Below are positions 1 to 64,000 of a stretch of DNA of 64,000 nt, in pieces. The stretch is from positions 141,224-205,223 of the forward strand of contig JARLIA010000005.1 of NCBI GenBank assembly GCA_031291955.1, written 5' to 3'. Numbering within the stretch: position 1 is the first letter of the stretch; each line of letters starts with the position of its first letter. The notes under the pieces are model-generated. The model was given only the letters and a program-made list of their open reading frames with translations. It searched no databases and was not told the DNA's origin. The DNA is from Minisyncoccota bacterium (lineage in GTDB: Bacteria > Patescibacteriota > Minisyncoccia > Moranbacterales > UBA2206). A program made the translations under genes and the position numbers.

Positions 1-100
1 GACTTTCTATTCCACCGACCTGACGGATAATTTTCAGAAGTTAGGGAGCAAATTTTTCGGGGCTAAGATCGAAGTGAAAAAGGCAAGTTTGAAATAATCG

Positions 101-173
101 TGTCCTTGGGAGGAATCGAACCTCCGACCTTCTGGACCGCAACCAGACGCTCTATCCACTGAGCTACAAGGAC
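101..173 (-). tRNA. tRNA-Arg (anticodon GCG)
   Basis: The reverse complement folds as a cloverleaf: GTCCTTG acceptor, GCTCAGTGGATAGAGC D-arm, anticodon loop TTGCGGT, GGTTCGATTCC T-arm. No CCA is encoded. Confidence 0.8.
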
Positions 174-224
174 ATATTTGGTTTTTACTTTAATAACCTT
201 TACGAACTTTAAAACTGATCTCTG

Positions 225-297
225 TGCGCTTGGCAGGAATCGGACCTGCGGCCTTCTGGACCGGAACCAGACGCTCTATCCACTGAGCTACAAGCGC
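225..297 (-). tRNA. tRNA-Arg (anticodon CCG)
   Basis: The reverse complement reads GCGCTTGTAGCTCAGTGGATAGAGCGTCTGGTTCCGGTCCAG...GGTCCGATTCCTGCCAAGCGCA. Anticodon loop is TTCCGGT. It is a paralog of the neighbouring tRNA-Arg. Confidence 0.8.
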
Positions 298-443
298 TTG
301 GGCGCTAACTTATCTTAAAATACTAACCCAGAAATGGCAATATTGCAAGTCTAGCGGATTCTTGGCAGAATGAGAGAGCAGAGGTAAAATAGATAAATGC
401 CTGGTTCTAAAGTAACAATTCAAAAACCGGGCCGTATTTATAT

Positions 444-1004
444 ATGCCAAAATTTATCACCAAAGGCCGCTTGAACGCGCTGGCTTGCCGGATGCAGCAA
501 GGTGACGTCGAAGCCTCTGGTCGAATTTTTGATTATTTCAGTCCGCTCTTTTTCGGCTATTTTGCCAAGCGGGTGCTGAACCGGGAAGTGGCCGAAGATT
601 TGGTCCAGGAAATCTTTTTGCGGATCATTAAAAATATCCGGAGTTTTGATGAGACTAGTGGAGACTTTTCTTCCTGGGTCTGGCGGATCGCCAAGAACCG
701 GTTGATCGATTATTACCGGGAGAAAAAAAGTATTTCGTTTTGCGATTTGGAAATTCTCAAGGAAGCCAAGGAGACATCTGCAGACGGCGATTGTTTGCAT
801 CATAAAATACTGGCAGAAAACGTATGCCGGATAGTGGGCGACTTTCGGCCGGAAGAGCAATCTGTCTTTACGCTCCGTTTCATTTCTGATTTGAGCTATA
901 AAGAAATGGCGGAGTTGACTGGCAGGTCGGAAGAGTCACTTCGTATCTCGGTTTTTCGTTTGAGAAACAAGCTCAAAAAAATATTCCATGATAAAATCAA
1001 TTAA
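444..1004 (+). CDS. ECF-type sigma-70 family RNA polymerase sigma factor
   Basis: Region 2 motifs (EDLVQEIFLRIIKNIRSFD, FSSWVWRIAKNRLIDYYR) and a region 4 HTH (SYKEMAELTGRSEESLRISVFRLRNKLKK). Size is 186 aa. Confidence 0.8.
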   Translation: MPKFITKGRLNALACRMQQGDVEASGRIFDYFSPLFFGYFAKRVLNREVAEDLVQEIFLRIIKNIRSFDETSGDFSSWVWRIAKNRLIDYYREKKSISFCDLEILKEAKETSADGDCLHHKILAENVCRIVGDFRPEEQSVFTLRFISDLSYKEMAELTGRSEESLRISVFRLRNKLKKIFHDKIN

Positions 1005-1782
1005 AAATTATATCCGTTTTCAGCGGCAGACGCGGCGATTGAAGCGTGCTTTGAAATATGAGTTGAAGCCGCGGCCGGAATTTTTTCGCGCGGCCCGGAA
1101 AAATTTTTTGGCGGAGTTTGAAGAAAAAAATTTTTCTTCCGGGAAAAAAGAAAACGAGCGGCCGCGAGCCACGCGAAAATATTCTTGGCGTTTTGCTTTT
1201 TTGGGAACCGTCCTGGCTTTTTTGGCTGGAGGGGGAGTAATGGCCATGGCCTGCCAGTCGGGCGTTAGTCCTGGCCAGCCGCTTTATTCCGTAAAAAGAG
1301 CCGGAGAAAATGTTCAGCTGGCCCTGGCTTCCAAAAGCCAGGAACCATTCGTGCATTATCAGCTGGCCAAAAACCGGCTGGCTGAAATAAAAGATCTAAA
1401 TGATGAGATAAGCTCGGATCGGGTTTTGGATAGTTCGGGAAATTCATCGTCTCAAGGTGTACCGCTCGCCGGTTCCGCGGATAAAAATCAAGCGGAAATT
1501 GGAAAGCTTGATCGAGAATTTGATGCTCAGATCGACGCGGCCCTCAAAAAGATCGATCAGATAGATGACAGAGTGTCAGATCAGTACGCCGACTTGTCTG
1601 GATCGGACCAAAGAAAAGAGAAGGAGCTCTGCCAAAGTATCGCTGTTACCCTCAAAGAACATAGTTTGATTTTGAGCGATTATGACGCTAATTACAAAGA
1701 AGATTTTTCGACTTGGCAGAAATATTGCGGTCGGACAATGGATGTCTCTCTGGACAGTGTTTCTTTGCCGGTCTGTCATTGA
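988..1782 (+). CDS. Membrane protein, putative anti-sigma factor partner
   Basis: Overlaps the sigma gene by 17 nt (translational coupling). Basic N-terminus, a single TM helix (FAFLGTVLAFLAGGGVMAMA), then a long extracytoplasmic coiled region. Confidence 0.4.
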   Translation: MIKSIKNYIRFQRQTRRLKRALKYELKPRPEFFRAARKNFLAEFEEKNFSSGKKENERPRATRKYSWRFAFLGTVLAFLAGGGVMAMACQSGVSPGQPLYSVKRAGENVQLALASKSQEPFVHYQLAKNRLAEIKDLNDEISSDRVLDSSGNSSSQGVPLAGSADKNQAEIGKLDREFDAQIDAALKKIDQIDDRVSDQYADLSGSDQRKEKELCQSIAVTLKEHSLILSDYDANYKEDFSTWQKYCGRTMDVSLDSVSLPVCH

Positions 1783-1886
1783 TTTTGTGATAAACTAGGA
1801 GAGCCGCATATGCCGAAAACGGATTGGAAAATAAAAGCGCGGTTTTAAAACAGGTTCTTAGAAATAAACTCTAAAACAAGCAAGGC

Positions 1887-3068
1887 ATGGAAAAAAAGTC
1901 TTCAGAAGAAGAGCAGCCAGTGGTTGTTCCGGTAAAGCATTTGCCGAAAAAAAAGCGCAAGAAAATCCGCTGGGCGAGACTTATGGGTCTTGTCGGGTTT
2001 TTGGTTTTGGCTGGAGGGATTCTTTTTCTTAAATTCGATTTGGGAGCGGCGGCGATTTTTACGGACAATGTATTGCGTCCGCTGATTGGCGACAGTCGGG
2101 TCATTTATCTGGAAGGACTTTTCTTCAACACTTCCGACCAAATGCAGCGCTTGGCTTCGCCGCTGGAAAAACCTAAAGCGCCCCAGTTTATCGATCCGGG
2201 AAAAACCAATCTGGAAAGCAGTGGTTTGGATTTGAGTCCGATCAAGCTCGCGAACAATTTTTCGCCGCTGGCCGGCGAAGGAACGTGGCGTGATTATCCG
2301 CTCCAATTGTTTCCGGGCAAAGAAGCGATGGCTTATACTTTTGTCCGACCCGACCCGGCGCGGTCATATGCCATGGTGACGATGGTCCAGCTAGACATGA
2401 GTGTGATGCGGCTGGGGAGCGTCGCTGGCACCCAGCAACCGGGCGGACCGGTCAAAAAACCGGGGCCGGGCGTGGTGCCTAAAGACGTTATAGACAGTGG
2501 AAATCTCATTGCCGCTTTTGACGGCGGTTTCCAATACAAAGACGGCGCGTATGGTATGATTGTCGGCAACACCACTTATCTGCCGCTCAAATATGATCTG
2601 GGAACTTTGGTTGGCTATACCGATGGGACGCTCAAAATAGTCAACTATACCGGGCAATCTTTGGGCAGTAACATCGCTTTTGTCCGCCAGAACTGTCCGT
2701 TGTTGATTGATAATGGAACAATTACAGTGACCGATTCAAAAGACCGGAAACTTTGGGGGCGATTGGCGACCGGGACGGTCGGAATTTACACCTGGCGCTC
2801 CGGCATTGGTCTCTCTAAAAACGGCAATCTCATTTTCGCGGTTGGGAATAATCTCACGCCGGACACTCTGGCGATCGCACTCCAAGCTGCCGGAGCGGTG
2901 AACGCCATCCAGTTGGACATTAATCCGATCTGGGTTCGCTTCAATATTTTTGAACCATCCGGTTCCGGCCAATACACTTCAACTACGCTGACCAAAGATC
3001 TGGCCGACGGAGCCAAACAGTATCTTCATGGCTATCAGAAAGATTTCTTTTATGTTTATAAAAAGTAG
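1887..3068 (+). CDS. Phosphodiester glycosidase-like (DUF2233) membrane-anchored protein
   Basis: N-terminal TM helix. The C-terminal domain has the Gly/Asn-rich NLIFAVGNN and DGGFQYKDG segments typical of DUF2233 exopolysaccharide-related proteins. Confidence 0.4.
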   Translation: MEKKSSEEEQPVVVPVKHLPKKKRKKIRWARLMGLVGFLVLAGGILFLKFDLGAAAIFTDNVLRPLIGDSRVIYLEGLFFNTSDQMQRLASPLEKPKAPQFIDPGKTNLESSGLDLSPIKLANNFSPLAGEGTWRDYPLQLFPGKEAMAYTFVRPDPARSYAMVTMVQLDMSVMRLGSVAGTQQPGGPVKKPGPGVVPKDVIDSGNLIAAFDGGFQYKDGAYGMIVGNTTYLPLKYDLGTLVGYTDGTLKIVNYTGQSLGSNIAFVRQNCPLLIDNGTITVTDSKDRKLWGRLATGTVGIYTWRSGIGLSKNGNLIFAVGNNLTPDTLAIALQAAGAVNAIQLDINPIWVRFNIFEPSGSGQYTSTTLTKDLADGAKQYLHGYQKDFFYVYKK

Positions 3069-3100
3069 ACTACGAGATTAAACCTAGTCTGGTCATAATA

Positions 3101-3135
3101 AAAACTACCTTCATGGGTAGTTTTTGTTTCTATGA
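3101..3135. terminator. Bidirectional intrinsic terminator between convergent genes
   Basis: AAAACTACC-TTCATG-GGTAGTTTT stem-loop flanked by A-run and T-run. Confidence 0.6.
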
Positions 3136-3169
3136 TAAATTCAATATTTGCTTAGTTTGTCTATTTCAA

Positions 3170-4579
3170 TCAATAGACACTTAGACCGGTACATGCGGCA
3201 GGAGTTGTTGCATTGCCCAAAGAAACATATTCATCCGCTCCGATGTCCCAAGCGCCGGTTGCAGGGCGGCTATCGCTATCAATATCAGTAGAAAAAGATA
3301 GATTTGTGTCCGCGGATAGATTGATTCCATCGCCAATGGCCGTTGTGTCAGAAGCGTTGAGGTGATAATCGGCATTGGTCGAATCGGCAAAAGTCAAACT
3401 CGAGTTGTTGGTGGAATTGGTTCCTGGCGCGTCAGAAGACAAGTCGGACAGATTGTTTTGAGAATTGCTATCAAATGTTCCGCCATAGCCAGTTGCACAA
3501 TTTTGGGCAATGTCATTTTTAGCCACAAATGTCCCATTGACACTGTTGTAGCATATATCCTCACCAGCCCCGGCCGAGCCGATGGTTGTATTGTTATAGG
3601 CATAAAGAATATTGGCGCTTCCATCAAGTGATATGCCTCCCTGTAAAAAGCCGTAAATAATATTGTTCCAAGCTTGGTATATTCCAGCGTTGGATATCGT
3701 ACTGATGTTGATCCCGAAATTAGACATGCCATTTACTGGATCGGCCTTGAGGATGGAATTGCTTATTTTGACTTTTCCGGAAGTGTTAGTCAGGTCGATC
3801 GCGTCCGTTCCCATCATAGTGGCGCCGGAAAAAATTTGCAGTCCATCGATCCAAACGTTGGCTGAATTTATGTTCATGGGCGGCCCATTGGTATCGTCAT
3901 CAGAATCCAATCTATATTTACTGTCGTCCCAGGCTCCGTTTGGACGCTGGCTAATCCCAACTTCGGAACTTAGATACGGAGTATATATTTTTATGTAATG
4001 CGTGTCGTCCGTCACCCAGTCAATCGCGCTATTGTTGATGGCTACTCCGGTTGTCAAATCTTCCGCGTCACTGTAACAGGCGATATTCCACTGCTCATCC
4101 GCTGTCACCAAATCTTTTCCGCCAGTCCAGGAATCGAAATCACGAACACTTGCGTCAATGGCCGGATTTTCAAGGCCGGATCCAGTGACGGCATCAGCGA
4201 GAGAGGTGTAAGCCCGGTAAACATTTACGGCGGTACCGGATGGAGCAGCTTGAGGCGCGCCGCCGTCCGCCGCTTGAACGGTATATTGAGTCGAAGATGT
4301 TCGGCTGGAAATAAAAGCCAGATAATAGGTCGAGGAGATTTGATATTGCAAAACATCACCGACGCCTACATTATTGGGCATAGCGCCAGAGAAAGTGACA
4401 GTCGTGCCAGAAATAGTCACGGTTCGGCTATTGGCATTAAGATTGGCAGTATTGCCCGCTCCTACTGAACGATAGATAACCGTCGCCGCGTGAGCGGAAG
4501 AAAAAGAAAATAGACTGCAAAACAAGATTAAGCAAAATAGAAAAATTTTCATTTTATTTTCTATTTTCAAGCCTTTCAT
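3170..4579 (-). CDS. Secreted Thr/Ser/Asn-rich beta-helix-like protein
   Basis: Signal peptide MKIFLFCLILFCSLFSFSSAHA starts at Met-10, so the likely true start is 4552. Repetitive G/N/T/S-rich segments resemble a right-handed beta-helix or pectate-lyase fold. No recognisable catalytic motif. Confidence 0.5.
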   Translation of the reverse strand: MKGLKIENKMKIFLFCLILFCSLFSFSSAHAATVIYRSVGAGNTANLNANSRTVTISGTTVTFSGAMPNNVGVGDVLQYQISSTYYLAFISSRTSSTQYTVQAADGGAPQAAPSGTAVNVYRAYTSLADAVTGSGLENPAIDASVRDFDSWTGGKDLVTADEQWNIACYSDAEDLTTGVAINNSAIDWVTDDTHYIKIYTPYLSSEVGISQRPNGAWDDSKYRLDSDDDTNGPPMNINSANVWIDGLQIFSGATMMGTDAIDLTNTSGKVKISNSILKADPVNGMSNFGINISTISNAGIYQAWNNIIYGFLQGGISLDGSANILYAYNNTTIGSAGAGEDICYNSVNGTFVAKNDIAQNCATGYGGTFDSNSQNNLSDLSSDAPGTNSTNNSSLTFADSTNADYHLNASDTTAIGDGINLSADTNLSFSTDIDSDSRPATGAWDIGADEYVSLGNATTPAACTGLSVY

Positions 4580-4653
4580 AAAATATAAATTTATATGATT
4601 TCATTTGTTAACCCTCCATGTAATAATTATGACAGCTCGATAAAAAAATGCAA

Positions 4654-4690
4654 GTGAAAAAAATCCGCCGAAATATTTTGATTTCGGCGG
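4654..4690 (-). terminator. Intrinsic terminator after the sigma-54 activator gene
   Basis: CCGCCGAAAT-ATTTTG-ATTTCGGCGG 10 bp stem, followed by a T-run on the minus strand. Confidence 0.55.
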
Positions 4691-4702
4691 CAATAATGAT
4701 TG

Positions 4703-5980
4703 CTATTTCATCCAGGAGCCGAACCATAACCCATCTGGATGTTTTATTTTTTGTTCTTTGATCAGCTTTTTAAGCTGGCTGATGCCCACCTGAAGCGCGT
4801 TTGCCGTAGCCCGGAGGGACCAGTTATTTTTCTCCAGCATTTCTATTAACGCACTCTTCTCGTCACCTTCCTTCTTTGGTCTAATGTCGTCGCCCACACC
4901 ATTGACCATACAATGCTTCTGCTCAGGCATAGATTTTAGACCCAATACTTCCATAGTCTCTCTTTCCTTATTCTCTGACGAAAGCGCGGTCTTTTCTTTG
5001 GGGCCATTCCTTCTCCAGCTGGAATGCGTAATTCCAAAATAGTTAATTTTGTAGTTAAGCGTTCGCGGCGTGATCCCGAGCGATATCGCCGCCATTTTTT
5101 GCACCCAGGACGAATCTTGAAGAGCCTGAATAATTCTTTCCCGATCCATTTCTTCAAGCGTTTTTTTACTCCGAAGCGCGGTTTTTTCAGTGAAGAAGTC
5201 TAGGTGCTCCAAATCAAGAATTCCGTTTTCCACAAAAGCCAAGGCGCAGGTGACAACGCTTTTCAATTCCCGGACATTTCCTCTCCACGAGCAAGAAAGC
5301 AAGAATTGTTTAGCTTTTTTGGAAATTTTCACTGCTTCAAACTCCAGCTTATGAAGTTCTTGTGCGATGAAATATTCCGCCAGAGCAACTATGTCCTCCA
5401 ACCTTTCGCGAAGCGGAGGAATATGAATTCTGAAAGTGCCGATCCGATAAAAAAAATCATCCCGAAAAGTTCCTTTTTTTATCTTATCTTCCAGATTACA
5501 GTTGGTGGCAGTCACAATCCTGACATCTGTTTCGCGCGCAGTATCGCTGCCCACCGGAAAAACGATTTTTTCTTCCAGAACGCGGAGAAGCTTTACTTGT
5601 ATTTCAGCGGAAATATCTCCGATCTCATCCAGGAAAAGCGTCCCCTTATGAGCTTGGACAAAAAGACCTTTTCTGTCTCTATTGGCTCCGGTGAATGACC
5701 CCCTAACATGGCCAAACAGCTCACTTTCCAAAACAGAACTGGAGAAAGCCGATACATTGGCCGCTACAAAATGTCCACTGAAACGATTGCTTTTCTGGTG
5801 AATCAGGTTAGCGATCAGCTCTTTTCCTACTCCTGATTCGCCGGTAACAAGAACCGGGACATCGGACCTGGCTATTTTAGCAGACAACCTTTCGATTTCT
5901 TTCATTGCCGGGCTTTCGCAGACGGGAAGTCTGGACACCCGACTGGAAATATTCACGATTTTTCTTGCTTTAATCTCCAT
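4703..5980 (-). CDS. Sigma-54-dependent transcriptional activator, no receiver domain, two tandem Fis-type HTH domains
   Basis: AAA+ sigma-54 interaction domain with Walker A GESGVGKE, GSFTGA (GAFTGA variant), Walker B LFLDEIGD. Two C-terminal Fis-like HTHs (ISLGITPRTLNYKINYFGI and ALQVGISQLKKLIKEQKI). Start chosen at ATG 5980, which has a GGAGGGG Shine-Dalgarno (MEIKARK); the six-frame ORF extends further to 6130. Confidence 0.75.
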   Translation of the reverse strand: MEIKARKIVNISSRVSRLPVCESPAMKEIERLSAKIARSDVPVLVTGESGVGKELIANLIHQKSNRFSGHFVAANVSAFSSSVLESELFGHVRGSFTGANRDRKGLFVQAHKGTLFLDEIGDISAEIQVKLLRVLEEKIVFPVGSDTARETDVRIVTATNCNLEDKIKKGTFRDDFFYRIGTFRIHIPPLRERLEDIVALAEYFIAQELHKLEFEAVKISKKAKQFLLSCSWRGNVRELKSVVTCALAFVENGILDLEHLDFFTEKTALRSKKTLEEMDRERIIQALQDSSWVQKMAAISLGITPRTLNYKINYFGITHSSWRRNGPKEKTALSSENKERETMEVLGLKSMPEQKHCMVNGVGDDIRPKKEGDEKSALIEMLEKNNWSLRATANALQVGISQLKKLIKEQKIKHPDGLWFGSWMK

Positions 5981-6129
5981 ATTACCCCTCCATTCGACTC
6001 GCATAAGAAGAAATTTCATGTGACTTTCGCCACAAATTTTTGACCATTTTAATGTGCTGACCAGATTATACGAAAAGTTATTATAAAAAACAAGGCCCCA
6101 TCCGGTTTCGGATGAAGGCCCCTTAAACA

Positions 6130-6906
6130 TCAGTTAGAGTAAAAAATAATTTCCGCGATTTCGGCCGAGGTTGGCAAGTACGAATAGACATAGGAATAGC
6201 CGTAACTGCCAACGACATTGTTTGGCTGGGCCGTTGTTAGGTCGGCCGACAAATCCACTCTTGCAGTGTTCCACGCGCCATAGTTGGCGGTGCCAAGCCC
6301 CATGGTCACATTGGTCCCTGTTCCGCCCAGGCTGGTGCTTTGAAATTTGTAGATCATGTTTCTTGCGCCCAGTGTGGATGTCAAAGAGAACACGAAGTAG
6401 GGAGTGTTAGCGCCGGAAGCCACTTTATATTTAATCAGGACCTTATGGGCGGCTACCGGTATAGGCGAGATGGCAGTATAATCTGCCGCGCTTCCGGTAC
6501 TGCTGCCGAATGAAGCGACATAGTCCGCCAGGACTGAATCGAAAAGCAAATTGGGCGGGTTGCCCTTCATGATTATCCAGTTGTTGTAATTGGAACCGTC
6601 TTCGATGAAGTTAATGATAAGCTCCGAGCTATAACTGCTTTCGCTGGTCCCATCATAAGCCGTGACGGCCGCATAAATAGTTTGCCCTTTGGGAAGAGAG
6701 GGAATAGTACACTGCGTCACATTTCCCACGTCAAGAGAGGAAGTATAGTTGCCCGTTGAAGTCCCGTAATATACTTTATAGCCAGTAACAGTTGGGTCAG
6801 TACTTGCAGTCCAAGCAACAGTAGCGCTTCCTGCCTGGACAGGATTGGAAAAAATCAGCCCTGCTAAAATAATCAGAACGCCAACAACCAATCTTTTTGT
6901 TTTCAT
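6130..6906 (-). CDS. Secreted protein with fibronectin type III domain
   Basis: Signal peptide MKTKRLVVGVLIILAGLIFSNPVQA. FN3-like segment TVAWTASTDPTVTGYKVYYGTSTGNYTSS...AVTAYDGTSESSYSSEL. Good RBS AAAAGGAG. Confidence 0.5.
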   Translation of the reverse strand: MKTKRLVVGVLIILAGLIFSNPVQAGSATVAWTASTDPTVTGYKVYYGTSTGNYTSSLDVGNVTQCTIPSLPKGQTIYAAVTAYDGTSESSYSSELIINFIEDGSNYNNWIIMKGNPPNLLFDSVLADYVASFGSSTGSAADYTAISPIPVAAHKVLIKYKVASGANTPYFVFSLTSTLGARNMIYKFQSTSLGGTGTNVTMGLGTANYGAWNTARVDLSADLTTAQPNNVVGSYGYSYVYSYLPTSAEIAEIIFYSN

Positions 6907-7096
6907 TTTAAACTCCTTTTCGACCTGATATTTTATTTTTGTTTTACCGAGAGATAATACCCTCGGAAATATAATGTACTGCCCTTAGTATACCACCTAA
7001 TGGCTATGTCTGAAATAGTCATAATGATATTTTTCCATATTCGGGTTTAGTGCTATAATTCACAATAAACCGATTAATCAAATTGAGTTAAAATTT

Positions 7097-9073
7097 ATGC
7101 CTAATCTAGTTGATTCTATCATCATCTTTATCGCTCAGGACCTCATTTGGCTGGTTGTTTTGGCGGCCATCTGGTTTTTTGGGAAATTGCCTTCGAGTGA
7201 AAGAAAACGGGCGATTATTCTCGCAATTATCGCTTTGCCACTCGCTTACATTGCCGGTAAAATTTTGTCCTTGGTCTATTACGATCCGCGTCCATTTGTG
7301 GCCGATCATTTTGCGCCGCTTTTCTCTTATGTAGCCGATAATGGCTTTCCCTCTGATCACGTGCTGCTTTTGGCGGCGATTGCGGCTGTGATTTATTATT
7401 TCAACCAAAAAAAAGGGACACTCTTTTTTTTGGCGGCGGCAGCTGTGGGCACGGCTCGGGTGTTGGCCGGTGTCCACCACCTGGTGGATATTTTAGGCAG
7501 TTTGGTTATTGCTGGCGCGGCAACTTATTTGGTGCAAAAAATGATCTTTCCGCGTTACGCGGAAAAAATTGACAATTTTAAATTTTGTCGGCCGAAAATG
7601 ACCAAAAAGCGCTGGATTATTTTTGGCGCAATTGTTGTTGTGATTGGGGGATTGACCGGAATAACTTTTGCGGAAATAGGAAATGGCCATCTGCCTTGGA
7701 ATAAAATTTACGCGCCTGTTACTGCCAGCGTTTCCAGTAGTCCGGACAACGCTCAGGGCATCCACAAGATCAAACACATCATCGTTATCATGCAGGAGAA
7801 CCGTTCCTTTGACCAATACTTTGGCACTTTCCCGGGGGCTACTGGTATCCCGATGAAAGACGGCGTTCCGACGGTGTGCGTGCCCGACCCAAACACTAAA
7901 ACATGCGTAAAACCTTTTCATGATACCAACTTGGTGGACGCGGGCGGACCACATCAAGCTTCGGATGCGGTGGGGGATATTAATAGCGGCAAGATGGACG
8001 GTTTCATTGCCCAGGAAGAAAAAGCGCTTGTCCAGTCGTGCAAAAATAAAAAAAGCACCGATCCGAATTGCGCTCTTAATAAGAGCGTGCCGGACCTGAT
8101 GGGCTATCACACCAATGCCGAGATTCCCAACTATTGGGCCTACGCCAAAAATTTCGTGCTGAATGATCACATGTTCTCTTCGGCCGCCTCCTGGAGCCTG
8201 GTAGCTCACCTTTATATGGTTTCGGCCTGGTCGGCCAAATGCCAATCTGATGACCCGATGAGCTGTCAAAACCAGTTGGAATATCCGGCCAAGCCCAAAA
8301 CCAATCCGGACTACGCCTGGACCGACATTACGTATTTACTTCACAAATACAACGTCAGCTGGGGGTATTATCTCGGCCAAGGTTATCAGCCGGACTGTGA
8401 TGACGACGAGATGACTTGCGCTCCTTTGCCGCAAAACGTCAAAATTTCCAGCTACTGGAATCCGCTGGTCGATTTTGAAACGGTGAAACAGGATAATCAG
8501 TTGGGGAATATTAAAGATGTTAAGAATTTTTATACCGAAGCTAAGAACGGCACCTTGCCTAGTATTTCTTGGATCGTGCCCAATCAGACCGACAGCGAAC
8601 ACGCGCCGGCCAACATTGCTGATGGACAGGCCTATGTCACCAGTCTCATCAATGCCGTTATGCAAAGTCCGAATTGGAACGACTCGGCTATTTTTCTGGC
8701 TTGGGACGATTGGGGTGGTTTTTATGACCATGTCCAGCCGCCAGTGGTGGATGAGAATGGTTATGGACTGCGCGTTCCGACCATCGTCATCAGTCCGTAC
8801 GCTAAAGCTGGTTACATTGACCACCAAACCCTAAGCTTTGACGCCTACCTGAAATTCATGGAAGATGATTTCATGGGTGGCGCGCGGCTTGATCCGACCA
8901 CTGACGGCCGACCGGATCCGCGGCCGACCGTCCGGGAGAATGTGCCAATTCTTGGCGACTTGACCAAAGATTTTGATTTTTCCCAAACACCCCGGCCGCC
9001 GTTCATTTTGCCAGTCCATCCAACCGCCAATTCCTTTGTCCGATTCTGGGACTGGCTAATCAGCCGATTTTAA
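7097..9073 (+). CDS. Fusion protein: N-terminal PAP2 membrane phosphatase + C-terminal phosphoesterase (phospholipase C / acid phosphatase) domain
   Basis: PAP2 motifs [25 protein letters not shown] (SRx5Hx3D). After a TM segment comes the [28 protein letters not shown] hallmark of the PF04185 phosphoesterase family. Confidence 0.65.
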
Positions 9074-9168
9074 ACATATTAGCATGTCAGCATGTTAACA
9101 TATTAACAAAATGACGCTGGTATGCTAAAATGTTAATATGATTTATAATAATTAATCAATCCAAAATT

Positions 9169-9711
9169 ATGTCAGAAGGAAAAATCGCCGGCTTTGAGAA
9201 AAAAACCGTTCTCATTGTCGTCATAATTGTCGTCGTGGTGCTCGGCGGTTATTATTTTGCCACACACAACAAGAAAAAGAAGAGCGCGAGCAGCAAAGCC
9301 AATGCCTCGGCCCAGTACGTCACTGGAACACTGACGGCCCAAGATGCTAACAGTCTGACCATTAAGATGGCTGATGGCAGTTCTCAAACAGTTGTAGTCA
9401 ACGCCACCACCCGGATGAGCAAAAAAAACAAAGGAGTGCAAGCGTCCAGCCTGCCAATCGGCGATCAGGTGAAAATCAAAGTCAGTGGGACAGGCGGTAA
9501 TCTTTCTGCTATGGTAGTGGAAGACACCAGCATTTCAACTTCAACCAAGACCAAGTCGACAACTGCCGCGCCGGCTACTATCCCCGCCGCAGGTACTGTC
9601 CCGACAACTGGTACGTCCACTACTCCGACCACGGGAACAACCGCTCCAGCTGCTTCTACTGCCAACACAACTGCTCCGGCGGCTACTGCAACTCCGACCC
9701 CGGTCAACTAG
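9169..9711 (+). CDS. Membrane-anchored protein with Thr/Pro/Ala-rich C-terminal tail
   Basis: N-terminal TM (LIVVIIVVVVLGGYYF), small globular region, then a low-complexity T/P/A tail. Similar architecture to the ORF at 22258..22641. Confidence 0.4.
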   Translation: MSEGKIAGFEKKTVLIVVIIVVVVLGGYYFATHNKKKKSASSKANASAQYVTGTLTAQDANSLTIKMADGSSQTVVVNATTRMSKKNKGVQASSLPIGDQVKIKVSGTGGNLSAMVVEDTSISTSTKTKSTTAAPATIPAAGTVPTTGTSTTPTTGTTAPAASTANTTAPAATATPTPVN

Positions 9712-9824
9712 TGCTAACAGATCATGCCCATTAATTTAAACCGGCACCCCAAGGGCGCCGGTTTTGTTTGACAGAAAATCTGTTTTATTTATATGATATA
9801 ATGAATATGCTGGAATATTGATCA

Positions 9825-11509
9825 ATGAAAAAAATTTTCCAAAAAATTCCGCGAAGCGCGCTTATCCTAACCGTCATTGTTTTGGTGGGCGTTTTTTTGC
9901 GCGCTTACAATTTTCATGCTTGGTTGGACTTTGAAAACGACCAGGTTCGGGATGCTAATCTGGTCAGAAGCGTTCTTCAGGGAAAAGCTCTTTGGCCGCT
10001 TCTTGGGCCGGATATGACCGGCTCGGGGCGGTCACATAACAGCGGATTATTCTATGTTGGACCGGCTTACTATTATTTTGAGATCATTAGCGCCAAAATA
10101 TTCGGTGCGAGTCCGGCCGCCGAGGCTTATCCAAATCTGCTTTTTGCCATTCTGTCCATTCCTCTTTTCTATCTTTTTTTAAGCGCTGCTTCGGCGCCAA
10201 TCTGACTTTGGCATTGACCGGGCTTTACGCCATTTCCTATTATGCCATTCTTTATGCCCGTTTCTCCTGGAACTCCAACCCGATTCCGTTTTTCACGCTT
10301 CTATTTTTACTCTCGCTTCATGAATTTCTCGTCAAGAAAGAAAAAACGCATTGGGGCTGGGCGGTCATCCTAGGAATTGCCATTAGGATCGGTTTCCAAC
10401 TCCACCTAATTCTCATGGCGCTTTTTCCGGCGACGGCTTTCTTCGTTTTTCTGTTTCTATTTTTCCAGAATAAAAATATTTGGAAATCGCTGGCGCTGGC
10501 GGTTTTGATTGCTATTGTTCTCAATGCACCACAGATAATCCATGAGGTTCGATATGATTATTCCAATACTCATACTTTTATCAAAGACATGACCGGCAGC
10601 AATCGGATTGATAATTCCAAAAAGGTCGATCTGTCGACCAATCTGGAAAGATCGCTGGATTGTCATGCTGAAGCCAACGCCTTCATGGTGTCTTCGGCTG
10701 GAGACAATGTGTGCGGCTTTTCTTACGTTGGTTTGTTTCACAGTCGTAATCCCGCATATATTAATCTGCTTACCGGAAGCGATCCTTCTATTTTTTTGGC
10801 GCAACTGCGTACTGCGAATTTTTGGATAATTTTGATCGGCGGATTGTTTTTTTCCATTCTTGGCTATGGATTATTTACTCGCCGATGCTTCAAAGAACAG
10901 GATGAAGGAAAGAAATGTTTTTTGTATTTAATCGCTCTCTATCTGATTCTTTCCTTTTTCATTATGACTTCGGTCATTGGCGGCGGGTTCACGGAGTTTC
11001 GCTACTTTATTCATACTTTTTTCGTTCCTTTTTTATTTTTGGGTCTCATCGCTGAATATCTCATAGGGATAAAAAAGTTCCGCCCTGTCTGGATAATTGT
11101 CTGCGTTTTGCTTTTTCTCGGAGTAGCGGTCTTTAACGTGAAAGCTATTGCTTCCCGTTATGAAGCATTGGCGGCCAAAGACGGTAGCAATGAACATTTT
11201 GTGATTCTGGGAGAGGTTGAACCGATGGTTTCTTATCTGATTAATAATTCAGCCGGAAGTAAGGAAGTTCAGTTGGACGGTAATCCGCGCTATCTATCAA
11301 ATTTCTTCAATGCCTTAAATTATCTGGCCGGCAATCAAAACTTCAAACTTATCCGCGTTACCCATCCGAATAAAATTACGGCTGGAAAAACACTTTTTTA
11401 CATCACCATAAACGGGAATAATCCTCTCGATATGAAAGAGGATGGACACAAGATTGGAAGCCGCCGGGATTTCGGACAAGTGACGATCTATCAGCTGGTT
11501 AATCCGTAA
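9825..11509 (+). pseudogene. GT-C fold membrane glycosyltransferase (GT39/ArnT-like) interrupted by a -1 frameshift in a T7 homopolymer
   Basis: ORFs 9825..10205 and 10208..11509 together are collinear with the intact paralog at 16266..17582. Frame 0 matches through LFYLFL, and frame +2 resumes at KRCFGANLTLALTGLYAISYY, which aligns with the paralog's RKYFSQTASLLATAVYAFSY. The switch point is the T-run at 10174-10180; one extra T would restore a single ORF. Confidence 0.6.
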
Positions 11510-11544
11510 TTTTTCAAATTAAAATATTTTCAAAAACAAAAACG

Positions 11545-11572
11545 CGCGGGAATCCGCGCGTTTTAAAATTAT
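11545..11572. terminator. Bidirectional intrinsic terminator
   Basis: AAAACGCGCGG-GAAT-CCGCGCGTTTT perfect hairpin between convergent genes. Confidence 0.65.
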
Positions 11573-11586
11573 ATCGTGTGTAATTC

Positions 11587-12528
11587 TTAGATCTTCTTCT
11601 TCCGGATAACGTACATCGGGCGGCCGATAACTTCTTTTTGGATGTTGGCGATGTAAAAGGAGATGAAGCCCAGTGAAATCAGGATGATGCCGACCAAAAA
11701 GACAGTAAAGACGGCGAGATCCACCACGTTGGAAGAGATGTAGGCGAAATACCAGTGGAAAATATATTTGCCGAGCAGAATGTAAACACCCAAAATGCCT
11801 GAGAGGAGCGTGATGACGGCGCCGAAATAGCCCGCCAGTTTCAGCGGTACCATGCTGAGAGAAATGAAACCATTGAAAGCCAGCTGGGTCAGTTTCCAGA
11901 GGGAATAGCTAGCTTCGCCGTTTAGCCTCTCGTTGGCGTCGAAATAGATGTAGGCGCGCCGAAAACCGAGCCAGTCGATAAGCGCCCGGGTCATACGGTT
12001 GCTTTCGGTGAAACGGTTGAATTCATTGATAACGGCCCGGTCGATGAGGCGGAAATCAGTGGCGCCGGGAATGACTTTCACTTCCGAGATTTTGTTCAGG
12101 ATAGCGTAGAAAGCCTTGGCGCCGAGAGTTTTCAAACCATGTCCGGCGTTGTTTTTCCGGACGCCCACTACCACTTCATATCCTTCTTTCCACTTCTCAA
12201 TGAATTGCGGAATAAGCTCGGCCGGATGCTGGAGATCGGCGTCGATCATCAGGCAGGCGTCGCCGGCGCAATTATTAATTCCGGCCGTGGTGGCGATTTC
12301 TTTGCCGAAGTTGCGGGAAAAATCGATGAATTTGATTTCCGGGTGGATGGCGGCCAGTTTTTCAATTTCTTCTTCTGTTTTGTCCCGGCTGCCGTCATTG
12401 ACAAAAACCAGCTCGAAAGCGTATTTGTTTTTGAGCGGCCCGAAGACGGTCTCTTCAAGTTTTTCATAAAGTGGTGTGATGTTTTTTTCTTCGTTGTAGG
12501 CCGGAACGATAAGAGAAATGGTTTTCAA
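11587..12528 (-). CDS. GT2 family polyprenyl-phosphate glycosyltransferase (DPM1/ArnC/GtrB-like)
   Basis: SLIVPAYNEEKNI and VFVNDGSRDKT motifs, DxD LMIDADLQHP, and C-terminal TM helices typical of lipid-phosphate sugar transferases. Confidence 0.8.
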   Translation of the reverse strand: MKTISLIVPAYNEEKNITPLYEKLEETVFGPLKNKYAFELVFVNDGSRDKTEEEIEKLAAIHPEIKFIDFSRNFGKEIATTAGINNCAGDACLMIDADLQHPAELIPQFIEKWKEGYEVVVGVRKNNAGHGLKTLGAKAFYAILNKISEVKVIPGATDFRLIDRAVINEFNRFTESNRMTRALIDWLGFRRAYIYFDANERLNGEASYSLWKLTQLAFNGFISLSMVPLKLAGYFGAVITLLSGILGVYILLGKYIFHWYFAYISSNVVDLAVFTVFLVGIILISLGFISFYIANIQKEVIGRPMYVIRKKKI

Positions 12529-12612
12529 GAGGATAAGTTTAAGGATTAAGTTTTATTGAATATATTATAATCTCTGATTGGAATAATGCAAAATGAAACA
12601 CGAATTACGGAT

Positions 12613-13398
12613 TTATTCTTCTTTTAGACTTTCGACTTTCACCGGCTGGAATTCCAAGGTGTTTTCTGGCGAAAGGAGGGGCGTTTCAAACGGTTCGGTT
12701 TTTTCTTTTGATTCGGTGAGGTCAAAAAATTCCAAAGTTTTTTCGATGATGAGCGGACTGTAATTGATGACATGGTTGCCGTTGTCGAAATACAGAATTT
12801 CTTTTTTAGAGCTCGAAAGTTTGGGCAGATATTCTTCCAAAGCTCGCCAGTCCGTTACCTTGTCTTTTTTGCTGTGAAGAAAAAGGGCTGGCGTTTCGAC
12901 GCTCCCCAGATTTTCCAAAAAGCGGTTTCGCATATAGCGAACCGACATCTGGGCCGCTCCGAGCGGACTCAGACGCAAGCGGTCGCGCTTTTGCAGATGT
13001 TTCCAGGCGGGATAAATCAAGGGGATGATGACTCTTTGTGCGGCGACCATCAGCTTGAGATTCCTGAGACGGAAGGGCGTGCCTACGCTGGCGATGCCGG
13101 CCAGATTCTTGTTGTTTTTAGCGTGTTCCAAAAGGAGGGCGCCGCCCAGGCTGATGCCGATGCCGAAAACCGTCTCGTTTTTTTCGGAAACTTGGTCGAT
13201 GACTTTGGCTAAATTCCGGATGCACTCATCTTCGGTGAGGCTAGCAAATTCAGTGCGCAGTTTGGGGCCGTAAAAACTAACGGCGGTGACACCGTAACCT
13301 TTTTCACGCAGGATGTCGCGCAACCAAAAAGTTTCTTCGCTATCCGAGGAAAACCCGGCCACCAGAATGAAATGAATTTTTGATTTATCTTTAGTCAT
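12613..13398 (-). CDS. Alpha/beta hydrolase fold esterase
   Basis: GxSxG nucleophile elbow GISLGG; overall size and order fit a catalytic triad. Family not resolved. Confidence 0.5.
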   Translation of the reverse strand: MTKDKSKIHFILVAGFSSDSEETFWLRDILREKGYGVTAVSFYGPKLRTEFASLTEDECIRNLAKVIDQVSEKNETVFGIGISLGGALLLEHAKNNKNLAGIASVGTPFRLRNLKLMVAAQRVIIPLIYPAWKHLQKRDRLRLSPLGAAQMSVRYMRNRFLENLGSVETPALFLHSKKDKVTDWRALEEYLPKLSSSKKEILYFDNGNHVINYSPLIIEKTLEFFDLTESKEKTEPFETPLLSPENTLEFQPVKVESLKEE

Positions 13399-13417
13399 GG
13401 AGATTTCTTAGGGATAG

Positions 13418-14089
13418 TTATGGAGTTGAAATAAGAAACTGGTAGTCTTGGGGGAATATTTTTTTGGCGATTTCAAAAATGGTGTAGGTGATGAAGAAAG
13501 CGGAAAAGACATCGATGGAATAATGGAGATGGCCCAAGATCACGGCCGAGCCAAAGATAACAGTACCGACCAAGGCTGTCCAACGGATTGGTTTGTCATT
13601 CCAGAAAATGAGCGCCAGGAGAAATGGCATGCCAGTGTGGCCGGAAAAAAACAAGTCTTGTCCGCCGGCGATACTGGACAGCCAGTCATTCGGGTTCAGA
13701 TAAGAATGGCTTGGCGGCACTCCGAGGTGAGTCAGGGTGATGAATATCGATCGAATCAAAACAAAAAGAGCCAAGCTTTTAAGAACGAACGGTAGACGCT
13801 GGGGTTTTGCCAGAATAAAAAAAGCTATGATATATATGAACAGGCATAGGACTTCGTTGACAATGAAGTTCACATTGAAGACCGGAATATTGTCCAACAG
13901 GATGTCAGTGACGTAGTTGCTGGCGTGATGGTCGGCATAGAGAGCGGCGAAATTGTCGATAGCCAGACTGGTCAGAAAGAAAAATGCTCCTAAAATTACC
14001 GCTAGCACGAACTTTTTATCGCTGAAATAGTGTCGATAGTCGGCGCAGATTTCCCTAAGACGTTTCCGGGTTAGAATATATTTTTCCAT
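13418..14089 (-). CDS. PAP2-superfamily integral membrane protein
   Basis: Multiple TM helices, PSGH-like FFSGHTG, and a HYSIDV histidine/aspartate motif. Confidence 0.45.
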   Translation of the reverse strand: MEKYILTRKRLREICADYRHYFSDKKFVLAVILGAFFFLTSLAIDNFAALYADHHASNYVTDILLDNIPVFNVNFIVNEVLCLFIYIIAFFILAKPQRLPFVLKSLALFVLIRSIFITLTHLGVPPSHSYLNPNDWLSSIAGGQDLFFSGHTGMPFLLALIFWNDKPIRWTALVGTVIFGSAVILGHLHYSIDVFSAFFITYTIFEIAKKIFPQDYQFLISTP

Positions 14090-14215
14090 AATGGAATATG
14101 GGCTGGAAATAAAACACCGCTATCGTAGCGGCCAGAATCGGTCAAATGCTGTGATATGCTGGTATTATAAGGCTTTGGCGCGTTTTTGGCAAGGGTGGAA
14201 CTTGCTTAAACTCCA

Positions 14216-15097
14216 ATGAAGTTTTATGATTGGTTTATGATTACATATTCTCAAGCGCTCATCATGGGCCTGCTCCAGGGAGTGACGGAACTCTTTCCTA
14301 TTTCCAGTCTGGGGCACACTGTTATCCTGCCGGGGCTTTTGGGCTGGAAAATCCAGCAAAGCAATCCGCTGTTTTTGAATTTTCTGGTCGCCACCCATTT
14401 TGCCACGGCGACCGTTTTGTTTTTGTTTTTTTGGCGCGACTGGTTGAATATTATAAAAGGAATTTTTCGTTCATTGGCTTCCCGAACGATCGCGACAGGG
14501 GACAACTACGCCCGCTTGGGCTGGCTTCTGGTGGTCGGCACTATTCCAGCTGGTCTTATTGGACTGCTATTGGAAAAAAAATTGAGTTTGCTTTTCGCTT
14601 CGCCTTTTCTGGCGGCTGTTTTTCTGGCGGCTAACGGTCTGCTTCTTTTTGTTGCCGAGATTTTGAGAAAAAAGGCGCCGGAAAACAATGATGCTAATAA
14701 TTCTGATCAGCGAGTGGCGAGACTTACTTGGGCACAGTCGCTGAAAATCGGCACCGCCCAGATTATTGCCCTCATTCCCGGTTTTTCCCGTTCCGGCGCC
14801 ACGATGGCCGGTGGACTGATCTTCGGTCTTTCTCATGAAGACGCCATGCGCTTCAGTTTTCTTTTGGCCACTCCGATCATCGGGGCGGCAGCCGTCTTGA
14901 AACTGCCAGCGCTTTTCAAAGTGGAAAATCATGCCATTCTCGGTCCGGCATTCTTGGGGGCGCTGGCGGCGGCGCTCACCGCCTATTTGTCCATCAAATT
15001 TTTGCTCCGGTATTTCCAAACTAACAAACTAACTCCCTTTGCCGTATATTGTCTTTTGGCCGGGGTTGTTTCTTTTCTGGTTTTGTATTTCAAATAA
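14216..15097 (+). CDS. uppP: Undecaprenyl-diphosphate phosphatase UppP/BacA
   Basis: Signature LLQGVTELFPISSLGHTV and the second conserved region PGFSRSGATMAGGL. Eight TM helices. Confidence 0.9.
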   Translation: MKFYDWFMITYSQALIMGLLQGVTELFPISSLGHTVILPGLLGWKIQQSNPLFLNFLVATHFATATVLFLFFWRDWLNIIKGIFRSLASRTIATGDNYARLGWLLVVGTIPAGLIGLLLEKKLSLLFASPFLAAVFLAANGLLLFVAEILRKKAPENNDANNSDQRVARLTWAQSLKIGTAQIIALIPGFSRSGATMAGGLIFGLSHEDAMRFSFLLATPIIGAAAVLKLPALFKVENHAILGPAFLGALAAALTAYLSIKFLLRYFQTNKLTPFAVYCLLAGVVSFLVLYFK

Positions 15098-15113
15098 ATC
15101 AGCGGGACAAGCA

Positions 15114-16203
15114 TATGCGTTTTTCGATGGAGACAATTAAATATCAACCGGAAATGCAAAAGGAGGATATATCCAAAAGAGTTACAGAAAATTCTAAAAA
15201 ACTTGACGCAGAAATAAGGCAAAATCCTCGTTATTCAGAAGAGGAAATAAAAAAATCTTGGAAAGAAGAAGAATGGCAGATTGGCGACATGACCATAAAA
15301 GCCATCGGCGTTTGCCATGTCCCGGAGACATTTTTGGAATTCAGGACTCAGATTGAGGAAGCTATTAAGGAGAGTGATTTGGTGGTCAATGAATTTTCGC
15401 CTGAAGCATTGGGATTTTATGACAGGCCTCAAACAGATAAATTGAAGGGCATTGAGTCACGTTTTAACAAAGATTATAATTTGGAGCAGTTGAGGCAGAC
15501 TTATATTCAGCATGAGCGAGAATCTGGAGCTGGAATTTTCCACCATGAAGTGGAACTTTTAGCAGCCAAATATGGAAAGGATTTGGCTTGCGTGGATCCA
15601 ACCGGCGCCGAGTCCCCGGAGCAGGCGTTACAAAGTTTTTATATCTATCAAAAGTGGGCCGAGCAAGGAGCCGAAGAGAGGAAATTTTTGGAGCAATTGG
15701 GATTGCTTGGGGTTGCCGCTGCATTGGGGGCGGCTGGAGCTGAAACTAAGATAAATAAATCCATGACGCGTCGATCATTTCTAAAAAAGGCAGCGCTTTT
15801 TGGCGCTGCCGCGACAGTGGCTGCTGTTACTCCCAAAATAACCAAGGTTTCATTGACTCCGAAAGAGAAATTATATTCTAATGATAGCGCGATGGATAAA
15901 AACGAGGATTCTTTGCAGAACTTACGTAATCCTTGGATAGCTGAGTCATTGAGAAGATTAAGCCAGATGGGATACAAAAAAGTCGCTTTTATATACGGAG
16001 TAGGACATTTAAAGTGGATTAAAAAGTTTCTAGATGACCAATGGCTTTGCGAAGAAGTCCTCCGGGAGAGTGAGGGTCTTATTGATAAAAATAAATTGAA
16101 TTCTTACGCTTTTCAGATTTTTCATCTTTCCCCCGGTCAAAATAATTCGGAAAAATTTGTTGCTTCCGAAAAGATGGTCTGGAAGAGACTGGAAGAAAAT
16201 TGA
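15114..16203 (+). CDS. TraB/GumN-like family protein with a central hydrophobic/Tat-like segment
   Basis: IKAIGVCHVPETF...VVNEFSPE (GTAHVS-like) N-terminal region and a C-terminal VAFIYGVGHLKWI region resemble the TraB/GumN family. Start chosen at ATG 15114 (MRFSMETIKYQ); the six-frame ORF extends upstream to 15049 and overlaps uppP. Confidence 0.35.
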
Positions 16204-16265
16204 GTAGAAATTGAAGTAAGATTACAAAGAGAAACAAGTTCTTTTTTCTTGCGTATACTTTAAGC

Positions 16266-17582
16266 ATGGTGACATTCCCAACTGAAAATATAAAATCAAA
16301 CTTCCGAAAAAATAAAAAAGTCTGGCCGGCTCTTTTTTTGATTATCCTAGCCGGGATTTTTTTGCGCACCTATGATTTCCGAAAATACCTGACTTTTTCG
16401 CGCGACCAGTTCCGGGATCTGAAAATTGTCCAAGGGATAGTGGAACACAACGCCCCTTGGCCGCTTCTGGGACCGAATATGACCGGCGGACAGGGTTTCC
16501 AGCTGGGCCCGGCTTATTATTGGTTCCAGATCATAAGCGCCAAAATTTTCGGGGTCAATCGGACGCATCAGGCCTATCCGGATGTTTTCTTTTCCATCTT
16601 ATCCATCCCACTCCTGTATTATTTCTTGCGGAAATATTTCAGCCAAACAGCCTCACTCCTGGCTACGGCCGTTTATGCTTTTTCATATTTTGACATCGAA
16701 TATTCACGTTTTGCTTGGAACGTCAACTTGATTCCGTTTTTTGTCCTGATTTTTCTGGTGTCTTTCGGGGAATTCCTGACGGAGAACGAAAAGACTGGCT
16801 GGAGGTGGATTGTTCTGGCTGGATTCGCGCTTGGCATTGGCGTGCAACTTCACGCCATCATTATGCTGCTCTTGCCGGCGGTCGTGTTGGTCGGCTCCGC
16901 CATTCTTTTTTGGACGGATAAGAAAATCGCCTGGAAAAAAATGTCGGTTATACTCCTTATCGCCTTGGCTCTCAACATCACTCAGCCGATCAGTGAACTG
17001 CAAACAAAATTTGCCAACACCAAGGATTTTCAAAAAGCCTTCCTGACGCAATCGACCGAGACGGATCCCGTAAAAGAGTTCATTCTGGACGTGACTTGCA
17101 ACGCCGAAGCCAACACGCACGCCATTTCTTCTTTGGGCGACGAGAAGATGTGCGATTTTCTCTACGCGGACGACTCAAGAGACTCTTCTTATTCTACGCC
17201 ACTGACCCTGGATAAGAATCCGCTGGAACTGACGGGGGAAATAGTCAGTTTGCTGTTTTCGTTTCTGGGGATAGGATTTTTGATTGTTCATTTCGGGAAG
17301 GAGACGGATCGGAGGAGAAAATATTTTCTCGGATTAATAATGTTATATAGCTCCCTTTATTTTCTCATCATGCTGTCGGTGGCTCCCGGTTCCCGGATGC
17401 GTTATTATTTGCCGATCATTTTTTTGTCTTTTGTTTTTCTGGCTTTTATCTTTGATTACTTGATCCGGAAATATCCGCGCCGCTACGTCTTAGCGGTTTC
17501 GGTAATTTTTCTTTTTCTGATCGGCGTTAATCTGGAAACTATTTTCTCCAGATGGCCGCATCTCTGGCAATTGATACGTTGA
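16266..17582 (+). CDS. GT-C fold membrane glycosyltransferase (GT39/ArnT-like), intact paralog
   Basis: About 12 predicted TM helices. First-loop acidic motif FSRDQFRD. Around 45% identical to the frameshifted copy at 9825..11509. Confidence 0.6.
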   Translation: MVTFPTENIKSNFRKNKKVWPALFLIILAGIFLRTYDFRKYLTFSRDQFRDLKIVQGIVEHNAPWPLLGPNMTGGQGFQLGPAYYWFQIISAKIFGVNRTHQAYPDVFFSILSIPLLYYFLRKYFSQTASLLATAVYAFSYFDIEYSRFAWNVNLIPFFVLIFLVSFGEFLTENEKTGWRWIVLAGFALGIGVQLHAIIMLLLPAVVLVGSAILFWTDKKIAWKKMSVILLIALALNITQPISELQTKFANTKDFQKAFLTQSTETDPVKEFILDVTCNAEANTHAISSLGDEKMCDFLYADDSRDSSYSTPLTLDKNPLELTGEIVSLLFSFLGIGFLIVHFGKETDRRRKYFLGLIMLYSSLYFLIMLSVAPGSRMRYYLPIIFLSFVFLAFIFDYLIRKYPRRYVLAVSVIFLFLIGVNLETIFSRWPHLWQLIR

Positions 17583-17627
17583 GGGGATAGTTAGAGCAAT
17601 GTGTGTAAATGGCAATTAAAAAAACAC

Positions 17628-17861
17628 TCAAAAGTGTTTCTTCGTAAATGCCCGGCCGGAACCAGATTTTAGATATTTCTCGAATTCAAAAGCTTTATAC
17701 TTATCTTCAAACGCAATGTAATTTACCAAAGTTATTGGCAATCTTGGTTTTGTTGCTGGTACATACCCATTAGCATGCCGCTTTATCCTTTCTCTTAAAT
17801 CACTGGTGCAGCCAGTATATAGCTTTCCATCGTTACATTTTAATATGTAAACGTAATACAT
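17628..17861 (-). CDS. GIY-YIG nuclease family protein (UPF0213-like)
   Basis: MYYVYILKCNDGKLYTGCTSDLRERIKRHANG is a canonical GIY-YIG motif arrangement. 77 aa. Confidence 0.8.
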   Translation of the reverse strand: MYYVYILKCNDGKLYTGCTSDLRERIKRHANGYVPATKPRLPITLVNYIAFEDKYKAFEFEKYLKSGSGRAFTKKHF

Positions 17862-17932
17862 ACGCGGGAATCCCGCCTTCGCAGGCTACTTAGCGGACTT
17901 TGTCCGCCGTAGCCCGCTACTGCGGGCGAAGG

Positions 17933-18019
17933 CGGAGAGACAGGGATTCGAACCCTGGAAGGGATTTCTCCCTTAGCACATTAGCAGTGTGCTGCTTTCA
18001 GCCACTCAGCCATCTCTCC
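17933..18019 (-). tRNA. tRNA-Ser (anticodon GCT)
   Basis: The reverse complement is GGAGAGATGGCTGAGTGGCTGAAAGCAGCACACTGCTAATGTGCTAAGGGAGAAATCCCTTCCAGGGTTCGAATCCCTGTCTCTCCG. Long variable arm. No CCA encoded. Confidence 0.8.
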
Positions 18020-18035
18020 AAAATATTAAATTGTG

Positions 18036-18122
18036 CGGAAGCGGAGGGATTCGAACCCCCGGTGCCGTTTCCGGCACAACAGTTTTCAAGACTGTCGCCT
18101 TCAACCACTCGGCCACGCTTCC
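18036..18122 (-). tRNA. tRNA-Ser (anticodon TGA)
   Basis: The reverse complement is GGAAGCGTGGCCGAGTGGTTGAAGGCGACAGTCTTGAAAACTGTTGTGCCGGAAACGGCACCGGGGGTTCGAATCCCTCCGCTTCCG. Long variable arm. A TTTACA-N17-TATGAT promoter-like sequence lies just upstream on the minus strand. Confidence 0.8.
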
Positions 18123-18254
18123 CTCGGCTCATCAAATGTCAGCCGTTCGAGTAGTTCCTATCATACCAAGGATAAATATAATTGTAAATATATCAACCCG
18201 GATGTATAATAACAGCGTGACAAAATTCCGATCAAATTATAAAACAAAAATATT

Positions 18255-18821
18255 ATGTACGTAGAAAAACACACCAGCAACGGGCCGCTGCGACCCGGCC
18301 GACGGGAGGAATGGAAAGAGTTGGAGGCGCCACAAGAGCGGCTGATTGAGGAGCATTCTGAAGACGTGATTTTTAGCTGGCGGGCGCCCGAGTTTGAAAA
18401 ATTCGAGCGTGATCGGAAATGGTATTTTGTTGTCGCTCTCATTTTGGCCGCTATCGTATCGTATGCTATCTGGACCAATAGTCCCGTGATGGCCATTACG
18501 TTCATCCTGATCGGCGTAGTCGGCTATGTATATGTGGAAAAAGATCCGCGCGAATTGTATTTTGCCCTTGCTGAAGATGGCATTATCGCCGGGCGGGAAA
18601 TTTATGAATTCAATAATCTGGAATCATTCTGGATTTTTTACGAACCAGGCGATATCAAGGTCATTAGTCTCAAAACCAAAAGCCATCTGGTGCCGTATGT
18701 CCACATTCCGATTCATGATCAGGATCCGGTTGCTATTCGGAAGGTCCTTTTAGATTATATTCCGGAGGAAAAGCATGAACCGGGATTCATAGAGGCGATT
18801 GATCGCTTGTTGAGGCTGTAG
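18255..18821 (+). CDS. Hypothetical membrane protein (2 TM)
   Basis: Preceded by a near-consensus TTGTAA-N17-TATAAT promoter at about 18179-18211. Two TM helices. No recognisable domain. Confidence 0.4.
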   Translation: MYVEKHTSNGPLRPGRREEWKELEAPQERLIEEHSEDVIFSWRAPEFEKFERDRKWYFVVALILAAIVSYAIWTNSPVMAITFILIGVVGYVYVEKDPRELYFALAEDGIIAGREIYEFNNLESFWIFYEPGDIKVISLKTKSHLVPYVHIPIHDQDPVAIRKVLLDYIPEEKHEPGFIEAIDRLLRL

Positions 18822-18943
18822 CTTATGTAATTTAACCGTGTGGTTCGAGCGGCAAACTCGGGCTAGGTTTAATTTGGCAAATCTATTTTTTCTGTTGACT
18901 GTTGCTATAATTTATTATCCGTAATATGATTATTTGAGGCGGG

Positions 18944-19016
18944 CGGGCTGTAGTATACTGGTAGTACGCGTCCATGGGGTGGATGTAGACTGGGTTCGAT
19001 TCCCAGCAGCCCGACC
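18944..19016 (+). tRNA. tRNA-Pro (anticodon GGG), CCA encoded
   Basis: CGGGCTGTAGTATACTGGTAGTACGCGTCCATGGGGTGGATGTAGACTGGGTTCGATTCCCAGCAGCCCGACCA. Confidence 0.75.
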
Positions 19017-19021
19017 AGAAA

Positions 19022-19092
19022 CGGAGTGTGGTATAGTGGTATTACGCACGATTCGGGTTCGTGTAATCCGGGTTCGATTCCCGGCACTCCGA
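19022..19092 (+). tRNA. tRNA-Pro (anticodon CGG)
   Basis: CGGAGTGTGGTATAGTGGTATTACGCACGATTCGGGTTCGTGTAATCCGGGTTCGATTCCCGGCACTCCGA. Its 3' 25 nt are repeated at 21491-21515. Confidence 0.75.
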
Positions 19093-19355
19093 CAAATAAA
19101 GGCTTTACAGAGCTTTTTTTTGTTGGACTGTGACGATATTGTGACAAAAAATCCAAAATAAAGTGTTCAATGACAAAGTTTTTTCAAATTAAAAATGCCC
19201 ATATAAGCCCTTTTAATTTGAAACTAATCATTTACCGATCGGAATATCTTTGGTTGCCCGACCCATTCTTACAAACAAATTCTACCCAGGTCTAATAAGT
19301 TTGCAAGATATTTATACTTTGGTATAATGTAATCATAAGCATTAATACCAAGTTT

Positions 19356-20537
19356 ATGTTCAAAGAAAGGTACTTGCATTCTGCGGTTACCGGTGATCTT
19401 AGAGAAAAGATGGTTTTTATTGGTGGCCCGAGGCAGGTAGGTAAGACCACCCTGGCTCGCCAGATCGGGGAGGGTGATTACAAAAAATACGACTATCTGA
19501 GCTGGGATAACCGACAAGACAGAAAAAGAATAATCGAAGGGCAATTCAAAGCCGACGCCGATCTTCTGATTTTTGACGAGATACACAAGTACCGGCAATG
19601 GAAAAATTATCTCAAGGGAGAATTTGATCAAAACAAAGATAAATTCAACATCCTGGCCACGGGCAGTGCCAGAATGGATGTCTACCGCCGGGGCGGAGAT
19701 TCGCTCATGGGCCGGTACCATTATTATCGCTTGCATCCGTTTACTCTCGCGGAGGCCTCGGGATTAGCACCTGTTCTTACCGTCCTTAAAGAACCTTCCT
19801 TCGTCGATCCAGACAAGAACCATTTGGGCAAAGTATTTTCAGATCTTTTCCGTTTTGGCGGTTTCCCTGAGCCGTTTATAAAGAAGGATCTGATGGAACT
19901 GCGGCGTTTTCACAATGAGCGGCTTGACCGGCTCGTGAAAGAGGACATCCGCGATATTGAACAGATCCGCGATTTATCCGCCCTCCAGGTGTTGGTCGAT
20001 ATACTGCCGGAAAAAGTCGGCTCGCTCCTTTCTTTGAATTCGCTCAAGGAAGATTTGTTGGTGACGCATAAAACTGTCTCTCTCTGGATGAACGTGCTGG
20101 AGCGGTTCTATTATCATTTCCGCATCTATCCGTTCGCAGGCAGTGCCATTCGGTCTTTAAGGAAAGAGCCGAAGATGTATCTCTGGGATTGGTCGCAGCT
20201 GGAAAATGAGGCGGCCAGATTTGAAAATCTCATTGCCTCGCATCTTCTCAAAGTGGCGCATTACTTTTATGACAGGCAAGGACACAAGGTTGAACTTTTT
20301 TTCCTTCGCGACACCGACGGCCGAGAAGTCGACTTTTTGCTTACTGTAAATAGGAAGCCCTGGCTGGCCGTGGAAGCCAAGATGACCGCCAGCGAAAATT
20401 CTAATCATTTGGGTTACTTCTCCACCCGGCTAAAAATACCTTTCTCTTATCAGGTTATTAAAGAAAGCGGAGTTGATTACCTGAAGGACGCTGTTCGTTT
20501 TATCAGCGCCGATAAATTTTTGAGCGGGCTGATGTGA
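19356..20537 (+). CDS. AAA+ ATPase with C-terminal DUF4143 domain (COG1373-like)
   Basis: Walker A GGPRQVGKTT, Walker B LLIFDEIHKY, and a C-terminal DUF4143-like region. Confidence 0.7.
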   Translation: MFKERYLHSAVTGDLREKMVFIGGPRQVGKTTLARQIGEGDYKKYDYLSWDNRQDRKRIIEGQFKADADLLIFDEIHKYRQWKNYLKGEFDQNKDKFNILATGSARMDVYRRGGDSLMGRYHYYRLHPFTLAEASGLAPVLTVLKEPSFVDPDKNHLGKVFSDLFRFGGFPEPFIKKDLMELRRFHNERLDRLVKEDIRDIEQIRDLSALQVLVDILPEKVGSLLSLNSLKEDLLVTHKTVSLWMNVLERFYYHFRIYPFAGSAIRSLRKEPKMYLWDWSQLENEAARFENLIASHLLKVAHYFYDRQGHKVELFFLRDTDGREVDFLLTVNRKPWLAVEAKMTASENSNHLGYFSTRLKIPFSYQVIKESGVDYLKDAVRFISADKFLSGLM

Positions 20538-20651
20538 TGATAGAATTATTTTCTTGGCTCGGAGTGATATAGCAACAATACCCACGCGCCTTTGACGCGT
20601 GGGTATTTGTTTTGTGTCCGATTACCCGGGTCAGTTCTTGTACGCCCGAGC

Positions 20652-20870
20652 TTATCTTATCGGCTCAAAACTTATACTCTTCAAAAATTTTTCCATGTCC
20701 TCTGCTCTGAATCTAATCTGGCCCTGAATCTTGCAGAAAGGAATCTGCCTGCTTTGAACCAGCCGGTAAACGGTTCTTTTAGAAATGCTGAAATACTCGG
20801 CCAATTCCTTGGGATTCATGGCGCTTGGGAGAGGTGTATCCATAACGCTGTTATGCACACAATGGATCAA
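20652..20870 (-). CDS. Excisionase-family HTH_17 DNA-binding protein
   Basis: ELAEYFSISKRTVYRLVQSRQIPFCKIQGQIRFRAEDMEKFL is the Xis/MerR-like HTH_17 pattern. Confidence 0.6.
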   Translation of the reverse strand: MIHCVHNSVMDTPLPSAMNPKELAEYFSISKRTVYRLVQSRQIPFCKIQGQIRFRAEDMEKFLKSISFEPIR

Positions 20871-21032
20871 ACAATCCGTGTTTGATCAAAGATGCTTATT
20901 TAACCAATTAAAAAATACTACATCTAGGATATAGGATGCGCCGGGTGTTTATAAGGAGGGATTATTTGCCGGCCAAAGCAAAATCTGTCAGAAGATAAGT
21001 TCCAACATGCAAGATCAAAAAATAGGAAGGTT

Positions 21033-21242
21033 TTATGTATATTTCTTTATCGGTTCAATGCAGACCTTCCCAAGGTAATCATCCAGATCATCCTGCTTGA
21101 ACCTCAGGACGCCGGCAACCTTATAGAATCGGAACTGTCGTTTGTTTACAAGCCTGTAAAGCGTGGCTTTTGAAACCGACAAAAATTGTGCCACCTCATC
21201 CGGAGTCAATAGTTTGTTGCGTCGAGTTGAATTTGTTTCCAT
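21033..21242 (-). CDS. Excisionase-family HTH_17 DNA-binding protein (paralog)
   Basis: LTPDEVAQFLSVSKATLYRLVNKRQFRFYKVAGVLRFKQDDLDDYL. It shares a C-terminal EPI motif with the neighbouring paralog. Confidence 0.6.
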   Translation of the reverse strand: METNSTRRNKLLTPDEVAQFLSVSKATLYRLVNKRQFRFYKVAGVLRFKQDDLDDYLGKVCIEPIKKYT

Positions 21243-21606
21243 AAAAATAAATTAGAATTTATTACTTTCCACAAACAAAAAGCTGTTGCGAAAGCAGTTG
21301 CCATTTCAGGTGCCTTTACCGCTTCTCCCTATATCGCCAGCGTCACAAAATCTGTGACGCTATTGTGACAAAGAAGTGGCAAGTGCTTTCCTTAGGGGGC
21401 ACTCACAGTCACAGCAGTTTTGCCTTCAGATAAAGTGTAATTGAGATATTCGGCTTCTGCAAGGCCTTATCCGAATGCTTTCCTGACGGTTTCGATTCCC
21501 GGCACTCCGACAAATTGTATGAAATCAGACACAAATCCGGCCGACCAGGCCGGATTTGTGTTTTTTGGAAGGTTGTGCTAAGTTTGATTGTCTTATAGAT
21601 AACTCT

Positions 21607-22110
21607 ATGAAAATCGCGCGGCGACAATTCGACCAGTGGGTGGCCGAGGCCATTGAGATGGTGCCCAAAAAACTGACCCAAAACCTGGGTCGGCTGGTTT
21701 TTGTGGTGGATGACCGGCCGACGTTGGCTATCATCCGAGAATCGCGGCTCCGGCGGGGCTATGCCCTTTTTGGTTACTACCAGGGTTACGAACAGACCGG
21801 CCGGAAAAAACGGGCTGTCGAGCCGGACAAGGTTTATATTTTCCGGCGGTCCATCTGCGAGCAATACAAGACCTTGCGGGCGACTAAGGGTCAGGTGATG
21901 AAAACCGTCTGGCACGAAATTTCCCACCATTTCGGTTCTGATGAAGATGGCGCGCTCCGAGCGGAAAAAAGGATGTTTGAAAGTTATTCCCAGCAGTCCC
22001 TGGCCTACCGGACCAAGAAACGAGAGATGAAAAAGCTCACCCGGGTGAAAAAAATTCGGCAGGGCTACAAACGGAAGACAAAAGTGACTTTCCGGGTGGA
22101 AAAAGTCTAG
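21607..22110 (+). CDS. Zincin-like metallopeptidase family protein (DUF1025-like)
   Basis: C-terminal HExxH (VWHEISHHFGSDEDGA) and an N-terminal region like PF06262 proteins. The six-frame ORF starts at 21556; the probable start is ATG 21607. Confidence 0.55.
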   Translation: MKIARRQFDQWVAEAIEMVPKKLTQNLGRLVFVVDDRPTLAIIRESRLRRGYALFGYYQGYEQTGRKKRAVEPDKVYIFRRSICEQYKTLRATKGQVMKTVWHEISHHFGSDEDGALRAEKRMFESYSQQSLAYRTKKREMKKLTRVKKIRQGYKRKTKVTFRVEKV

Positions 22111-22257
22111 CGGTAAACCCGCGTAACAAAAAGCGGCCAGGGGCGTATAAATAAGAAATGGCAGCTTTGGACAACAAAACTGCTTTTGTTTATTGTATTG
22201 AAACATAATATATTTTATGTTAGTCTGACAGGGTGAATAATTATTAATCAATAATCC

Positions 22258-22641
22258 ATGAATCTCGAAGGAAAAATGATGGGATACAACAAGAAAACCG
22301 TTGTTGTCGCCATTGTCGCTGTTATTCTGGCCGTCGTTATTTTTTACGCCGGTGCGGAATACGAGAAGAACAAAATGATCCGGTTGGGACTGTGCAAAGG
22401 CGGATCCGCTTCTGTATCAGCTACCGGTGGGGCCAAGAAGCATAAGAAAAAAGTGGCGGCTCCGGCCAATGGGATGCCCGGCACTGGCACGACCACTCCC
22501 GCCCAGGGAACTACTTCTGGAACTGACACCACTGGTTCAACTTCCGGTTCAACCACTCCGAGCCAGCCAGGCAGCACGACCACTCCCGCGACTGGCAGCA
22601 TGCCGACCACTCCGACTTCGGCCACCGGCGCGACCAACTAA
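22258..22641 (+). CDS. Membrane-anchored protein with Gly/Thr/Ser-rich tail
   Basis: N-terminal TM VVVAIVAVILAVVIFYAG followed by a T/G/S/P low-complexity tail. Analogous to 9169..9711. Confidence 0.4.
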   Translation: MNLEGKMMGYNKKTVVVAIVAVILAVVIFYAGAEYEKNKMIRLGLCKGGSASVSATGGAKKHKKKVAAPANGMPGTGTTTPAQGTTSGTDTTGSTSGSTTPSQPGSTTTPATGSMPTTPTSATGATN

Positions 22642-22665
22642 GATTTAGTCTCGAGTATTTTTAAA

Positions 22666-22697
22666 AACCCACTTCCGTTTGAAGTGGGTTTTTTGTT
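22666..22697 (+). terminator. Intrinsic terminator
   Basis: AACCCACTTC-CGTTT-GAAGTGGGTT followed by TTTTTGTTT. Confidence 0.7.
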
Positions 22698-22704
22698 TCC
22701 GGAG

Positions 22705-22756
22705 TATGTTATAATAAAAGTACGTACCTTGGTACGTACGCAGAGGTACGTACTTG
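22705..22756 (+). promoter_or_regulatory. Extended -10 promoter with three GTACGTAC palindromic operator-like sites
   Basis: TGTTATAAT at 22705-22713. GTACGTAC sits at 22720, 22732 and 22746 (spacing 12 and 14), immediately upstream of the AbrB/MazE-like gene. Confidence 0.5.
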
Positions 22757-22778
22757 ATAATAAATTAAGAAAAAAAAT

Positions 22779-22943
22779 ATGGAAAAACACGTCAGAAAAT
22801 TGACCAAAACATCAACCCACAGCTTGTATGTCATCATCCCGAAAGATATTCTTGAGAAATACAAATGGCGGGAGAAACAACGGGTTGTCATCGTTGACAA
22901 AGGCCGTGGCAAAATCGAAATTAGCGATTATCGGAGCAAATAG
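22779..22943 (+). CDS. AbrB/MazE/SpoVT-family swapped-hairpin DNA-binding protein (54 aa)
   Basis: Translation is MEKHVRKLTKTSTHSLYVIIPKDILEKYKWREKQRVVIVDKGRGKIEISDYRSK. This fits the AbrB/MazE fold pattern (YxVxIPKxIR...G...V). Not in the supplied ORF track because it is under 60 aa. Confidence 0.5.
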   Translation: MEKHVRKLTKTSTHSLYVIIPKDILEKYKWREKQRVVIVDKGRGKIEISDYRSK

Positions 22944-22953
22944 CGCTTGGTCG

Positions 22954-23754
22954 TTATTTTTTCTTCCCCATTTCCTGCCGGGCGAGAACGAGGGCGTGGA
23001 CTTTTTTGGCGCCGCCGAGTTTCAAAGCGCGGGCGCATTCCAAAAGAGTGGATCCGGTGGTACAGATGTCGTCGACGAGAAGGATGGTTTTTCCTTGCAA
23101 GCCTTCGCCCTCACTCCCAGCCCCTCTCCCGAGTACGGGCGAGGGGGGATTAATAACGAAAGCGCCGGCGAGGTTTTTTTGGCGTTCGCGATAATTTTTT
23201 ATTTTCATCTGCGGCGGCGTATAAATCCGGCGCCGGATGATGTTTTTTCCAATGGGAATAATCATGCCGGGCGCGAGATTTTGGGCTAAATAATCAGCCA
23301 GTCGCTCGGCCTGGTTGAAACCGCGCCAGCGGAGACGCCGCGGGTGGAGCGGGACGGGAACAATTAAATCCGGCAAAGGCAGATCGTTTACAGTGGCCGC
23401 CCTGACCAACAAATTTCCGAGAGGAAGAGAGAGGTCTTGGACGAAGTTATATTTAAAAGCGTGGACCAGGCGCGCCAGATTTCCGTCGGCGTATTTAGCC
23501 GCCACAACTAAACTGTCCAGCGGCGGCTGGTCGTTCTTTTTGAGATAGGATATTTTACAAGCCGGACAAACCGCGCCGGTTTCGGCAAAGACTTTTTCGC
23601 AATAAGGGCAGACCTGGTCGGGGAGGATTTTTATTTTAGAAAAACACTCCGGGCAAAGCCAGACGTCGGGCGCGCCGCAAGATAAACAAGAAATAGGAAA
23701 TAAAGTGTCGAGGATGAAGTTTTTTATTTTGAGTCCAGTCAATTTTTCGGGCAA
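22954..23754 (-). CDS. comFC: ComF family protein (double zinc ribbon + phosphoribosyltransferase domain)
   Basis: N-terminal CxxC pairs (CLSCGAPDVWLCPECF, CPYCEKVF, CPACK) and a PRTase motif ILLVDDICTTGSTL. Confidence 0.7.
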   Translation of the reverse strand: MPEKLTGLKIKNFILDTLFPISCLSCGAPDVWLCPECFSKIKILPDQVCPYCEKVFAETGAVCPACKISYLKKNDQPPLDSLVVAAKYADGNLARLVHAFKYNFVQDLSLPLGNLLVRAATVNDLPLPDLIVPVPLHPRRLRWRGFNQAERLADYLAQNLAPGMIIPIGKNIIRRRIYTPPQMKIKNYRERQKNLAGAFVINPPSPVLGRGAGSEGEGLQGKTILLVDDICTTGSTLLECARALKLGGAKKVHALVLARQEMGKKK

Positions 23755-23821
23755 ATAAAAAAAAGAAATTAGATACGATTAAAATCCAAATTACAAAATT
23801 TGAAATTTGTAATTTATTTGT

Positions 23822-26416
23822 TCAAGATATTTTTATCGATTTGCCCTTAACTTCCGCTCTTATCTTTCCCTCCTTCACTTTACCATAAACAATCATTTCC
23901 GCGATCGGATTTTCCAGCATCTCGCGGACGTTTTTCCGGACCAAGCGGGCGCCTTGGTTGTCTTCGGCGCTTTCCTGGGCGATCAATTTGAGAACTTTGG
24001 GCGAGAAAGCAATTCCAATATTTTGTTTGGCTAATTTTTCTTTGAGTTTTTTCGTTTCCAATGCCGCGATTTTTTCGATGTCGGATTTTTCCAAGAGATT
24101 GAAAACCAAAATATCGTCCAAGCGATTCAGAATCTCCGGTTTAATTTTGCGCTCCAGAACTTTGAGCACGGATTTTTTCGCGCCCTTGCCTTCCTTGGAT
24201 ATTTTTCGGTTCGTTTGATCGGAAAAACCGATCCGGCTGGCGCGCGAAAGTTCGTCCGCCGCGACATTGGCAGTGAGAATGATGATCGTATTTTTGAAAC
24301 TCACTTCCAATCCTTCCGCGTCGGTCAAGATGCCTTCTTCCAGCAGTTGAAGCAGAATATTTAAAACGTCCGGATGGGCTTTTTCCACTTCATCGAAAAG
24401 GACAACTGAATAGGGATTGCGCCGGATTTTTTCGGTCAGGCGTCCGCCTTCGCCGTAGCCGACATATCCCGCGGGCGAGCCGATGAGAGCGGAAATGCTG
24501 TGACGCTCTGACAATTCGCTCATGTCCAACCGGATGAAAGATTCATGTCCGGAAAAAAAATCATGCGCCAGCACTTTGGCGGTGAGAGTTTTTCCGACGC
24601 CCATTGGCCCCAAGAAAAGAAACGATCCCAGCGGCCGGTCGGTGTTTTCCAGGCCCGAATGGGAGCGCAAAAGGGCGCTGGCGATTTTTTTCATGACCTC
24701 TTCCTGACCAATGATTTGCGAGCGCAGGACCCGCGAAATGTTTTTGATTTTTTCGGAACCGCCCCGGGCCAGTTTTTCTTGCGGGATGCCGGTGATGCCG
24801 GCCACGGTTTCGAAAATATGTTCCGCCGTGAGTTCCGGACGATTGTCTTTTTCAAAAATGGCCAGCTGGTCTTTCATAAATTTTATTTTCTCTCGTTCTT
24901 TTTTCTCGAAATTCTGGATCCGGACGGCTTTGGCATAACTTTCGTCGGCGACCAGCTTTTCTTTTTGGGCCGAAATCTCTTCCAATTCATTTTCCAGATC
25001 GGTAATTTTCAAGGACAAATCGGACAGACGGTTGCGGTTTTTGAGACGAGCGGCCGCTTCGTCGATAATGTCGATAGCCTTGTCCGGCAAGAATCTGTTT
25101 TTCACATAACGGTCGGACAGGTCCACGGCCAGGCGTATAATTTCCGGCCGAATGGTTACACTATGGAAATCTTCGTAATAAGTTTTTATTCCTAAGATGA
25201 TTTCATTGGCTTCATCCAAATCGGGTTCTTTGACGGTCACTGGCTGGAAACGCCGTTCCAACGCAGCGTCTTTTTCAATGTGCTTTTTATATTCAGCGTA
25301 AGTCGTAGCACCGATCAGTCGGATGTCTCCCTGGGAAAGAGCCGGCTTCAAAATGTTAGCCAGATCCAAAGAGCCGCTGGCGTTGCCGGCGCCAACGATG
25401 TTATGCACTTCGTCGATAAAAAGAATGATTTTTTTGTTTTCGGAAACTTCCCGCACAATCTCTTTCAGACGCGATTCGAATTCGCCCCGGAAACTGGTGC
25501 CGGCCACCAGCGACGCGATATCCAGACTCATGATAGTTTTTCCAGCGAGCGTCATCGGCGCCGCCCCGGCGTTGATGCGCCGGGCGAGTCCCATGACAAG
25601 CGCGGTTTTGCCCACGCCCGGATGGCCGACCAAAAGCGGATTATTCTTATTCTTCCGGCCCAGGATGTCGATCATGCGCTCAATCTCTTTTTCCCGTCCC
25701 ACTACCGCTTCTTTTTGAGCGGCGGCGCGCTGGTTCAAATTGGCGCAAAACTTTTGAACGTGGGCCAGGGGAGCGACTCTTCTGGTTTTTTGTGTTTCTG
25801 GATGATTGGCGAATCCATCTTGCATCGGCTGGAACGTTTCGGCGAAGTCGGGAGGCAGGATATTGGCAAAATCTTCCGGCAACAGATTCGTGAAATCCGG
25901 CGGCCAGTGGATATTTTTGAAAAATTTTTCCGAGAGTTCTTCCTGTCGGACGCCGGTCCGCTTGAGTTTCCCGGTTTTTTTGACTTTGCTTTTAGCGATA
26001 ATTTTTTGGATTTCAGCGTCCTTGGCTTCCAGGAGGGCATAGATCAGATGCTCGGTGCCGACATAACCGTAATTGAGACGTTTTGCGATCGCCCAGGCGC
26101 GGGTCAGTGTTTTTTTCAATCCCTCGGATAAACCTAAACTTATTTCCCCCCGGTTTTTTTTGCGGGTTTTGGCGCCAGTCGGATTTTTTGGCAAATAGGA
26201 CCTTAAAAAACTTTTTCTAATTCCCAGATCCCGCATAATGATCGAACCCATGCTGCCTTCCTGGGAGAAAATGGCGCAAAAAAGATGCACGTTTCTGATT
26301 TCCGATTGTTCAAAATCCCGGGCGAGGTCGCTGGAACATGAAAACGCGCGGCGAGCGTGGTTGGTCAGTTTTCCGCCCGCTTTTTGCGGAGAAATAAAAT
26401 CGTTGCTTTTTGGCAT
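23822..26416 (-). CDS. Clp/Hsp100 family AAA+ chaperone (ClpC/ClpB-like)
   Basis: Two AAA+ modules (GHPGVGKTAL and GPMGVGKTLTAKVLA, DEVEKAHPDVLNILLQLLEEG). A Clp_N-like N-terminus carries a repeat insertion (LLPEDFANILPPDFAETF). A TTGACA-N17-TAAACT promoter-like sequence lies upstream on the minus strand. Confidence 0.85.
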   Translation of the reverse strand: MPKSNDFISPQKAGGKLTNHARRAFSCSSDLARDFEQSEIRNVHLFCAIFSQEGSMGSIIMRDLGIRKSFLRSYLPKNPTGAKTRKKNRGEISLGLSEGLKKTLTRAWAIAKRLNYGYVGTEHLIYALLEAKDAEIQKIIAKSKVKKTGKLKRTGVRQEELSEKFFKNIHWPPDFTNLLPEDFANILPPDFAETFQPMQDGFANHPETQKTRRVAPLAHVQKFCANLNQRAAAQKEAVVGREKEIERMIDILGRKNKNNPLLVGHPGVGKTALVMGLARRINAGAAPMTLAGKTIMSLDIASLVAGTSFRGEFESRLKEIVREVSENKKIILFIDEVHNIVGAGNASGSLDLANILKPALSQGDIRLIGATTYAEYKKHIEKDAALERRFQPVTVKEPDLDEANEIILGIKTYYEDFHSVTIRPEIIRLAVDLSDRYVKNRFLPDKAIDIIDEAAARLKNRNRLSDLSLKITDLENELEEISAQKEKLVADESYAKAVRIQNFEKKEREKIKFMKDQLAIFEKDNRPELTAEHIFETVAGITGIPQEKLARGGSEKIKNISRVLRSQIIGQEEVMKKIASALLRSHSGLENTDRPLGSFLFLGPMGVGKTLTAKVLAHDFFSGHESFIRLDMSELSERHSISALIGSPAGYVGYGEGGRLTEKIRRNPYSVVLFDEVEKAHPDVLNILLQLLEEGILTDAEGLEVSFKNTIIILTANVAADELSRASRIGFSDQTNRKISKEGKGAKKSVLKVLERKIKPEILNRLDDILVFNLLEKSDIEKIAALETKKLKEKLAKQNIGIAFSPKVLKLIAQESAEDNQGARLVRKNVREMLENPIAEMIVYGKVKEGKIRAEVKGKSIKIS

Positions 26417-26535
26417 AAATAAATTTTTGAATTGGTTATAGTTTATTTTTAAATTGGGCGACTGTCAAGTTTGCGAAATGCGAAAATATAAAAAGAATAA
26501 CGAGCTGTGGATAACTTTTTTCTTTTCCGGAATGG

Positions 26536-27690
26536 TTGCTTTTTAAAATGTGTGGTATAATTTTTTCAGACGCTTGGAGAAGCAGGGAAATAATTCAGAA
26601 AACAAAAATGTTTAATTTTGATTTTGGCAAGAAATCTTTTCTTGGAGTTGACATCGGAGCATCGAACATAAAGATTGTCGAGTTAGGATTAAACAGCGGC
26701 AAGCCTTTTCTCTTGAACTATGCTTGGGCCTCGATTTTCGAAAGCGCTTCTGGCAATCGGCAGGTCGATTCGGAATTTTTCAAAACGGCGCTTCCCGGCT
26801 ACCTTGCAAGTATCATTAAGGAAGCTGATTTTAAAAGTAAGAGCGCGTTTGTCTCCCTTCCGTCTTTCAGCGGACTCTTGACGCTTATCAGTCTCCCTCA
26901 GATTCCAAAAGAAGACATGGAGCAGGCTATCCGGTTCGAAGCGCATAAATATATTCCGACCTCCTTGGATGATGTGGTGTTGAGCTGGGAAATTATCGGT
27001 GAAGATGCATCGACAGCTAATCAAATGGCTGTGAAAAAACAAACTTCTTCCGAAGAGAAAGAGAATGTCCAAGTGCTTTTGGTGGCAGCTTCCAAAAGCG
27101 AGATCAAGTCTTATGAAGAAGTGGTGGGGAAAGCCGGACTGGCCTTGAAGGGAATTGAAATTGAAAATATTTCTATGGTTAACTCGCTGGTCGGGAATGA
27201 TAATGGAAATTTTATTATTGTCGATATCGGGTCAAGGATTTGCAATATTATATATGTTGAAAAAGGAATCATAAAGATCAATAGGAATCTGGATGCCGGC
27301 GGATATGACTTGACCCGTACCATTGCCAAAAGTCTGGGAATTACCGAAGAGCGGGCGGAAAATATGAAACTGTCTGGACAGGATTTTTTCTCTGTTCAAT
27401 CAGAGATCAGATTCCCCGCCGTTGAGATGATTACGGGCGAACTTTCCCGTATATTGTCCATGTTATCCAAGGATGGAGCAGTTGTGGTGGATGCCATCAT
27501 TCTCTCCGGCGGCACAGCTAATTTGAAAGGATTCAGGGAATTCGTTGCTGAGAAGACCGGCTTGAAAACCATTATTGGCGATCCATTTAGCCGGGTGGGT
27601 TATGATAAAAAACTGGAGCCGGTGCTGGATAAGATAAAAACCGGTTTTTCGGTCAGCGTCGGATTGGCGCTTCGAGGTATTAATAAATGA
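26536..27690 (+). CDS. pilM: Type IV pilus assembly protein PilM
   Basis: Actin-like ATPase fold and the FLGVDIGASNIKIVEL motif. The likely true start is ATG 26608 (MFNFDFGKK). Confidence 0.8.
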   Translation: MLFKMCGIIFSDAWRSREIIQKTKMFNFDFGKKSFLGVDIGASNIKIVELGLNSGKPFLLNYAWASIFESASGNRQVDSEFFKTALPGYLASIIKEADFKSKSAFVSLPSFSGLLTLISLPQIPKEDMEQAIRFEAHKYIPTSLDDVVLSWEIIGEDASTANQMAVKKQTSSEEKENVQVLLVAASKSEIKSYEEVVGKAGLALKGIEIENISMVNSLVGNDNGNFIIVDIGSRICNIIYVEKGIIKINRNLDAGGYDLTRTIAKSLGITEERAENMKLSGQDFFSVQSEIRFPAVEMITGELSRILSMLSKDGAVVVDAIILSGGTANLKGFREFVAEKTGLKTIIGDPFSRVGYDKKLEPVLDKIKTGFSVSVGLALRGINK

Positions 27691-27747
27691 TTTCAAAAAG
27701 GAGTTATAAAGTAATTAAAAAATAATCAATAATCAAAACAAAAAAAT

Positions 27748-28320
27748 ATGAGTGATCTCAATTTGGCAACCGGGATGAATGAGCGCGTGCGCGGTCCAAG
27801 GTTGTTTACCGCATCTTTTGTTCTGTCGCTTGTAATTCTAATCATAGTCTTGGCTGTTTGGGGAGGCTTGATTGTTGGTCAGAAATATTTAGGCAGCAAG
27901 ACGGATGCCGCCCAAGCGCAATATCAAGCCGAATACCAAAATTTCCTGGCCGGCAACGCCAAAGAAGTTTTCGATTTTAGCAATCGGATCCAGATTGCAA
28001 ACACTCTTTTGAAAAATCGGGCGGACATGAGTGCGTCTCTTTCCGCCATGGAGAGGGACATTGTTCCGCCGGCCTATCTAACCTCTTTTAAGTATGATGA
28101 TACGGATAACACTTTGACGGTCGAAGGTGTGGCCAATAATTATAACACAGTAGCCAAACAAATTTTGAGTTTTAAGAATGACAATTTGTTTTCATCCGCC
28201 GCACTTGGTAATGGTAATGGCCAGAGTCAACAGGCGCAAAGCGGATCCGGAGATTCGGCTGCCGGTTCTCCTCAAGTCGGATTTTCCATTATCTTGGGTT
28301 TAAAAAATTCAAATAAATAA
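27748..28320 (+). CDS. PilN-like pilus assembly protein
   Basis: Single N-terminal TM followed by a periplasmic coiled/ferredoxin-like region. Position is between pilM and pilO. Confidence 0.5.
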   Translation: MSDLNLATGMNERVRGPRLFTASFVLSLVILIIVLAVWGGLIVGQKYLGSKTDAAQAQYQAEYQNFLAGNAKEVFDFSNRIQIANTLLKNRADMSASLSAMERDIVPPAYLTSFKYDDTDNTLTVEGVANNYNTVAKQILSFKNDNLFSSAALGNGNGQSQQAQSGSGDSAAGSPQVGFSIILGLKNSNK

Positions 28321-28329
28321 TAAAAAAAT

Positions 28330-29088
28330 ATGAAGGTAAAAATACTTTTGATGCCGCTCACGATTGTCATTGCCATCGCACTTCTGATTTGGTATGTCTA
28401 TCCGGCATTTTCCAACGGATCAGACGGCATGCTCGATAAATACGGCCAGCTTAAAAAGGAAAACGCGCAATTGACGGATTTGGAAGGAAAATCTTCCAAT
28501 GTGGACGGCCTGGCGTCTCAATTGGACAGTAACCCCGGCGACAAAACAACTATGATGGAGTTTATTCCTGATCAGATTGAGGAAGAACAGGTTGTGGATA
28601 ACCTGAATTACTTGGCTTCTTCGAATGGATTGGCGGTGTTGAATATTTCTATTTCCCAGCCAACCATCCCGACCGCGACAACTCCGGATTCTTCGGGTGA
28701 TGCCGCTGCGCCGGCAGATTCAAGTGAATCTGCTCCAGTTGCGACCGATTTTAGCGTTAAATATTCAGTTTTTGGAACTTATGACCAAGTGAAAGGTTTG
28801 TTGGGAAAATTAAACAGTTTTGGGCGATATAATGATGTTTCTTCTTTGGACATTGAAAAGCAAACTTCGCAACAAGATTCTTCCGCGGCTACAGACAGCT
28901 TGAAGGCTGATTTGGTTTTGAACTTCAATTATTTTAAACCAGTAGCCCTTTCCAGCGATACTAGTCAGGTGTTTTTGAGCAGTAAATTGGACACCAGTGT
29001 CATAGATCAGATTAAGAGCAGTCAGAATGTTCCGGTGCTGCACTTAAGTGTCGGTCAAATGGGTAAAAGCAATCCGTTTATTCCTTAA
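28330..29088 (+). CDS. PilO-like pilus assembly protein
   Basis: N-terminal TM, a coiled-coil segment, a Ser/Thr/Asp-rich linker. Gene order matches pilM-N-O. Confidence 0.45.
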   Translation: MKVKILLMPLTIVIAIALLIWYVYPAFSNGSDGMLDKYGQLKKENAQLTDLEGKSSNVDGLASQLDSNPGDKTTMMEFIPDQIEEEQVVDNLNYLASSNGLAVLNISISQPTIPTATTPDSSGDAAAPADSSESAPVATDFSVKYSVFGTYDQVKGLLGKLNSFGRYNDVSSLDIEKQTSQQDSSAATDSLKADLVLNFNYFKPVALSSDTSQVFLSSKLDTSVIDQIKSSQNVPVLHLSVGQMGKSNPFIP

Positions 29089-29090
29089 AT

Positions 29091-30812
29091 GTGGAAGTTA
29101 TGAGTTTTCCGTCTAAAAGCGATAAAAATAAATCTGCTAAAAAAATAGATCCGGCGGGGAAAACGTCTTTTTCCGCACCCTTGTCCGCGCCTGGAAAAGA
29201 CGAGAAGGAAAATTCAGTTGCCAGGCTGACGGAAATACCCAAGGACATTTCAACTGGCGTTATCAATCTCATTCCGGAAGAAGTGGCCAAAAAATATAAC
29301 ATTGCCGCTTTTTCCAAAGTCGGGAAGGTGGTCAAGGTGGCCATGCTTGATCCAAGCGACATCAATGCCTTGAATGCCCTCCGATTCGTGGCGGAAAAGG
29401 AGAGGATTGAAATCGAGGTCTATCTGGCGGAGGCGAGAATTCTTGAAGGTATTTTGGGCAAATACAGCGAACCGACAGAAGCGGTCAATCAGGCAGTTAA
29501 GTCTTTCAACAGCAATATTGTTACTGAAAAAGACGAGACGTTGGATTTTGCCAAAAGCAAGTCCCGGGGTGAAATGCTCAAGGAAGCCCCGGTTGCCAAG
29601 CTTGTTGAAGTGATTATAGGTCATGCTATTGACGGGAAAGCCAGCGATATTCATATTGAGCCGATGGACCATGATTACCGGGTGAGATTTCGGGTGGATG
29701 GTATTTTGCATGTCAGCCTTATCATCCCAAAGGAAATCGGGCCAGCGATTATCTCGAGGATAAAAATATTGTCCAACCTGAAAATCGACGAAAAAAGAAA
29801 GCCGCAGGATGGAAGATTCAGAATTACCAATGACGGTCGAGAGGTGGACTTTCGCGTCTCGACGTTGCCGGTGATCACCGGAGAAAAAGTCGTAATGAGA
29901 ATCCTCGACAAGGAGCAAGGGTTGGCCAGCATTGAAGCGCTTGGCCTTTTGGGAACAGCTCTGGAAAACATGGAGAAAGCCATCCAGGAAACTTACGGTA
30001 TGATCCTTTTTACGGGTCCGACTGGCAGCGGAAAATCCACTTCGCTTTACGCTCTCCTTAAAATTTTGAATAATGATGAAAGAAACATTATCACCCTGGA
30101 AGATCCGATCGAGTATGATATCGAAGGTCTGAATCAGAGCCAAATTAAACCTGAGATCGGCTATACTTTTGCGAGCGGTTTACGGACCATCTTGCGTCAG
30201 GACCCGAACGTGATTATGGTCGGAGAAATTCGCGATTCCGAAACGGCCGAGCTGGCCATTCACGCGGCGCTTACCGGGCATTTGATGTTTTCCACTCTTC
30301 ACACTAATACAGCCGTCGGCGCCGTTCCGCGCCTCATGGATATGGGCATTGAACCTTTTTTGCTCTCGTCATCTCTTCGGATAGTAGTGGCGCAGCGGTT
30401 GGTTAGGCGTGTTTGTGATGCGTGCAGGGTTGAAAAGCCCGTACCGGAATCTATCGCAGTCCTTGTTAAGAAAGAATTGGAAAAAGTTTCTCCCAAGGAG
30501 CTGGAAAGGTATAAAGTGGACATTTCCGGCGGCTTGAAATTCTATCATGGCAAGGGTTGCGATGTTTGCAACGGAACCGGACTTAAAGGGCGGGTGGCTA
30601 TTTATGAAGCTGTGCCGGCGAATGAAAACGTAAGAAATATAATTACGGAAAAAAGAGGAAATGAGGATCTCCTGAACAAAGAGAGAGAAGCAATGGGAGC
30701 GCTTACTATTCGACAGGACGGAATCCTGAAAGCTCTCTTGGGTCTCACTACCATTGAAGAGATCGAACGGGTAACAGAGGGGGACATTACATTATTGGAA
30801 GAGAATGACTAA
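29091..30812 (+). CDS. pilB: Type IV pilus assembly ATPase PilB (GspE family)
   Basis: GSPII_E N-terminal domain, Walker A LFTGPTGSGKST, and the tetracysteine motif CDAC...CDVCNGTG. Confidence 0.9.
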   Translation: MEVMSFPSKSDKNKSAKKIDPAGKTSFSAPLSAPGKDEKENSVARLTEIPKDISTGVINLIPEEVAKKYNIAAFSKVGKVVKVAMLDPSDINALNALRFVAEKERIEIEVYLAEARILEGILGKYSEPTEAVNQAVKSFNSNIVTEKDETLDFAKSKSRGEMLKEAPVAKLVEVIIGHAIDGKASDIHIEPMDHDYRVRFRVDGILHVSLIIPKEIGPAIISRIKILSNLKIDEKRKPQDGRFRITNDGREVDFRVSTLPVITGEKVVMRILDKEQGLASIEALGLLGTALENMEKAIQETYGMILFTGPTGSGKSTSLYALLKILNNDERNIITLEDPIEYDIEGLNQSQIKPEIGYTFASGLRTILRQDPNVIMVGEIRDSETAELAIHAALTGHLMFSTLHTNTAVGAVPRLMDMGIEPFLLSSSLRIVVAQRLVRRVCDACRVEKPVPESIAVLVKKELEKVSPKELERYKVDISGGLKFYHGKGCDVCNGTGLKGRVAIYEAVPANENVRNIITEKRGNEDLLNKEREAMGALTIRQDGILKALLGLTTIEEIERVTEGDITLLEEND

Positions 30813-30921
30813 TGATTTACGAACTACGAAAAGAATACGAAATACGAAAATACGAATAGAAATTCAGAAACTGAGAAATTGGAAATTAAGAAAGTTATAA
30901 TTTATAGACTGTGATAAAATT

Positions 30922-31302
30922 ATGCCTGAACGAAATAAAAAGACTATAATGATAGTTGAGGATGATATTTTTGTGATGGATATTTATCAAACGAAAGTGA
31001 CCCAAGAGGGCTTTGACGTGGTGACGGCTGAAAACGGACTGGAAGCGATTAAGAAGTTGGAAGGCGGGGCGAAGCCCGATTTGATGCTTTTGGATATTTT
31101 GATGCCGTATATGGATGGGTTGACATTTCTAAAAAAGAAGAATCAGAACGACGCCTGGAAGGATATCCCGACTATTCTTCTGACCAATTTGAGCCAGAGG
31201 GAAGAGATTGAAGAAGGCTTCGAATTGGGAGCGAAGGACTATATCATCAAATCGCATTTTACGCCGTCGGAGGTGATGGAAAAGATTAATAAATATTTAT
31301 AG
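30922..31302 (+). CDS. Stand-alone response regulator receiver domain (CheY-like)
   Basis: Acidic pocket IVEDD, phospho-acceptor LLDILMPYMDG, conserved T (LLTN) and K (YIIKSHF). 126 aa with no output domain. Confidence 0.8.
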   Translation: MPERNKKTIMIVEDDIFVMDIYQTKVTQEGFDVVTAENGLEAIKKLEGGAKPDLMLLDILMPYMDGLTFLKKKNQNDAWKDIPTILLTNLSQREEIEEGFELGAKDYIIKSHFTPSEVMEKINKYL

Positions 31303-31310
31303 CGACATTT

Positions 31311-32402
31311 ATGGCACACGAAGAACAAAGGATAAAAAACCTTCTCCGGTTAGCGGCCCAACAAGGGGCGTCCGATTTGCACTTGGGAGTCGGGCGGCAT
31401 CCGATTTTCCGGGTGGACGGGAAGCTTTATCCGCTGACCGAAGAGGAGGTGTTGACGCCGGCCGTCACAGCTGCCATGTGTGATGCTGTTATCGCAGAGG
31501 AAAAGAAAAAGATATTCGAGGATGAGGGACAGGTGGACTTTTCTTATAACTTCGAAGACAAGGTTCGTTTCCGGGTGAACGCTTTTTTCCAGCAAGGTTA
31601 TGTCAGTCTGGCTTTTCGGTTGGTTTCCAGCGAAATCAGGACACTTGAGGAGCTTGGCATGCCCGAAATTCTCTATGATTTTACCCGAGTGACCCAAGGT
31701 TTATTTCTGATAGTCGGCCCGGTCGGCCATGGAAAATCAACTACTCTTGCCGCCCTCATCAATGAAATCAACCACAACCAGGAGAAGAATATTATTACCA
31801 TCGAAGATCCGATTGAATATGTTTATGAGCAGGATCGCTCAATCGTCAGTCAGCGGGAAGTGTACCAGGACTCAAAATCGTTTCAATTGGCGCTTCGCGG
31901 GGTTTTTCGAGAAGATGCCAATGTGGTTTTGATCGGCGAGCTGCGAGATTTGGACACCATTTCCACAGCACTCACCGCGGCCGAAACAGGACACCTCATC
32001 TTTGCCACTCTTCACACCAATGATTCGCCGCAAACAATCGATCGTATTATTGATGTTTTCCCAGCTCATCAGCAAAACCAAGTGCGGTCTCAGTTGGCCA
32101 ATGTGCTTCTGGCGGTTGTGTCCCAAAGGCTTATTCCGAAGATTGACGGCGGTCGGATTCCAGCTGTGGAAATAATGATAAAAAACCACGCCGTAGAGAA
32201 TCTGATTCGGGAAAATAAGTCATATCAATTGGACAATGTCATTGAAACCGGATCGGAATTGGGAATGATTTCCTTGGACAAATCCATGGCAGGTCTCGTG
32301 AAAAGCGGTGTAGTTTCCATGGAAGCGGCGTCCCCTTATGCCAAAGATCTCAAAAATTTCCAGGCCCTTGTCAAAGATGACGTGTGGCGGCAGTCGCATT
32401 GA
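31311..32402 (+). CDS. pilT: Twitching motility ATPase PilT
   Basis: Walker A GPVGHGKSTT, and REDANVVLIGELRDLDTISTALTAAETGHLIFATLHTN. Confidence 0.9.
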   Translation: MAHEEQRIKNLLRLAAQQGASDLHLGVGRHPIFRVDGKLYPLTEEEVLTPAVTAAMCDAVIAEEKKKIFEDEGQVDFSYNFEDKVRFRVNAFFQQGYVSLAFRLVSSEIRTLEELGMPEILYDFTRVTQGLFLIVGPVGHGKSTTLAALINEINHNQEKNIITIEDPIEYVYEQDRSIVSQREVYQDSKSFQLALRGVFREDANVVLIGELRDLDTISTALTAAETGHLIFATLHTNDSPQTIDRIIDVFPAHQQNQVRSQLANVLLAVVSQRLIPKIDGGRIPAVEIMIKNHAVENLIRENKSYQLDNVIETGSELGMISLDKSMAGLVKSGVVSMEAASPYAKDLKNFQALVKDDVWRQSH

Positions 32403-32466
32403 TTAGACAGACCAAACAGATGTGGTATAATAAATCTGACGATTAAAACAAAATTTAAAAAAAAGC

Positions 32467-33675
32467 ATGAAGTATAATTTCAAAGCAAAAAATCAAGCTG
32501 GAGAAGAAAGGGAAGGAGTGATTGAGGCCAGCTCGAAAGAGGCCGCCTTGGGCGTTCTCCAAAAAAACAATCTTTTCCCGTTGAGCATCGAGGGTGAGGA
32601 TTCGAACGATCTTACCAGAACCATTTTGAAATATTACGACCGGGTGACGGACAAAGAATTGGTGGTTTTTTTCCGCCAGCTTTCCATCCTGATTGAAGCC
32701 CGGGTGCCGATCGTTTCGTCACTCAACGCCATCAAGGACCAGACCACCAGTAACTATATGGTCAAGGTCGTTTCCCAGATGGTGAACGACATCGAGGATG
32801 GTATGTCTTTTTCGGCTTCCATGGAAAAACACTCGGATGTGTTTTCCGCTCTCACGGTCAATATCATGAAGGCAGGTGAAGCTTCGGGCAGTCTCAAAAA
32901 ATCCATCGACTATGTGGCCGCCAATATCGAGAAGAACTACACCTTATCCCAACGCGTGATATCAGCCTTGATGTATCCGATGATCGTGATGATTGTTTTT
33001 TTCATAATCGGTTTTTTGGTGATTTCTTTCATTCTGCCCAAACTCACTCAAGTCATCAAAGATCTCAACGCCGATGTTCCCTGGTATACTCAATTGATGA
33101 TGAGTCTCGGCGACTTCATGTCCAAATATTGGTGGGCGGCAGCCATCATCATTCTTGGTTTTGCCGGCGCGGTGGTCTATTATCTCAAAACCGAAGACGG
33201 CAAAAAAGAGTGGGACCAGGTCAAGATCAATCTGCCGATTGTCGGTCCGATTTTTCGCTATGTCTACATCACGCGCTTCTCGGAAAATCTTGAGGTTCTT
33301 CTGGCCGGCGGCATTCCGATCATTCGGGCGCTCACTATTGTCAGTGCGGTGGTCAATAATGTGGTTTATGAAGATATATTTTTGAAAGCGGCCGAGGAAA
33401 TCAAGCGGGGAGGAAACATGAGCACTGTTTTTCAGCGGAATCCGCTCATTCCGCCGATGGTGTCGCACATGATAAAAATCGGGGAAGATTCGGGGCAGAT
33501 TGATTCTGTTTTGGGACACATTTCCAAATTCTACGACCAGGAAACGGAAATTATGACCAAAAATCTCTCGACACTGCTTGAGCCGATCCTGATGGTCATC
33601 ATTGGTATCGCAGTCGGGTTTATGGCGGTTTCCATTCTCTTGCCGATCTATAACATTGCGGGGCAGATCCGATAG
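32467..33675 (+). CDS. pilC: Type IV pilus platform protein PilC (GspF family)
   Basis: Two GspF repeats, three TM segments. 402 aa. Confidence 0.85.
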   Translation: MKYNFKAKNQAGEEREGVIEASSKEAALGVLQKNNLFPLSIEGEDSNDLTRTILKYYDRVTDKELVVFFRQLSILIEARVPIVSSLNAIKDQTTSNYMVKVVSQMVNDIEDGMSFSASMEKHSDVFSALTVNIMKAGEASGSLKKSIDYVAANIEKNYTLSQRVISALMYPMIVMIVFFIIGFLVISFILPKLTQVIKDLNADVPWYTQLMMSLGDFMSKYWWAAAIIILGFAGAVVYYLKTEDGKKEWDQVKINLPIVGPIFRYVYITRFSENLEVLLAGGIPIIRALTIVSAVVNNVVYEDIFLKAAEEIKRGGNMSTVFQRNPLIPPMVSHMIKIGEDSGQIDSVLGHISKFYDQETEIMTKNLSTLLEPILMVIIGIAVGFMAVSILLPIYNIAGQIR

Positions 33676-33772
33676 GCGGGGAGCGTGAAACAAAATAAGG
33701 CAATCAAAACGCCAGAGGACGGTTTTAGTATAATATAAAAAATAAACATAAAAATAGAAAGGACGGTGAAAT

Positions 33773-34195
33773 ATGAAAAAGAAAAAAACAACCAAAAGGG
33801 TGACCAAAAATAAATCGGTAAAGAAAAATAAAAAGGGTTTCACCTTGATCGAACTTTTGATTGTTATTGCCATTATTGGTATTTTGGCATCGATCGTTTT
33901 GGTCAGTTTAAGTAGTGCCCGGAAAAGAGCTAAGATGGCAGAGTTTAAGTCTACGGCTTCCAGTTATAACGCGGCATTAGTAAATGATTGCGACACGGTT
34001 CAGGACGGAGACACTACTATTTCATGGACATCTACTGATTCTGGTAGTCTTACCGCCATAGGAACATGCACAAGTGGAGAGATATCAGGCGGCAGCGCCG
34101 ATTCTAATGATGTGGTTGCTGGAACAGATTGCACGGCAACCTTTGGTCAAACGGGGGTGACGTTTACTCCCGGAGCTACTAATGGAGGATGCTAA
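33773..34195 (+). CDS. Type IV pilin (major pilin candidate) with long Lys-rich leader
   Basis: Class III signal: 22-aa leader [22 protein letters not shown], then cleavage before [20 protein letters not shown] (F+1, E+5). A TATAAT-like box lies upstream at about 33733. Confidence 0.85.
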
Positions 34196-34259
34196 TACAG
34201 AATTTCAAAAAAAGATTAATTGAGGATAAATAAATAAAAATAGAAAGGAAGGTGATAAA

Positions 34260-34706
34260 ATGAAAAAGAAAAAAACAACTAAAAAGGTGACCAAAAAGAA
34301 AGTGGTAAAGAAAAATAAAAAAGGTTTCACCTTGATCGAACTTTTGATTGTTATCGCCATCATTGGCATCTTGGCGTCGATTGTTTTGGTCAGTTTAAGT
34401 TCAGCTAGAGATAGGGCAAAAATGGCCGAATTTAAATCCGTAGCTGCTAGCATACAGCCGGCATTGATAACTGCCTGTGATTCTGGTGTGGCCTCTGATT
34501 TGCCAACCTGGCCAGCCAACGAAACCGATGTAGGCGGCCTCAGTGCGGCGTTTACATTGGCCAATGCCTGTACTAGTGCCTCTGGAGGAGCCGATGTAAG
34601 TACGGCAATTACAGCCACATCATTAGCTCCAACGGGATCAACGACATGTAAAGCTAGTTTCACTCAAACAGGAGTAAATTTCACTCCTGGAGCGGGCGGT
34701 TGCTAG
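34260..34706 (+). CDS. Type IV pilin paralog (tandem duplicate, divergent C-terminus)
   Basis: Leader, N-terminal helix and the 5' UTR are about 90% identical at the nucleotide level to the upstream pilin. The C-terminal half is divergent. Confidence 0.85.
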
Positions 34707-34718
34707 TTGAATTTTTTT

Positions 34719-34748
34719 ATGCTTGCCAATCTGCATATGCATTGGCAA
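34719..34748 (+). terminator. Strong hairpin after the pilin genes
   Basis: GCTTGCCAAT-CTGCATATGC-ATTGGCAAGC 10 bp stem, followed by a second imperfect 16 bp inverted repeat CCCCCGGACCAACTTT/AAGGTTGGTGCGGGGG. Confidence 0.5.
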
Positions 34749-34833
34749 GCCCCCGGACCAACTTTGATAAAATAGAAAATATTTTATTTAAAATCAAAAA
34801 GGTTGGTGCGGGGGTGAATAAAATTTTTTAAAT

Positions 34834-35205
34834 ATGGGTTGGAAAACGAAAAATCTGGTTTTATTTGTATTTAGTTTGGCGTTGCTGGGAGCAACGCTTT
34901 TTGTTCAGGTGCCATCGCATAATGCCGAAGAACTGAAAAAAATAAACTTTGGCTATCCTTTGGCGTTCATTTCCCAAAATCATTCTTCCTATTATTCTTT
35001 TTTATATTTTCCCACTTGGGACAAATTCAATTTCCGGGACGTGAAAAACATAAACGGTTTTTCTCCGCTGAATCTGGCGGCTTCTTTAGTTTTGATTTTC
35101 ATCGCTCTGGAAATCGCCATCTGGTTTTTGGAAACGCTGGATTTTTGGGTTCGGCGGAAAATTTTCGGCGGGGAAGACAAGACGGGGGATAATATTTTAG
35201 AATAA
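34834..35205 (+). CDS. Hypothetical membrane protein
   Basis: Two to three TM helices. No recognisable domain. Confidence 0.3.
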   Translation: MGWKTKNLVLFVFSLALLGATLFVQVPSHNAEELKKINFGYPLAFISQNHSSYYSFLYFPTWDKFNFRDVKNINGFSPLNLAASLVLIFIALEIAIWFLETLDFWVRRKIFGGEDKTGDNILE

Positions 35206-35295
35206 AAGTTAATTATAAACGGAAATATATATGTTTCCAAAAGCGGGCGCGGTGACGCGCTTTTGTTTTTTTGGAAATTGTAGTAATATAAAAGC

Positions 35296-35589
35296 ATGGA
35301 AAACCAGGCAATCAAAAACAAGATAATTCCCATTCTGAAACGCCAGGGCGCGACCAAGGCGGCGATTTTTGGTTCGTTCGCGCGAGGTGAAGAGAATAAA
35401 AATAGCGATCTGGATTTACTGGTAGAGTTCAAAAAAAGTAAGAGCCTTTTGGAAATGATAAGAATTCAGTTTGAAATCGAAAAAAAAATAGGCCGGAAAG
35501 TCGATCTTCTTACGTATAATGGTATCAATCATCGTTTGAAAGACATTATCCTAAAAGAGCAAAAAGTTATTTATGAAAAAAGAAACTGA
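35296..35589 (+). CDS. Nucleotidyltransferase-domain antitoxin (MntA-like)
   Basis: GSFARGEENKNSDLDLLVEF is the Pol-beta superfamily GS-x9-DxD motif. Overlaps the next gene by 17 nt. Confidence 0.7.
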   Translation: MENQAIKNKIIPILKRQGATKAAIFGSFARGEENKNSDLDLLVEFKKSKSLLEMIRIQFEIEKKIGRKVDLLTYNGINHRLKDIILKEQKVIYEKRN

Positions 35590-35902
35590 AATTTTTCTTG
35601 GACATATCCTTGACAGCATTGAAATTATCGAAAAACATTCGAAAAAGATGACCAAGGAAAAATTTTCAAAGGATCTGAAAACCCAAGATGCGGTTATTCG
35701 TCGAATTGAAATCATCGGAGAAGCGGCCAGAAGTATTTCAGCAGATTTCAGAAAAAGCCACCGGGAAACAGAGTGGAAAGAAATAGCCGGAATGCGAGAC
35801 AAATTGATTCATGAATATTTCGGAGTGGATATAGATGTTGTCTGGAAAACCTTGAAAAAAGACATTCCGAAACTGAAAAAACAAATTTTAAAATTATTAT
35901 AA
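35573..35902 (+). CDS. HEPN-domain toxin (HepT/DUF86-like)
   Basis: Rx4H HEPN motif (RDKLIHEY). Its partner is the upstream MNT gene. Confidence 0.65.
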   Translation: MKKETEIFLGHILDSIEIIEKHSKKMTKEKFSKDLKTQDAVIRRIEIIGEAARSISADFRKSHRETEWKEIAGMRDKLIHEYFGVDIDVVWKTLKKDIPKLKKQILKLL

Positions 35903-35912
35903 AAAAACAAAA

Positions 35913-36710
35913 ATGATCATCCTCATCTTTCTCGTCCTCGGTCTCATTGTCGGAAGTTTTCTGAATGTTTTGGTCTATCGCTTGCACACGGCCGAAGACA
36001 TTGTCTGGGATCGCTCGCGCTGTCCGCGCTGCCACCATGTTATCGGCTGGTATGATAATGTTCCGGTTGTCAGTTTCGTCCTTCTGAAGGCCCGTTGCCG
36101 GAATTGCAAGAAAAAAATTTCCTGGCAATATCCGCTGGTGGAAATCGGCACCGGAGTCATGTTCGCTTTGGCTGGGGCGTATTTTTTCAATGTTGGAGAT
36201 CCCGCCAGTTGGGGGCCGGTCATTTATCTTCTAGGCGTTCTTTTCGCGCTCGTCGCCATTTTTGTTTATGACGCTCTCTACCTTGAAATTCCAGACATTG
36301 TTCTTTGGCCGGCCGTGGTTTGGGTTCTGGCTTTTGGTTTCTTTTTCAGCTGGAACATGGTCAGCCTCAAAGAAAATATTTTCGACATTGCGATGCTCTC
36401 GCGCTTTTTGGGCGCGGCGGCGGCTTTCGCTTTTTTCTGGCTGATGGCCAGAGTGTCGCGCGAGAAATGGATGGGGATGGGCGACGCCTGGTTGGTGCTT
36501 CTTCTCGGGCTCATTCTGGGTTGGCCGCGGATTCTCTTGGCGCTTTTCTTGGCATTTCTCATCGGCTCAATTTATGGTATAATGCTTATAGCGGTTGGCA
36601 AGTATACTTTGAAAAGCCGGGTGCCGTTCGCGCCGTTTCTCGTTCTCGGCACGCTGATTGCTCTTTTCTTCTACGCGCCGATCGTTGGTTGGTACTTGGG
36701 GCTGTTCTAG
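35913..36710 (+). CDS. pilD: Prepilin peptidase PilD (A24 family)
   Basis: N-terminal zinc-binding CPRCHHV...CRNCKKK, catalytic Asp motifs, and GMGDAWLV. Confidence 0.9.
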   Translation: MIILIFLVLGLIVGSFLNVLVYRLHTAEDIVWDRSRCPRCHHVIGWYDNVPVVSFVLLKARCRNCKKKISWQYPLVEIGTGVMFALAGAYFFNVGDPASWGPVIYLLGVLFALVAIFVYDALYLEIPDIVLWPAVVWVLAFGFFFSWNMVSLKENIFDIAMLSRFLGAAAAFAFFWLMARVSREKWMGMGDAWLVLLLGLILGWPRILLALFLAFLIGSIYGIMLIAVGKYTLKSRVPFAPFLVLGTLIALFFYAPIVGWYLGLF

Positions 36711-36731
36711 CCACGAAACGCGAAACAAGAT

Positions 36732-37280
36732 ATGTTTTATAAAGATAAAAAAATGGAAAATAAGAAAGCCGATGCTTCGTGCCGCGGTTTCACTTTCATT
36801 GAAGTGATGATGGTGATCACCATCATGAGCATCATGGCGGTCGTGGCTGTGGTCTCTTTAAATTCGGCTCGTTCCAATGCCGCTTTGGAATCTTCCACGC
36901 GACAAATCGCTTCTGCCATCCAGTTGGCCCGCAGTTATGCCCTTCAGGGTAAAATGGAAAATGGATCCGCAGTTTGCGGTTTTGGAGTTAGAATTACGAA
37001 CGCTAACCCACCACAATACAAGATTTATTACAATGCTCTAAGCGGTTATAATGATTGTTCGACTGAGAATGGAAAGATATCAGATTCGGATGGAACTAAA
37101 GATTCTGATTATGTTTTGCCAAACGGGGTTACTTTCAGTGATACTTCGGTGGATAAACATTTTTATTTCACCGTTCCTTCCGCAGACTTTTTGGGTTCTT
37201 CGAGTATGGAGTTGGACTACGCGGGAAGTTCTAAGATCATAAACGTAAGCAGCAATGGCGTGGTCACTGTAGTAAACTAA
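36732..37280 (+). CDS. Minor pilin / pseudopilin
   Basis: Prepilin N-terminus ASCRGFTFIEVMMVITIMSIMAVVAVV (G-F cleavage, E+5). Confidence 0.7.
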   Translation: MFYKDKKMENKKADASCRGFTFIEVMMVITIMSIMAVVAVVSLNSARSNAALESSTRQIASAIQLARSYALQGKMENGSAVCGFGVRITNANPPQYKIYYNALSGYNDCSTENGKISDSDGTKDSDYVLPNGVTFSDTSVDKHFYFTVPSADFLGSSSMELDYAGSSKIINVSSNGVVTVVN

Positions 37281-37287
37281 AACTAAA

Positions 37288-37866
37288 ATGAAAAATTTTT
37301 TTCAAAAAACAAAAAGGAAATTTTTTCAGCGATCAGCCAAGGCGGGTTTTTCTTTCATTGAGGTGATAGTGTCGGTTTTTTTGCTGTCGTTCGGCCTGAT
37401 TGTTGTCATTCAGCTGATGTCTGGCAACCTCGAGCAGACGCTCGACAGCCGAAACCAGGTCATTGCCGTCGAACTGGCCCAGGAAGGAATCGAGCTGGTG
37501 CGGAATGTCCGGGACAGCAATTGGATGTCCGGGGCGGCGGATAGTTTTGCTAATTTTCCAAGTGGCAGTGAGAGTGATTGCCGGATTGATTATAAATATA
37601 CATCCGGTAGCAGCTTGCCATGCGACGGAGACTTTAACTTGACGAAATCAAATGGGTTTTATATTTCTACTGTGTCCAGCTCCGCCGTTTTTAAACGGAA
37701 AATAACCATTTCTTACGATACTGGCTCAAGTTCAACAGCGAACAGTATGACTGTAACTAGTATTGTCACTTGGGGAGGATTGAATTTTCCGTCAACTACG
37801 AATTGCACCACTGCTACCAAATGCGCCTACGCGCAAACGACTTTGACCAGATGGGGAGGGAAATAG
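37288..37866 (+). CDS. Minor pilin / pseudopilin (PilV-like)
   Basis: KAGFSFIEVIVSVFLLSFGLIVVIQL prepilin signal. Confidence 0.7.
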   Translation: MKNFFQKTKRKFFQRSAKAGFSFIEVIVSVFLLSFGLIVVIQLMSGNLEQTLDSRNQVIAVELAQEGIELVRNVRDSNWMSGAADSFANFPSGSESDCRIDYKYTSGSSLPCDGDFNLTKSNGFYISTVSSSAVFKRKITISYDTGSSSTANSMTVTSIVTWGGLNFPSTTNCTTATKCAYAQTTLTRWGGK

Positions 37867-37930
37867 TTTCCGCCAGAGGCGGATCAGCCTTTGGCTGAAA
37901 AAGTTAAAAATGAAAAGTTAAAAGTAAAAA

Positions 37931-38530
37931 ATGAAGAATAAAAAGAAAAAAAATAAATTGGCAGGTTTTTCGCTCATTGAGATGATTGTGGCGATGGCGA
38001 TCGCCGTTATTATCATGCTGGCGGTCGTAGCGGCCTTTGCCGGCATGGTAAAAACCAGAAACACCGTCCGGGACGAACAGCAGGATCTGGAAAACGCGCG
38101 GAACGCCATGGACACAATGGCCAAGGAATTGAGGTTCAGTTCCGATGTCTCGATAAATGGAAGTGGCGGATCTGGTAAGGAAATTGCTTTTTATGACAAC
38201 TCTTCTCTTAAGTGCACAATTTATAGACTTGCTAGCGGAAAAATTCAAATGGCCGAAGCGGATCCCGTTTCGACAGCTACCGATCCTAATCAATTCTGCC
38301 ACAATGGTGGCTCGAACTCTATTGCATATTTCAATGCTAGTGGTACATATAGAGACCTCACTTCCGTTAATTCCGGCGGCATGACTATTAGCAATCTTCC
38401 CGGCTTAGGCAGCCTTGAGTTCAATCTCGATCCGCAAGCGTCGACTCATGTCGGCAAGGCTACCATACTAATGACTGTGGATGGATACAGTCTTCAAACA
38501 ACAGTCTCATTCCGCAACTATTCCGATTAA
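37931..38530 (+). CDS. Minor pilin / pseudopilin (PilW-like)
   Basis: LAGFSLIEMIVAMAIAVIIMLAVV prepilin signal. Confidence 0.7.
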   Translation: MKNKKKKNKLAGFSLIEMIVAMAIAVIIMLAVVAAFAGMVKTRNTVRDEQQDLENARNAMDTMAKELRFSSDVSINGSGGSGKEIAFYDNSSLKCTIYRLASGKIQMAEADPVSTATDPNQFCHNGGSNSIAYFNASGTYRDLTSVNSGGMTISNLPGLGSLEFNLDPQASTHVGKATILMTVDGYSLQTTVSFRNYSD

Positions 38531-38565
38531 TAATTAATTAATTTATTTAATTGATATAAAAAAAT

Positions 38566-39375
38566 ATGAAAATGAAAAAAAATAAGGCCTCGGTGTTGGC
38601 AGTGTCGCTCATAATTTTGGGTATCGTCTTGGTGAGCGCTCTCACTTTCTCACTGGCCACGCTTGAGCAAAGGAAGGCTTCCATCGGTTCGTCCCATTCC
38701 GACCAAGCCTATCAAAACGCCGAGTCGGGCGTGGAGGAAGCTATGAGTGTGATTTTGGAATTTCCAAGTAGTTCAGTTGGAAGCCTGGGTTATAGTTGTT
38801 CGGGTAGTGGCAGTATTGCAACTTACACATCCAGCGCTAATCACTATATAATACAGTTGAAAAAAAGCGATTCCAGTGGTGAAAGCTATATAACGGATTG
38901 TAGCACGAAAGCCAGCGAGGTGGCTGATATAAAATCTGTCGGCATGGACATTGCCAGTCAGAACACGCGGGCGATCGAGGCGGCGGTGGCAATGGGAACA
39001 TGCAGCTCGGGAATCTATCAGGGAAAAACAAGCCCTCACAACGGAGCGGCGGGTGGATACACCGGAGCCAATAATCTCTGCAGCCAAGCTTTCCCATCAA
39101 TATCAGGTATCCATGTTTGCAGTGCCAATGAAATTTTGAACAGCATTAACTGCGGAGGTAAACCCTTGGATTCTGGTTGGTATTCTGCTGGTACGTTCGG
39201 AGTTAACTCTGGTGCTAAAAATGAATTTGATGATTGTGTTGGGTGGACTTCTAGCGCTTCTAGCCCTGATTCTGGTTATGGTGCGGTGGGATTTTTCTGG
39301 AATACCAGCAAAGGAGATGGCTATCCGGATAGAGATGATTGCAATCAGACTCATTCTTTTTTATGTTGTAAATAA
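38566..39375 (+). CDS. PilX-like pilus-associated protein, Cys-rich C-terminus
   Basis: N-terminal hydrophobic anchor without a G-F site (KASVLAVSLIILGIVLVSA). Cys-rich C-terminus (CNQTHSFLCCK). Last gene of the minor pilin cluster. Confidence 0.45.
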   Translation: MKMKKNKASVLAVSLIILGIVLVSALTFSLATLEQRKASIGSSHSDQAYQNAESGVEEAMSVILEFPSSSVGSLGYSCSGSGSIATYTSSANHYIIQLKKSDSSGESYITDCSTKASEVADIKSVGMDIASQNTRAIEAAVAMGTCSSGIYQGKTSPHNGAAGGYTGANNLCSQAFPSISGIHVCSANEILNSINCGGKPLDSGWYSAGTFGVNSGAKNEFDDCVGWTSSASSPDSGYGAVGFFWNTSKGDGYPDRDDCNQTHSFLCCK

Positions 39376-39415
39376 TTGAATCGTCTTTTTCAATTCAGCT
39401 TTTGTTAATGAAATT

Positions 39416-39444
39416 AAAAAAACGGATCCAATCCGTTTTTTTAT
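39416..39444 (+). terminator. Intrinsic terminator, followed by a ligA promoter
   Basis: AACGGAT-CCA-ATCCGTT then T7. After it, TTGGAA-N16-TATAAT ends 6 nt before the ligA ATG, which suggests a leaderless transcript. Confidence 0.6.
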
Positions 39445-39475
39445 TTGGAAATTAGCGTACTTGGGGTATAATTAA

Positions 39476-41593
<2,118 letters not shown>

Positions 41594-41607
41594 AGAGATT
41601 TGGGTTA

Positions 41608-41907
41608 TTGGGGAAATTAAATTTTATGTTATCCAAAGACGAAGTAAAACATATCGCCGCTCTGGCCCGGGTCGGGTTGTCAGAAGTTGACATTGAGAAG
41701 TTTCAAAAAGACTTGTCGGGCATTTTGGATTTTGTCGAACAGCTGAAAGAGGTGGATGTTGACGGCGTCGAGCCAGCCGCCCACATCACGGGACTCACGA
41801 ATCGCACGAGAGAAGACAGGGCTGAAAATTTTGAGAACAAGGAAGGGATCGTGAAATTGTTTCCGGAGGAGAAGGACGGGTATGACAAAGTTAAGTCGGT
41901 ACTTTAA
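41608..41907 (+). CDS. gatC: Asp/Glu-tRNA amidotransferase subunit C
   Basis: VKHIAALARVGLSEVDIEKFQKDLSGILDFVEQL. 99 aa. Confidence 0.85.
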   Translation: MGKLNFMLSKDEVKHIAALARVGLSEVDIEKFQKDLSGILDFVEQLKEVDVDGVEPAAHITGLTNRTREDRAENFENKEGIVKLFPEEKDGYDKVKSVL

Positions 41908-42032
41908 ATTTCTAATTTTCAATTTCTAATTTCTAAACAATTTCCAATTTATCAATGAATAAAATTTTAATTTTAAAATTGTATCATTGAAAATTGTTTG
42001 AAAATTGAAAATTGTGAATTGAAAATTACAGT
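41905..42032. repeat. Heptamer-repeat inverted-repeat intergenic element, copy A
   Basis: Left arm AATTTCTAATTTTCAATTTCTAATTTCTAAACAATTTCCAAT. An inverted, degenerate right arm TGAAAATTGTTTGAAAATTGAAAATTG. Fills the gatC-gatA spacer. Confidence 0.7.
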
Positions 42033-43514
42033 ATGATCCGTGAGCTGCACGAAAAATTAATCAATAAAGAAACGACTTCGGTGAAACTTACGGAAGAATA
42101 TTTTGCCACGATCGAAAAGAAGGACAAAGATATTTTTGCCTATTTGACACTCACCAAAGACTTGGCGATGGAACAGGCGGCGCGAGTGGACGAGAAGATT
42201 AAAAATGGCGAAGAAATAAATTTGCTCGAGGGTATTCCTGGGGCCGTAAAAGACGTGCTTTGCACCAAAGGTGTCAGGACGACGGCCGGCTCGAAAATTC
42301 TGGACAATTACATCGCGCCCTACGACGCGACGGCGGTGGCGAAACTGAAAGAAGCCGGCGCGGTCATCTTGGGAAAAACCAATTGCGACGAGTTTGCCAT
42401 GGGCTCCAGCACCGAAAACAGCGCCTATGGTCCGACCAAAAACCCGCACGATCTATCCCGCGTCCCGGGCGGATCTTCTGGCGGTTCGGCGGCGGCCGTG
42501 GCGGCCGGCGAGGCCGTTTGGGCGCTGGGAACCGACACGGGCGGCTCAATTCGCCAGCCCGCTCACTTTTGCGGTGTGGTGGGGCTGAAGACCACTTACG
42601 GTCGGGTGTCTCGCTCGGGCCTCATGGCCATGGCTTCCAGTTTCGATTCAGTCGGAACGTTTGCCAAAACGGTGGAAGACGCGGCCATTGTGCTTTCGGC
42701 TATTTCTGGCCGCGACAAATACGATGCCACCTCCGGGGATAGTTTCGACAAAAGATTCGAGGACTATCTGACTGGGGACGTGAAAGACATGAAAATCGGT
42801 GTTGTCCAAGAATATTTTGCCAATTTGGAATTGGGCATGAAAAAGAAAATGGAAGAAGTGGTTGAGCGGTACAAAAAAATGGGCGCGGAAATCATTGATA
42901 TTGAATTGCCGTATGCCAAATACGCCCTGCCAGCCTATTATGTTATCCAGCCATGTGAAGTCAGTTCCAACTTGGCGCGCTTTGACGGCATCAAATATGG
43001 CATGCGTGCAGATGATGAGAATCGTTCGGAGTTAGGGAAGTTAGGGAGTTTGGGGCTAGAGGGATTGCCGCGGACGCTGCTGGAAGCATATCTTGATACG
43101 CGGGAATATTTCCTTGGGTCCGAACCGAAAAGGCGGATTATGCTTGGCACCTATGCTTTGAGTTCCGGCTATTATGATGCCTATTATCTTCGGGCTCAGA
43201 AAGTCCGGGCACTGATCAAAAAAGATTTTGAGAAAGCTTTCAAGAATGTCGATATGGTGCTGATGCCAACCGCGCCGACACCGGCCTTCAAATTGGGCGA
43301 GAAGACGGATGATCCACTGGAGATGTATCTATCCGATATTTTCACCATCACTGCCAACATTATTGGAGCGCCGGCCATCTCTGTTCCGTGTGGCACGCTT
43401 GAAACGGATGGTAAGGATCTGCCGGTCGGTTTCCAACTTCTGGGAAAATGGTTCGACGAGGAAAATATGCTTCGGGCGGCCGACGCCTATGAAAAATCAA
43501 ATCTCAAAATATAA
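42033..43514 (+). CDS. gatA: Glu-tRNA(Gln) amidotransferase subunit A
   Basis: Amidase signature GGSSGGSAAAVAAGEA. Carries about a 16-aa insertion (ELGKLGSLGLEGLPRT) encoded by a G-run repeat at 43025-43063. Confidence 0.9.
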   Translation: MIRELHEKLINKETTSVKLTEEYFATIEKKDKDIFAYLTLTKDLAMEQAARVDEKIKNGEEINLLEGIPGAVKDVLCTKGVRTTAGSKILDNYIAPYDATAVAKLKEAGAVILGKTNCDEFAMGSSTENSAYGPTKNPHDLSRVPGGSSGGSAAAVAAGEAVWALGTDTGGSIRQPAHFCGVVGLKTTYGRVSRSGLMAMASSFDSVGTFAKTVEDAAIVLSAISGRDKYDATSGDSFDKRFEDYLTGDVKDMKIGVVQEYFANLELGMKKKMEEVVERYKKMGAEIIDIELPYAKYALPAYYVIQPCEVSSNLARFDGIKYGMRADDENRSELGKLGSLGLEGLPRTLLEAYLDTREYFLGSEPKRRIMLGTYALSSGYYDAYYLRAQKVRALIKKDFEKAFKNVDMVLMPTAPTPAFKLGEKTDDPLEMYLSDIFTITANIIGAPAISVPCGTLETDGKDLPVGFQLLGKWFDEENMLRAADAYEKSNLKI

Positions 43515-43520
43515 AAATCA

Positions 43521-44054
43521 ATGGACATCGTCAGTATCTTAATCAGTCTTGGCCAATGGATCGTGAGTTTTTATTATTCGCCGTTTTTCGCGGTGATAAA
43601 ATTTCTTTTGGGAATCTATGCCGTGGTTCTGCTGGCCGACATTGTCCTGATGCTCATCCAGCGGGGCTTGGGCGGAGATATCCGCGACACGCTCGTGGGC
43701 ATGAACGTGCCAGCCGAACTGACCACCAAGAGAAATCGCTTGGCCAAACGCTGGAGCAAGATCAGCGAAAAGATGAAAAGCGATAGCGAGTCGGCCTGGA
43801 AAGTGGCCATCATTGAAGCGGACAACATCATTGATGACTTGATAAAGCGAATGAGGTATCCCGGTGAGAATATGAGCGAACGCCTGGCTGGCATCAATCC
43901 CGGGCAGGTTGAAAATATCGAAGAATTGAGGCATGCCCACGAAGTCCGGAACCGCATCATCCACGAAGATGATTTAAAATTGACACGGGAACTCGCTGAC
44001 GAGACGATGGCAGCTTACGAAAATTTCCTTAAATATTTCGAGGTGCTGGAATAG
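43521..44054 (+). CDS. Hypothetical membrane protein
   Basis: Two N-terminal TM helices and a charged helical C-terminal region. No recognisable domain. Confidence 0.35.
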   Translation: MDIVSILISLGQWIVSFYYSPFFAVIKFLLGIYAVVLLADIVLMLIQRGLGGDIRDTLVGMNVPAELTTKRNRLAKRWSKISEKMKSDSESAWKVAIIEADNIIDDLIKRMRYPGENMSERLAGINPGQVENIEELRHAHEVRNRIIHEDDLKLTRELADETMAAYENFLKYFEVLE

Positions 44055-44164
44055 GAGAGATATTGATAAGAAACTCAGGTTGACATTGTATTATAATTCG
44101 GTTAGGATAGTAAATAGCTTGTTAACGTAAAATCGAATGTATATTCGATGTGTTGTTATATTGC

Positions 44165-44238
44165 AGCGGGGTAGAGCAGTCTGGTAGCTCGGGTGGCTCA
44201 TAACCACCAGGTCGTGGGTTCGAATCCCACCCCCGCAA
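44165..44238 (+). tRNA. tRNA-Met (anticodon CAT), possible initiator (1:72 A-A mismatch)
   Basis: AGCGGGGTAGAGCAGTCTGGTAGCTCGGGTGGCTCATAACCACC...GTGGGTTCGAATCCCACCCCCGCA. Position 1 and position 72 do not pair. No CCA encoded. Confidence 0.7.
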
Positions 44239-44252
44239 CATAGTTTATTTTT

Positions 44253-44326
44253 GCCAGGGTAGCTCAGCTGGCTAGAGCGCAGCACTCATAACGCTGAGGT
44301 CGAGAGTTCGAGTCTCTCCCCTGGTA
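44253..44326 (+). tRNA. tRNA with CAT anticodon (elongator Met or lysidine-modified Ile2)
   Basis: GCCAGGGTAGCTCAGCTGGCTAGAGCGCAGCACTCATAACGCTGAGGTCGAGAGTTCGAGTCTCTCCCCTGGTA. G1-U72 wobble. No CCA encoded. Confidence 0.7.
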
Positions 44327-44330
44327 CGCG

Positions 44331-44452
44331 AATGAAATTTTCAATTATCAATTTACAATTTTCAATGAACGCATAATTTCTTAATTTTTAATTTTGAAAT
44401 TAAATTATTAAAAATTGTTTAAAAATTAAAAATTGGAAATTCGAAATTTAAT
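44331..44452. repeat. Heptamer-repeat inverted-repeat element, copy B
   Basis: GAAATTTTCAATTATCAATTTACAATTTTCAATG ... AAAATTGTTTAAAAATTAAAAATTGGAAATTCGAAATTTA. The reverse complement of the right arm matches the canonical left arm. Lies between two tRNA genes. Confidence 0.65.
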
Positions 44453-44455
44453 CAT

Positions 44456-44532
44456 GGGGGCGTAGCTCAGTTGGTTAGAGCGACTGCCTGTCACGCAGTA
44501 GGTCGCCGGTTCGAGTCCGGTCGTCCCCGCCA
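44456..44532 (+). tRNA. tRNA-Asp (anticodon GTC), CCA encoded
   Basis: GGGGGCGTAGCTCAGTTGGTTAGAGCGACTGCCTGTCACGCAGTAGGTCGCCGGTTCGAGTCCGGTCGTCCCCGCCA. Followed by an AACCC-TTCAGT-GGGTT hairpin and a T-run (terminator at about 44534-44562). Confidence 0.8.
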
Positions 44533-44631
44533 GATAACCCTTCAGTGGGTTATTTTTTTGTGGCCGCTCGCTTGCCAGTCGCAAAATTTAAAAGCTATTG
44601 ACTTTTTTGCGATCTTGCCGGAAAATAGATA

Positions 44632-44976
44632 GTGGTTGCATGTAAGACACAATTTATGGAAGATAAAAATCCCGTCCGGGAAAAAAGCGGCAAAGAGGAG
44701 GGCGGGGAAACGAGAGCGCCATGGTGGCAGCCTGGTTTGGTACTTTTCACGAAACTTTCCGGCTGGATCGCCGTCCCGGTGGTGATTGCGGTTTTTCTGG
44801 GGGGGTGGCTCGACAAAAAGTTCGGCACGGCTCCTTGGTTGTTCCTGGCGACCGTCGGCGCGGCTTTTTTTCTGTCTATGTTTGGAATCGTGAGGGATGC
44901 AATGCAAGAGATGAAGAGGATTGAGAAAGAAACGGAAAACAAAAAATCAAAAGCTCAAAGACGAAATGTCAAATAA
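44632..44976 (+). CDS. AtpZ/AtpI-like small membrane protein preceding the atp operon
   Basis: Two TM helices (WIAVPVVIAVFLGGWLD, WLFLATVGAAFFLSMFGI) and its position immediately upstream of atpB. The likely start is ATG 44656. Confidence 0.5.
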   Translation: MVACKTQFMEDKNPVREKSGKEEGGETRAPWWQPGLVLFTKLSGWIAVPVVIAVFLGGWLDKKFGTAPWLFLATVGAAFFLSMFGIVRDAMQEMKRIEKETENKKSKAQRRNVK

Positions 44977-45048
44977 AATCAAAAGTCCAAATGACAAATA
45001 TTTTGAACTTTGATCTTTGAGCTTGATTTGAAATTTGGTCTTTGAATT

Positions 45049-45897
45049 TTGAAATTTATGTCAGCAATTACCGCCCAACCAAATACTCAAACTCAGGAGA
45101 CCCAGTCGCCTTTGTATGCCGAGCCGATCGCCAAAGCCGGCAACTTTACCATCACCAACTCTCTCCTTTCCAGCTGGCTGGCCGTGGCGATTCTGGTCAT
45201 TTTTTTTGTCGTCATCGGGCGGAAGGTGAAAAAGATTCCCGGCACACTCCAAAGTATTTTTGAGATTATCCTGGAAGAAGCTCTCAAGTTGGCCGACGGC
45301 GTGACTGGTAGCCGCAAAAAATCGGAGAAATTTCTGCCGGTCACCCTGGCTATTTTTTTGTTTGTTCTGGTCAACAATTGGCTGGGTCTGCTGCCAGGAT
45401 ATGGCAGCATCGGTTTTTTCCAGCATGAGGGTGGTCAATCGGCTTTTGTGCCGCTTCTCCGGGGCGGAGCGGCCGATCTCAACTTTACTCTGGCTTTAGG
45501 AATTTTTTCCGTAGTCATTTCCAATGTTTTGGGCATCATCATGGTTGGCACCTGGGAACATTTCAATAAGTTTGTCAACATGAAAGCGTTCCTTTCCATT
45601 CCGAGACAGATGAAAGAGGATATGTCGGTGCTCTTGGTCAATCCCATTAAAGCTTTCGTGGGACTGGTCGAGATCATCGGAGAAATCGCCAAAGTGGCTT
45701 CGCTGTCCTTCCGGTTGTTCGGCAACGTTTTCGCCGGCGAAGTGCTCCTGGCTTCGATGGCCGCCCTTTTCGCCTATTTCCTGCCGCTACCGTTCATGTT
45801 TTTGGAAATTGTCGTGGGGGTGATCCAGGCGCTCATTTTTGCCGTCCTGACGCTGGTTTATATGACCATCGCCACCCAAAACCACTCGGAACACTAA
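45049..45897 (+). CDS. atpB: F-type ATP synthase subunit a
   Basis: Conserved LSFRLFGNVFAGEVLL with the essential Arg. Confidence 0.9.
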   Translation: MKFMSAITAQPNTQTQETQSPLYAEPIAKAGNFTITNSLLSSWLAVAILVIFFVVIGRKVKKIPGTLQSIFEIILEEALKLADGVTGSRKKSEKFLPVTLAIFLFVLVNNWLGLLPGYGSIGFFQHEGGQSAFVPLLRGGAADLNFTLALGIFSVVISNVLGIIMVGTWEHFNKFVNMKAFLSIPRQMKEDMSVLLVNPIKAFVGLVEIIGEIAKVASLSFRLFGNVFAGEVLLASMAALFAYFLPLPFMFLEIVVGVIQALIFAVLTLVYMTIATQNHSEH

Positions 45898-45965
45898 AGG
45901 TAATTTTGATAATTAATTTAATTTAACTGCCAAGACGACGTTAAAAATCACACACCGTCGATTAA

Positions 45966-46193
<228 letters not shown>

Positions 46194-46234
46194 TATTTTT
46201 ATCCAGCTCCTCCGGATTTCAGGGAGCTGGAATA

Positions 46235-46393
46235 AGAATATTATTGAAATTTTCAATTTTCAATTTACAATTTTTCTGGCTACGCCAGATCTCGCGAAGC
46301 GAGACAAACAATTTCCAATGATTCAATTTTCAATTTAGAAATTTAGTCATTAGGGAATTGTTTAGAAATTAGAAATTGAAAATTAGAAATTAC
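46235..46393. repeat. Heptamer-repeat inverted-repeat element, copy C (with GC-rich hairpin inserts)
   Basis: ATTGAAATTTTCAATTTTCAATTTACAATTTTTC ... GAATTGTTTAGAAATTAGAAATTGAAAATTAGAAATTAC. Internal hairpins CTGGC-TAC-GCCAG and TCTCGC-GAA-GCGAGA. Preceded by a CCAGCTCC...GGAGCTGG hairpin after atpE. Confidence 0.65.
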
Positions 46394-46888
46394 TTTTCTA
46401 TGGGACAACTAATCTCCACATTTCACATCGAACTAAGCCAGTTGATCGCCCAGTTGGTTAATTTTGGCATTGTTCTTCTGGTGCTCTATCGCTTTGCCTA
46501 CCGGCCGGTGTTGAAAACTCTGAATGAGCGGACCAGAAAAATTGAAAAAGGAATAAAGGACGCCGAAGACGCCAAGAAAAAAATGGTCGAAATCGCCGAA
46601 GAGGAAAAAGCGGTTTTGGTGGCGGCCCGGAAAGAGGCGCAGGCCATCATCACCCAAGCCGAAAAGACGGCCGAAAAGGACGCTGAACTGATTGTCATCG
46701 CTGCGAAAGACCAGACGGAAAAACTTCTGGCCGACGCCCAAAAAGCCATCAAGCAAGAGAAAGAAAAAATGATCAGTGAAATCCGGGCGGACATCGCGGA
46801 GTTGGTGGTGGCGGCGACGGGGAAGATTATTTCGGAAAAAATGGATATATCAAAAGACAAGGAGTTGATTGAGTCCGCGTTGAAATAA
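46376..46888 (+). CDS. atpF: F-type ATP synthase subunit b
   Basis: Single TM then a long charged coiled coil. The likely start is ATG 46402 (MGQLIST); the six-frame ORF start lies inside the repeat element. Confidence 0.8.
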   Translation: MKIRNYFSMGQLISTFHIELSQLIAQLVNFGIVLLVLYRFAYRPVLKTLNERTRKIEKGIKDAEDAKKKMVEIAEEEKAVLVAARKEAQAIITQAEKTAEKDAELIVIAAKDQTEKLLADAQKAIKQEKEKMISEIRADIAELVVAATGKIISEKMDISKDKELIESALK

Positions 46889-46923
46889 GAAACTTAGGAA
46901 GCTTAAGAAACTTAGAAAAAAGC

Positions 46924-47325
46924 ATGAAGGTCACCCCGACACAATACGCCGACGCGCTATACGAAGCGACCAAAGACAAATCTCAGGAAGAGGTTGGTGG
47001 TTTTGCAGCTAACCTGGCTAAAGTTTTGGCGCATAACAACCAGCTGAGATTAAAAGACAAGATAATCGCTAAATTTTCCGAAATATACAACCGTGAAAAT
47101 TCCATCGTGGAAGCGGAAGTGATCAGTCGGGAAAAATTGGATGAAGAAGTACGTACCAAAGTACGTACTTCGTTAATGATTAAATACGGCGCCAAAGAAG
47201 TGATTTTGAATAATATTATTGACCCGAATATCAAAGGCGGAATTATTATAAAAGTCGGGGATGATGTGATGGACGGGACGGTTGATCGGCAATTGGCGGA
47301 GTTGAAAAGCTGTCTGAACCACTGA
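46924..47325 (+). CDS. atpH: F-type ATP synthase subunit delta (OSCP), short form
   Basis: OSCP-like helices. 133 aa. Contains a GAAGTACGTAC-CAAA-GTACGTACTTC palindrome at 47148-47174. Its last codons overlap the 23 nt atp repeat. Confidence 0.7.
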
Positions 47326-47334
47326 TTAACACAT
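47312..47334 (+). repeat. 23 nt exact repeat GTCTGAACCACTGATTAACACAT, copy 1
   Basis: Identical to 49885-49907. Overlaps the atpH stop codon, 36 nt upstream of the atpA start. Confidence 0.8.
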
Positions 47335-47369
47335 ATTCATTTAAAATTTTAAATTTCAAATTAAAAATT

Positions 47370-48878
47370 ATGAACAAGGATTACATCATCGAACAACTCA
47401 AAAAACAAATCGAAGGTTTTGAGGTGGCGGCCAAGACCGAGAAAGTTGGGACGGTTTCCGAGATCGGGGATGGCGTGGCGCGGATCACGGGACTCGGCGA
47501 CGCCATGGCTTCGGAAATGTTGGAATTTGAAAACGGGGCCGTGGGCGTGGCGTTGAACTTGGAAGAAGACCGGGTGGGCGCCATGGTGCTCGGAGAATAC
47601 ACCGACATCAAAGAAGGCGACCAAGTGAAATCGACCGGCCAGATTTTGTCCGTGCCTGTTGGAGAAAATTTCATTGGAAGAGTGATTAATCCACTGGGGA
47701 AACCTTTGGATGGCAAAGGCGATATCAAGAGCGAAAAATCATATCCGATTGAAAAGATTGCGCCGGGTGTCATCACTCGCCAGAAAGTGAACCAGCCGGT
47801 CCAGACTGGCATCAAAGCCATTGACGCCATGATTCCGATCGGTCGCGGCCAGCGCGAACTCATCATTGGCGACCGGCAAACCGGGAAGACGGCCGTGGCT
47901 ATCGACACGATCATCAACCAGAAAGGTCAAGATATGATCTGTATCTATGTCGCCATCGGCCAGAAGGAATCGAAAGTGGCCAGGATTGTCTCTGAACTCG
48001 AAAAGCACGGCGCCATGGAATATACGACCGTTGTTTTGGCCGGCGCGGCCGATCCGGCGCCGCTGTCGTTCATTGCGCCGTATGCCGGTTGCGCGCTCGG
48101 AGAATATTTTATGGACAAAGGCCAGGATGTTCTCATCGTTTATGATGATTTGTCCCGTCACGCCTGGAGCTATCGCCAAGTGTCGCTCATCTTGCGTCGT
48201 CCGCCGGGTCGCGAAGCTTATCCGGGCGACATTTTCTATCTTCATTCAAGACTTCTCGAGCGGAGCGCGAAGCTCTCAAAAGATTTCGGCGGCGGATCAA
48301 TCACCGCTCTTCCTATTATTGAAACGCAAGCCGGCGACGTTTCAGCTTACATTCCGACCAACGTCATTTCGATTACCGACGGCCAGATCTATCTGGAAGC
48401 GGATTTATTCTACAAAGGCGTGCGGCCGGCTTTGAACGTCGGCATTTCTGTCTCGCGCGTCGGCTCGGATGCTCAGACTAAAGCTATGAAAAAAGTGGCC
48501 GGCAAGCTCAAGCTGGATATGGCCCAGTTCCGGGAATTGGAAGCTTTTGCCCAATTCGGCTCAGACTTGGACGAAAAGACCAAGACGACTATAGAGCGCG
48601 GCAAACGGACGGTGGAAGTTTTGAAACAGGGACAGTATGAACCGATGGCGATGGAAAACGAAGTGGCCATCATCTATGCCGCTACCAACGGATTCTTGGA
48701 TGACGTCGCAGTGGAAAAAGTCGGCGCCTGGGAGCGTGATTTTCAAAAATATCTGAACAGTTCGGCCAAAGCCGTTTTAGATCTGATCCGGGAAAAGAAA
48801 GAATTGTCTAAAGAAGTTGTTTTGAAATTGGAAAAAGCGATTAAGGAATTTAAGGAAGTTTATCAGAACGGAAACTAA
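47370..48878 (+). CDS. atpA: F-type ATP synthase subunit alpha
   Basis: Walker [10 protein letters not shown]. 502 aa with full-length alpha architecture. Confidence 0.95.
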
Positions 48879-48910
48879 GAATCGCAATGATTATTGATAA
48901 TTGATATCTT

Positions 48911-49885
48911 ATGGCTAACAATACCCGAGAAATTAGACGTCGCATAAAATCCATCAACAGTACGCGAAAAATTACGCGTGCGATGGAGATGGTTTCGGCC
49001 GCCAAAATGAGGCGCGCGGTGGCGGCAGTATTGGCCATTCGGCCTTACGCCCACAGTGCTTGGAGCGTCCTGACCAATCTTGCCCGGGCTTTCGAGCAGT
49101 ACGGCGGACACGGTATGCTGGAAGTGCGAGAAGTCAAAAGTATCCTGATGATTGTGGTTTCCAGCAACCGAGGTCTTTGCGGCGCTTTCAACACTAACAT
49201 TGCCCGAAAGATCAGATATGAGTTGGATCATCCCGAGCGGCTCAAGATGAACCGGATCGGCAACAAAAAGATCGAATCGACAGTCAAGGATGGCGAGCTG
49301 AAAGTGGACTACATTACTATCGGCCGGAAAGCGGCCGAGATAATCGCCCGGGTGGACGGAAGCGACGCGCATGTCATCGCGAGTTTTGCCCATCTGACCT
49401 ATCAGCCGAAAGCCGAAGAAGTGCGGCCGCTGGCCAAATTGGTGATGGACGAATATCTCAAGAAAAATTATGACAAAGTGGTGATTGTTTATACCGATTA
49501 TGTTTCCGCCATCAACCAACAAACCAAAATTCGCCAAGTGCTGCCGATTTCCAAAGTGGATATCGAAAAGCAGATCGCCGAAATCGACCAACACGCCAAA
49601 GAATATGGACTCGTTGGACCGAAAGTAGAATACAAGATCGAACCGAGCCCGCGGGAAGTTTTGGAATTCATTTTTCCGCGCCTCATTGAAATGCAGATTT
49701 TCCACGCTATCGAAGAGTCGAATGCCTCCAAAGAATCGGCCCGCATGATCGCCATGCAAAACGCCACCGACGCGGCCGGCGACATGGCCCACAGTTTCAC
49801 CCTGGCCTACAACCAGATCAGGCAACAGAAGATCACTCAGGAGATCGCGGAAATTTCGGCGGGCGCGGCGGCGATCGAAAGTTAG
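48911..49885 (+). CDS. atpG: F-type ATP synthase subunit gamma
   Basis: N-terminal IRRRIKSINSTRKITRAMEMVSAAKMRRA and the C-terminal helix. Confidence 0.9.
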   Translation: MANNTREIRRRIKSINSTRKITRAMEMVSAAKMRRAVAAVLAIRPYAHSAWSVLTNLARAFEQYGGHGMLEVREVKSILMIVVSSNRGLCGAFNTNIARKIRYELDHPERLKMNRIGNKKIESTVKDGELKVDYITIGRKAAEIIARVDGSDAHVIASFAHLTYQPKAEEVRPLAKLVMDEYLKKNYDKVVIVYTDYVSAINQQTKIRQVLPISKVDIEKQIAEIDQHAKEYGLVGPKVEYKIEPSPREVLEFIFPRLIEMQIFHAIEESNASKESARMIAMQNATDAAGDMAHSFTLAYNQIRQQKITQEIAEISAGAAAIES

Positions 49886-49907
49886 TCTGAACCACTGATT
49901 AACACAT
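49885..49907 (+). repeat. 23 nt exact repeat GTCTGAACCACTGATTAACACAT, copy 2
   Basis: Begins at the G of the atpG stop codon. 66 nt upstream of the atpD start. Confidence 0.8.
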
Positions 49908-49963
49908 GAGGGCACGTGATTTCACTGAAATTTAACTGAAGTAAGTAAATTATTTTAAACTAG

Positions 49964-51379
<1,416 letters not shown>

Positions 51380-51395
51380 TAATTGCTTAACTTCG

Positions 51396-51524
51396 GAATT
51401 TCTAATTTTCAATTTCTAATTTCTAAACAATTTCCAATGTTTCAATGACTAAATTTTTTAACGTTTGATAAATTAAAAAATTATTGAATTGTTTGAAAAT
51501 TGAAAATTGAAAATTGAAAATTGG
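51396..51524. repeat. Heptamer-repeat inverted-repeat element, copy D
   Basis: GAATTTCTAATTTTCAATTTCTAATTTCTAAACAATTTCCAATGTTTCAATGACTAAATTTTTT ... TTGAATTGTTTGAAAATTGAAAATTGAAAATTGAAAATTGG. Fills the atpD-atpC spacer. Confidence 0.7.
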
Positions 51525-51947
51525 CTACCAATGTCAGATCTAACCATACAATTCAAAATAGTTACTCCAGAAAGAACTGTTTTCGAAGATACCGTCGATC
51601 AGGCTACTTTGCCAGTGACCGATGGAGAAGTGACGATTTTGCCGAATCACCGGAGCTATATCGCTAGCATGAAAGCCGGCGAGATCATGATTAAGAAAGG
51701 CGGAGAGGAAATTTTGCTTTCCACCTCTGGCGGCTTTTTGGAGTTTGCCGGAAATGAGTTGGTGATTTTGGCCGACACGGCCGAGCGGGCGGAAGAGATT
51801 GATTTGAAACGCGCCGAAGAAGCCAAAGCGCGGGCCGAGAAATTGAAAGGCGAAGCGACAGTGGCGGCGGCTATCCAAAAACACGCGGCCCGGATTCAAG
51901 TGGCGCGGAAACATTATACGAAAAAAGGAATAAGGATGGGAGAATAG
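51507..51947 (+). CDS. atpC: F-type ATP synthase subunit epsilon
   Basis: Beta-sandwich plus helical hairpin (LPVTDGEVTILPNHRSYIASMKAGEIMIK). The probable true start is ATG 51531 (MSDLTIQ). Confidence 0.85.
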   Translation: MKIENWLPMSDLTIQFKIVTPERTVFEDTVDQATLPVTDGEVTILPNHRSYIASMKAGEIMIKKGGEEILLSTSGGFLEFAGNELVILADTAERAEEIDLKRAEEAKARAEKLKGEATVAAAIQKHAARIQVARKHYTKKGIRMGE

Positions 51948-51952
51948 CATTA

Positions 51953-52077
51953 AAATTTCTAATTTTCAATTTCTAATTTCTAAACAATTTCCAATGTTTT
52001 AATGATTAAATTTTCAAACAAAAGCTTAGTTGAAAATTGATGACTTGAAGAATTGTTTAAAAATTAAAAATTATCGA
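51953..52077. repeat. Heptamer-repeat inverted-repeat element, copy E
   Basis: The left arm is identical over about 46 nt to copies A and D (AATTTCTAATTTTCAATTTCTAATTTCTAAACAATTTCCAATGTTT). Right arm GAATTGTTTAAAAATTAAAAATTATCG. Confidence 0.7.
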
Positions 52078-52084
52078 GTCTATT

Positions 52085-52531
52085 ATGAAAACATCATTCA
52101 AATTCAAAGATGTCCACGCTTGCGACGCGGTCGTGCTGACTTGTATCGACTTTCGTTTTTGGAAAGAGACGGTTGAATTTATTGAAAAAGAGCTGGGAAT
52201 CAAGTCTTTCGATTTTCCGTCGCTCCCCGGGGCGGCCAAAGCGATAAATGATTGCTTGGTTGATACGGATGTCGCTATGCAGTGCATTGGTGTGCCATGC
52301 AATCTTCACCACGCCAAAAAAATTGTGATCGTCAACCACCAGGACTGCGGCGCTTACGGCGGATCGGGAAAGTTTAATGGCGACGACGCGGAAGAACAGA
52401 AATTTCACGAGAGCGAACTCGCGAAAGCCAAAGAGAAAATCGCCACCAAGTTTTCGGAAAAAGAATTTGTTTTAATATACGCTAAATTGACCGACGACAA
52501 GGAAAATATTGAGTTCTTGACAGTCGGTTAA
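52085..52531 (+). CDS. Hypothetical protein with beta-carbonic-anhydrase-like CxDxR / HxxCG motifs
   Basis: CIDFR and VNHQDCGAYGG are spaced as in beta-CA zinc ligands, but the protein is only 148 aa and lacks other beta-CA signatures. Assignment is tentative. Confidence 0.25.
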   Translation: MKTSFKFKDVHACDAVVLTCIDFRFWKETVEFIEKELGIKSFDFPSLPGAAKAINDCLVDTDVAMQCIGVPCNLHHAKKIVIVNHQDCGAYGGSGKFNGDDAEEQKFHESELAKAKEKIATKFSEKEFVLIYAKLTDDKENIEFLTVG

Positions 52532-52602
52532 TTTTGGTGTAATATAGAAAGTTCGCATGGGGCGGACTTGATTTGTTGTTGTACTTTTAATCGGAGGGGA
52601 AA

Positions 52603-53190
52603 ATGCATTATCTGAAAGATGAAGAGCGTTCGTTCGTTCGCGATCTAAAAGTTGCTGATATCCTTAGGGAATATAAGATGGGTGAGCTCAAGGGTATTAC
52701 AAAAAACGGAGGCGTTGCCTTTTTCTGTGGAGATGGAGATATCGATGTGAGAAATTATCACGAAAAAACGATATCGCGAAGACCTCACGGGCAATCTCTG
52801 TTTGGCGGTGTACTCATTTATTCTCGGTTTTATCGAGGGTACAAAGGCAGCTTTGCTGCTGATTCTATCGAGAATGCTCTACTCGGCCTCAACGCTAAGG
52901 AGACTAAAACCGCATTCCTCTACCCGCATTATCCCTGTGGAATGGCTACGTATTTTGAGCACACCATCGAGGAAGTTTTTTTGATGGCGGCCGACACTCA
53001 TCTGCGTTTCATTTCCGAGTTCGGGTTTACGCCTGATAAAACCCACTCCTTTTTTCACGTGAAGCGCCTAAACAAAGGCGCTCGGGAGGAGCAAAATACT
53101 TATATTTTCGATGTAAAAAAGTATTTGGCTTTGATCGGAGCACCTATAATCACGCTCGGTCAGGCCTATATCTTGAAGCTTGCAGCGTAG
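52603..53190 (+). CDS. Hypothetical protein
   Basis: ORF with reasonable codon usage. No recognisable motifs. Confidence 0.3.
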   Translation: MHYLKDEERSFVRDLKVADILREYKMGELKGITKNGGVAFFCGDGDIDVRNYHEKTISRRPHGQSLFGGVLIYSRFYRGYKGSFAADSIENALLGLNAKETKTAFLYPHYPCGMATYFEHTIEEVFLMAADTHLRFISEFGFTPDKTHSFFHVKRLNKGAREEQNTYIFDVKKYLALIGAPIITLGQAYILKLAA

Positions 53191-53244
53191 TTCCCGCCTT
53201 TTTCAAAACGGCATCTCCGGCCATGTTTTTCCGGAAATGCCGTT

Positions 53245-53664
53245 TTATTTTTCCCGCCCGATTTTCCAAATAATAATTTGCAAATAAGAAGCGACACCGG
53301 CCAAGGCTAAAATTCCCAAGAAAATGATTCCGCCGGGAATTAAAAGATAAATATAGCTGACAAGAAGCGCCGTCCAAACGCCGGTGCACCAGGGACAATT
53401 TATCAAGTTGGAAAGTATCTCTCGCGGACCGGTGGAAAATTGCTTGAGGTAATCCCGGATGAAAGCCGTCACGCTGTCGTAGGTGAAAAGGCGAATGAGG
53501 CGGAAAGCCGCCAAAATCAGAATCAGAAAATGGGAAAGCGGAATGTTTTCCGGCCGGATGCCTACCGACCAAGCCAGAAAAGAAAGTCCGGCCGCCAACA
53601 CCAGAAAGACAACCGAGCTGATTACGTACCATTGATCCCGTTTGTGCATTAATAATCTTTCCAT
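53245..53664 (-). CDS. DUF1360-like integral membrane protein
   Basis: Three to four TM helices; FRLIRLFTYD and CPWCTGVW motifs. Confidence 0.4.
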   Translation of the reverse strand: MERLLMHKRDQWYVISSVVFLVLAAGLSFLAWSVGIRPENIPLSHFLILILAAFRLIRLFTYDSVTAFIRDYLKQFSTGPREILSNLINCPWCTGVWTALLVSYIYLLIPGGIIFLGILALAGVASYLQIIIWKIGREK

Positions 53665-53742
53665 ATTTTTTACTTTGTCTTAGCTTTTTAATTTTTCAAA
53701 AATTAGTACAAGGTGAGAATACTTTTATTCTTGGGATTTTTT

Positions 53743-53782
53743 GGAGGTACGTAATTAATTACGTAATTAGTTACGTACGTGG
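53743..53782. promoter_or_regulatory. TACGTA palindrome cluster in a divergent promoter region
   Basis: GGAGGTACGTAATTAATTACGTAATTAGTTACGTACGTGG has three TACGTA cores spaced 13 and 12 nt, including the 18 bp perfect palindrome TACGTAATTAATTACGTA. Lies between the DUF1360 gene and leuS. Confidence 0.45.
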
Positions 53783-53834
53783 AAAAGATGCCGTCGGCTT
53801 GAAAAAAGGGCGAGAATAGGTTAAAGTAGAGAAT

Positions 53835-56681
53835 ATGGATAAATATAACCCGAAATTCATTGAACCGAAGTGGCAGAAGTTCTGGGAAGAAGTGCGGATT
53901 TATAAGGATTATTCACGAAAAAAGAAGTTTTACGCTTTGGATATGTTTCCGTACCCATCCGGCGCAGGTTTGCATGTCGGTCATCCCAAAGGATACATTG
54001 CCACGGATGTCATTTCCCGTTTCAAGCTGCTGCAAGGCGCGAGCGTCCTTCACTCGATGGGCTGGGACGCTTTCGGTCTGCCGGCCGAGAACTACGCCCT
54101 CAAAAACAAGGTCCATCCCAGAGCGGCAGTTGAAGAAAATATCCAGACTTTCAAACGCCAGCTGGAACTGTTCGGCTTCACTTACGATTGGGATCGCGAA
54201 ATAAACACGACCGATCCGGAATTTTACAAATGGACCCAGTGGATATTTCTTAAAATGTTTGAAAAAGGCTTGGCCTATGAATCATCCGAACCGGTCAATT
54301 GGTGCCCGAGCTGCAAAACTGTTTTGGCCAACGAGGATTTGGAAAAAGGTCTTTGCGAACGGTGTGGCTCGCAGGTGATCCAGAAAAAATTGCGCCAGTG
54401 GGTTTTGAAAATGACTGATTATGCCGATCGGTTGCTTTGGGATTTGGATAATCCCGGTTTGGAATGGGAAGAAATGATTAAGGATCAGCAACGGAATTGG
54501 ATCGGGCGGAGCGAAGGCGTCCAATTCGCGCTGAAAATAAAAAATACGGAGGAAAAAATCGAAGTCTACACGACCCGGATTGACACGGTTTTTGGTATGA
54601 CCTACGCCGTGGTAGCGCCAGAGCATGAAATTATTGAAAAATTAAAAGGCCAGATTGAAAACTATCCGGAAGTCAAAGAATATATTATCCAATCGCAAAC
54701 GAAAACGGAACTTGAGCGGACGGAACTCCAGAAAGAAAAAACCGGCAAGGAACTCAAAGGATTAAAAATTATTAATCCTTTCAACAACGAAGAGCTGCCT
54801 CTTTATGTCGCGGATTACGTCCTTGGTTTTTACGGCACCGGTGCGGTGATGGCTGTCCCGGCGCATGACGAACGGGACTGGGAATTTGCGAAGAAATATA
54901 ATTTGACGATAAAACAAGTGATTGCTCCGTATTTCTATGATAGTGAAAATCCGCCCCGAAGTGATAAGAAAAAAGTAAACAGAACGGTTGTGCAGGGTAT
55001 CGTAAGAAATGGCGATCAGGTCTTACAAATCCGTTGGAAAAAATTCCCATGGAAAACCTTTGTAATTGGCGGAGCAGAAAAAGGTGAAACACTAGAGGAA
55101 GCGGTAAAACGTGAAGTGCAAGAAGAAACTGGCTACAAAAATTTCAAATCAGTTGAGCGTCTTGGCATGGAAATGCGTTCAGAATGGTTTGCTATTCATA
55201 AAGACGAAAATCGATACGCACATATGAACGCGTTTGTTTTAGAATTGGAAAATAAAGAAAAAGATGAGATCAGTGACCAAGAAAAGGCTATTCATGAAGT
55301 GGCCTGGGTATCGTTTGAAGATATCCCCTTTGGTTTTGCTCCAGTAGGAGAGCTACAATATTTTTGGCATGAACTTAATAATTTACCCTCGCCGTTTGTC
55401 CAGGATGGTGTAACGATTAATTCTGGTGAATTTTCAGAATTGAAATCTACGGAGGCCCGCGAAAAAATGACCGCGTGGCTGGAAGAAAATAATTTAGGGA
55501 AAAGAAAAGTAAATTACAAGATGCGCGACTGGGTTTTTTCGCGGCAGAGATATTGGGGCGAGCCGATTCCGATCATCCATTGCGAAAAATGCGGAACTGT
55601 CGCGGTGCCGGAGGATGAGCTGCCGGTGAAATTGCCGGAAGTGGAGAAGTACGAACCGACCGGAACGGGCGAGTCGCCGCTGGCCAATATTTCCGAGTGG
55701 GTGAATGTCAAATGTCCGCAGTGCGGCGGACCGGGAAAACGCGAGACCAACACCATGCCGCAGTGGGCCGGTTCCAGCTGGTATTATTTGCGATACATCG
55801 ACCCGAAAAATAGCGCGGCTCTTATCGATAAGGAAAAGGAAAAAGAATGGATGCCGGTTGATCTCTATATCGGTGGCATCGAACACGCGACGCGCCATCT
55901 TTTGTATGCGCGCTTTTGGCATAAATTTTTGTTTGATCTCGGCGTCGTGTCGACTGACGAGCCGTTCAAAAAACTGGTTCACGTCGGATTGATTTTGGCG
56001 GAAGACGGGCGCAAAATGTCCAAGCGCTGGGGAAATGTTATCAATCCTGACGAAGTAATCGTCCGTTTCGGGGCGGACGCCATGCGGCTTTATGAAATGT
56101 TCATGGGGCCGTTCACGCAAAGCATCGCCTGGAGCACGAACGGAGTGATTGGGATGTATCGGTTTTTAGAAAAAGTGTGGAAATTACGATCAAAGATCAG
56201 TGAACAAGAAGCAGTAAACAATAAAATGCAGAGCTTGGTGCATAAAACCATCAAGAAAGTTACGGAGGACATTGAAGCGATGCGGTTTAATACGGCCATC
56301 AGCCAGCTGATGATTTTGGCCAACGCTTTTGAGAAAGAAACTGAAATCAGTTTGCTTCATTATTCTTGCTTCTTGCTTCTGCTGGGTCCTTTCGCGCCGC
56401 ATATCGCCGAAGAGCTTTGGAACCAATTGGGACACAAAGAAAGTATTTTCAAAGAAAGCTGGCCGGCATATGACCCGGAATTTATAGTGGACGAAGAAAT
56501 CGAATTAGTCGTCCAGATCAATGGCAAAGTGAGGGACCGATTGAAAGTGGCGGCCGATATTTCCGAAGACAAAGCGAAAGAGCTGGCGCTCGGGAGGGAG
56601 AAGATTAAATCATTTATTGACGAAAAAGAAATCAAGAAAATTATTTATGTTAAAGGACGGTTGGTAAGTATCGTTATATAA
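53835..56681 (+). CDS. leuS: Leucyl-tRNA synthetase with a Nudix hydrolase domain inserted in the CP1 editing domain
   Basis: HIGH (HVGHPKGY), KMSKS (KMSKRWGN), and the CP1 editing domain (Thr-rich VYTTRIDT, GTGAVMAVPAHDERD). Between KYNLTIKQVIAP and DGVTINSGEF lies about a 150-aa insert with a perfect Nudix box GGAEKGETLEEAVKREVQEETGY (nt 55068-55136). Confidence 0.9.
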   Translation: MDKYNPKFIEPKWQKFWEEVRIYKDYSRKKKFYALDMFPYPSGAGLHVGHPKGYIATDVISRFKLLQGASVLHSMGWDAFGLPAENYALKNKVHPRAAVEENIQTFKRQLELFGFTYDWDREINTTDPEFYKWTQWIFLKMFEKGLAYESSEPVNWCPSCKTVLANEDLEKGLCERCGSQVIQKKLRQWVLKMTDYADRLLWDLDNPGLEWEEMIKDQQRNWIGRSEGVQFALKIKNTEEKIEVYTTRIDTVFGMTYAVVAPEHEIIEKLKGQIENYPEVKEYIIQSQTKTELERTELQKEKTGKELKGLKIINPFNNEELPLYVADYVLGFYGTGAVMAVPAHDERDWEFAKKYNLTIKQVIAPYFYDSENPPRSDKKKVNRTVVQGIVRNGDQVLQIRWKKFPWKTFVIGGAEKGETLEEAVKREVQEETGYKNFKSVERLGMEMRSEWFAIHKDENRYAHMNAFVLELENKEKDEISDQEKAIHEVAWVSFEDIPFGFAPVGELQYFWHELNNLPSPFVQDGVTINSGEFSELKSTEAREKMTAWLEENNLGKRKVNYKMRDWVFSRQRYWGEPIPIIHCEKCGTVAVPEDELPVKLPEVEKYEPTGTGESPLANISEWVNVKCPQCGGPGKRETNTMPQWAGSSWYYLRYIDPKNSAALIDKEKEKEWMPVDLYIGGIEHATRHLLYARFWHKFLFDLGVVSTDEPFKKLVHVGLILAEDGRKMSKRWGNVINPDEVIVRFGADAMRLYEMFMGPFTQSIAWSTNGVIGMYRFLEKVWKLRSKISEQEAVNNKMQSLVHKTIKKVTEDIEAMRFNTAISQLMILANAFEKETEISLLHYSCFLLLLGPFAPHIAEELWNQLGHKESIFKESWPAYDPEFIVDEEIELVVQINGKVRDRLKVAADISEDKAKELALGREKIKSFIDEKEIKKIIYVKGRLVSIVI

Positions 56682-56685
56682 AAAT

Positions 56686-57438
56686 ATGCAAGTTGTGATT
56701 TTGGCGGCTGGTCGCGGAAAACGCATGAAAGGTCTCACGCGCGCCACGACCAAGCCGATGCTAAAAATCAAAGGTAAGCCGATTCTCGAGCACAAGCTCA
56801 ACGCATTGCCGAAAAAAATAAAGGAGGTGATTTTCATCGTGGGCTACCGGAACGAAGACATCCTCAATCATTTTAAAAGATATTTTGGCGGCCGGCGCAT
56901 CATCTATGTTTTCCAGACAAATCTGAACGGAACCGGGGGAGCGCTTCATCTTGCCCGGAGCGTTTTAAAAGATAAATTCTTGGTAATGATGGGCGACGAT
57001 TTGTATCATAAAAAAGATTTGGCCGAAATCATAAAGCACGATGTAGCGATCATGGGATATGAAGTGTCCGATCCCAGTCTGTTCGGTGTCATTCGCACTA
57101 ATGGAAACGGCACGATGGCCGATGTCATTGAAAAACCGAAAAACTCGAGATGCAAACTGGCCCGCCAGCATCGCTATGCCAGCCCGCATGACTCGCGTCA
57201 GCGTGTCTGGCGGGCGAAGCATTGCGGGCTGGCCAACACCGGTGTCTATGTCCTCAACAAAAAATTCTTCGACTATGAACTGGCTCCGATCGGCGCCGGC
57301 GAGTTTGGTCTGCCGCAAACGCTTGCTAAAATGGCCAAGGATCATGAGGTTAAAGTTTTGCAAGCCCGCGCTTGGCATCCGATCGGAAATCCGGAAGACT
57401 TGAAAGAAGCGGAAAAAGTTTTGAGTAAGTTTGTTTAG
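56686..57438 (+). CDS. Sugar-phosphate nucleotidyltransferase (NTP_transferase family)
   Basis: VVILAAGRGKRMKGLTRATTKPML N-terminal motif, as in GlmU, RmlA or ManC. Confidence 0.7.
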   Translation: MQVVILAAGRGKRMKGLTRATTKPMLKIKGKPILEHKLNALPKKIKEVIFIVGYRNEDILNHFKRYFGGRRIIYVFQTNLNGTGGALHLARSVLKDKFLVMMGDDLYHKKDLAEIIKHDVAIMGYEVSDPSLFGVIRTNGNGTMADVIEKPKNSRCKLARQHRYASPHDSRQRVWRAKHCGLANTGVYVLNKKFFDYELAPIGAGEFGLPQTLAKMAKDHEVKVLQARAWHPIGNPEDLKEAEKVLSKFV

Positions 57439-57448
57439 TTTATAAATT

Positions 57449-58477
57449 ATGCAGACCAAAAATGTCGTAACAATCGGCGGGGGAACAGGCAGTTTTATGC
57501 TTCTGACCGGCCTCAAGAAATACCCGATCAATATTTCGGCTATTGTTTCTATGGCGGACGACGGCGGCTCGACCGGCGTTTTGCGCGACGAGCTGGGGGT
57601 TTTGCCGCCGGGAGACGTCCGACAGTGTTTGGTGGCGCTCAGCGAATCTTCTGACATGCTTCGCGAGCTGATGAGCTATCGTTTCGAAGGCGGCGGACTG
57701 AAAGGCCACAGCTTTGGCAATCTCTTGCTTTCGGCGCTCCAAAAGATAAATGGCAGTTTTAACGCTGGCGTAAAAGAGGCGTCTAAAATATTAAATGTCA
57801 AAGGAGAGGTGGTTCCTGTGACTGGACATGACGCTCATCTTTATATAAAACTCAAGAACGAGAAGATTCTCAAAGGAGAGGATGAAATCAATCATGCTTT
57901 CGATATCGAGCAAGAAGGAATTAAAAAGATTTATTTTTCTCCGAAGGTCAAGGCTAATCCGAAAGCGATTGACTGTATTATGAGCGCGAATCTTGTCGCT
58001 ATCGGGCCGGGAAATTTTTATTGCAGTATTTTACCCAACCTGATAGTTCCGGAAATTGCCAAAGCGCTCAAAGAAACGAAAGCGAAAATCGTGTTTAACT
58101 GTAATTTGGTCAACAAAAAAGGCCACACGGAAAAATTTACCTTGGATGATTATGTGGATGTTGTTGAAAGATATATCGGACGCGGTAAGGTTGATTTTGT
58201 CACCTTTAACACTAAAAAACCCAGCCAGAAACTGGTTTCGAAATATGAGAATAAAAAAGAGCTTCTGGTCGCTTTCAAAAAAGACATAAAGAAAGACCGT
58301 CATTGCCGAATTGTTCAGGCGGATGTTTTGAGTAATGTCTGTCCCCAATATAGCAAGTCGGATGTCCTTGCGTCCAAAAGAGCTTTTATCCGCCACGACG
58401 CGGACAAGTTGGCCAAAATTCTGATGATGATTATGGAATTGGGTGAATATGAAAATATCATCAAGGAAATTATATGA
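57449..58477 (+). CDS. YvcK/CofD family protein (UPF0052, gluconeogenesis factor-like)
   Basis: VVTIGGGTGSFMLLTGLK and SMADDGGSTGVLRDELGVLPPGDVRQCL motifs. Confidence 0.75.
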   Translation: MQTKNVVTIGGGTGSFMLLTGLKKYPINISAIVSMADDGGSTGVLRDELGVLPPGDVRQCLVALSESSDMLRELMSYRFEGGGLKGHSFGNLLLSALQKINGSFNAGVKEASKILNVKGEVVPVTGHDAHLYIKLKNEKILKGEDEINHAFDIEQEGIKKIYFSPKVKANPKAIDCIMSANLVAIGPGNFYCSILPNLIVPEIAKALKETKAKIVFNCNLVNKKGHTEKFTLDDYVDVVERYIGRGKVDFVTFNTKKPSQKLVSKYENKKELLVAFKKDIKKDRHCRIVQADVLSNVCPQYSKSDVLASKRAFIRHDADKLAKILMMIMELGEYENIIKEII

Positions 58478-59127
58478 AAATTTTTGTCGATTTTGACGAC
58501 GTCATCTTCAATGCCAAAAGATTTAAGAATGATTTCATCCGGGTTTTTGCGCGAAACGGCATAACCCGGAGCGAGTTCGAAAATTCCTACTATACTTTCC
58601 AAAAGAAAGCCCAAATGGAGGGGAGATATTACGATCCCAAAAAGCAGGTTGAAGTCCTTCGGCGGCGAAACCGCATTGATCACGAAAAGTTGGCTCGGGA
58701 CATTGACGCCTTTATGTCCGACTTGGAAAAATATGTTTTCCGGGATGTTTCGAATTTTTTGGGAAATTTCAAAAAGAAAGATCTTTATCTCATAAGCTAC
58801 GGGCACGTCAAACATCAAAAAGCCAAGATCAAAGGTTCGGGCGTCAGAAAATATTTCAAAAAGGTTGTCATCTCCAAAGACCGGAAAATAAACATTATAA
58901 AGGAAGTCATCCGGAAAGATAATTTTTCCCCAAATGAGAGCGTAATCCTGATTGACGACCGGCCGGAGCAGTTGGAGCGGGCCGAGAAAGAAAGAAAAAG
59001 CGTGGTGACTTTTCATATGTGCCGACCGGAAGGGCGATACTCCGATCTCATCTGCACAGCCATGGATTACGAAGTGAAAAACCTGAAAGAAGCGGCTGGA
59101 ATAATCAAGAAAGAGGGAATGAAATAA
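58474..59127 (+). CDS. HAD-like hydrolase family protein (tentative)
   Basis: N-terminal DFDDVIF (DxD-like motif I) and C-terminal VILIDDRPEQ (motif IV-like). Confidence 0.35.
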   Translation: MKIFVDFDDVIFNAKRFKNDFIRVFARNGITRSEFENSYYTFQKKAQMEGRYYDPKKQVEVLRRRNRIDHEKLARDIDAFMSDLEKYVFRDVSNFLGNFKKKDLYLISYGHVKHQKAKIKGSGVRKYFKKVVISKDRKINIIKEVIRKDNFSPNESVILIDDRPEQLERAEKERKSVVTFHMCRPEGRYSDLICTAMDYEVKNLKEAAGIIKKEGMK

Positions 59128-59159
59128 CTCTTCAGCGCATAATTGGAAAACAAAATAAA

Positions 59160-60629
59160 ATGGATAACCTACCGACAAATACGACTGGAGATCCGACAGC
59201 CAAAAAGGAAAATTTTTTCACGCTTTCCCAAATGAGGCGCGAGTTGGACATTCCCCTTATCGTGGCCAAGAAGCTCATTGTTACCGGTCAGGTGCGGGCC
59301 ATCCGGACGGTGGATGGTACGCTCCGAGTGGCGGAATCGGAGATTTTGGGCGTGAAAGAGCTGATCGAACATCCTTGGGAAAAAACCAAATTATTTTTCC
59401 GGGCCTTGGGACCGGGTCTGATCACCGGCGCCTCGGATGATGATCCGGGTGGTATTGGCACTTATTCTTCGGTCGGCGCCCAGTTCGGCCTCGGTCTTCT
59501 TTGGATGGCAGCCTGGCTTTTGCCGATGATGTTGGCCATCCAGGAAGTCTGCGCCCGGATCGGCATCATTACTAACCAAGGCTTGGCCGGAGTTTTGGAA
59601 AAGCATTACCGAAAAACAATCGTGATGTCGGCGGTGATCCTTTTGATCATTGCCAACGTAGTAAACATCGGCGCCGATCTGGGAGCGATGGCGGCCTCGC
59701 TCCAAATGTTGACCGGAATAAATTTCATCGTAGGGGCGGTCTTTTTCGCCCTGATCTCAATTATCGTCGAAGTGAAAGTCGGCTATCATGTCTATGTAAA
59801 ATTTTTGAAATGGCTGACCGTTTCAGTGCTGGCCTATGTGGTCGCCGGTTTCATCATTCATCCGCAGTGGCTTTCGATTTTCAGGCGCGCTTTCGTACCG
59901 CAGATAAATTTTTCCAGTGCTTATGTTTTCGGAATCATTGCCGTCTTCGGGACATCTATCACGCCTTATCTTTTCTTCTGGCAGACTTCGGAGGAAGTGG
60001 AAGAGAATAAGATCGGGCATAAATTTTATTTCAAAAACAAGAATAAGATCCATGACCGCATCTCCCGGATGCGGACTGACGTGAAAGCCGGGATGCTCTT
60101 GGCCAACATCGTTTTCTTTTTCATTGTTGTGACCACGGCCCAAACCTTGTTCAATCATGGTATCACCACGATCGGCAGCGCTCAGGAGGCCGCCCTGGCA
60201 TTGAAACCTCTGGCCGGACAATACGCGTTTTTGCTATTTGCGGCCGGGATCATCGGCACCGGTCTTCTGGCGGTTCCCATTCTGGCCGGATCCGGCGCCT
60301 ACGCCTTGGCTGAAATCATGAAGTGGCAGGAAGGGCTGGAGCTGAAATATAGTCAAGCCAAGGGGTTTTACGCGGTCATTATCCTTTCCATCCTGGTTGG
60401 TCTGGGGTTGAATTTTATCGGAGTCAACCCCATCATGGCTTTGTATTATTCAGCTTATCTCAACGGTATCATCGCCTTGCCGCTTCTGATTGTCATTATG
60501 ATTGTGGGCAATGACAAAAATATTATGGGTGCGGAAACGCATCCGGGCTGGGTCAAATTTTTCGGCTGGCTGGCGGTGGTCTTTATGGCGCTGGCGGTGG
60601 CAGTTTCTATATACCTCGGTCTTTTTTAA
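59160..60629 (+). CDS. NRAMP family divalent metal transporter with N-terminal cytoplasmic HTH_17-like extension
   Basis: GPGLITGASDDDPGGIGTYSSVGAQFGLGLLW is the Nramp signature. About 11 TM helices. A roughly 75-aa N-terminus (TLSQMRRELDIPLIVAKKLIVTGQVRAIRTVDGTLRV) resembles excisionase/MerR-type HTHs. The six-frame ORF begins at 59019; the likely start is ATG 59160. Confidence 0.7.
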   Translation: MDNLPTNTTGDPTAKKENFFTLSQMRRELDIPLIVAKKLIVTGQVRAIRTVDGTLRVAESEILGVKELIEHPWEKTKLFFRALGPGLITGASDDDPGGIGTYSSVGAQFGLGLLWMAAWLLPMMLAIQEVCARIGIITNQGLAGVLEKHYRKTIVMSAVILLIIANVVNIGADLGAMAASLQMLTGINFIVGAVFFALISIIVEVKVGYHVYVKFLKWLTVSVLAYVVAGFIIHPQWLSIFRRAFVPQINFSSAYVFGIIAVFGTSITPYLFFWQTSEEVEENKIGHKFYFKNKNKIHDRISRMRTDVKAGMLLANIVFFFIVVTTAQTLFNHGITTIGSAQEAALALKPLAGQYAFLLFAAGIIGTGLLAVPILAGSGAYALAEIMKWQEGLELKYSQAKGFYAVIILSILVGLGLNFIGVNPIMALYYSAYLNGIIALPLLIVIMIVGNDKNIMGAETHPGWVKFFGWLAVVFMALAVAVSIYLGLF

Positions 60630-60631
60630 TT

Positions 60632-60958
60632 ATGGATATTCGCGCCATCAAAAACGACCGGGGGTGTTTTTGGACCAACCATGCCAAATATAAACTGCTT
60701 GAATATGGCTTGAGTCCGACGGCGGTCAAAAATGTCATCCGGCGGCCGGAACGGACCGAGGCCGGCATCGCGCCCAATACAACCGCCGTCATGCGCCGGA
60801 AAGATACGAAGAAAACCAAGCGCGAGGTTTGGGCCATGTATCAGAAACTCGGAACGAAGATAAAAATAATTTCCGCCTGGATTTATCCAGGAGTGAGTCC
60901 GGAAGGGAAGGAGTTTTTCATTCCGGAGGATGTGTGGGAAGAAATAAATCAAGGATAG
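60632..60958 (+). CDS. Hypothetical protein
   Basis: 108-aa ORF whose start overlaps the Nramp stop by a few nt. No recognisable domain. Confidence 0.3.
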   Translation: MDIRAIKNDRGCFWTNHAKYKLLEYGLSPTAVKNVIRRPERTEAGIAPNTTAVMRRKDTKKTKREVWAMYQKLGTKIKIISAWIYPGVSPEGKEFFIPEDVWEEINQG

Positions 60959-61153
60959 TTTTATATTTCCCAATATTTCGCATTGCTATATTTTGAGAAT
61001 TTGGGTGAGAAAATAACAAAAAATACTTTATTTTAGCCAAAAATATGATGCGTGACTGAAGAAGATGAGATACATAGGTAACACTCTGGATTTAGTAAAA
61101 TTAAAGGATTTTGCTAAAATTCAAAGTTAATTTACCTAAACTATCTCATTTCA

Positions 61154-62213
61154 ATGAATACGCTTAACCGACCGATCTGGTTTTTCCCTGCCCAGCCGCT
61201 TAAACTATTAGATGAATATGACCGTTGGCGGCAAGTAGCCAAAATACTCAAATTATCCAAAGAGGCCTGCCTCCGGCTGGAATGGATCATCTATTATTGC
61301 GAAGGCCACGCCGCCACCTCGACTGCCAGGCATTATGGCATTTCCCGAAAGACTTTTTACAAATGGTTCAAAGTTTTTGATCGGGATAATTTGTATAGCC
61401 TCTATCAACTGGAAGACAAATCCAAGGCTCCCAAAAAAACCAGACAGCGGGAAATCACTCCCATTCAGGAACAGAGAATTATCCAGTTAAGAAAACGGTA
61501 TATCCGTTGGGGCAAAGAGAAGTTAGCGGTCATTTACCAGGAAGAATTTGGAGAAAAGATATCCGCTTGGAAAATCCAGAAAGTGATTGAGAATTGGAAG
61601 CTGTATTATCACCCGCAAAAAGCCTACAAAAACAAGCTCAAAAGAAGAAAAAACAAAAAGAAAAAGCGGATTACCGAACTTAAATTGGACAAAAAGGTTT
61701 CAGTTCCAGAAGAAAGCCGGCTACATCGTCTGCCTGGACACGGTGGAAGCAAGATGGAACAGTTTGAAAAGATATATTTTTACCGCCGTGGATAAATACG
61801 GCAAAGTGGCTTACGCCCGTATGTACAAAAACAAAAGTTCCAGTAACGGTGAAGATTTCCTCTATCGGTTGCATTTTCTTTTAGATGGCAAGATTCCAAG
61901 AGTTGGTCACGATAACGGATCTGAATTTGAAAAGTGTTTCCGGTCCGCCTGCGAGAAACTGAAAATCGAGCAATATTACTCTCGTGTGAGAACCCCCAAA
62001 GACAATCCCAACAACGAAAGATTTAATCGGACGCTGCGGGAAGAATTTATCGCCCTGGGGAATTTCCATTCCGACCCGGAAGTATTCAACAAACATCTGA
62101 CGGAGTGGCTCATCGAATACAATTTCAAAAGGCCTCATGAGGCTCTGGGATATCGGACGCCCATGAAAGCCAGCCACTTGTCACCTATGTACTCATCTTG
62201 TACAGTGACTTGA
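61154..62213 (+). mobile_element. IS481-like insertion sequence with the transposase split by a +1 frameshift in an A-rich run
   Basis: orfA (61154..61795) has an N-terminal HTH. orfB (61587..62213) has an rve DDE core (YIVCLDTVE..., GHDNGSEF, NNERFNRTLREEF). The frame switch falls in AGAAAAAACAAAAAGAAAAAG at about 61650-61670. Terminal inverted repeats were not identified. Confidence 0.65.
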
Positions 62214-62281
62214 CAAAAAGATGTTTTGGGTGTATGGTGGCTAGTCAGTATAGTTCTTTTATTTTTTACATATATTATGAA

Positions 62282-62340
62282 TCATTGCAGCTTTGAGGAA
62301 GTTTGGAATAAATTTTTTTGAAGCTGCAATGATAATTAGT
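62282..62340. other. Perfect 13 bp inverted repeat (ATCATTGCAGCTT...AAGCTGCAATGAT) with about a 30 nt spacer
   Basis: Seen directly in the sequence between the IS and the DGR target gene. Could be a terminator or regulatory hairpin. Confidence 0.4.
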
Positions 62341-62402
62341 GAGTCTTGATGCCGGCATAGGGCTGGTATAAGGACAATCTAAACAAGAGAAAGGGACTGA
62401 CC

Positions 62403-63041
62403 ATGAAAGACATGCTCGGTACGTTGGTACGAAAGATTGTGGACCTCCCGCTGGATGTGATTCGGGTGCTCTGCGATCTGGTGGAAAAGCTGTCAGGTGA
62501 GGCAGGTCAGCAATGGCTTGCTGAACTCAAAAATTTTCTCCGTAAAGAAAATTGCTGGACTGGCGTTGTCGTGGAGACCATTCTGCGACTAATATCTATT
62601 GGTGAGTCACTCGTCCTCGACGCTGCGGATGGCAAAGAAATTCTGGCAAAGGCGAAGGATGTATTTGCCTACATCGATCCCGATTTCAAAAATTGGGGTG
62701 CTGATGAACCCGGATCGGCAACTGGCGAAATGCCAGTTGCTGTCTATGAGATGACGCAGGACGGCACTTTTGCGCATATATTCGGTTCACTGAATGCCGA
62801 TGTGTACAAGCTTTGCTTCACACAGGCCCAGATCAAGGCCTTTGTGAAAAAGCACCGCCGTTGGCTTCGAACTGATGGCTATGGAACATTTTTCCTGTTC
62901 CGGTCACATGGTGAAGTCTTCGTTGCCGACGTCAACTTCATCTCTGGTGCTTCGCTGAGAGTCCACGTCTACCGGTTCGGGTACGACTATGTCTGGAATG
63001 TCGCCTATCGTCCTCGCGTGGTAGTTCCGCAACTGGCTTGA
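62403..63041 (+). CDS. DGR target protein (variable C-terminus)
   Basis: The 212-aa ORF's last ~38 codons (about 115 nt) form the VR partner of the downstream TR. The N-terminal region has no recognisable domain. Confidence 0.7.
   Translation: MKDMLGTLVRKIVDLPLDVIRVLCDLVEKLSGEAGQQWLAELKNFLRKENCWTGVVVETILRLISIGESLVLDAADGKEILAKAKDVFAYIDPDFKNWGADEPGSATGEMPVAVYEMTQDGTFAHIFGSLNADVYKLCFTQAQIKAFVKKHRRWLRTDGYGTFFLFRSHGEVFVADVNFISGASLRVHVYRFGYDYVWNVAYRPRVVVPQLA
62917..63033 (+). repeat. DGR variable repeat (VR)
   Basis: 117 nt aligned with the TR at 63346-63462. Across the core, all 15 mismatches are positions where the TR has A and the VR has G, C or T. The 3' ends diverge in an IMH-like way. Confidence 0.85.
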
Positions 63042-63073
63042 ACCTTTCTCTCTCTGTTATTTTGACTCTTTGT

Positions 63074-63121
63074 CCCTCGGATTCTTTGACACTTGGAATC
63101 CGGGGGATTTTTTTGTATAAT
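63074..63121 (+). terminator. Intrinsic terminator after the target gene, then an extended -10 promoter TGTATAAT
   Basis: CCCTCGGATTC-TTTGACACTTG-GAATCCGGGGG with T7. TGTATAAT at 63114-63121 could drive the TR transcript. Confidence 0.5.
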
Positions 63122-63345
63122 AAAAATGCAGCCAGGAAAACTTCGCGGCTACGGCTTCGGGCCAAGGTTGCTGAAAATTGCCATTCGGGAGTTTCGCCGG
63201 ATATGTCTTGCGAAAGAGAGGATGCCTTTTTCAAATAAAAAAAATAGCCAGTTGGTGCGGTAAGCTGGAGGACTTCGATGTCCCGAATAAGATACAATCC
63301 CGAGAGTATTCAAGGGATGGTGGAACAGATGGCTTATCGCACATT

Positions 63346-63462
63346 TCTTCGTTGCCAACGTCAACTTCAACTCTGATGATTCGCTGAAAGTCAACGTCAA
63401 CCGGTTCGAGAACGACAATGTCTGGAATGTCGACAATCGTCATCGCGTGGTAGTTCCGAAAC
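63346..63462 (+). repeat. DGR template repeat (TR)
   Basis: Read in the VR frame, the TR encodes VANVNFNSDDSLKVNVNRFENDNVWNVDNRHRVVVPKLAN, rich in AAC and AAT codons. This is the hallmark of DGR templates. Confidence 0.85.
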
Positions 63463-63480
63463 TTGCTAATTTTCTCCCGT

Positions 63481-63840
63481 TCATTTGGCGGGAGTTTTCT
63501 TTTGTTTTTCGATTAGTCCTTTTTTCCAACCGCCGAGCTGGCGCCCGATCTCTTCCAGTTTTTGGGAAAGTTCGATATATTTTTCCGTCGGAATGAGTTT
63601 GTTTTCCCAGGTGATTTGCGCGAAGAATTTCAAAATATCGTGGCGGGGAATGATTTTTCCCAAAAGAATTATCTTTTTATCCACTGGCAGATAGGCGGCG
63701 GTAAAAGTGTATTCCAGAATTTGGATGAAAAGTTGGGAAATTTTTTGTCCCAGACTAAAACGCTCCGCTTTGGGCATGTCGCGGTTAATAATTTGCCAAT
63801 ATCGATATGCCTCTTTTTCTTTTTGGATAACGGCGGGCAA
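63481..63840 (-). CDS. Four-helix-bundle protein, Avd-like DGR accessory variability determinant (PF05635-like)
   Basis: 119-aa basic helical protein. The C-terminal half (DILKFFAQITWENKLIPTEKYIELSQKLEEIGRQLGGWKKGL) matches the four-helix-bundle/Avd family pattern. It sits between the TR and the RT but on the opposite strand. Confidence 0.45.
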   Translation of the reverse strand: MPAVIQKEKEAYRYWQIINRDMPKAERFSLGQKISQLFIQILEYTFTAAYLPVDKKIILLGKIIPRHDILKFFAQITWENKLIPTEKYIELSQKLEEIGRQLGGWKKGLIEKQKKTPAK

Positions 63841-63872
63841 CTCCCTTGGGGGGGGGCGTTAAAGGGTTGTAA

Positions 63873-64000
63873 TTTTTGTTATGAAAATTCAATTGGCCCA
63901 TAAATTTGAAGATATTGTTAGTGTTGAAAATCTGCTGGAAGCGTGGAAGGAATTTATTTGCGGCAAGAAGAATAAAAAAGATGTGCAAGAATTTCCACTT
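63873..64000 (+). CDS. DGR-type reverse transcriptase, N-terminal fragment (runs off window)
   Basis: MKIQLAHKFEDIVSVENLLEAWKEFICGKKNKKDVQEF closely parallels the N-terminus of DGR RTs (compare bRT ...ITTWENLLDAYRKTSHGKRRTWGYLEF). Confidence 0.7.

Follow-up and report, generated by a model that had tools for sequence, protein, structure and literature searches.

The 3' end of the window (the whole 64,000-nt stretch of DNA analysed) carries an ordinary diversity-generating retroelement (DGR), of the kind usual in Patescibacteria (CPR). It is very probable that this locus is complete and apparently functional, inclusive of the upstream-RNA mechanism that we infer for it, and comparative sequence analysis of more than 100 related loci suggests that the priming and stop structures of its template RNA lie upstream of the template, unlike those of the Bordetella phage. 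The components follow in the order target gene (+), template repeat (TR) at 63346-63467 (+), avd at 63481-63840 (-) and reverse transcriptase (RT) from 63881 (+).

A repeat search and base-by-base comparison define a 122-nt repeat that occupies codons 173-212 of the target gene (62917-63038, + strand; the variable repeat, VR) and recurs 429 nt downstream (63346-63467, + strand; the TR) with 88% identity, just where the earlier note had placed the second copy. The core of the repeat (62917-63033 against 63346-63462) contains 14 mismatches, in each of which an adenine in the TR is replaced in the VR by another base (5 T, 5 C, 4 G). The changes affect 14 of the 31 TR adenines and none of the 86 non-adenines (Fisher p = 5.8e-10). 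The earlier note, which proposed that these mismatches be tallied on an alignment, had counted 15 core differences, all from template adenine to target non-adenine. The restriction to adenines holds, with all 14 core mismatches at TR adenines and none elsewhere, whereas the count does not; the fifteenth difference of the 122-nt repeat, T63464/G63035, is at a non-adenine site beyond the core as that note delimited it.

The TR adenines fall at codon positions 1 or 2 in 28 of 31 cases, and the TR encodes nine Asn codons, consistent with the Asn-rich reading first given to it. As in other DGRs, the VR lies within a protein-coding target, the TR adenines are placed so as to avoid stop codons, and the TR/VR differences are confined to TR adenines. 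The variable codons of the VR are 176, 180, 182, 183, 186, 188, 190, 193, 194, 196, 201, 202, 204 and 210. A degenerate pattern built from the TR finds two copies only in the window, the VR and the TR themselves, where none is expected by chance.

The target gene (62403-63041, + strand, from the list of open reading frames) encodes a 212-residue protein with the VR at its C-terminus. An IS element lies directly upstream of it. AF2 models, with pLDDT values of 86.9 over the full protein and 93.8 when the domain is modelled by itself, predict a three-helix N-terminal region (residues 2-46) followed by a 155-residue alpha/beta domain (58-212) that bears the VR. The target has no match in Pfam or NCBIfam, a Pfam search of 103 family members gives nothing consistent, a profile search against PDB sequences finds nothing, and Foldseek comparison of the model with the PDB returns no significant match. 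To the suggestion that the variable codons might lie on a C-type-lectin-like face, the models give a weak answer only, and the VR domain would be at most a remote C-type-lectin relative. Among known systems, its nearest counterparts would be the C-type-lectin-fold DGR variable proteins Mtd, TvpA (2y3c) and AvpA. The earlier note had called this target unusual. It proves instead to belong to a large Patescibacteria family, with at least 362 homologues in a 90%-identity database and ∼2,600 clusters at 50% identity, in which its own 90%-identity cluster is a single sequence. Across the family the hypervariable columns are exactly the TR-adenine codons.

The avd gene (63481-63840, - strand) begins with TTG and encodes 119 residues; its start is matched at other loci, where tblastn alignments begin at residues 1-2. 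As had been supposed from the open reading frame, the product is an Avd accessory protein, matching Pfam PF22296 (bAvd) over profile positions 4-106 with 47.2 bits, above the cut-off of 40; the top NCBIfam match is DivGenRetAVD, but at 62.6 bits it falls under the cut-off of 80. The first 40 codons of the RT occupy 63881-64000 (+ strand). The earlier note had correctly described a DGR-class RT that runs past the window edge, although it placed the start at 63882 and not at 63881. Contig L002, which is 100% identical to window positions 62176-64000, supplies the complete 344-residue enzyme (L002:1706-2740) and with it the YxDD box that was to be sought, in the form YADD. The RT matches RVT_1 with an E-value of 1e-28, and its best match in the PDB is Bordetella phage bRT (8ub7_A, E 2.9e-40), ahead of group II intron RTs (7e-22). 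This best match, together with the motif 4 sequence GLPLGNLTSQLF (SQ motif, LGNLTSQ) and YADD, assigns it to the DGR clade. The essential proposal of the earlier note is borne out: in this CPR genome a DGR, equipped with Avd and a DGR-class RT, varies the C-terminal end of a small protein.

The arrangement of these genes is common. Among the loci retrieved through target homologues, 49 of 79 show the order target(+)-TR(+)-Avd(-)-RT(+), with the TR mostly ∼425-470 nt from the VR (range 384-602) and mismatches nearly all at TR adenines. Of the loci retrieved through the RT, all 68 with a tblastn match to Avd have it on the minus strand immediately upstream of the RT; a further 12, whose upstream sequence is too short, were left out of this count. 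Dozens of related genomes carry the same cassette, each with its own adenine-specific VR/TR differences. An inverted avd gene lying between TR and RT had been thought unusual, but TR-(avd)-RT with reverse-strand avd is architecture B3 of Wu et al. 2018 (PMC5758913), which accounts for 90% of published CPR DGRs, and the core order of the present locus is the same. The locus resembles the CPR/DPANN B3 DGRs (Wu et al. 2018 NAR 46:11, PMC5758913; clade 2 of Roux et al. 2021, PMC8144416) in component order, inverted avd, Patescibacteria host and RT and Avd homology, and their 'UVR' classes in having a small target whose C-terminus bears the VR and in which no domain is recognisable. It shows no essential difference from them and is a further member.

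The gap between target and TR, ∼305 nt here, is kept at ∼300-330 nt across related loci, and contains several conserved features. The first is a GC-rich hairpin, CCCTCGGATTC...GAATCCGGGGG followed by a T-run (63073-63107, + strand), that starts 32 nt past the target stop codon. Its DNA fold has z = -3.8 and its sequence is conserved in 49 loci; a terminator scan scores only a short 5-pair stem in its 3' part (63092-63104), plus the T-run. We conclude that this hairpin is the target-gene terminator, and it is possibly the counterpart of the hairpin found downstream of the phage VR. Overlapping it is a predicted promoter-like site (63093-63121, + strand; TTGGAA, a 17-nt spacer and TATAAT) that scores 10 of 12 matches in a scan. 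The -10 box (63116-63121) falls at the same alignment column in related loci, being TATAAT or TATACT in 43 of 49 and a one-base variant in the other six. An extended -10 (TGn) reading was rejected, as the TG abuts TATAAT directly.

From 63128 to 63345 (+ strand) follows a structured domain of ∼215 nt, recognised with RNAalifold and by covariation, which would form the 5' part of the TR RNA. Its first four helices are 63128-31/63167-71, 63142-49/63154-61, 63182-86/63220-24 and 63192-200/63207-15, and the remaining three are 63255-66/63331-42, 63270-73/63280-83 and 63297-301/63314-18. Of its 47 pairs, 38 show compensatory changes according to RNAalifold and 39 by pair count, and 95.2% of cells are paired compared with 78.6% in shuffles and ∼45% in slid controls. 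A covariance model of the domain, against which the present locus scores 119 bits, matches 58 of 60 independent loci retrieved through the RT that have enough upstream sequence; these carry other target families and in no case this one. The matches are always on the + strand, ∼500-640 nt before the RT; in the independent loci pairing is seen in 95.8% of cells, with compensatory changes at 18 of 20 pairs. Rfam scans, by gathering threshold and by E-value, give only tRNAs and chance-level matches, and no RT-motif family at E <= 10. We found no description of a DGR RNA with such an upstream domain in Rfam 15 or the searchable literature, and the accessible portions of Wu et al. 2018 (PMC5758913) and Roux et al. 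2021 (PMC8144416) make no mention of the domain.

Two elements of this region appear to correspond with functional parts of the phage RNA. One is the 12-bp stop-like helix formed by 63255-63266 and 63331-63342 (+ strand), whose downstream strand ends 3 nt before the TR, and in which 10 of 12 pairs show compensatory changes in the training set and independent set alike. The other is the adjoining primer-like strand UAGCCAGUUGG (63245-63255, + strand), of which 63245-63253 pairs with the 3'-terminal segment of the TR, AACUUGCUA (63460-63468, + strand), an IMH*-like end. The duplex was found by anchoring on AGUUGG in the primer-like strand, invariant within the target family, and on the TR 3' motif; long-range pairs could not be picked out of the noise in a naive all-against-all scan of column covariation, and a stricter stacked-helix scan gave local helices only. 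In the target-retrieved loci, cognate strands pair at -4.76 kcal/mol compared with -2.81 for non-cognate strands (p <= 1e-4), and in the independent set at -6.66 compared with -5.71 (p <= 1e-4). Most related loci have the core motif ACUUGG against ...CAACU in the TR, giving a C-C mismatch, so that most of the pairing comes from the 7-8 nt that precede the motif rather than from a strict 4-bp core.

The adenine changes end at or before 63459, and the adenines at 63460-61, within the duplex, occur in 43-46 of 46 TRs, with 39-42 VRs keeping them unchanged. The difference between A63459 of the TR and C63030 of the VR is itself, to judge from the related sequences, probably a fixed TR/VR difference rather than a product of random mutagenesis, since 29 of the 34 related loci with adenine at the equivalent TR position have C in the VR. 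Given this apparent fixation, the reading of A63459 as the final mutagenised adenine, which would mark the cDNA start, was dropped as firm evidence.

Directly past the TR, and across the avd stop codon, is a further hairpin, CTCCCG...CGGGAG with a U-run (63474-63510, + strand), which is scored by the terminator scan and shows compensatory changes in 46 loci. We infer from its sequence that it provides an intrinsic-terminator-like 3' end to the TR RNA; it is possibly also an Avd-binding stem-loop.

Comparison with the Bordetella phage BPP-1 element, in which the order is mtd-avd-TR-brt and the DGR RNA has been characterised (Handa et al. 2018, PMC6182149; bioRxiv 10.1101/2023.10.23.563531), shows both likeness and rearrangement. 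The two elements share adenine-specific transfer from TR to VR, an RT that matches bRT at 2.9e-40, an Avd partner and a hairpin downstream of the VR. In the phage RNA, Sp53-56 pairs with TR118-121 and Sp59-70 with a segment upstream of the TR (bioRxiv 10.1101/2023.10.23.563531), and here, too, the partner of the TR 3' end adjoins the partner of the sequence just upstream of the TR. In contrast to BPP-1, the present locus has its avd inverted in the interval from TR to RT, the structured RNA is 5' of the TR and not 3', and a terminator-like hairpin comes directly after the TR (within 7 nt). The target differs as well, being no phage tail fibre and having no sequence match to any known CLec family. 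The BPP-1 spacer region is Rfam RT-10 (PMC5737381); between TR and RT of the present locus no Rfam RT motif is found (E <= 10), and the covarying structure is upstream.

These observations suggest the following mechanism. A non-coding RNA of ∼380 nt would be transcribed from the promoter at 63093-63121 and end at the hairpin and U-run at 63474-63510, and would thus not run antisense into avd. Its 215-nt 5' domain would fold and provide, upstream of the TR, a pair of elements that in the phage come from the spacer RNA downstream of it. The strand 63245-63253, followed by the conserved UUGG, would base-pair with the TR 3' end at 63460-63468 and so put the priming nucleotide beside the first template base, at ∼63459 or slightly upstream, while the 12-bp helix 63255-66/63331-42, set against the TR 5' end, would halt cDNA synthesis. 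RT-Avd would copy the TR into cDNA, misincorporating opposite adenines, and the cDNA would replace the VR, randomising ∼14-18 codons that alternate along two β-strands and a loop of what may be a divergent C-type-lectin-like domain. We lean, by a narrow measure, towards the general form of this model, in which B3-type DGRs use a permuted DGR RNA with priming and stop elements in a ∼215-nt domain 5' of the TR, made as a discrete ∼380-nt transcript. If true, it would account for how such elements work with avd inverted right behind the TR, and the TR 3' end (IMH*) would be unlike that of the VR because it has to pair with the upstream domain.

A real DGR could instead be primed as in Bordetella phage, by a spacer-like RNA downstream of the TR and antisense to avd, the upstream RNA serving, for example, in control of TR transcription, RNA stability, Avd/RT binding or as the target 3' UTR. 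Handa et al. describe DGRs, those of CPR among others, with stem-loops and stop duplexes that use sequence downstream of the TR, and a conserved stem-loop does come after the TR here; the 4-nt core of the proposed primer duplex is, moreover, imperfect in most loci. That stem-loop, however, runs into a U-run, is scored as a terminator, and has beyond it the opposite-strand coding sequence of avd. The sequence just upstream of the TR is already engaged with an upstream partner in the 12-bp helix with its 10 covarying pairs, and two independent sets of loci show covariation between the strand adjoining that helix and the TR 3' end. We therefore regard downstream priming as unlikely.

The DGR could also be structurally intact and silent, a relic whose VR was diversified formerly and is now fixed, with the cassette kept through recent decay or purifying selection. 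Such a reading would fit the single VR found in the three assemblies that carry the target protein (one MAG, two Logan runs), the absence of variants in a degenerate VR search of JGI metagenomes (0 matches), the lone sequence in the target's 90%-identity cluster and the IS element upstream. The three assemblies, however, probably represent one population, and are consensus sequences, which conceal minority variants. The RT is complete, with its catalytic motifs, Avd is intact, the TR adenines are kept at codon positions 1 and 2, and the RNA domain fits its model at 119 bits. We consider a silent element doubtful, and an apparently functional DGR the better reading.

The idea that the 3' end of the gene was duplicated and the second copy has since decayed, with its adenine bias a compositional chance and not the product of a retroelement, has nothing to commend it beyond the bare existence of the repeat, and can be dismissed in view of the Fisher p of 5.8e-10, the adjacent Avd and DGR-class RT, the same pattern at ∼45 other loci independently, and a TR that has neither a start codon nor frame continuity with a gene.

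As a DGR the locus is one more example of a class catalogued in 2017-2021, and is of little weight alone. Its target family is very large, with ∼2,600 clusters at 50% identity, and has no Pfam model; the VR domain, predicted with confidence and at most remotely related to C-type lectins, bears on whether all DGR targets use that fold. Inverted-avd DGRs predominate in CPR and to our knowledge have never been studied biochemically. The RNA comparison provides a concrete, testable model of priming and stopping in these elements; if it is true, the Bordetella phage mechanism would extend to inverted-avd DGRs with a rearranged RNA, and the model would define the minimal RNA for reconstituting or engineering them.

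A repeat search finds two 122-nt copies, 62917-63038 and 63346-63467, that share 88% identity at a spacing of 429 nt; the first, the variable repeat (VR), is the 3' end of ORF 62403-63041, and the second, the template repeat (TR), lies downstream. Base-by-base comparison gives 15 mismatches over the 122 nt. Fourteen fall in the core (62917-63033 against 63346-63462), where every one is a TR adenine replaced in the VR by another base (5 T, 5 C, 4 G); the fifteenth, T63464/G63035, is close to the diverging 3' end. Core changes thus affect 14 of the 31 TR adenines and none of the 86 non-adenines (Fisher p = 5.8e-10), and the adenine-only differences described in the earlier note are upheld, with the core count lowered from 15 to 14. 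Codon position 1 or 2 holds 28 of the 31 TR adenines, and the TR contains nine Asn codons. A degenerate TR pattern is found in the 64-kb window at two copies only, the TR and the VR, against a chance expectation of 0.

The accessory gene avd is on the minus strand (63481-63840, 119 aa; Pfam bAvd), followed on the plus strand by a reverse transcriptase (RT) that starts at 63881 and runs past the window edge. The full RT was read from L002, a Logan contig (SRR23300979) that matches window 62176-64000 at 100% identity and extends further. It comprises 344 aa, with GLPLGNLTSQLF and YIRYADDF, so that the YxDD box sought in the extended sequence is present as YADD. It matches RVT_1 (E 1e-28), and its closest solved structure is the Bordetella phage bRT (8ub7_A, E 2.9e-40, nearly full length), with group II intron RTs ranking behind (7e-22). 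Avd scores 47.2 bits against Pfam bAvd (cut-off 40) over profile positions 4-106; it is the top match of NCBIfam DivGenRetAVD, yet under that model's cut-off. Public gene calls give Avd 98 aa (ATG at 63777, 63481-63777). Sequence comparison supports the longer form, 119 aa from TTG 63840, because of the Pfam span and of tblastn matches elsewhere that start at residues 1-2. The exact start is uncertain, since a Shine-Dalgarno-like AAGGGAG directly abuts the TTG. Just upstream of this TTG, within the 40-nt avd-RT intergenic region, is a run of nine G (63848-63856).

The RT 3' end is overlapped by 20 nt by rlmN (radical SAM rRNA methyltransferase; L002:2721-3812), so that the element is set in a chromosomal housekeeping neighbourhood and not in phage DNA. 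An IS-like element (61154-62213, +) immediately precedes the target; it has two overlapping ORFs, 61154-61795 (+; HTH_32/HTH_28 domains) and 61587-62213 (+; rve/rve_3 integrase core), an arrangement pointing to a frameshifted transposase. As expected of a repeated element, two independent Logan contigs stop at window 62176, within the IS 3' end. The stretch separating the IS element from the target gene holds a near-perfect inverted repeat of 24 nt (62281-62333; ATCATTGCAGCTTTGAGGAAGTTT / AAATTTTTTTGAAGCTGCAATGAT), which may represent a terminator or one end of the IS. Nine tRNA genes lie in three clusters (101-297, 17933-19092 and 44165-44529). The source carries the annotation of a Candidatus Pacebacteria MAG (GCA_031291895.1).

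The earlier note considered an opposite-strand avd between TR and RT unusual. This is instead architecture B3, TR-(avd)-RT, as defined by Wu et al. 2018 (PMC5758913), in whose Patescibacteria (CPR) set it accounts for 90%. Among 79 genome loci retrieved via the target family, 49 have the same layout of target (+), TR (+), Avd (-) and then, where the contig extends far enough, RT (+). The VR-to-TR distance in these is mostly about 425-470 nt (range 384-602), and their VR/TR mismatches are almost entirely at TR adenines. In about 25 of the 79 (L005, L008, L009, L020, L022, L023 and others), neither Avd, RT nor TR is found up to 6 kb away from the target homologue; such homologues may be orphans, or may be diversified remotely by a DGR at another place in the genome. 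Several loci have two targets, and in L047 two target copies have identical VR regions with no RT nearby. Signs of a second cassette are seen at L016:6900-9900 (two Avd genes, one RT), at L018:57-1004 (a further RT 5 kb upstream) and at L099:1529-1608 (-), where an extra RNA motif lies on the opposite strand downstream of the RT and is cut by the contig end. Patescibacteria-type cassettes also occur in MAGs labelled Gammaproteobacteria, delta proteobacterium, Ignavibacteria or Nanoarchaeia (L008, L011, L012, L013, L052, L056, L064, L066, L071, L073, L079), which are probably mislabelled or contaminated bins.

From the adenine-only VR/TR differences, Avd and bRT-like RT we conclude that the locus is a real DGR of ordinary architecture and host; the earlier note identified it correctly. 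In each lineage, VR and TR differ at adenines, and the family has therefore been active over its history. At this locus the VR is identical in three assemblies, and a search of JGI contigs found no VR variants.

Nor is the target unusual, as had been proposed. The 212-aa protein has no match in Pfam or NCBIfam; its homologues number at least 362, are about 200-230 aa long and nearly all bear a Patescibacteria label, and the family profile finds 2,600 of 1.84 billion cluster representatives at E <= 1e-3 (971 at E <= 1e-30). In some members the target domain is duplicated or triplicated in tandem (P0121, 476 aa; P0122, 560 aa; P0133, P0134, P0139). In the C-terminal 40 residues, fixed and hypervariable columns alternate as FFVA-x-V-x-F-x-S-xxx-L-x-V-x-V-x-RF-xxxx-VW-x-A-xx-R-x-RVVVPQLA, the hypervariable columns being the TR adenine codons. 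AF2 models of the whole target (pLDDT 86.9) and of residues 58-212 (pLDDT 93.8, pTM 0.90) were obtained; Foldseek with the target model gave no significant match, and a sequence profile search found no solved relatives. As we read it, the modelled VR domain may have a very divergent C-type-lectin-like topology. Roux et al. 2021 (PMC8144416) expected uncharacterised VR domains to prove new variants of this fold. In P0062, P0066, P0080 and P0120 (columns 1-100 of the family alignment A1) the amphipathic N-terminal helices are replaced by a Lys-rich start and a ~19-residue hydrophobic stretch, e.g. AIVSAMGVFMAIISSLVELV, which may be a membrane anchor displaying the variable domain outside the cell.

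Between the target stop codon and the TR is a gap of about 300-330 nt, conserved despite 40-70% protein identity. It contains a GC hairpin with a T-run (63073-63107, +) conserved across loci, a promoter-like site, TTGGAA-17-TATAAT (63093-63121, +), identified by sequence scan, and about 215 nt of conserved sequence. At the -10 box, 43 of 49 loci have TATAAT or TATACT in the same alignment column, and the remaining six have a variant that differs by one base. RNAalifold on 46 loci gives 47 pairs, 38 with compensatory double changes. In pair counting, 95.2% of cells are paired, against 78.6% in shuffled and about 45% in slid controls, and double-change cells number 432 against 129 in shuffled controls. 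Directly 3' of the TR, a hairpin and U-run with a terminator-like score (63474-63510, +) spans the avd stop codon and shows compensatory changes in 46/46 loci. The simplest reading would be one discrete plus-strand RNA of about 380 nt, comprising a 5' domain, the TR and a terminator. An Rfam search of the RNA matched no family, including motifs RT-1 to RT-19 of Weinberg et al. 2017, among them RT-10, the BPP-1 spacer.

In the Bordetella phage BPP-1, the spacer RNA 3' of the TR pairs through Sp53-56 with TR118-121, A56 serving as primer, and through the adjoining Sp59-70 with sequence that immediately precedes the TR, forming a stop duplex (bioRxiv 10.1101/2023.10.23.563531). Handa et al., using 40 nt before and 100 nt after the TR, report for DGRs, CPR ones among them, stem-loops on the downstream side and stop duplexes between upstream and downstream sequence. 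In the present locus a 12-bp helix (63255-66/63331-42) has 10 covarying pairs, and its 3' strand stops 3 nt before the TR. Directly 5' of strand 63255-66 is AGUUGG, invariant in the window's target family, and 63245-63253 (UAGCCAGUU) could form 8 of 9 pairs with the TR 3' end, 63460-63468 (AACUUGCUA). Over 43 distinct loci, cognate duplexes average -4.76 kcal/mol against -2.81 for non-cognate ones (permutation p <= 1e-4); with the variable part taken by itself, the values are -1.81 and -0.11 (p <= 1e-4). The upstream strand would pair with the TR 3' end while the adjoining 12-bp helix would abut the TR 5' side, as do the BPP-1 primer and stop elements. The proposed topology is as in the BPP-1 RNA, but the spacer-like segment lies upstream of the TR here and 3' of it there.

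The TR 3' nucleotides that differ from the VR are the pairing ones, and we offer this as a rationale for the difference between IMH* and IMH, the 3' ends of TR and VR: the TR-specific nucleotides would be kept because they pair with the upstream strand. In a per-position comparison of 46 loci, truly mutagenised TR adenines have mixed VR bases. At TR A63459, 29 of 34 loci have C in the VR; this was rejected as evidence of copying, being a fixed difference that keeps a Gln codon. Adenines 63460-61 are almost never changed (46 loci), so that transfer would end at or before 63459, a position that fits the duplex edge and does not prove it.

A covariance model built on 63240-63351 was used to search an independent set of 80 JGI metagenome loci, found by RT homology alone (59-77% identical). 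Of the 60 loci in which at least 700 nt precede the RT, 58 have one match each, always on the RT strand and ending about 500-640 nt before the RT. None of the RT-retrieved loci encodes the window's target family; their targets are other proteins of about 200 aa with a C-terminal VR 380-550 nt upstream of the TR and adenine-specific differences. In the RNA structure of this set, 95.8% of cells are paired, slid controls reaching 33-57%, and 18 of 20 pairs are compensatory. A 5' hairpin with a GG(C/U)(U/C)A(C/A)GG(C/U)U loop is found by simple pattern match in 27 of 57 loci, sometimes twice. Most of these loci have ACUUGG or AAUUGG as the motif, and the 7-8 nt before it pair with bases just 3' of the TR ...CAACU motif (-6.66 against -5.71 kcal/mol for cognate and non-cognate duplexes, p <= 1e-4). 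Where the motif is ACUUGG, its 4-nt core meets AACU with a C-C mismatch, and a strict four-pair primer helix of the phage kind is therefore not general.

Since the model matches in loci with other targets, we infer that the RNA domain is part of this clade's RT-Avd core and does not belong to one target. No description of a conserved covarying RNA domain 5' of the TR was found in the searchable literature, of which the work of Paul et al. 2017 on CPR was not part. This domain, with its spacer-like topology, is the most interesting by-product of the analysis.
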